Positions 1 through 11,459 of a DNA stretch of 11,459 nucleotides are shown in pieces. This stretch comes from a virus. Made by a program: the position numbers and the translations under genes. Location of the stretch: the UHGV virus genome UHGV-0179154. One strand, given 5' to 3'. The notes below the pieces were generated by a model that was not told the DNA's origin, made no database searches, and saw only the letters and a program-made list of their open reading frames with translations. How positions within the stretch are numbered: the first letter of the stretch is position 1; each line of letters begins with the position of its first letter.

Positions 1-86
1 GTTGGGTCTGGAAGGATTTGCTGTACTGCGTGAATAGCGTTTTGCTGATGTGCTGGAGATCGAATTTCAAAGGTTAGCTTTTTCAT
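1..86 (-). CDS. ninB: NinB-like protein, 5' fragment only (first 28 codons; gene runs off the window)
   Basis: Minus-strand ATG at 86..84 preceded by GGGGGAGAGGG; translation MKKLTFEIRSPAHQQNAIHAVQQILPDP matches the lambda NinB N-terminus as I recall it. Confidence 0.6.
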   Translation of the reverse strand, partial: MKKLTFEIRSPAHQQNAIHAVQQILPDP

Positions 87-103
87 GACTTCCCTCTCCC
101 CCA

Positions 104-134
104 AATAAAAAGACCTGCGATTACCAGCAGGCCT
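104..134 (-). terminator. Rho-independent terminator between helicase and ninB (lambda tR2 position)
   Basis: On the minus-strand RNA, stem CCTGC/GCAGG (plus 114..118 and 127..131) with an 8-nt loop, followed by UCUUUUUAUUU. Confidence 0.5.
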
Positions 135-159
135 GTTATTAGCTCAGTGATGTAGATGG

Positions 160-1536
160 TCATACGTCAGCCCCTTGTGCATATCGTCTGCCACGCGCAG
201 CAGGTGCATTTGATGCTGTGCAAATCTGTCTGGCTTCATCCTGGTCACATGCCACAAAGTGTCCGTTACAGAACCGCTGGTAAACCGTACCAAGCGAGCC
301 AAAACGGTTTTTCGTCACAATGATTTCAGCAAATGGCGCGGCGCTACTGTTCTCGTCATATACCGCTTCCCGATAGAGCATGATGATTGAGTCTGCGTCC
401 TGTTCAATGCTTCCTGAATCACGCAAATCTGCGTTTGTCGGGCGTTTGTTTGGTCGCTTCTCAACATCGCGCGAAAGCTGACTCAGGGAGATAACAGGCG
501 TTTTCAGGTCTTTCGCCATCGCCTTCAGGCTTCCGGAGATGTGAGCAATTGCGAGGTCGTTGCGGTCTGCTTTCGGCTTCTCAATCAGGCCAAGATAATC
601 CGCCATGATGAGTGACAGGTTTGGGTTTTCCTGTTTGTGCCGTTCTGCGATTGAGCGTATTTCTTCGACCGATAACCGCGAGGCATCGACAACCCATACA
701 TCCAAATCTGCAAGCTGACTCATGCCGTTAGCAACACGTGCCCAGCCTTCGTCATCCATCGCTGCAGGATTTCGCAGCACACTAACCGACATCCTCCCGG
801 CGTTGGCAATGCTTCGCTCTGCAATCTGCAATGCGCTCATTTCCATTGAGAAAATCAATACCCCGCGCCGGACGTCAGAACCAGGAATAACGCGGCTTGC
901 AACGCCTTCGGCAATCTTCAGCGCCAGTTCGGTTTTCCCCATACCAGGACGAGCAGCGATTATCACAAGGTCTTCTGCGTTCATCCCTCCGGTGATGGCA
1001 TCAAGTTCTTCGATTCCGGTCTTCAGGGTATCGGACTCTTCTCCGTTCCTCAGACGCCTGTCAAGCGTGTCAGTGTAGTCAGTAATGATTTCCCCTAACC
1101 GTACAGGTTTTACCTCGTCACGGGGCTTTCTGATGGCTGAAAGACGCTTTACAAGTTCATCCATCGCCTGACTCGATGCGTCGATGGTTCCGCTCTGAAT
1201 TGGTTCACGCATTTCATCCATGATTTCCAGCACCAGACGGCGGTGAAAGTTATCCGCGACCATTCCGGCATATCCCTTCAGGTTTGCGGCACTCGGGCAG
1301 TTTTTGCTGGTCATCAGGATTGACGTGAAATGCTCCTCTCCGCACGCCTCGGCAACCATCAGCGCGTCGATTAAATTTCTGTTTCGCGCCTGCTTGCGGA
1401 TAACCTCGAAGGCTTTCCGGTAGAGCGGAATTGAAAACGCTTCCGGCTCCAGCGTTGCCAGAACGTCACTGGCGGTTGGTGTTAATCCACCAATCAGCAG
1501 ACCACCGATAACGCTCGCTTCGATATCCTGTTTCAT
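160..1536 (-). CDS. Replicative DNA helicase, DnaB family (phage P22 gene 12 type)
   Basis: 458-aa ORF with Walker A-like ARPGMGKT and DnaB-like C-terminal domain; ATG at 1536 preceded by GGGGGA; start overlaps the upstream O-like stop (ATGA). Confidence 0.8.
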
Positions 1537-2354
1537 GCAATCCCCCTGTCTGCAAACTTCCCTTCCCGTACTCCCGTTAACGAATCTTCCCTCAGCAGGT
1601 AATCAAAATCAGCTGTCCAGCCCGTGTCGTTGTCTCCGAAGTAAAACGGCTTGGCCTGATGCACAAACGCCCTGACATACGCTCTGAAACCGTCCACGTT
1701 TGGCGTTTTCAGTTGCGGGATGATTTTCTTCAGGCGGCGTTTTCGTTTCTCGTTGACCGCAACAGCGTGTGGCAGTCTGTCACCGACTTCGGTGTTGTAG
1801 GCGTTCAGGAAGGATTCATAGTCGATTCGTTCTGCCTTGCGACGTTCAGGTTTAACCTGCCCATCGCCGCCCCCGTTAGGGGGTAAGGGGGTATTTGTAT
1901 TTATTGTCTTTTGTATATTGTCTTTTGTGTTTAGCTGACTTGGCTTATACCCATTAGCCGACTTGGCTAATGTTTTATTAGCTGTTTTAGCTAATGTTAA
2001 GCTGTCCTGGCTAATCCACTGAGAAACCACCTTGTTCACTCCGATTTTCACGCCATCAGCAATGAGGAATTTACGCTCAATAAGCTGGCGCTTGGCAGCG
2101 CAAACATGAGTGTGATGAATACCTGTCATGGCTGCTATCTGCGTGTTTGTGAGTCGATCCATCGGCTTATTGAATCCGTATGTCTTGCGCATGATAGCGA
2201 GCATCACCTTCATCTGCCGGACGGTTAAATCAGCCATCAGCAGACTGTCGGTAATCTCGTTAGCAACGCGCATGAAACCATCTTCGGTATCTGCCACGCG
2301 ATGCTCCACGACCTCCAGTTGAGGCCTGTAATCAGCTAACTTAACGACGCCCAT
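1533..2354 (-). CDS. Replication initiator, lambda O-like / P22 gene 18-like
   Basis: 273-aa ORF; AGGAG 7 nt upstream of ATG at 2354; iteron array and AT-rich tract lie inside the gene as in lambda O; translationally coupled to the helicase. Confidence 0.7.
1932..2017. repeat. Origin iterons: four ~19-bp direct repeats inside the O-like gene, flanked by an AT-rich tract (1889..1931)
   Basis: Repeats at 1932..1950, 1955..1973, 1979..1997, 1999..2017 (tagctgacttggcttatac / tagccgacttggctaatgt / tagctgttttagctaatgt / aagctgtcctggctaatcc); adjacent tandem attgtcttttgt x2. Confidence 0.6.
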
Positions 2355-2502
2355 GTTTCACTCCTGCTTTGGCTAGTCTGTAAACACCAACAAGGCGCTC
2401 TGCGAACGCCCTGTTATTTGCTGCGGCTACCACTAATCCCTCAGGTGAATCAGGGTGTCGAATCTCTTCTTTTTCCTGGTATTTCTTACGACGTTTTGTC
2501 AT
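2341..2502 (-). CDS. Hypothetical small basic protein (53 aa) between cII and O
   Basis: Hand-translated [56 protein letters not shown]; AGGAG 6 nt upstream of ATG at 2502; 3' end overlaps the O-like start by 14 nt. Below the ORF-track size cutoff. Confidence 0.3.
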   Translation of the reverse strand: MTKRRKKYQEKEEIRHPDSPEGLVVAAANNRAFAERLVGVYRLAKAGVKHGRR

Positions 2503-2536
2503 AATTACTCCTGTGGATTGATCCAGTCTTTCTACA

Positions 2537-2815
2537 TCAGGCCTCGAAGAATTCGCCGTTCTTCGGGGCTTTTTCTTTTGTCAGCATTCTGGCTACTTTC
2601 TTAGCCAGTTCCGCCAACTCCTCGTCTTCAACACCCCATTCAAGAACAGCCAGAAGCATTCCCATTTTTGGGATGAAGCTGTCTTTCCATCGCGAAATTT
2701 GCGATTCATTAATCCCTAACGCGTCAGCAACCTTTCGCTGACCACGTACAGCAATTCGATTCAGGATGTTGCTTGTAATTGCATTCGCTTTCTTGCGAGT
2801 ACTTGTAAGTTGCAT
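2537..2815 (-). CDS. cII: CII-like transcriptional activator
   Basis: QISRWK and MLLAVLEWGV motifs resemble lambda CII; start at ATG 2815 is preceded by AAGGAAATACTTACAT, which matches the lambda cII start context as I recall it. The track ORF extends further 5' to 2902, but that start is not supported. Confidence 0.75.
   Translation of the reverse strand: MQLTSTRKKANAITSNILNRIAVRGQRKVADALGINESQISRWKDSFIPKMGMLLAVLEWGVEDEELAELAKKVARMLTKEKAPKNGEFFEA
2542..2580 (+). terminator. Strong plus-strand intrinsic terminator inside the cII 3' end (lambda oop RNA-like antisense terminator)
   Basis: 10-bp stem 2542..2551 / 2559..2568 with 7-nt loop, then CTTTTTCTTTTG; the minus strand has no U-tract after the hairpin, so it is unidirectional. 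Confidence 0.55.
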
Positions 2816-2874
2816 ATGTAAGTATTTCCTTAACAAATAAGAAGTTATGCGCACCAACTGATGCGCGTTGTATT

Positions 2875-2918
2875 CCCGCATTTCGGCGGGAATGAGGACC
2901 ATGACTGTTAAAGAGCGG
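2875..2918 (-). promoter_or_regulatory. nutR-like site (boxA CGCTCTTTAACA plus boxB hairpin)
   Basis: Minus-strand boxA at plus 2907..2918 and boxB CCCGCCGAAATGCGGG at 2875..2890, just downstream of the cro stop; near-identical copy at nutL. Confidence 0.6.
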
Positions 2919-2923
2919 TGTTA

Positions 2924-3118
2924 CTATTTGTTTTTCTTGTTGCTTGGGAAAGGACGAACTTCCTCTCCAATCACACTGCCATCAGGCTTTACCGTAACCA
3001 TGATGTTACGGCCTGCCAGAATGGCCTTGCTGATAGCGCACTGGATTACACCAAAGTCACTGGCTGCTTTAGCCTGTCCATGGATTTTGGCGTAATCGGC
3101 AAGTGTCATTCGAATCAT
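2924..3118 (-). CDS. cro: Cro-like repressor
   Basis: Strong resemblance to lambda Cro (TLxDYA, GQxKxA, KAIxAGR, DGSV, EEVxPFPSNKK); ATG at 3118 preceded by GGAGAG. The track start at 3124 is a GTG. Confidence 0.8.
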
Positions 3119-3147
3119 ATGCACTCTCCGTTATTAACCATGAACAA

Positions 3148-3176
3148 AGAATACTACAGGTATTCAAAGCAATCAA
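3148..3176 (-). promoter_or_regulatory. PR-like promoter driving cro
   Basis: On the minus strand: -35 TTGATT (plus 3171..3176), 17-nt spacer, -10 TATTCT (plus 3148..3153); overlaps OR1 and OR2. Confidence 0.45.
3150..3164. promoter_or_regulatory. OR1-like operator (AATACTACAGGTATT)
   Basis: 15-bp palindromic site AATAC-N5-GTATT; same motif recurs at OR2 and at OL. Confidence 0.55.
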
Positions 3177-3189
3177 TACTCAGGGTATT
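3175..3189. promoter_or_regulatory. OR2-like operator (AATACTCAGGGTATT)
   Basis: Second copy of AATAC-N5-GTATT, 10 bp from OR1. Confidence 0.55.
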
Positions 3190-3190
3190 T

Positions 3191-3218
3191 TTAGTTTAAG
3201 TACCTTAGCTATTAGAAT
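3191..3218 (+). promoter_or_regulatory. PRM-like promoter for cI (probably leaderless)
   Basis: -10 TAGAAT at 3213..3218 with a weak -35 near 3191..3196; no Shine-Dalgarno before the cI ATG at 3225. Confidence 0.35.
3199..3213. promoter_or_regulatory. Possible degenerate OR3 (AGTACCTTAGCTATT)
   Basis: Partial match to the operator consensus at the expected spacing; overlaps the PRM -10. Confidence 0.3.
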
Positions 3219-3224
3219 TAAGCT

Positions 3225-3941
3225 ATGGAAAATAAAAAATCACTGACGACAGAACAGCTCGAAGACGCTAAGCGGCTTAAGGCTTTGTATGAGTCAAAAA
3301 AGAAAGAATTGGGAATAACCCAATACTCAATCGCTGATGAACTGGGTATCACCCAAGGAGCGGTAGGGCATTATCTTAATGGCAGAAACGCGCTAAACGT
3401 TGAGGTCGCATCTGGTTTTGCACGTTTGTTGCAAGTCTCAATTGCTGATTTTAGCCAGTCAATTGCTGCCAAGGTTGCAGAACAGGCAGAAAGCCTTAAG
3501 AGCGATGCCAACGTAAGGTATGCAGGGGAATACAGAGCAGGAAAGAGGTATCCGGTGTTAAGCAGTATCCAGGCTGGCTCGTGGTGTGAAGCATGCGAAC
3601 CATACACCATTAAAGACATAGATGTTTGGCTTGAGTCTGACGCGCATATTCAAGGCAATGCGTTCTGGCTTAAAGTGGAAGGTGATTCAATGACGGCACC
3701 GGTTGGGTTAAGCATTCCAGAGGGAACATTCGTTCTTTTCGATACCGGAAGGGAGGCGATCAACGGCAGCCTGGTCATAGCAAAACTTTCTGACTCTAAC
3801 GAAGCAACATTCAAGAAGCTGATAATCGACGGCGGAAATAAATACCTCAAGGGACTTAACCCTGCATGGCCTCTCGTGCCAATCAATGGAAACTGCAAGA
3901 TTATAGGCGTTGCAATTGAGACAAAACTAAGGCTGGTTTGA
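3225..3941 (+). CDS. cI: CI-like repressor (HTH N-domain plus LexA/S24-like autocleaving C-domain)
   Basis: 238 aa; N-terminus LTxEQLEDAKRLKALYE resembles lambda CI; candidate Ala-Gly cleavage site in SSIQAGSW; GDSM serine and FKKL lysine motifs present. Confidence 0.85.
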   Translation: MENKKSLTTEQLEDAKRLKALYESKKKELGITQYSIADELGITQGAVGHYLNGRNALNVEVASGFARLLQVSIADFSQSIAAKVAEQAESLKSDANVRYAGEYRAGKRYPVLSSIQAGSWCEACEPYTIKDIDVWLESDAHIQGNAFWLKVEGDSMTAPVGLSIPEGTFVLFDTGREAINGSLVIAKLSDSNEATFKKLIIDGGNKYLKGLNPAWPLVPINGNCKIIGVAIETKLRLV

Positions 3942-3960
3942 TCACGCAAGGGGGACGCTT

Positions 3961-4329
3961 ATGGTTGGAACCGCTATAGCAAGCTTTTTTGGGATGTTGG
4001 CAATCTCAACAATTTACGGCTTAGCGCATGCTTTTATTGCGAAATCTCTATCAGAAAAAATAAGCCAGGCTTGGGCGCATAGATCAGCTCGTTTCATGAT
4101 TCTAGTGGTCATAGCAATACAAGGGATATCTGCATTTATCCTCTATGGATCAAGCTTATACCTGTTGTATCAAGGCGCGACATTTACGCCTTACACCAGT
4201 GATTACGGAACTCTATACGATGGTAGTGAAGACATCTCTATGGCTTGGATCGTCTTTGGTTTATCTATGGCCGTGTCTGTTGTAGCAGACATCATTAAGG
4301 TAATTCTCGTCTTAACCTTCGCTGACTAA
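3961..4329 (+). CDS. Small membrane protein with three predicted TM helices, co-transcribed with cI (rexAB position)
   Basis: GGGGGA 5 nt upstream of ATG at 3961, 19 nt after the cI stop; three hydrophobic stretches (aa 3-27, 45-70, 94-120); no recognisable family. Confidence 0.6.
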   Translation: MVGTAIASFFGMLAISTIYGLAHAFIAKSLSEKISQAWAHRSARFMILVVIAIQGISAFILYGSSLYLLYQGATFTPYTSDYGTLYDGSEDISMAWIVFGLSMAVSVVADIIKVILVLTFAD

Positions 4330-4433
4330 CCCATAATCCCGGCAGCAATAGCTATCGGGATCCACTTCACATATCCCGCATAAAAAGCACTGAACAAGCA
4401 GATACCGAAAAAATAAATATCCTTTGTATTCAT
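4326..4433 (-). CDS. Possible small hydrophobic peptide (35 aa), convergent with the membrane gene
   Basis: Hand-translated MNTKDIYFFGICLFSAFYAGYVKWIPIAIAAGIMG; no clear Shine-Dalgarno; may be a chance ORF. Confidence 0.15.
   Translation of the reverse strand: MNTKDIYFFGICLFSAFYAGYVKWIPIAIAAGIMG
4416..4430. promoter_or_regulatory. Possible OL3 (AATATCCTTTGTATT)
   Basis: One mismatch to AATAC-N5-GTATT; spaced 28 bp from OL2. Confidence 0.3.
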
Positions 4434-4458
4434 TTGTTTATCATTATTTCATCAAAAT

Positions 4459-4473
4459 AAATACCTTGGGTAT
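4459..4473. promoter_or_regulatory. OL2-like operator (AATACCTTGGGTATT)
   Basis: Perfect AATAC-N5-GTATT palindrome. Confidence 0.55.
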
Positions 4474-4500
4474 TTACACAATAAAATACCTACAGTATTC
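4472..4500 (+). promoter_or_regulatory. PL-like promoter
   Basis: -35 TTTACA (4472..4477), 17-nt spacer, -10 TATTCT (4495..4500); same TAG/CAG-TATTCT arrangement as the PR candidate. Confidence 0.45.
4484..4498. promoter_or_regulatory. OL1-like operator (AATACCTACAGTATT)
   Basis: Perfect AATAC-N5-GTATT palindrome overlapping the PL -10. Confidence 0.55.
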
Positions 4501-4547
4501 TTTAGCCATCAGCAGGACGCTGGAAGCCAAACGGAACAGATTGGCAG

Positions 4548-4587
4548 GCTCTTTAACATTGATGGGATTGTCCCGCCGAAATGCGGG
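4548..4587 (+). promoter_or_regulatory. nutL-like site (boxA GCTCTTTAACA plus boxB CCCGCCGAAATGCGGG)
   Basis: boxA 4548..4558 and boxB hairpin 4572..4587, about 40 nt downstream of the predicted PL start; boxB identical to nutR. Confidence 0.6.
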
Positions 4588-4899
4588 AACCAAAGAGTAG
4601 TTGGCTTAGGGGTGACGTGAAGTGCAGCTGCACGACGGCAACCGGAAGATAAGCACCCGGCGCGTCACCGCCAAAGTCAATTCCATAGGCGAAATGCAGC
4701 CGCCAAACACAGCCAATGCTGCACATGCAACAGGAGGATTTATGTGAATGCATAACTTCAAAACCGAGGTTAATTAAATCTCTCGATCCGAGCATCGACC
4801 TATTAGGTGGCGAGATGCTCTTTCTGCCCCTCAGTTCGAGGGGCCAGAAACCACTTTGCAATCACTATCAATTCCAAAGTTGTTTCATCGGAGGTCAAC

Positions 4900-5172
4900 A
4901 TGACAGTAGTCATTACATATCTGGCTGACGATAACGCCAGAAATCGCCGCAGAGCACGCAGACAGGCTAAACGTGAACAGGCAATGCAAGAGCAGCGACT
5001 GGCGCGAAAAATTGCGCTAAAGCTCTCTGGTTGCGTCAGAGCAGACAAAGCAGCATCACTCGGAAGCCTTCGCTGCAAAAAGGCAGAAGAATGCAGTGGA
5101 AGTATTTGCCTGCCAAACGTAGCCATTTACGCGGCAGGCTACCGGAAATCAAAACAACTGACGGCGAGGTAA
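4900..5172 (+). CDS. N: N-like transcription antiterminator (arginine-rich motif)
   Basis: GGAGG 5 nt upstream of ATG at 4900; N-terminal NARNRRRARRQAKREQA resembles the lambda N arginine-rich motif; first gene after PL/nutL. Confidence 0.65.
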   Translation: MTVVITYLADDNARNRRRARRQAKREQAMQEQRLARKIALKLSGCVRADKAASLGSLRCKKAEECSGSICLPNVAIYAAGYRKSKQLTAR

Positions 5173-5175
5173 GTG

Positions 5176-5400
5176 ATGAATCAGACATACATTCCATCAT
5201 GCTTGAGAAATCTGCCAAAGCAGAAAGCAAAGCCCCGCAAGCAAGCCATAAAGGACGCTAAGGCAGAGGTTATTGATCAAGCAATACAATTGCTCAGGGA
5301 GGAGTTAAGAAGTGGCAAGCTCGAAGGAATGATGATGCCCTATCAGCGCGGATATCTATCGGCGATTAGTAAGTTGGAAGTATTGAAGAGTGAATTATGA
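5176..5400 (+). CDS. Hypothetical protein (74 aa), translationally coupled to N
   Basis: GAGG 6 nt upstream of ATG at 5176, 3 nt after the N stop; no recognisable family. Confidence 0.5.
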   Translation: MNQTYIPSCLRNLPKQKAKPRKQAIKDAKAEVIDQAIQLLREELRSGKLEGMMMPYQRGYLSAISKLEVLKSEL

Positions 5401-5462
5401 ACTATCTGGAATTTCCGGATGGTTCATTGTTTTGGCAGCAAACCACTTATTTGAGGTGAGAT

Positions 5463-5933
5463 ATGACAATATCATGGAGCGTACCTTTTCCTGAATCAGA
5501 AACTGAACATGATGGAATGCCTGTTTTCTGGAGATTCCAGGCGACAGTTGAAGAAGATGGAATCAAAATATTCGCACTTCAATATATAGCTTTTCATCAG
5601 ACAGAGCATTATGCATGGTTGGTTCCTGCGCATTGGATTGTTAATTTTAAACCAGCACCAAATCAGTGGTTACAGGAATGGAAACAAAAGAGAAATAGAT
5701 ATGCAATTAAGAAAGTAGCAAAAAATGCAGAAAGATCTTTTGCATTCCCAACGAAGAAACTTGCCATTGAGAGTTTATTGCGCCGGAAGAAATACCATTT
5801 AATTAGAATCAAACAAGATTTGGCTGTTGTATCAACTCTTGTTGATGGGATGAAGAATATTGATACATCAACACCAGATATTGAATATAACTTTGGACAC
5901 AACCAAGAAACAGAAAATTGGGTATTCTACTAG
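5463..5933 (+). CDS. Hypothetical protein (156 aa) in AT-rich island
   Basis: GAGGTG upstream of ATG at 5463; followed directly by an intrinsic terminator; no recognisable motifs. Confidence 0.55.
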   Translation: MTISWSVPFPESETEHDGMPVFWRFQATVEEDGIKIFALQYIAFHQTEHYAWLVPAHWIVNFKPAPNQWLQEWKQKRNRYAIKKVAKNAERSFAFPTKKLAIESLLRRKKYHLIRIKQDLAVVSTLVDGMKNIDTSTPDIEYNFGHNQETENWVFY

Positions 5934-5957
5934 GCCGCATAGTCGGCCTTTATTTTT
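5932..5957 (+). terminator. Rho-independent terminator after the 156-aa ORF
   Basis: Stem AGGCCG/CGGCCT (5932..5937, 5944..5949), 6-nt loop, then TTTATTTTT. Confidence 0.6.
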
Positions 5958-5979
5958 GGCATAAACAACAGAGGCTAAC

Positions 5980-6276
5980 ATGGAATTTAAAGGTACTAAA
6001 GGTAAGTGGGAAATAATGATGGATGGCGATGAGATTAAAATCATCCAGGCAGACTCACTTGAAAATGGCGCAGGCTGGCGTTCGTATATTGCAATCTGTG
6101 AGGAAGTTCAATGTATTGAAGATGCCAATCTAATAGCGGCAGCACCTGACCTTCTCGAAGCACTTCAGTTATTACTTAAGCAATCCAAAAATAGAACAAC
6201 GACAACATATCCAGAATGGTATGGAGCTGTTAATAAAGGTCTTGCAGCAATCAGAAAAGCTCTTGGGGATAAGTAA
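5980..6276 (+). CDS. Hypothetical protein (98 aa)
   Basis: AGAGG upstream of ATG at 5980; stop overlaps the next start (TAATG). Confidence 0.5.
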   Translation: MEFKGTKGKWEIMMDGDEIKIIQADSLENGAGWRSYIAICEEVQCIEDANLIAAAPDLLEALQLLLKQSKNRTTTTYPEWYGAVNKGLAAIRKALGDK

Positions 6277-6464
6277 TGAAAGTAAAAATAACTGCTTCTA
6301 ATACCAGTTTTGTTAGTGTTGGTGATATTACAGAAGTAATAACAAACCATGATGGAACACAAGTTATGTGGTCTGATTTTTGTAAAAGATATGAGCGAGT
6401 TAGTTGGTGTAAAAACGTATGGGGAGTCGAATACGAAGAATTACCTGAAATGCATGACGAATAA
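6276..6464 (+). CDS. Hypothetical protein (62 aa), coupled to the upstream gene
   Basis: ATG overlaps the upstream TAA (TAATG); no recognisable family. Confidence 0.45.
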   Translation: MKVKITASNTSFVSVGDITEVITNHDGTQVMWSDFCKRYERVSWCKNVWGVEYEELPEMHDE

Positions 6465-6469
6465 GCGCT

Positions 6470-6497
6470 GTGTATTCATTACAACGAGTGAATACAC
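6470..6497. repeat. Perfect 9-bp inverted repeat GTGTATTCA-N10-TGAATACAC
   Basis: Arms at 6470..6478 and 6489..6497, immediately 3' of the 62-aa ORF stop. Confidence 0.5.
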
Positions 6498-6558
6498 GGA
6501 GCAATGTCGCTCGTAACCAAACAGGAGCCGACTTGTTCTGATTATTGGAAATCTTCTT

Positions 6559-6587
6559 TGCCCTCCAATGTGAGGGCAGTTTTTTTT
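6559..6587 (+). terminator. Rho-independent terminator
   Basis: Stem TGCCCTC/GAGGGCA (6559..6565, 6572..6578), 6-nt loop, then TTTTTTTT (6580..6587). Confidence 0.65.
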
Positions 6588-6600
6588 GACGGAGTAAACG

Positions 6601-6849
6601 ATGATAAAAACTGATTACCCTGCAGAGCTTAAACAAAAAGTAATAACAGCAATTAAATGCTCTTTTATCTCATGTCGTACAGATGAAGAACGATATGTCG
6701 TTGAGTGTGCAATTGTCGAGTTTCTCACAGCGATGGAATTTACCGCTGCAGAATCAATAGATGTATTAAAGCAATCAGACGGAAATGATATTGAAACGGA
6801 TGATGTTATTGACCGACTAATAAAATCATTCGAAGAAGAAATAGAGTAG
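6601..6849 (+). CDS. Hypothetical strongly acidic protein (82 aa)
   Basis: GGAG upstream of ATG at 6601; about 20 Asp/Glu versus 9 Lys/Arg by hand count, with acidic C-terminus DDVIDRLIKSFEEEIE. Confidence 0.5.
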   Translation: MIKTDYPAELKQKVITAIKCSFISCRTDEERYVVECAIVEFLTAMEFTAAESIDVLKQSDGNDIETDDVIDRLIKSFEEEIE

Positions 6850-6931
6850 CCGCCAAGCGCGGCTTTACCGCATACCAATAATGCTTCACGAGAGGCATTT
6901 TCGTTATGCAATCAAACAGAAGGAGTTACCC

Positions 6932-7066
6932 ATGATGCACTTTCAGCTCGCGGGTAGCGGCGTCATGTCCGCTTTCTACCCGCACGAATCTGAATTATCA
7001 CGCCGAGTTAAACAATTAATCAGAGCAGCAAAGAAACAACTGGAGGCGTTATGCGCAATGAAATAG
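6932..7066 (+). CDS. cIII: CIII-like protein (putative FtsH inhibitor, 44 aa)
   Basis: AAGGAG 6 nt upstream of ATG at 6932; MMHFQLAGSGVMSAFYPHESELSRRVKQLIRAAKKQL resembles the lambda CIII core as I recall it. The track start at 6881 has no Shine-Dalgarno. Confidence 0.5.
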   Translation: MMHFQLAGSGVMSAFYPHESELSRRVKQLIRAAKKQLEALCAMK

Positions 7067-7203
7067 CCATCAATCACCAGATACTTCGTGCAGCACAAAA
7101 CAAAGCAGTAATAGCCAGATTTATTGGTGATTCCAAAATGTGGCTTGAAGCAAATAAAGCGATGAAATCAGCTATCAACCTTCCGTGGTATCGCAGGAAA
7201 TGA
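7051..7203 (+). CDS. kil: Kil-like small protein (50 aa), tentative
   Basis: GGAGG 4 nt upstream of ATG at 7051; ARFIGDSKMW resembles the lambda Kil segment ATFIGDEKMF as I recall it; overlaps the cIII-like 3' end by 16 nt; sits just upstream of the recombination genes as in lambda. Confidence 0.4.
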   Translation: MRNEIAINHQILRAAQNKAVIARFIGDSKMWLEANKAMKSAINLPWYRRK

Positions 7204-7278
7204 GTTTTACAGATAACTGGTCAGACGAAGAATTCATTCGTCAGATGAAAGAATTAATCGGTAACGAAGGAGATATTC

Positions 7279-7449
7279 ATGTCACTTGCAACCACAGTGA
7301 AGGAGAGCAAGTTACAGAGACGCATGTACACGCAGAAAGCTCTCTGGTATCGCCATAATGGCGACCGCGAAGGAATGCGGGTATGCCTTAATTTGTCACG
7401 AGTCGAAGTATTAAATCAGCGTTATTTCCTTGGGCCGTGTCCATTCTGA
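7279..7449 (+). CDS. Hypothetical protein (56 aa)
   Basis: AAGGAG 6 nt upstream of ATG at 7279; hand-translated MSLATTVKESKLQRRMYTQKALWYRHNGDREGMRVCLNLSRVEVLNQRYFLGPCPF. An alternative 52-aa ORF (7200..7358) overlaps in another frame. Confidence 0.35.
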   Translation: MSLATTVKESKLQRRMYTQKALWYRHNGDREGMRVCLNLSRVEVLNQRYFLGPCPF

Positions 7450-7457
7450 GGTGAATT

Positions 7458-8165
7458 ATGGATTTGAACAAATTCGATGAGCCATTCAGCCCTGAAGATA
7501 TCGAATGGCGAATACAGCAAAGCGGTAAAACACGCGATGGCAAGGTGTGGGCTATGGTGCTGGCTTATGTCACGAACCGGGCAATCATGAAGCGCCTGGA
7601 CGATGTTTGCGGCAAAGCAGGATGGCGCAATGAATACCGCGATATTCCCAACAACGGCGGAGTTGAATGCGGCATATCAATCAAGATTGATTCCGAATGG
7701 GTAACCAAATGGGATGCTGCTGAAAACACGCAGGTAGAAGCCGTCAAAGGCGGTCGTTCCGGTGCAATGAAGCGCGCTGCCGTTCAGTGGGGAATCGGTC
7801 GGTATCTGTATAACCTTGAGGAAGGTTTTGCACAAACATCTCTCGATAAAAAGCAGGGATGGCACAGGGCAAAACTCAAGGATGGAACAGGATTTTACTG
7901 GCTCCCTCCATCGCTGCCGGGATGGGCAATCCCAGCATCAGATAACAAACCATCACCAGAAAATACCAACCAGAAATCTCCATCGGTTGACTGCGAACAA
8001 ATCCTGAAAGACTTCAGCGATTATGCGTCAACAGAAACTGACAAGAAAAAACTCATCGAGCGTTATCAGCGTGACTGGCAATTAATGGCTGGCAACGAGG
8101 AGGCGCAGGCTAAATGCGTTCAGGTAATGAACATCAGAGTTAACGAACTAAAACAGGCGGCATAA
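7458..8165 (+). CDS. Putative single-strand annealing recombinase, Rad52-like family
   Basis: 235 aa; GAGGTGA upstream; WGIGRYLY-type motif that I associate with phage Rad52-like annealing proteins; directly followed by ssb and an exonuclease. Confidence 0.5.
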   Translation: MDLNKFDEPFSPEDIEWRIQQSGKTRDGKVWAMVLAYVTNRAIMKRLDDVCGKAGWRNEYRDIPNNGGVECGISIKIDSEWVTKWDAAENTQVEAVKGGRSGAMKRAAVQWGIGRYLYNLEEGFAQTSLDKKQGWHRAKLKDGTGFYWLPPSLPGWAIPASDNKPSPENTNQKSPSVDCEQILKDFSDYASTETDKKKLIERYQRDWQLMAGNEEAQAKCVQVMNIRVNELKQAA

Positions 8166-8681
8166 ATGGCAAGCAGAGGCGTAAATAAGGTGATCATTAT
8201 TGGTCGCCTTGGGCATGATCCAGAAATTAGATATTCACCATCAGGAACGGCATTTGCAAACCTTACCGTTGCTACGTCAGAACAATGGCGTGATAAGAAA
8301 ACTGGAGAGCAAAAGGAGCAGACGGAGTGGCACCGCGTGGTAATGAGCGGGAAACTGGCAGAAATTGCCAGCGAATATCTGCGAAAAGGCTCTGAGGTTT
8401 ATCTTGAAGGCAAATTGCGGACAAGAAAATGGCAGGATCAAAGCGGACAGGATCGGTTCACTACCGAAGTCATCGTGGGCGTTGGTGGAACCATGCAAAT
8501 GCTTGGTGGCAAGCAAGGAGGCAATGAACAGTCTTCACCTCAGCGAAATAATGGTCAGCAACAAAGACAGCAACCTCAGCAGCAGGGAAATCACAGCGAA
8601 CCACCTATGGATTTTGACGACGATATCCCCTTTGCACCAGTAACTCTCCCCTTCCCTCGTCACGCTATTCACGCAATTTAA
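8166..8681 (+). CDS. ssb: Single-stranded DNA-binding protein with a 15-aa extension past the DFDDDIPF tip
   Basis: OB-fold N-terminus ([31 protein letters not shown]), Gly/Gln-rich linker, [11 protein letters not shown], then [15 protein letters not shown] before the stop. Confidence 0.8.
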
Positions 8682-8689
8682 GGACTTAC

Positions 8690-9238
8690 ATGAATCACTT
8701 GATGGTTGACCTTGAAACAATGGGCAACGGGCCATACGCGCCAGTTATTTCTATTGGGGCGGTATTCTTTGACCCGAATACCGGAGAAACAGGAGAAGAG
8801 TTCTCGGTAAATATCTCGCTTGAATCATCAATGCGATATCGAGCGCGTCCTGACGCTTCAACGATTTTATGGTGGCTGGAACAGAGTGAAGAAGCCAGAA
8901 AATCGCTAACCAGCAACACTCAGGAGCTTTCAACGGCTCTTTCATGGTTATCTGAATTCATCATAAAGAACGCTAACCACAAATTCGTTCAGGTTTGGGG
9001 GAATGGAGCATCATTTGACTGCGTTATTCTCCGAAACAGTTATTCGCTGACAGGGCAGCCAGTTCCGTGGCAGTGGTGGAATGACCGCGACGTAAGAACA
9101 ATCGTCGAACTTGGGAAGGTAATAGGATTCGACCCTAAGCGAGATATGCCATTCAAAGGAACTCGCCACAACGCGCTTGATGATGCCATTCACCAAGCCA
9201 AATACGTTTCAGCGATCTGGAAAAAGTTAGCTAAATAA
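8690..9238 (+). CDS. DEDDh-type 3'-5' exonuclease (DnaQ-like fold)
   Basis: Exo I MVDLETMG, Exo II GASFDCVIL, Exo III HNALDDAIHQAKY; AAGGA 6 nt upstream of ATG at 8690. Confidence 0.7.
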   Translation: MNHLMVDLETMGNGPYAPVISIGAVFFDPNTGETGEEFSVNISLESSMRYRARPDASTILWWLEQSEEARKSLTSNTQELSTALSWLSEFIIKNANHKFVQVWGNGASFDCVILRNSYSLTGQPVPWQWWNDRDVRTIVELGKVIGFDPKRDMPFKGTRHNALDDAIHQAKYVSAIWKKLAK

Positions 9239-9254
9239 TCAACAGGAGAAAACC

Positions 9255-9548
9255 ATGCCAGCGCCTCTGTATGGTGCGGATGACGCGCGCCGCTGTTCCG
9301 GCAATTCCGTATCGGAGGTGCTGGATAAATTCAGAAAAAACTACGATCGGATAATGTCGCTACCGCAGGAAACGAAAGAGGAAAAGGAATTTCGCCATTG
9401 TATATGGCTTGCAGAGAAAGAAGAACTCGAGCGAATTTACCAGACATCAATCCGACCATTCCGCAAAGCCACATATACCCACTTCCCTGAAATTGACCCG
9501 CGCCTGCGTAATTACCGCTCACGCTATGGCGCTATCAGTAATGACTGA
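9255..9548 (+). CDS. Hypothetical protein (97 aa)
   Basis: AGGAG upstream of ATG at 9255; no recognisable family. Confidence 0.45.
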
Positions 9549-9558
9549 GGAATTTACC

Positions 9559-9726
9559 ATGAGAGGTCTTGCATACAATCCCGGCATTCTTCCGGCAGAA
9601 ATGATTATTCGCCAACGCGTAAAGCCAATGCCATCGAGAGAGGAATTGCTTAAGAGAAATTCTTTTCCATCAGTAAATCAAAACAAATATCTGAATGCGA
9701 TGTGGCGCAAAGGAGGCAACCAGTGA
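9559..9726 (+). CDS. Hypothetical small protein (55 aa)
   Basis: Internal ATG at 9559 of track ORF 9409..9726 with GAGG 8 nt upstream; the longer form overlaps the preceding gene; stop overlaps the next start (GTGA). Confidence 0.3.
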
Positions 9727-10397
9727 GCGAAATTAATTACCAGGCACTGCGTGAGGCGGCAGAGAAAGCAACGTGGGGAGACTGGGACTCATATAAACCA
9801 CACCGTGGCGCACGTGGTTATGAGGTCCGACTAAGTAGTCAGGCCATTGCGCAACACGTTCTGAAAAACAACGCTGAATTTATTGCTGCCTTTAATCCAA
9901 AGGTGGCTTTGGCACTACTGGATGAACGGGAAAGAAACCAGCAATACATCAAATCCCGCGACCAGGAGAACGAGGATATTGCGCTAACGGTAGGGAAGCT
10001 GCGCGTTGAGCTGGAAGGCAAAGACAGCAAAATAGCCAATCTTACCGCCGAACGCGATGCTCTTCGTGAAGGTGAGATGGGCGACGCTAGGTATAGCAAC
10101 ACACGGGCCGCAGCTGATATCTACTTCCAACTGGTCGAGGAGTGCGAAATTCCTGCTGGCGGATCTCTGGTCGAGTACGTTGACGATATGCGCGAGAAGC
10201 TGGAAGCCGCAGAGAAGCGCATTGCTGAGCTGGAGTTGCGGGAGGTTGTGCTTCCGCAATGCTATAGCATGTTGCATCGCGTCGATTTTGACGAGCCTTA
10301 CCACACTGAAATGGTTTACAGGCAGCATCAGGTTCTTGAGGCACTGCACAACGCTGGAATAAACGTCACCGAAGCAGGTAAAGGAGAGGCATCATGA
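9723..10397 (+). CDS. Ea22-like protein (coiled-coil-rich)
   Basis: AGGAGG 6 nt upstream of GTG at 9723 (alternative GTG at 9702); [15 protein letters not shown] and [34 protein letters not shown] resemble lambda Ea22 as I recall it. Confidence 0.55.
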
Positions 10398-10933
10398 GCA
10401 CTATCACAAGAGAATGGCTGCAGCAGGCTATCAACGATTATGAAAGCGTTCGTGATGAGCTTCCTTTCGGGCTTGATGATTACCAGGGGAATATCCTGGC
10501 TGCCCTGCGTATCGCACTGGCATCGCTGGAAGCAGAGCCGGTGGCGTGGAAGGTAACATTCACGCAAATTGACCGTGAATATAACACGTTCACTGGTATG
10601 TATTCTGACAAAGCAGAAGTCGAACGGTGGGTGCGGCTGCATAAAGCATGTAATTTTCGGGCAGATATAACACCGCTTTATACCGCCAAGCCAGTGCCGG
10701 TAACTCCGGATGGTTGGATAAGCTGTAGTGAGCGAATGCCAGAAAAGAACCAGAACGTACTTATTTCGGTGAATTTCGATAGTGATCTGGTTGAGCCGCT
10801 AATATGCTCCGCACGCTATACAGGAAGCACATTCCGGCGAGGAGAAGCAACGATTAAGCCGGGTAATGGTATTGAGCAGGCAACTCACTGGATGCCTCTA
10901 CCAGAACCGCCTCAGGAGGTTAACCGTGGCTAA
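10394..10933 (+). CDS. DUF551-like phage protein
   Basis: C-terminal DGWISCSERMPE...THWMPLPEPP pattern typical of DUF551; ATG overlaps the upstream stop (ATGA). Confidence 0.55.
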   Translation: MSTITREWLQQAINDYESVRDELPFGLDDYQGNILAALRIALASLEAEPVAWKVTFTQIDREYNTFTGMYSDKAEVERWVRLHKACNFRADITPLYTAKPVPVTPDGWISCSERMPEKNQNVLISVNFDSDLVEPLICSARYTGSTFRRGEATIKPGNGIEQATHWMPLPEPPQEVNRG

Positions 10934-10965
10934 CCTGCAACTTGCCGTTAAAGGTGAATAACAAT

Positions 10966-10990
10966 CCTCGCACTCGCGGGGATTTCTTTT
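10966..10990 (+). terminator. Putative rho-independent terminator
   Basis: Stem CCTCGC/GCGGGG (one G-U pair), 4-nt loop, then ATTTCTTTT. Confidence 0.4.
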
Positions 10991-11033
10991 ATCTGAACTC
11001 GCTACGGCGGGTTTTGTTTTATGGAGATGATAA

Positions 11034-11201
11034 ATGCACTTCCGAGTCACAGGTGAATGGAATGGAGAGCCATTCGACAGGGTTATCGAAGCAGAGGACA
11101 TCAACGACTGCTATAACCACTGGATGATATGGGCGCAGATAGCTCATGCAGACGTAACCAATATTCGAATTGAAGAACTGAAAGAACACCAAGACGCCTG
11201 A
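11034..11201 (+). CDS. Hypothetical small protein (55 aa)
   Basis: GGAG upstream of ATG at 11034; hand-translated MHFRVTGEWNGEPFDRVIEAEDINDCYNHWMIWAQIAHADVTNIRIEELKEHQDA; terminator follows. Confidence 0.4.
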   Translation: MHFRVTGEWNGEPFDRVIEAEDINDCYNHWMIWAQIAHADVTNIRIEELKEHQDA

Positions 11202-11214
11202 TGGCGGTTTTTTA
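11193..11214 (+). terminator. Putative rho-independent terminator
   Basis: Short GC stem CGCC/GGCG with tetraloop, then TTTTTTATT. Confidence 0.4.
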
Positions 11215-11258
11215 TTGCCTGATTTGCAGGTTCGATTCCCTATTCGGAGATAGCACTC

Positions 11259-11459
11259 ATGCAACACGAACTACAACCTGATTCACTGGTTGATTTGAAA
11301 TTCATCATGGCTGATACTGGCTTCGGTAAAACCTTCATCTATGACCGGATTAAGTCCGGCGACCTGCCAAAAGCCAAAGTTATCCACGGGCGAGCAAGAT
11401 GGTTATATCGTGACCATTGTGAATTCAAAAATAAGCTCTTAAGCCGCGCCAATGGGTAA
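11259..11459 (+). CDS. xis: Excisionase / AlpA-like small DNA-binding protein
   Basis: 66-aa ORF at the position where lambdoid phages carry xis (integrase would lie beyond the window); GGAG upstream; stop is the last codon of the window. Confidence 0.45.
   Translation: MQHELQPDSLVDLKFIMADTGFGKTFIYDRIKSGDLPKAKVIHGRARWLYRDHCEFKNKLLSRANG

Follow-up and report, generated by a model that had tools for sequence, protein, structure and literature searches.

HK97 gp15, T4 Imm and lactococcal Sie2009 are examples of membrane proteins which bring about exclusion as single genes. RexB of phage lambda has four helices, and BstA is a large soluble protein which acts on phage DNA replication and carries the aba self-immunity element. 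Class I holins have three transmembrane (TM) helices with an N-out/C-in topology, and a charged C-terminal tail is typical of holins. According to the relevant passages of PMC8585504, which cite Degnan 2007, the interval between cI and N is recognised as a hotspot where genes for exclusion and abortive infection, expressed in lysogens, are found, including rexAB of lambda and bstA of the Salmonella prophage BTP1; hex of phage 434 is a further example of a gene in this slot (PMC3564112). RexB has been described as an ion channel, and the bstA gene presumably shares the promoter of the repressor, in an architecture which is conserved across hosts (PMC8585504). In 434 lysogens, hex and the repressor gene share a transcript from PRM, and Hex blocks RecA-mediated cleavage of the repressor (PMC3564112). 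SieA of P22 is a three-TM inner-membrane protein which alone blocks DNA injection (PMC10883804).

We analysed a stretch of 11,459 nucleotides from the virus genome UHGV-0179154, referred to here as the window, in which a 122-codon open reading frame (ORF) directly follows a lambdoid repressor gene. This ORF is the hkaS gene of coliphage HK620 (AAK28867, product “unknown”), to which it is 98.1% identical in nucleotides and 96.7% identical in amino acids. In HK620 the gene has the identical position, between cI and tIMM/OL; the record gives us a name for the gene and says nothing about its function. The repressors of the window and of HK620 are 99.6% identical. The first-pass annotation, which was made from the letters of the window, had placed the gene in the slot which holds rexA/rexB in lambda, and this synteny holds, as hkaS is found between cI and OL/pL-N. 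The coordinates of the features are collected in Table 1.

Table 1. Features of the immunity region and the adjoining early genes in the window.
Feature	Position	Strand	Basis or remark
DnaB-type helicase	160-1536	(-)	
O replication protein	1533-2354	(-)	
cII	2537-2902	(-)	ORF; Phage_CII
Candidate cII-binding site / PRE -35 region, TTGC-N6-TTGC	2769-2782	(+)	Pattern search
cro	2924-3124	(-)	
OR operator region, taking in PRM/PR	3150-3213		Between cro and cI
OR operators, AATAC-N5-GTATT palindromes	3150-3164, 3175-3190, 3198-3213		Repeat families, strict pattern matches, HK620 OR1-3 annotation
cI repressor, 238 aa	3225-3941	(+)	HTH_3 and Peptidase_S24 (Pfam), PHROG 4; first cistron of the immunity operon; stop TGA at 3939-3941
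cI-hkaS junction, 19 nt	3942-3960	(+)	Shine-Dalgarno GGGGGA at 3950-3955
hkaS, 122 aa	3961-4329	(+)	ATG ORF; predicted 3-TM inner-membrane protein
Stem-loop	4336-4361	(+)	RNA fold; 7 nt past the hkaS stop, without U-tract
OL/pL region	4416-4501		Far boundary of the immunity module; (+) strand
OL operators	4416-4430, 4460-4474, 4484-4499		Pattern/repeat matches, HK620 annotation
pL	4473-4501	(+)	Promoter-like consensus match, HK620 annotation
Antiterminator N		(+)	Beyond the promoter-like site at pL

The window as a whole is the early region of a lambdoid/P22-like prophage, with the gene order N, slot, cI, cro, cII, O and P. The OL/pL region is kept across lineages in our alignment. The candidate cII-binding site lies inside the 5' part of cII, is oriented towards cro (antisense), cI and hkaS, and is ~10-20 nt upstream of the position at which HK620 annotates pRE; the pattern had 2 matches in the window against 0.9 expected and is weak alone. 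Rfam gave no match to an RNA family anywhere in the window. Two further candidates were set aside: an antisense hydrophobic ORF of 35 aa at 4326-4433 (-), which is probably spurious as it is not conserved beyond the E. coli lineage and has its ATG in an operator-like OL site, and an operator-like palindrome within hkaS at 4157-4171, which is missing from other lineages and is not a conserved feature.

The start of hkaS 19 nt past the cI stop, with its own GGGGGA ribosome-binding site, had been described from the sequence; the ORF listing and the sequence agree on this, and 5 nt separate GGGGGA from the ATG. All of the diverged lineages described below keep a junction of 17-20 nt with a stretch which is rich in purines and resembles a Shine-Dalgarno sequence (AAGGA / AGGGA). 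The gene had also been said to have no promoter or terminator between it and cI, and our consensus scan of positions 3000-5000 predicted none: no promoter-like or terminator-like site was found on the (+) strand from cI to the end of hkaS, and the sole promoter-like site on this strand in the scanned region was pL. As no conserved ORF besides hkaS lies between cI and OL, the slot encodes no cytoplasmic sensor partner.

Judged from the sequence alone, including its position between cI and OL, hkaS would be co-transcribed with cI as the second cistron of the cI (immunity) operon in what we call the imm-HK620 module. The sequence and the tIMM annotation of HK620 suggest that the transcripts which reach hkaS would originate at PRE while lysogeny is being established and, in the lysogen, at PRM. 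Because pR and pL both point away, only transcripts which pass through cI should reach the gene, and HkaS would therefore be made in lysogens and not in lytic growth. The annotators of HK620 placed tIMM (“termination of cI transcript”) between hkaS and OL, followed by OL3-OL1/pL. The stem-loop just 3' of hkaS in the window has a folding energy of -14.1 kcal/mol (z = -2.4), and hairpins of unrelated sequence are found at the equivalent place in the Salmonella lineage (z = -3.8) and in the L007 lineage (z = -2.3). All three are without a U-tract and are not called by a simple terminator scan. The structure has been retained despite the change in sequence, which fits a transcript end or a 3' stabiliser (tIMM-like), and the immunity transcript probably ends at this hairpin. 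It should also be noted that in Perceval, an unrelated lambdoid prophage of strain LF82, a transmembrane protein two locus tags from cI is transcribed 81-fold above the prophage background (PMC9928086). We rejected the possibility that this protein is HkaS, as the repressor and the downstream genes differ.

HkaS is predicted to be a small polytopic inner-membrane protein with three helices. Three hydrophobic helices had been noticed in the translation, and both hydropathy windows and structure prediction agree with this: Kyte-Doolittle peaks were found at residues ~3-27, 45-70 and 94-121, and an AlphaFold2 model built on seven family members (mean pLDDT 92.3) contains helices at 2-29, 31-38 (short and amphipathic), 41-73 and 89-121, with a small beta-hairpin at ~78-86. 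The loop at residues 28-44 is basic (K28, K33, R41, R44) and the loop at 71-93 is acidic/aromatic (D81, D87, E90, D91), a charge distribution which all homologues share. The positive-inside rule would place the N-terminus out (periplasmic), loop 28-44 in, loop 71-93 out and the C-terminus in. The length of the protein, this topology and ~35 invariant residues are retained across lineages. The conserved blocks include the basic amphipathic loop KISQAWAHRxARF, which is predicted to be cytoplasmic, and the stretch where helix 2 passes into the outer loop (S65, YLLYQGATFxPY), which is predicted to be periplasmic. Helix 3 carries a conserved Asp110/Lys113 pair and the C-terminus, ILVLTFAD, is invariant; the invariant polar or charged residues within the helices are Q54, S106, D110 and K113. 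A cleavable signal peptide was considered, with an AHA|F site in the E. coli alleles; this site is not conserved in the homologues and a first TM helix is preferred.

We compared HkaS to sequence, structure and defence databases. The protein matches PHROG 6534, a family of unknown function, over its full length (residues 1-122 of 122, E = 5.9e-79), and like HkaS this family sits directly 3' of an HK620-type cI and upstream of OL/pL. Pfam gave only sub-threshold hydrophobic matches, to Cation_ATPase_C (19 bits versus a cut-off of 27) and TssN, an NCBIfam scan gave nothing, none of the PADLOC-DB 2.0 defence models matched at E ≤ 1 and a sequence profile search of the PDB had no match at E ≤ 10. 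The first-pass annotation had likewise recognised no motif. Fold searches with the confident three-helix model, a check which that annotation had proposed, returned no specific fold match and no likeness to any exclusion protein. Homology to a housekeeping or already characterised family was found in none of the profile, fold, PADLOC and pairwise searches.

The family is also very small. A word-indexed search of 5.8 billion proteins yielded 12 clusters, all of them 122-aa HkaS or frameshifted fragments, from Escherichia, Salmonella, Hafnia and Enterobacter. When a profile was run exhaustively against 1.84 billion representative proteins, it recovered only the cluster of HkaS itself and one 44-aa fragment. 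In 50,697 phage records, tblastn found 16 copies of hkaS only, all near-identical, and the gene was found in none of 185,579 GTDB species-representative genomes. The DNA of hkaS is 100% identical in phage vB_EcoP-611R6 and 98-99% identical in HK140, HK630, mEpX2, HZ41, HF4s, phi296/phi367 and two Stx2c-converting phages. The records of HK620 and 611R6 are classified in Lederbergvirus and other carriers are the Stx2c-converting phages; HK630, mEpX2 and HK140 we take to be lambda- or HK97-like siphoviruses. RefSeq describes the protein as “hypothetical protein” (WP_000233128.1), as are all named cluster members, and a literature search on hkaS, its accessions and PHROG 6534 found no paper mentioning the gene; this, together with the “unknown” of the HK620 record, matches its earlier description as uncharacterised. 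By membership, then, HkaS is assigned only to the unnamed HkaS/PHROG 6534 family and is, in these searches, an orphan without a characterised relative. It is nevertheless a real gene: the 122-codon ORF is kept in five lineages, is intact in 82 of 82 E. coli-lineage copies and has the full-length PHROG match given above.

The distribution of hkaS follows that of one type of repressor. Among 5,426 complete E. coli genomes, hkaS was found in 146 and HK620-type cI in 146 (~2.7%); a joint query of cI and hkaS was covered at ≥ 80% in the same 146 genomes, all of them chromosomal, and the two genes were contiguous in 146/146. Among 80 IMG/VR loci, cI directly preceded hkaS in all 79 which included upstream sequence. 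The block common to the window and these 80 loci (≥ 90% identity) runs from ~2450, in cII, to ~4650, just past pL/nutL, and similarity drops sharply on both sides of it, which is how a lambdoid immunity region is classically bounded. The pair is also found in four diverged lineages, with identities to the window of 96% for cI and 82% for HkaS in a Hafnia-type lineage, 89% and 52% in the L007 lineage, 86% and 60% in a Salmonella lineage, and 84% (C-terminal part of cI) and 56% in an Enterobacter-type lineage. In these four lineages the N, O and P flanks are mosaic around cI-hkaS, and the operator palindrome of the window, AATAC-N5-GTATT, was also present in the three with full flanking sequence (Hafnia-type, L007 and Salmonella).

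With more distant repressors the content of the slot changes. In Serratia phage OS31, whose repressor is 71% identical, it contains no gene; in Enterobacter phage BHUENT3 (65%) it holds two unrelated ORFs, in phage 434 (52%) hex and in lambda (43%) rexAB. The first-pass annotation had described the slot as a hotspot with varying exclusion genes; this is the case across lambdoid phages (PMC8585504, PMC3564112), but here the slot always holds hkaS. Within the HK620-type repressor lineage hkaS is constant and not swappable cargo, which is unusual for this slot. However, the linkage needs no functional cause, as any gene between cI and OL is trapped in the co-adapted immunity region.

We also compared the variation of the two genes. 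Each of the 82 E. coli-lineage copies is intact at 122 codons; in this set cI had 38 synonymous and 7 non-synonymous variants versus 21 and 22 in hkaS, and the non-synonymous changes in hkaS were mostly conservative swaps within the helices. Between lineages, where synonymous sites are saturated, dN was 0.08 for cI and 0.34-0.42 for hkaS, so that HkaS has changed at ~4-5 times the rate of cI. In the Salmonella lineage, hkaS had a dN of 0 against a dS of 0.13. The complete set of intact copies and these dN/dS figures show that hkaS is maintained by purifying selection, under a constraint far looser than that on the repressor.

The function which we favour, tentatively and with a probability of roughly 0.35, is that of a stand-alone inner-membrane superinfection-exclusion protein. 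HkaS would act alone at the inner membrane and hinder incoming phages in delivering their genomes; it might bind to the ejection or tape-measure apparatus of these phages, or take up a host inner-membrane component which they use. P22 SieA, HK97 gp15 and T4 Imm act in this manner. The conserved and intact ORF, its fixed place behind cI and its position in the lysogen operon are consistent with this, as are the precedents of exclusion and abortive-infection genes in the cI-N slot (PMC8585504) and of the strongly transcribed transmembrane protein near cI in Perceval (PMC9928086). The sequence shows a gene for a small polytopic membrane protein without a partner or an enzymatic domain, and beyond this the case is one of analogy. 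Against it, the searches of PHROGs, PADLOC, SieA, RexB and folds found no exclusion protein which HkaS resembles in sequence or in a specific fold. In addition, the module is carried by phages with different virions, so there is no obvious fixed “own-type” injection target, and entrapment between cI and OL would explain the bond to cI without any function.

An alternative is a stand-alone abortive-infection effector. HkaS would then be inactive in the membrane of the lysogen and, on infection, would oligomerise into a lesion or channel through which the membrane potential collapses, much as RexB or a holin would, though with no RexA-type sensor. The slot is common to rexAB and bstA, both of which are abortive-infection systems, the size of HkaS and its inferred three-TM, N-out/C-in topology would match a class I holin, and the four invariant polar or charged residues in its helices would suit such a role. 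However, a sensor partner is absent from the slot, HkaS has no charged C-terminal tail like that of lambda S, and it is not homologous to lambda S (hhalign probability 0.2%) or to RexB (0.7%). The RexB-like effector suggested in the first-pass annotation is thus not supported by homology, and it is further weakened by three helices in place of four and by the missing RexA partner; we consider this explanation unlikely. Exclusion is preferred over it because the slot is without a sensor gene and because a constitutive pore-former would need control, of which none is visible.

The constancy of the pair could also mean that HkaS modulates the lysogeny switch of the HK620-type repressor, as a functional analogue of 434 Hex which stabilises or tunes cI. 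It might limit RecA-stimulated autocleavage, act via a membrane protease such as FtsH/HflKC or couple the state of the envelope to induction. Co-inheritance and the roughly parallel divergence of the two proteins across five lineages (100, 96, 89, 86 and 84% for cI versus 100, 82, 52, 60 and 56% for HkaS) would fit this, the strongest conservation of HkaS is on its predicted cytoplasmic side (KISQAWAHRxARF and ILVLTFAD), the module is found in Stx2c phages and STEC genomes, and Hex with the 434 repressor is a precedent (PMC3564112). Entrapment between cI and OL accounts for the linkage without interaction, the soluble parts of HkaS are tiny (~17 cytoplasmic loop residues), and the rate of change is several times that of its supposed partner (dN 0.34-0.42 versus 0.08; 22 versus 7 non-synonymous variants). 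There is no similarity to Hex (hhalign probability 0.1%), which looks secreted and not polytopic, and the OS31 repressor does without a gene in the slot. A modulator of this kind is, in our judgement, improbable, yet a serious rival in view of the linkage to one repressor lineage and the conserved cytoplasmic face. Its more specific form, in which HkaS is no generic exclusion protein but a lysogen-only three-TM protein, the membrane-anchored partner of its own repressor switch, and tunes cI stability or prophage induction, for instance by linking the switch to a membrane protease or to the state of the envelope or membrane, is distinctly unlikely. If it were true, it would explain the bond to one cI lineage through deep divergence (Escherichia, Salmonella, Hafnia, Enterobacter) and across Lederbergvirus, other lambdoid coliphages and Stx2c-converting phages, and it would mean that hkaS helps to determine the induction of Stx2c prophages.

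Many small bacterial membrane proteins regulate larger membrane proteins, and HkaS may be a moron unrelated to phages which alters a host transporter, a sensor or an envelope property to the benefit of the lysogen. Expression which appears to be confined to lysogens and the lack of a defence-family signature in PADLOC would agree with this, and prophage morons with roles in host fitness are common in the same strains (PMC9928086). We doubt this explanation, as nothing indicates a specific host target and the distribution is extremely narrow, with one immunity type and 0/185,579 species-representative genomes. It is very unlikely that hkaS is a dispensable passenger kept only by its position in a non-recombining immunity block: the classic immunity-region borders of the surrounding block and the relatively high ratio of non-synonymous to synonymous variants within E. 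coli (22:21) would allow it, and against it are the 82/82 copies at exactly 122 codons, the length, topology and ~35 invariant residues kept across lineages with saturated dS, and the dN of 0 versus dS of 0.13 in Salmonella.

Of all the parts of a lambdoid prophage, only the repressor operon is always on, and its passengers shape the biology of the lysogen. Roughly 2.7% of complete E. coli genomes, STEC strains among them, carry the imm-HK620 module, as do Stx2c-converting phages, and the second gene of the module is a true orphan whose three-helix fold is confidently predicted but non-specific. If HkaS is an exclusion protein, a new family of single-gene membrane defences would be gained, and with it a tractable model of how small membrane proteins block genome entry; if its role is to tune the repressor, it would matter for prophage stability and for the induction of Shiga-toxin phages. 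The phages for direct tests (HK620, mEpX2, HK140 and HK630) are already in culture collections, and hkaS is worth testing and cheap to test, but not surprising.

Compared with the described systems, HkaS shares some features with each. Class I holins are similar in size (~105-120 aa; lambda S has 107 aa), but they are encoded in the lysis cassette and hkaS in the immunity operon, and the charged C-terminal tail which can be read from the translation of lambda S is replaced in HkaS by ILVLTFAD. The genes bstA and hex, like hkaS, lie directly downstream of the repressor; HkaS, as distinct from BstA, has no PADLOC or Pfam match, and in Hex a signal-like segment at the N-terminus precedes a hydrophilic body, whereas HkaS has three predicted TM helices. 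Lambda RexB occupies the same slot, from cI to OL/pL, has an operon logic which hkaS would share and is a small polytopic inner-membrane protein, as HkaS is predicted to be. It differs in its length (144 aa versus 122 aa with three predicted helices in HkaS) and in its partner, as no RexA-like gene accompanies hkaS, and the RexB family is absent from the Pfam, PHROG and PADLOC matches of HkaS. P22 SieA, the one compared of three SieA sequence types, has an hhalign probability of 0.3% with HkaS, which also has no match to an exclusion-annotated PHROG; SieA is longer (162-164 aa), and its gene has a promoter of its own in the immI/tailspike region, whereas hkaS is in the repressor operon. SieA is also prophage-encoded, stands alone and has about three predicted TM helices; it is the best mechanistic analogue of HkaS. 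In kind, hkaS appears to be a familiar lysogen-expressed accessory gene in the cI-N slot.

Strong expression in lysogens of genes that occupy the slot between cI and N has independent evidence from the E. coli LF82 prophage Perceval, where a 'transmembrane protein' lying two locus tags from cI was the top-expressed Perceval gene in the table of the LF82 paper, at 81-fold over background (PMC9928086), its old tag not being equated with either of the two genes which we located behind the Perceval repressor.

Other phages hold different genes at this hotspot. The repressor of the Enterobacter phage BHUENT3 showed 65% overall identity (tblastn), a whole-protein figure which covers a C-terminal part that is very similar by eye and an N-terminal DNA-binding region that is replaced. 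Two ORFs lie behind it: one is soluble and Cys-rich (127 aa), and the other (109 aa) has a segment rich in Gly at its N-terminus and a hydrophobic stretch towards its C-terminus. These constitute another uncharacterised occupant of the hotspot. Hex of phage 434 has been reported to act on RecA and repressor (PMC3564112). As annotated, its N-terminus is a signal-peptide-like segment (MIRIAALLSILLTTSANSEC...), which is odd given the reported action in the cytoplasm, and a GenBank note states that the start codon as published is wrong.

Features located in the window and in related genomes.
Feature	Genome	Coordinates	Strand	Details
Two hypothetical genes	E. coli LF82 prophage Perceval	13433-15798		340 aa and 168 aa; behind repressor
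Repressor	BHUENT3	2170-2886		tblastn
434 Hex	lambda imm434	2109-2513		annotated
Hairpin	window	4336-4361		directly 3' of hkaS stop
Hairpin	Salmonella lineage (L003)	5381-5421		directly 3' of hkaS stop
Hairpin	diverged hkaS lineage L007	5383-5412		directly 3' of hkaS stop
Antisense ORF	window	4326-4433	-	35 aa, very hydrophobic, MNTKDIYFFGICLFSAFYAGYVKWIPIAIAAGIMG; between hkaS and OL
Strict operator-core match	window	4157-4171		ATAC-N5-GTAT; inside hkaS, over YLLY codons
Relaxed operator half-match	window	4116-4130		inside hkaS, 41 nt upstream of strict match
pL-operon ORF	window	5173-5400	+	75 aa; downstream of N
pL-operon ORF	window	5463-5933	+	156 aa; downstream of N

Directly behind hkaS, the predicted membrane protein gene which fills the slot in the window, a hairpin was found in three lineages; the three sequences are unrelated and none has a U-tract. 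The terminator of the cI transcript annotated in HK620 (tIMM) is more distal, corresponding to window 4411-4441, where it overlaps an operator-like repeat and not a hairpin. The hairpin and tIMM are thus alternative candidates for the 3' end of the immunity transcript.

The antisense ORF in this interval is probably spurious as a gene. It is broken in the Salmonella lineage, the sequence of 4330-4410 is not conserved and the ORF had no PHROG, PADLOC or NCBIfam match. Its stop codon overlaps that of hkaS, and its ATG falls within 4416-4430, the operator-like third site of OL.

Strict matches to the operator core number five in the window, and the one inside hkaS is the only one outside the operator sets OR and OL. 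Both this site and the relaxed half-match were restricted to the E. coli lineage, being absent from the Salmonella and L007 alleles, and represent either chance or a lineage-specific pseudo-operator.

The mechanically called ORFs for N (4807-5172, +) and cII (2537-2902, -) extend beyond the likely starts of these genes. The most likely start codon for N is the ATG at 4900, which has GGAGG upstream of it (4890-4894); the product is then 90 aa long, the same length as in HK620, and the Arg-rich motif follows the start immediately. The annotated cII of the closest phages is 92 aa (279 nt), versus 121 aa for the window ORF.

Between nutL and N, at approximately 4650-4900, there is a mosaic joint. 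At ≥ 90% identity, 4000-4600 was common to 76 to 80 of the 80 IMG/VR loci and 4900-5000 to 76, while 4700-4800 was common to only 23. A 'proline-rich cell wall protein' ORF annotated in this region of 611R6 is surely spurious. Neither of the two pL-operon ORFs downstream of N matched an NCBIfam or PADLOC family, and in their place HK620 carries hkaQ and the sieB-like hkaP ('putative superinfection exclusion') in the corresponding region.

What the first reader, a model, noticed from the sequence alone, without database searches (positions are those of the whole stretch)
5176..6849. AT-rich accessory island of five unknown genes between N and cIII
By eye this stretch is markedly more AT-rich than the flanking N and recombination genes, which suggests separate acquisition. 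It encodes five ORFs (74, 156, 98, 62 and 82 aa) with no recognisable motifs, all with plausible ribosome-binding sites and all in the PL direction. In lambda the corresponding interval holds ral and sieB, so this is the most likely place in the window for anti-defence or exclusion functions.
Basis: partly seen in the sequence, partly recalled or inferred. Interest (0 to 1): 0.65.

Follow-up and report, generated by a model that had tools for sequence, protein, structure and literature searches.

The report
Swappable early genes around sRNA PreS
The AT-rich stretch is the well-known swap-shop part of a lambda-like prophage's early operon: five small, real but uncharacterised genes that are exchanged independently between phages, plus an overlooked copy of the known lambda small RNA PreS, so it is an ordinary region and its anti-defence role remains a reasonable guess.

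Summary
Window 5176-6849 has 38.5% GC against 47.9% elsewhere, and it is the lowest-GC stretch of its length. All five + strand ORFs are real, conserved phage genes lying between N and cIII.

It is not one island. At least five protein cassettes assort independently:
- o1 travels with N and has backbone-like composition.
- o2 is HK97 gp45 / 933W L0079.
- o3 belongs to Pfam Phage_P22_Y8K6 and matches ST104 orf18, which that record calls similar to P22 orf78.
- o4 and o5 are separate units.

It is 95% identical to lambda and corresponds to the published Hfq-dependent sRNA LPR1/PreS, whose 3' end is terminator tL2a. Its dnaN-pairing blocks are intact.

In 78 PreS-anchored loci I counted 40 marker-defined gene orders. 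Ral, Nmad5, Ea10 and P22 gp17 occupy the same slots.

None of the five proteins resembles Ral, SieB, any PADLOC family or any solved structure. The "anti-restriction" label on the o5 family has no support in the sequence comparisons made here.

The region has no + strand promoter-like sites, carries several internal terminators, and all five proteins have homologues in phages of groups generally regarded as virulent. This points to N-dependent expression in the lytic cycle. A counter-defence role is plausible but unproven. The region is a known kind and of modest interest.

The parts
4473..4501 (+). PL-like sigma-70 promoter (TTTACA-17-TATTCT)
   Evidence: It is the only + strand promoter-like site between cI/orf122 and 7206. 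Its assignment as PL is inferred from position.
4548..4587 (+). Candidate nutL: boxA GCTCTTTAACA (4548-4558) and a boxB-like hairpin (4572-4587)
   Evidence: Read directly from the sequence and folded. A similar sequence lies in inverted orientation in the cro-cII region of L001 and L002. Function is inferred.
4900..5172 (+). Antiterminator N (90 aa)
   Evidence: Pfam N_peptide E 6e-15. Public gene calls give 90 aa.
5176..5400 (+). o1, 74 aa, basic (pI 9.7), phrog_5305. Co-inherited with this N type and backbone-like in composition.
5397..5427 (+). 14-bp hairpin overlapping the o1 stop codon, followed by a TTGTTTTGG tail (terminator-like; fold of 5390-5440 gives -21 kcal/mol)
5463..5933 (+). 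o2, 156 aa, phrog_1636. Equivalent to HK97 gp45, 933W L0079 and the H-19B ORF. The cassette spans about 5430/5441 to 5941/5953.
5932..5958 (+). Intrinsic terminator-like hairpin AGGCCG-loop-CGGCCT plus a T-rich tail, at the end of the o2 cassette
5980..6276 (+). o3, 98 aa, Pfam PF27050 Phage_P22_Y8K6 (PGAP name 'XkdD/Y8K6 family'); matches ST104 orf18, annotated as similar to P22 orf78
6276..6464 (+). o4, 62 aa, acidic, phrog_10407. Its start overlaps the o3 stop (TAATG). Homologous to the C-terminal part of RB49p076.
6465..6502 (+). Conserved 13-bp hairpin at the 5' edge of the conserved block; nearly invariant in lambda, 933W, phi367, ECP1 and L007
   Evidence: Role unknown.
6498..6587 (+). 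Homologue of lambda sRNA LPR1/PreS. Its 3' end is the tL2a-type terminator (stem 6558-6579 plus T8). Putative seed blocks lie at 6534-6544 and 6549-6560.
   Evidence: The block is 95% identical to lambda 33925-34045 between ral and ea10. The paper (10.1101/2024.10.31.621285) places LPR1 there, with tL2a as its 3' end. The fold is the same as lambda's. Blocks of 12 and 11 nt are perfectly complementary to the dnaN leader. The 5' end is placed only by the published length of about 88 nt.
6601..6849 (+). o5, 82 aa, acidic (pI 4.3, net charge -11.5), phrog_14587. It occupies the ea10 / gp17 slot.
6848..6908 (+). Second conserved linker (85% identical to lambda between ea10 and cIII), with hairpins at 6848-6864 and 6880-6899
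6932..7066 (+). cIII. The likely start is 6932 (44 aa), not 6881.
   Evidence: The Pfam cIII match covers residues 19-55 of the 61-aa ORF. Public gene calls give 44 aa. An AAGGAG motif precedes 6932.
7051..7203 (+). kil
   Evidence: Pfam Lambda_Kil E 1e-19.

Best explanation
The interval is the hypervariable accessory segment of the early-left (PL) operon of a mosaic lambdoid E. coli prophage. The window is essentially identical (99.97% over 4301-7500) to a contig of assembly GCA_904810065.1.

Layout. Transcription starts at a PL-like promoter (4473-4501), passes a nutL-like site and reads N. Only when N modifies RNA polymerase does it continue through three or four intrinsic terminators: after o1, after o2, at tL2a and after o5. 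The whole stretch should therefore be delayed-early and specific to the lytic cycle.

Content. It holds five small protein cassettes that are exchanged independently between phages at short conserved joints. It also holds one constant element, a homologue of lambda sRNA PreS (LPR1) ending in terminator tL2a. In lambda, PreS binds Hfq, pairs with the dnaA-dnaN mRNA, raises DnaN translation and so supports phage DNA replication.

Slots. The slot just upstream of PreS holds o3-o4 here and ral in lambda. The slot just downstream holds o5 here, ea10 in lambda and gene 17 in P22-like phages.

Proteins. I take the five proteins to be dispensable factors made early in lytic growth that act on the host. 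Counter-defence is the leading sub-hypothesis. The acidic o5 is the best candidate for an inhibitor that binds a host nuclease or restriction complex.

Shown here: the composition, the gene reality, the cassette borders, the slot equivalence, and the PreS identity with its conserved pairing blocks.
Inferred: N-dependent, lytic-only expression.
Conjecture: any biochemical role for o1-o5.
For: Operon frame:
- N, cIII and kil are identified by Pfam.
- The only + strand promoter-like site upstream is at 4473-4501, and there is none inside 4502-7205.
- boxA and boxB candidates are present.
- Terminator-like hairpins lie at 5397-5427, 5932-5949 and 6558-6579+T8, followed by hairpins at 6848-6864 and 6880-6899.

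Mosaicism:
- Homology breaks fall at about 5441/5465, about 5941/5953, 6464 and 6585 in comparisons with twelve related loci.
- The five-gene order recurs with different immunity and replication modules, and subsets also occur.
- 78 PreS-anchored loci give 40 marker-defined architectures.
- The ORFs flanking PreS fall into 11 unrelated upstream clusters and 11 downstream clusters, two of the downstream ones being cIII itself.
- These clusters include Ral, Nmad5, DUF7446, Ea10, P22 GP17 and an HNH-AP2 protein.
- Prevalence in complete E. coli genomes is 598, 195 and 58 of 5426.

PreS:
- 95% identity to lambda 33925-34045 between ral and ea10.
- Near-invariance across six phages.
- The published location, size, terminator, Hfq dependence, lytic-only expression and dnaN/alaS regulation.
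- The same predicted fold as lambda's.
- Perfect complementarity of 12 nt and 11 nt to positions -47..-36 and -27..-17 of dnaN. Only 8 of 2000 shuffles reach a block of 11 nt or more.

Lytic-cycle role of the proteins. Homologues occur in phages of groups generally regarded as virulent (my knowledge, not tested here):
- o4 in RB49-like Krischvirus and in phage 9NA.
- o5 in siphophages of 45-48 kb, where it is the first gene of a divergent operon in Sa179lw.
- o1 in several of the same phages, such as SeSz-2 and D10.
- o2 in Bas81.
- The N-terminal half of o3 in myophages of about 145 kb.

Purifying selection acts on o2.
Against: No expression data exist for this prophage. The promoter scan is a crude consensus search and would miss weak or non-sigma-70 promoters.

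No protein has any detectable similarity to a characterised anti-defence or defence protein:
- Pfam, NCBIfam and PADLOC give nothing meaningful.
- PDB sequence and profile searches give nothing.
- The o3 model matches only uncharacterised viral proteins.
- The o2 model is too poor to use (pLDDT 54.5).

Guilt by position is weak. The same slots also hold genes with no known defence link: Ea10, a 322-aa coiled-coil protein and an HNH-AP2 protein that looks like a homing endonuclease.

The 5' end of PreS is not mapped here, and the RNA is not in Rfam.
Confidence: 0.7

Rival explanations
1. The five proteins are early host-takeover or phage-physiology factors unrelated to host immunity. Examples would be modulators of replication, recombination, division or proteolysis, as with the neighbouring cIII, Kil and Ea10 and the sRNA PreS.
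For: The characterised neighbours in the same operon (cIII, kil, erf, ssb, abc2) and PreS act on host physiology or DNA metabolism. o5 sits exactly in the ea10 slot. No similarity to any known anti-defence protein was found.
Against: The genes are dispensable and patchy, present in 1-11% of complete E. coli genomes. Unrelated genes replace one another in the same slot. That pattern is more typical of arms-race genes than of core physiology. Ral and P22 gene 17 are allelic occupants of the slots.
Confidence: 0.3
2. They are moron-type lysogenic-conversion genes, expressed from the prophage, that exclude superinfecting phages. This would resemble lambda sieB or the rex genes.
For: The DNA is AT-rich and the cassettes are bounded by terminators. 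Lambda and P22-like phages carry sieB in this interval. PGAP names a 'superinfection exclusion protein' in this interval in other E. coli prophages.
Against: No + strand promoter-like site lies inside the interval. All five genes run in the same direction as PL and are tightly packed, whereas sieB lies on the opposite strand. There are no PADLOC hits, and none of the five shows a hydrophobic composition (GRAVY -0.14 to -0.54). Every family has homologues in phages of groups generally regarded as virulent. In lambda the RNA through this spot is detected only in the lytic cycle.
Confidence: 0.12
3. Some of the ORFs are decaying or non-functional passengers, and the low GC is mutational drift rather than a sign of function.
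For: o5 is almost confined to Escherichia at 91% identity or more in the word-indexed search. o1, o3, o4 and o5 show too few substitutions among the loci in hand for a selection test.
Against: All five are full-length and identical across many independent genomes. The families extend to other genera and phage types with conserved length: o2 down to 58% identity, o3 to about 42%, o5 to 31%, and o4 to 57-61% in T4-like phages. pN/pS for o2 is about 0.1.
Confidence: 0.05

Closest known systems
Phage lambda N-cIII interval (sieB, orf28, ral, LPR1/PreS-tL2a, ea10)
   Same: It has the same operon position and direction. It has the same conserved 121-nt PreS/tL2a block (95% identity) and a second linker before cIII (85%). 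Its internal terminators likewise imply N-dependent read-through.
   Different: Every protein gene differs. No window ORF resembles SieB, Orf28, Ral or Ea10. The window has no opposite-strand gene like sieB.
Lambda sRNA LPR1/PreS (bioRxiv 10.1101/2024.10.31.621285)
   Same: Location between the ral slot and the ea10 slot. A GC-rich hairpin plus poly-U 3' end. Sequence identity above the paper's own cut-off of 92%. An identical single-stranded region that pairs with the dnaN leader.
   Different: It differs from lambda at a handful of positions within the conserved block, lying in hairpin loops, in an unpaired stretch and at the base of the T-run. Expression, processing and Hfq binding have not been tested for this prophage.
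HK97 gp45 / 933W L0079 / H-19B ORF downstream of N
   Same: o2 is 97-99% identical and sits in the same place, directly after N or after N-o1.
   Different: Nothing differs in sequence. These genes are themselves annotated only as hypothetical, and I found no paper on them.
P22-type early-left region (24, sieB, ral, orf78, 17, c3), as read from the ST104 record
   Same: o3 belongs to the Pfam family named after a P22 protein (Y8K6). Its ST104 relative orf18, annotated as similar to P22 orf78, lies in the same N-c3 interval. Gene 17 occupies the slot that o5 occupies here. The window also shares the erf and abc2 modules found in ST104.
   Different: o3 is only about 45% identical to ST104 orf18. 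The window lacks ral, sieB and gene 17.
Morons of lambdoid phages (the term for an extra gene with its own promoter and terminator; definition from my knowledge of the literature)
   Same: Atypical base composition, insertion between conserved genes, and a terminator at the downstream end.
   Different: No promoter of their own was detected, and the genes lie in the PL reading direction. They therefore look like operon-embedded cassettes rather than autonomous transcription units.
Small acidic phage inhibitors such as T7 Ocr, T7 Gp5.9 and ArdA (recalled from the literature, not tested)
   Same: o5 is small, strongly acidic (20 D+E in 82 aa, pI 4.3) and is the first gene of an apparent early operon in phage Sa179lw.
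   Different: There is no sequence similarity to any PDB chain. No structure model could be made for o5. The family has conserved Ala17, Cys25 and Glu40 and a hydrophobic IVEF core, which suggests a small folded helical domain rather than an extended DNA mimic.

Membership tests
Lambda sRNA LPR1/PreS | Lies in the PL operon between the ral position and the ea10 position | tested here: met
   The block at 6465-6585 aligns to lambda 33925-34045, which lies between ral and ea10. The paper places LPR1 there.
Lambda sRNA LPR1/PreS | At least 92% sequence identity to lambda LPR1 (the paper's own conservation criterion) | tested here: met
   95.0% over 121 nt. The region is nearly invariant across six phages.
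Lambda sRNA LPR1/PreS | 3' end formed by the GC-rich hairpin plus poly-U of terminator tL2a | tested here: met
   Hairpin stem 6558-6579 followed by T8.
Lambda sRNA LPR1/PreS | Single-stranded seed complementary to the dnaA-dnaN mRNA just upstream of the dnaN start | tested here: met
   Perfect blocks of 12 nt (6549-6560) and 11 nt (6534-6544) pair with -47..-36 and -27..-17 of K-12 dnaN. Only 8 of 2000 shuffles reach 11 nt or more.
Lambda sRNA LPR1/PreS | Hfq binding, processing from about 88 nt to about 68 nt, and expression only in the lytic cycle | not testable with these tools
   Shown for lambda only.
Ral (restriction alleviation) family | Sequence similarity to lambda or P22 Ral (Pfam and NCBIfam 'antirestriction Ral family') | tested here: not met
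   No Pfam or NCBIfam hit for any of the five ORFs. blastp of o1-o5 against lambda Ral gave no hit up to E = 10.
Ral (restriction alleviation) family | Enhances modification by, or alleviates restriction by, type I R-M systems | not testable with these tools
   Needs plating assays.
PHROG 14587 'anti-restriction protein' (o5) | Match to the family profile | tested here: met
   E 2e-48 over the full length.
PHROG 14587 'anti-restriction protein' (o5) | Any sequence or experimental basis for the functional label | tested here: not met
   The label appears on ECP1_057 as 'antirestriction protein ral' and on several 45-48 kb siphophage records. o5 has no similarity to Ral, NCBI calls the same protein 'hypothetical', and I found no paper. 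That the label spread from a positional annotation is my inference.
SieB superinfection exclusion | Membrane protein gene on the strand opposite to PL between N and ral, similar to lambda or P22 SieB | tested here: not met
   No significant similarity. Minus-strand ORFs in the interval have no PHROG hit.
Pfam PF27050 Phage_P22_Y8K6 (o3) | Significant match to the Pfam model | tested here: met
   The precomputed Pfam hit is on the exact protein and on about 110 of the 120 homologues listed. The model is absent from the local Pfam copy, so the score was not re-derived.
Moron (autonomous extra gene in a lambdoid genome) | Own promoter upstream and terminator downstream, allowing expression from the repressed prophage | tested here: inconclusive
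   Terminators are present after o2, o4 and o5. No + strand promoter-like site lies in 4502-7205, but the scan is only a consensus match.
Moron (autonomous extra gene in a lambdoid genome) | Base composition different from the neighbouring genes | tested here: met
   GC3 is 0.21-0.29 against 0.37-0.55. This does not hold for o1.
Known anti-phage defence systems (PADLOC-DB) | Match to any defence-system protein model | tested here: not met
   Only chance-level hits, E of 0.012 or higher and about 13 bits.

The most novel reading that the evidence does not exclude
One or more of the cassettes encodes a new family of counter-defence protein. The best candidate is o5. It is an 82-aa acidic protein whose family is shared by lambdoid prophages and 45-48 kb siphophages of Salmonella, E. 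coli and Klebsiella, and it sits in the slot that P22 gene 17 occupies. o4, which takes the place of ral directly upstream of PreS, is the second candidate. The fixed sRNA with its terminator would then serve as the recombination joint that lets phages swap such inhibitors.
Probability: 0.3. Interest if true: 0.6.

Novelty: new member of a known kind. Interest (0 to 1): 0.35.

Why it matters
The practical value is a corrected and sharper map of a region that genome annotation handles badly.

1. A functional sRNA, PreS, sits in what looks like an intergenic gap. Rfam has no model that detects it.
2. The "anti-restriction protein" label attached to the o5 family finds no support in any sequence comparison made here and should not be trusted.
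3. PreS/tL2a gives a fixed anchor flanked by two hypervariable slots. This offers a simple way to harvest candidate early accessory genes from thousands of prophages.
4. o2 (HK97 gp45 / 933W L0079) is present in about 11% of complete E. coli genomes, including the major Shiga-toxin phages, and is still uncharacterised. It is a worthwhile experimental target.

If any cassette proves to be a counter-defence gene, it would add a new family. Nothing here overturns current understanding of lambdoid phage organisation.

Tried and rejected
Searches that gave nothing useful for o1-o5:
- Pfam, NCBIfam and PADLOC gave nothing above chance.
- Scanning every member of the o2 and o5 family alignments against Pfam gave only scattered single hits.
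- PDB sequence searches with the single proteins and with profiles gave nothing significant.
- The weak o5 match to colicin E7 immunity protein (E 0.2-0.9) vanished when the family profile was used. I dropped it.

Structure prediction:
- The AlphaFold model of o2, built from a 19-sequence alignment, was poor (pLDDT 54.5). I did not use it for fold search.
- The o3 model (pLDDT 73.8) gave no PDB match. In BFVD it matched only uncharacterised viral proteins.

Rfam: no hit anywhere in the window.

Literature:
- Searches for L0079/933W, Y8K6 and HK97 gp45 found nothing relevant.
- I searched the supplements of the phage accessory-gene screen (PMC12373910) for the five N-termini and found none. Those files do not hold protein sequences at all, since Ocr and Ral were also absent. 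That negative result is therefore uninformative.

Ideas tested and dropped:
- That o3 and o4 form an obligate two-gene module. o3 is followed, always with an overlapping stop and start, by any of three unrelated small genes. Its C-terminal variant does not track the partner, and o4 also occurs without o3.
- A global RNA duplex energy of PreS against the dnaN leader was no better than that of shuffled sequences. Only the exact-block test was informative.
- A suspected AP2-like motif in the basic middle of o2 found no support in Pfam.
Full report
**What the window is**

Pfam and PHROG assignments show a lambdoid immunity and early region. The genes, in order, are:
- A DnaB-type helicase, an O-like replication protein, cII and cro on the minus strand.
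- cI on the plus strand (3225-3941).
- A 122-aa membrane protein in the rex position (3961-4329).
- N (4900-5172; Pfam N_peptide, E 6e-15).
- The five ORFs of the finding.
- cIII (Pfam E 4e-30) and kil (E 1e-19).
- An Erf/Rad52-type recombinase, SSB, a 3'-5' exonuclease and Abc2.
- Ea22-like genes and the start of an excisionase-like gene.

Over 4301-7500 the window is 99.97% identical to a contig of E. coli assembly GCA_904810065.1, where the prophage lies next to lacY.

**Checking the observation**

- The stretch 5176-6849 is 38.5% GC against 47.9% for the rest. Of all windows of that length, the lowest-GC one starts at 5170.
- The signal lies at third codon positions. GC3 is 0.29, 0.29, 0.21 and 0.24 for o2-o5, against 0.37-0.55 for the flanking genes.
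- Two parts are not AT-rich: o1 (GC 43.6%, GC3 0.49) and the 136-nt space between o4 and o5 (44.9%).
- All five ORFs have the stated sizes and are on the PL strand. Each has a Shine-Dalgarno-like purine-rich motif just upstream of its ATG.

They are genes rather than chance ORFs:
- Each matches a PHROG family over its full length, with E-values of 4e-32 to 2e-110.
- Each is an exact match to proteins seen on tens to more than a thousand public contigs.
- Each family extends beyond E. coli.
- o2 shows pN/pS of about 0.1.
- ORFs on the other strand and in other frames have no PHROG match.

**It is not one island**

I ran blastn of window 4301-7500 against twelve related loci. Homology breaks fall at the same few places:
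- N and o1 form one block, ending at about 5441-5465.
- The o2 cassette runs from about 5430/5441 to 5941/5953 and carries its own terminator-like hairpin (5932-5949 plus a T-rich tail).
- The o3-o4 segment is 5954-6464.
- A conserved block follows at 6464/5-6583/5.
- The o5 cassette is about 6586-6848.
- A second linker (6848-6908) leads into cIII.

Individual prophages lack o2 (L010, L007), lack o3-o4 (phi367, ECP1, EC3), lack o5 (L009, L007) or lack o1 (L008, L009). The full five-gene order recurs next to different immunity and replication modules.

Prevalence in 5426 complete E. coli genomes differs about ten-fold:
- o2 in 598 genomes.
- o3-o4 in 195 genomes (60 full length).
- o5 in 58 genomes.

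No complete E. coli genome and no phage record carries the whole set in one place.

o3 and o4 are also separable. Their stop and start overlap (TAATG). However, o3 is followed in the same overlapping way by any of three unrelated small genes. The C-terminal variant of o3 does not track the partner, and o4 occurs without o3.

**The overlooked element**

The conserved block between o4 and o5 is 95% identical to phage lambda itself, at lambda 33925-34045 between ral and ea10. It is nearly invariant across lambda, 933W, phi367, ECP1 and a further prophage.

A 2024 preprint (10.1101/2024.10.31.621285) describes exactly this spot. Its findings for lambda are:
- The sRNA LPR1, renamed PreS, lies between ea10 and ral.
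- Its 3' end is the tL2a terminator of the early-left operon.
- It is about 88 nt long and is processed to about 68 nt.
- It is bound by Hfq and is made only in the lytic cycle.
- It raises dnaN translation by pairing with the dnaA-dnaN mRNA, and it represses alaS.
- It is needed for full phage DNA replication and phage yield.
- BLAST found it in 2,537 genomes.

The window copy has these properties:
- Counting back 88-90 nt from the T8 run places it at about 6498-6587.
- It folds like the lambda RNA.
- It keeps two perfect complementary blocks to the E. coli K-12 dnaN leader. A 12-nt block (6549-6560) pairs with -47..-36, and an 11-nt block (6534-6544) pairs with -27..-17.
- Only 8 of 2000 shuffled sequences reach a block of 11 nt or more.
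- Rfam has no model that detects it.

**Slots around PreS**

Using a 39-nt PreS core as an anchor, I fetched 120 further viral contigs. I then looked at the ORFs on each side.

The ORF ending just upstream falls into 11 unrelated clusters:

| Upstream of PreS | Loci |
|---|---|
| Ral | 24 |
| o4 | 17 |
| o2 | 16 |
| Nmad5-domain protein | 11 |
| DUF7446 | 3 |
| Six further unknown clusters | 18 in all |

The ORF starting just downstream falls into 11 clusters, two of which are cIII itself:

| Downstream of PreS | Loci |
|---|---|
| Ea10 | 40 |
| cIII directly (empty slot) | 48 |
| o5 | 12 |
| 322-aa coiled-coil protein | 9 |
| P22 gene 17 product (Pfam GP17) | 4 |
| HNH-AP2 protein | 1 |
| Other unknown ORFs | 6 in all |

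Among 78 loci with enough flank there are 40 marker-defined gene orders between N and cIII.

Positionally, o3-o4 stands where ral stands in lambda. o5 stands where ea10 stands in lambda and where gene 17 stands in P22-like phages. In ST104 the order is 24, sieB (opposite strand), ral, a pentapeptide-repeat gene, orf18, 17, c3. orf18 belongs to the o3 family and is annotated as similar to P22 orf78.

**What the proteins are**

- **o1** (74 aa, basic): phrog_5305. Homologues of 38-55% identity occur in Erwinia, Salmonella, Vibrio and Pseudomonas phages and in some of the siphophages that also carry o5 relatives.
- **o2** (156 aa): 97-99% identical to HK97 gp45, 933W L0079 and the H-19B ORF after N. 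The family is confined to Enterobacterales at 58% identity or more, with many invariant aromatic and basic residues. Its AlphaFold model is poor (pLDDT 54.5).
- **o3** (98 aa): carries Pfam PF27050 Phage_P22_Y8K6, which PGAP names 'XkdD/Y8K6 family'. The model shows a low-confidence beta hairpin and a confident helical hairpin. It has no PDB counterpart and matches only uncharacterised viral proteins in BFVD. The family is itself mosaic around an invariant LIAAAPDLLEALQ motif.
- **o4** (62 aa, acidic): 57-61% identical to the C-terminal part of a 119-aa protein of RB49-like T-even phages, with relatives in phage 9NA.
- **o5** (82 aa; pI 4.3; net charge -11.5): almost Escherichia-only in the indexed search. 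An exhaustive HMMER scan found 14 further cluster representatives of 72-100 aa at 31-50% identity. They occur in Klebsiella siphophages, Serratia and Pantoea and in Salmonella and E. coli siphophages. In Sa179lw the homologue is the first gene of a divergent operon. Ala17 and Cys25 are invariant in the family alignment, and Glu40 nearly so.

None of the five resembles lambda Ral, SieB, Orf28 or Ea10, any NCBIfam or PADLOC model, or any PDB chain.

**The 'anti-restriction' label**

PHROG 14587, the o5 family, is annotated 'anti-restriction protein'. The same wording appears on several siphophage records. ECP1_057 carries the product name 'antirestriction protein ral'. o5 has no similarity to Ral, and NCBI names the same protein 'hypothetical'. 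I infer that the label began as a positional annotation and then spread. It is not evidence of function.

**How it most likely works**

- The only + strand promoter-like site upstream is at 4473-4501. None lies inside 4502-7205.
- A boxA (GCTCTTTAACA, 4548-4558) and a boxB-like hairpin (4572-4587) follow it.
- Terminator-like hairpins stand after o1 (5397-5427; a fold of 5390-5440 gives -21 kcal/mol), after o2, at tL2a and after o5.

The simplest reading is the lambda one. Without N, transcripts stop early. With N, polymerase reads through the whole row. The cassettes would then be delayed-early products of the lytic cycle, as was shown directly for the RNA at this spot in lambda.

All five families have homologues in phages of groups generally regarded as virulent, which argues against a role specific to lysogeny. 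Two characterised occupants of the same slots, Ral and P22 gene 17, help a phage overcome host restriction or a resident prophage's exclusion. That description rests on established knowledge and was not tested here.

I therefore favour early, dispensable, host-directed factors, with counter-defence as the leading sub-hypothesis. I put the chance that at least one of the five is a counter-defence protein at roughly 0.3-0.45. The main rival is host takeover unrelated to immunity (about 0.3). Exclusion expressed in the lysogen is less likely (about 0.12). Non-functional DNA is unlikely (about 0.05).

**Novelty and verdict**

- The mosaic N-cIII accessory region of lambdoid phages is long known.
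- o2 and the o3 family have sat in HK97, 933W and P22-type genome records as unnamed ORFs.
- PreS is published.

The finding is therefore a correct observation of a known kind of region.

What this analysis adds:
- The cassette map.
- Equivalence of the slots to ral and to ea10/gene 17.
- Exposure of a functional label that the sequence comparisons do not support.

The protein functions remain open and are testable with standard assays. Interest is modest.

Noticed in passing
window 3961-4329 (+): A 122-aa hydrophobic (GRAVY +0.96), probable membrane protein (phrog_6534, unknown function) lies directly after cI, in the position of lambda rexA/rexB and 933W stk. It is a better candidate for an exclusion gene expressed in the lysogen than anything in the AT-rich stretch.
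   Followed up: no
window 7185-7358 and 7279-7449 (+): Two ORFs overlap by 80 nt in different frames between kil and erf. Each has a strong PHROG match (phrog_2123 at E 9e-42, phrog_1723 at E 9e-36), and both families are labelled 'recombinase'. Public gene calls pick one or the other for similar DNA.
   Followed up: partly
window 6465-6502 (+): A 13-bp hairpin (GTGTATTCAT...GAATACAC) lies at the 5' edge of the PreS block. It is conserved from lambda to this prophage and starts a few bases after whatever gene lies upstream. It could be a processing or stabilising structure, or the recombination joint itself.
   Followed up: partly
window 5980-6276; alignment A2: The o3 family is itself mosaic. 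Two unrelated N-terminal halves and several unrelated segments between LLEALQ and AAISKALGEE are combined around an invariant LIAAAPDLLEALQ motif. This suggests recombination inside the gene.
   Followed up: partly
L002 2768-3016 (ECP1_057); phrog_14587: The product name 'antirestriction protein ral' is attached to an o5 homologue that has no similarity to Ral. An 'anti-restriction protein' label also appears on the PHROG family and on several siphophage records.
   Followed up: yes
L137 1817-2461 (ST104 orf19): A pentapeptide-repeat protein sits between ral and the o3 homologue in phage ST104. Some proteins with this fold act as DNA mimics, so it is another candidate inhibitor in the same interval.
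   Followed up: no
window 6881-7066: The longest cIII ORF is 61 aa. The Pfam match, the public gene calls and an AAGGAG motif point instead to a start at 6932 (44 aa).
   Followed up: yes
window 9255-9548 and 8690-9238 (+): The same operon also encodes an Abc2 homologue (Pfam Anti-RecBCD_p2) and an Rv2179c-like 3'-5' exonuclease. The prophage therefore already carries one recognised anti-RecBCD function.
   Followed up: no
window 4816-4844 (+): A second boxA-like sequence (TGCTCTTTC) is followed by a 7-bp stem hairpin (GCCCCTC-AGTTC-GAGGGGC), about 55 nt upstream of the N start. This is in addition to the nutL candidate at 4548-4587.
   Followed up: no
L006 12010-12297: In the source assembly the prophage end lies next to a lacY-type permease gene, which suggests integration beside the lac region.
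   Followed up: no

Follow-up and report, generated by a model that had tools for sequence, protein, structure and literature searches.

The 82-residue acidic protein encoded at positions 6601-6849 of UHGV virus genome UHGV-0179154, an 11,459-nt stretch of DNA that was analyzed whole and is referred to here as the window, belongs by sequence to no characterized family, and its gene appears to be one allele of a polymorphic accessory slot, located between PreS/tL2a and cIII in the pL operon of lambdoid phages. The product was predicted to be a free-standing, compact four-helix bundle in which the hairpin of helices 3 and 4 would form a conserved acidic face. We considered that such a protein would act stoichiometrically as an electrostatic decoy, binding a protein of the host or of a resident prophage and blocking on it a basic surface that probably serves to bind nucleic acid. 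The reading we favor, held tentatively and with somewhat less than even confidence, is that this early acidic decoy may serve as a counter-defense or anti-exclusion factor, in a role analogous to that of P22 gp17, and not as a general blocker of the Ocr/ArdA type.

The window covers the early region of a lambdoid (HK97/HK446-like) phage or prophage, in which genes for a DnaB-like helicase, an O-like replication protein, and cII-like and cro-like proteins lie on the minus strand. The features on which the analysis relied are the following.
3225-3941, plus strand: LexA/CI-type repressor gene.
4807-5172, plus strand: N-like antiterminator gene, a homolog of N.
6465-6587, plus strand: homolog of the lambda ral-ea10 intergenic region (PreS/tL2a), about 97% identity, 123 nt.
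6558-6587, plus strand: tL2a-like terminator, with a hairpin at 6558-6579 and a run of eight Ts at 6580-6587.
6591-6594, plus strand: Shine-Dalgarno sequence GGAG, 6 nt 5' of the ATG of the 82-aa gene and inside the 5' cassette boundary TTTTTTTGACGGAG.
6601-6849, plus strand: acidic-protein gene, ATG start, 82 aa.
6848-6870, plus strand: 3' cassette boundary, hairpin AGCCGCCAAGCGCGGCT followed by TTTACC.
6932-7066, plus strand: cIII homolog (the listed ORF starts at 6881).
7051-7203, plus strand: kil homolog, part of the operon context.

The early-left operon contained, in order, the N-like gene, four small genes, the 82-aa gene, cIII, kil, a small 'recombinase' ORF, Erf, and SSB, followed by an exonuclease and further small genes up to a Xis-like ORF. 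The start of cIII was placed at 6932 because of the Shine-Dalgarno sequence AAGGAG at 6920-6925 and a PHROG match to residues 18-60. The four small genes between N and PreS (5173-6464, plus strand) matched phrog_5305, phrog_1636 (the homolog of HK97 gp45), phrog_1273, and phrog_10407, and terminator-like hairpins at 5397-5427 and 5932-5949 follow two of them in this hypervariable stretch. Farther upstream, directly after the CI-type repressor gene, a 122-aa hydrophobic ORF (3961-4329, plus strand) occupies a rex/sie-type exclusion-gene position; its product is probably a membrane protein and gave no PADLOC match.

In lambda, the ral-ea10 intergenic region encodes the Hfq-dependent sRNA LPR1/PreS, which ends at terminator tL2a (bioRxiv 10.1101/2024.10.31.621285). 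A scan of the window with Rfam returned no family at threshold, and the PreS homolog was therefore recognized only through the literature and the alignment with lambda. Conservation of the PreS/tL2a element extends to hundreds of phage records, including those with other genes on its flanks. The ATG of the 82-aa gene lies 13 nt after the tL2a-like terminator and cIII is the next gene, which places the 82-aa gene in the position of lambda ea10 and not in that of ral. No plus-strand promoter was found between 4501 and 7206. By analogy with lambda, the N-like antiterminator would be needed for read-through of the terminator at 6558-6587, and transcription only by N-modified RNA polymerase reading through tL2a would make the gene delayed-early. 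An earlier note on this DNA, written from the sequence alone, had taken the gene to be expressed early, and its position agrees with that view, as it follows an N homolog and an intrinsic terminator within the pL operon.

The same note had proposed a small, strongly acidic protein and a candidate DNA mimic, with about 20 acidic and 9 basic residues counted by hand. The count proved exact (8 Asp and 12 Glu; 6 Lys and 3 Arg), and the computed pI was 4.27 with a net charge of -11.5 at pH 7. The charge was polarized along the chain, with about -2 in residues 1-47 and about -10 in residues 48-82. The acidic C-terminal tail described in the note was recovered in part: the sequence EEEIE is present, but it was modeled as the end of helix 4 and not as a free tail, and it is not kept in the family, most homologs ending near residue 79. 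The GC content of the gene was 35%, against 46.6% for the window. Two further plus-strand ORFs of the window, 7185-7358 (net charge about -9 over its 52-aa ATG-start version; a match to phrog_2123, 'recombinase') and 11034-11201 (about -8 over 55 aa), had a charge density equal to or above that of the 82-aa protein. Acidity alone discriminates poorly, because small acidic proteins are common in the pL operon.

An exhaustive HMMER search returned 17 representative relatives, and a profile search returned 52 homolog clusters with about 30-68% identity. Family members are about 75-90 aa long and are encoded by phages and prophages of Escherichia, Salmonella, Klebsiella, Citrobacter, Pantoea, and Enterobacter. 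All full-length members were strongly acidic (net charge -8.5 to -20.5), and the acidity singled out in the earlier note is thus conserved in the whole family, with a mean charge of -3 in the part corresponding to residues 1-47 and -9.9 in the C-terminal 35 residues. Residues A17, C25, G61, and D67 were invariant and E40, A44, L56, and D71 nearly so; the columns that were at least 70% acidic were 40, 49-51, 65, 67, 68, 71, and 79. Close copies of the gene (DNA identity of 95% or more) were found in phages HK446, ECP1, and Kapi1. Among 5426 complete E. coli genomes, 58 had such a copy, which was chromosomal in every case. A shorter, divergent relative of 74 aa occurs in Buchananvirus-like phages, namely SeSz-2 (BFVD A0A411BGY7) and a second phage in which it is the third gene of an early operon (L015 5001-5225); at 25% identity, it was predicted to have the same fold as the 82-aa family (TM 0.80-0.88).

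AlphaFold2 with a 34-sequence family alignment gave a four-helix bundle (pLDDT 91.5, pTM 0.80) with helices at residues 7-23, 28-44, 49-58, and 64-81; the prediction was confident only with the family alignment, the single-sequence model being poor (pLDDT 59). On a helical wheel, one side of helix 4 was hydrophobic (I64, I70, L73, I74, F77, and I81), and the opposite side carried D67, D68, D71, E78, E79, and E82. Both the charge surface and the clustering of residues discussed here were derived from the helix topology and helical-wheel reasoning. In the monomer model, the conserved acidic residues would lie on an exposed face of helices 3 and 4 extending over an estimated 20-25 Å, and we infer an acidic ridge composed of the acidic side of helix 4 and the acidic N-terminus of helix 3. 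C25 in loop 1, G61 in loop 3, and D67 at the beginning of helix 4 should come together at the same end of the bundle, which suggests a specific site besides the diffuse charge. A high, conserved net negative charge on a small stable fold is a property that the protein shares with DNA mimics; conserved acidity in such a fold is necessary for DNA mimicry and is not sufficient for it.

Fold searches with the model returned generic helical bundles only. Foldseek against the PDB gave nothing at E < 1, and the BFVD search returned the protein's own family plus the 25%-identical relative in SeSz-2; Ocr, ArdA, Im7, and any other known mimic were absent from the fold-search matches. Sequence searches led to the same picture: the 82-aa protein had no Pfam match at E ≤ 10 and the 34 members none at E ≤ 0.1, the ArdA and Ral models included; NCBIfam gave no match, and no PADLOC defense-protein model matched at E ≤ 0.01. 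Comparison of the family profile by hhalign gave probabilities of 0.06% with lambda Ral, 0.3% with Ocr, 0.2% with gp17, and 0.14% with Ea10. A PDB search with the single sequence found only a weak match to Im7 (phmmer E 0.23-0.9), and with the family profile this match was gone and only noise (RAP80, SUMO) was returned. Colicin immunity of the Im7/Im9 type was accordingly set aside: the match was lost with the profile, these proteins were not among the top fold matches, and no cognate nuclease gene is adjacent, the neighbors being PreS/tL2a and cIII. An EF-hand or metal loop at residues 60-71 was likewise dropped on inspection, as its spacing misfits the canonical motif.

The sole family match was phrog_14587, labeled 'anti-restriction protein' (E 2.2e-48, residues 1-82 of 82), and it indicates membership of a sequence cluster only. 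RefSeq carries the same label on the HK446 and Buchananvirus records, and the ECP1 record reads 'antirestriction protein ral'. Neither an experiment nor homology to a known anti-restriction protein was traceable as a basis for these labels; the 'ral' label of ECP1 appears to be a positional mis-transfer, and 'anti-restriction protein' seems to spread through PHROG-based re-annotation. The gene is already catalogued, as PHROG 14587 and as a member of a published library (see below), but the labels 'anti-restriction protein' and 'ral', which now spread in RefSeq and PHROG-based annotation of this family, are unsupported. The main texts of the literature searched contained no mention of the protein by its sequence, accession numbers, or PHROG identifier.

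A four-way alignment of the slot in the window, HK97, H-19B, and HK446 revealed the limits of the cassette. In HK97 the slot is empty: the terminator runs straight into the cIII leader, and only sequence 3' of the boundary is present. In H-19B a P22-type gene 17 stands between the same boundaries as the 82-aa gene, and the gp17 and 82-aa cassettes have in common the 5' sequence TTTTTTTGACGGAG, which includes the Shine-Dalgarno sequence, and the 3' hairpin AGCCGCC(T)AAGCGCGGCTTTACC. In both cassettes, this GC-rich hairpin directly follows the stop codon. To judge from the alignment, the common boundary sequences (6588-6600 and 6848-6870) look like a recombination-defined module junction.

The 82-aa gene was present in only 5 of the 326 phage records that match the flanks. 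The slot was also surveyed in 110 IMG/VR loci with the 3' sequence of PreS, which were not dereplicated, so that the counts are only indicative: it was empty in about 50, and the occupant was Ea10 in 36, a 322-aa coiled-coil protein in 10, gp17 in 4, a 138-aa protein in 3, the 82-aa protein in 3, and a 106-aa protein and an HNH-like endonuclease in 1 each. No BLAST links (1e-5) were found among the five small slot families (Ea10, gp17, and the 82-aa, 138-aa, and 106-aa proteins), and all five were acidic (pI 4.1-4.65, net charge -10 to -17). That unrelated alleles at one precisely bounded slot are uniformly acidic is the more interesting by-product of the analysis. Gp17 has been reported to release P22 from Fels-1 exclusion (PMC4837284, citing Susskind and Botstein 1978). 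The anti-defense role proposed in the earlier note found support to this extent: the slot of the gene is a hypervariable accessory one that adjoins known counter-defense loci, and one alternative occupant of this slot is reported to relieve exclusion.

Outside this slot, homologs were found in phages of unrelated types, where they invariably had a place among small early or accessory genes. The homolog of a Pantoea prophage lies farther along the early-left operon, between Erf/SSB and xis/int, and in other E. coli prophages it is found among DUF551, Ead/Ea22-type, and exonuclease genes. On a 44-kb Citrobacter phage-like contig it comes after a primase-helicase gene and a 350-nt spacer with promoter-like and repeated sequences; upstream of this homolog, a tandem direct repeat (GTAATTTAGTACCTCGGCAGC, two copies, L011 2417-2768) has an operator-like look. 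In the virulent Buchananvirus (Sf11-like) siphophages of Salmonella, E. coli, and Klebsiella, the homolog heads a short operon amid structural genes, directly after a near-consensus sigma-70 promoter (TTGACG-17-TATAGT; Sa179lw, L008 3765-4000), and is followed by genes for a small acidic protein and a ParB-like protein and, in one phage, a DNA methyltransferase. The acidic protein encoded directly downstream of the Buchananvirus homolog has 63 residues, and two metagenomic proteins, P0031 (122 aa) and P0058 (85 aa), are fusions of it with the N-terminal portion of the family protein (compare L008 4001-4455); these fusions may be assembly or frameshift artifacts, or may hint at joint action of both products. 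No partner gene was conserved across the lambdoid, Pantoea, Citrobacter, and Buchananvirus contexts, and the 82-aa protein therefore appears to work alone. In its genomic distribution, the family behaves as an autonomous, horizontally mobile, early accessory gene.

The 82-aa protein is identical to gp36 of phage HK446 (AFH20664.1), and its exact sequence is entered as UDP0194 (JQ086372.1 25659..25411) in the gene table that supplements Silas et al. (bioRxiv 10.1101/2023.04.06.535777); it was therefore, as orf194, one of the 200 accessory genes screened. As described there, the genes were expressed from the chromosome of wild ECOR strains under IPTG control; conditional lethality was assayed, and sensitization to 8 model phages was followed in 45 combinations of phage and host that were attenuated. 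Among the genes that scored were Ocr, Ral, and ArdA, all three as type I R-M inhibitors, together with six novel genes and IpII; in some of the strains, Ocr and ArdA caused anti-anti-restriction cell death as well. In the text, legends, and structure files of that study, orf194 is absent from the named counter-defense and cell-death hits, though a weak effect may have gone unreported, and no general toxicity of its expression is reported; nor is it mentioned in a later Nature Communications paper that used the same library. Gp17, which is orf144 of the library, is not among the reported hits either. By contrast, orf184 of the same library, which comes from the ral accessory region and has 107 aa and a pI of 4.09, is described as triggering the abortive system gop-beta-cII of P4. 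As far as these reported hits go, the lack of a phenotype for orf194 counts against the decoy reading, and the exclusion relief reported for gp17 from the same slot and the response to orf184 from the same region count for it.

A serious alternative, in our judgment an unlikely one, is that the protein is a non-immune host-takeover factor, whose acidic face would inhibit or redirect a housekeeping protein (for example a nucleoid-associated protein such as H-NS or HU, RNA polymerase, a protease, or a replication factor) in favor of lytic growth or of one outcome of the lysis-lysogeny choice. Its neighbors cIII and kil, in the same operon, encode small host-modulating proteins, cIII acting on FtsH and Kil on FtsZ, and a compact helical bundle with a predicted conserved acidic face would suit such a role. 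The absence of orf194 from the counter-defense hits named in the published screen points the same way, whereas the absence of reported general toxicity upon expression points the other way. A housekeeping target predicts wide conservation, but the gene is rare, being carried by the 5 of 326 flank-matching phages noted above and by about 1% of the E. coli genomes, and it swaps with unrelated alleles or with nothing, which is an arms-race pattern.

Less probable is a role in binding a cation or metal, or as a chaperone for, or regulator of, another protein of the phage, with Cys25, Asp67, Asp71, and Glu51 as the ligand site. In its support, the positions that are invariant (A17, C25, G61, and D67) are specific ones and not diffuse charge, the family is rich in cysteine (1-6 per about 80 aa), and its N-terminal part is found in the two metagenomic fusions with the 63-aa Buchananvirus protein. 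We regard this as improbable: only one of the cysteines is invariant and member P0043 has a single one, no metal-binding motif or family was matched, and no phage gene was a conserved neighbor across the four contexts.

The Ocr/ArdA-like logic of the earlier note, taken here to mean that a dimer of the protein would imitate B-form DNA and block type I R-M (and perhaps BREX) enzymes, fared poorly and is in our estimate very improbable. In its favor are a composition of 24% acidic residues, a net charge of -0.13 per residue (against -0.10 for Arn and -0.24 for Ocr), early expression, a location in the ral/ea10 accessory region, and the PHROG and RefSeq label. That label, however, is the one without traceable basis, and neither sequence nor fold similarity was found to Ocr, ArdA, Ral, or solved DNA mimics. 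The monomeric 82-aa bundle would also fall well short of the length of DNA that a type I enzyme covers. Type I anti-restriction activity found no support in the hits reported by Silas et al., where Ocr, ArdA, and Ral scored and orf194 is named for neither phenotype, and general blockade of type I R-M systems is disfavored because of this negative result, as far as it is reported, together with the lack of structural resemblance. DNA mimicry in a wider sense, by which an acidic surface would fill a nucleic-acid-binding cleft, is a possible mode of action.

That the ORF is non-functional, either a chance ORF in an AT-rich spacer or the shadow of a real antisense gene at 6615-6911, is excluded despite the low GC content of the segment and the overlapping 98-aa ORF on the minus strand (almost certainly a by-product of the codon composition of the acidic gene), as homologs at 30-45% identity keep the length and pattern, the AlphaFold2 model is confident, the Shine-Dalgarno sequence is correctly spaced, and comparison with a 68%-identical homolog gave pN 0.19 against pS 0.79, synonymous sites being saturated.

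A counter-defense decoy, our preferred reading, would represent a new small fold among phage immune antagonists and a new family within a known kind of phage protein, and would offer a handle on an E. coli or prophage exclusion system. The slot alleles (Ea10, gp17, orf194, and others) form a compact, experimentally tractable set. A bolder extension, which we put forward as speculation and consider doubtful, is that the slot after PreS/tL2a might be a dedicated 'acidic decoy' locus, with at least five unrelated, interchangeable alleles that would each neutralize a different prophage or host exclusion or defense protein by electrostatic mimicry of nucleic acid. On that scheme, the 82-aa family would be a mimic with a new fold, none of the ECOR strains and model phages screened to date would possess its target, and the module would have been borrowed by the virulent Buchananvirus as its first early gene.

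Compared with known systems, the protein stands at varying distances. Lambda Ral comes from the same hypervariable early-left region, but it is basic (pI 8.8), unrelated in sequence, and encoded 5' of PreS/tL2a, on the N/sieB side, whereas the 82-aa gene lies 3' of it. The colicin E7 immunity protein Im7 (about 87 aa) resembles the 82-aa protein in size, acidity, and its four helices, and is the protein to which the weak phmmer match was obtained. Im7 is a DNase inhibitor that blocks the DNA-binding cleft of the nuclease, and the blocking of such a cleft is the kind of mechanism proposed here for the 82-aa protein.

T7 Ocr and ArdA, too, are produced early by mobile elements and are small and highly acidic (pI about 4). 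They differ in that neither a sequence nor a fold match was found, in that they scored in the screen of Silas et al. where no hit is reported for orf194, and in shape, the predicted 82-aa monomer being a compact bundle and Ocr and ArdA elongated, DNA-shaped dimers. Orf184 of the same study, from an mEp-type phage, is likewise an acidic accessory protein of the ral accessory region and was part of the same library; its sequence is different, and it triggers the P4 gop-beta-cII system, whereas no phenotype is reported for orf194.

Lambda Ea10 is the positional equivalent, its gene being the first one 3' of PreS/tL2a and lying 5' of cIII, and is also acidic (122 aa, pI 4.28, net charge -14); it is unrelated in sequence and is the commoner occupant of the slot (36 of 110 loci against 3 of 110). 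P22-type gp17 (H-19B gp17; P22 gene 17) differs in length, has no detectable sequence relationship to the 82-aa protein by hhalign or BLAST, and carries a reported anti-exclusion phenotype that is not known for the 82-aa protein. Unlike in these respects, gp17 occupies the same slot between PreS/tL2a and cIII within the same cassette boundaries, and it too is a small, equally acidic early accessory protein of the pL operon (103 aa, pI 4.1, net charge -14).
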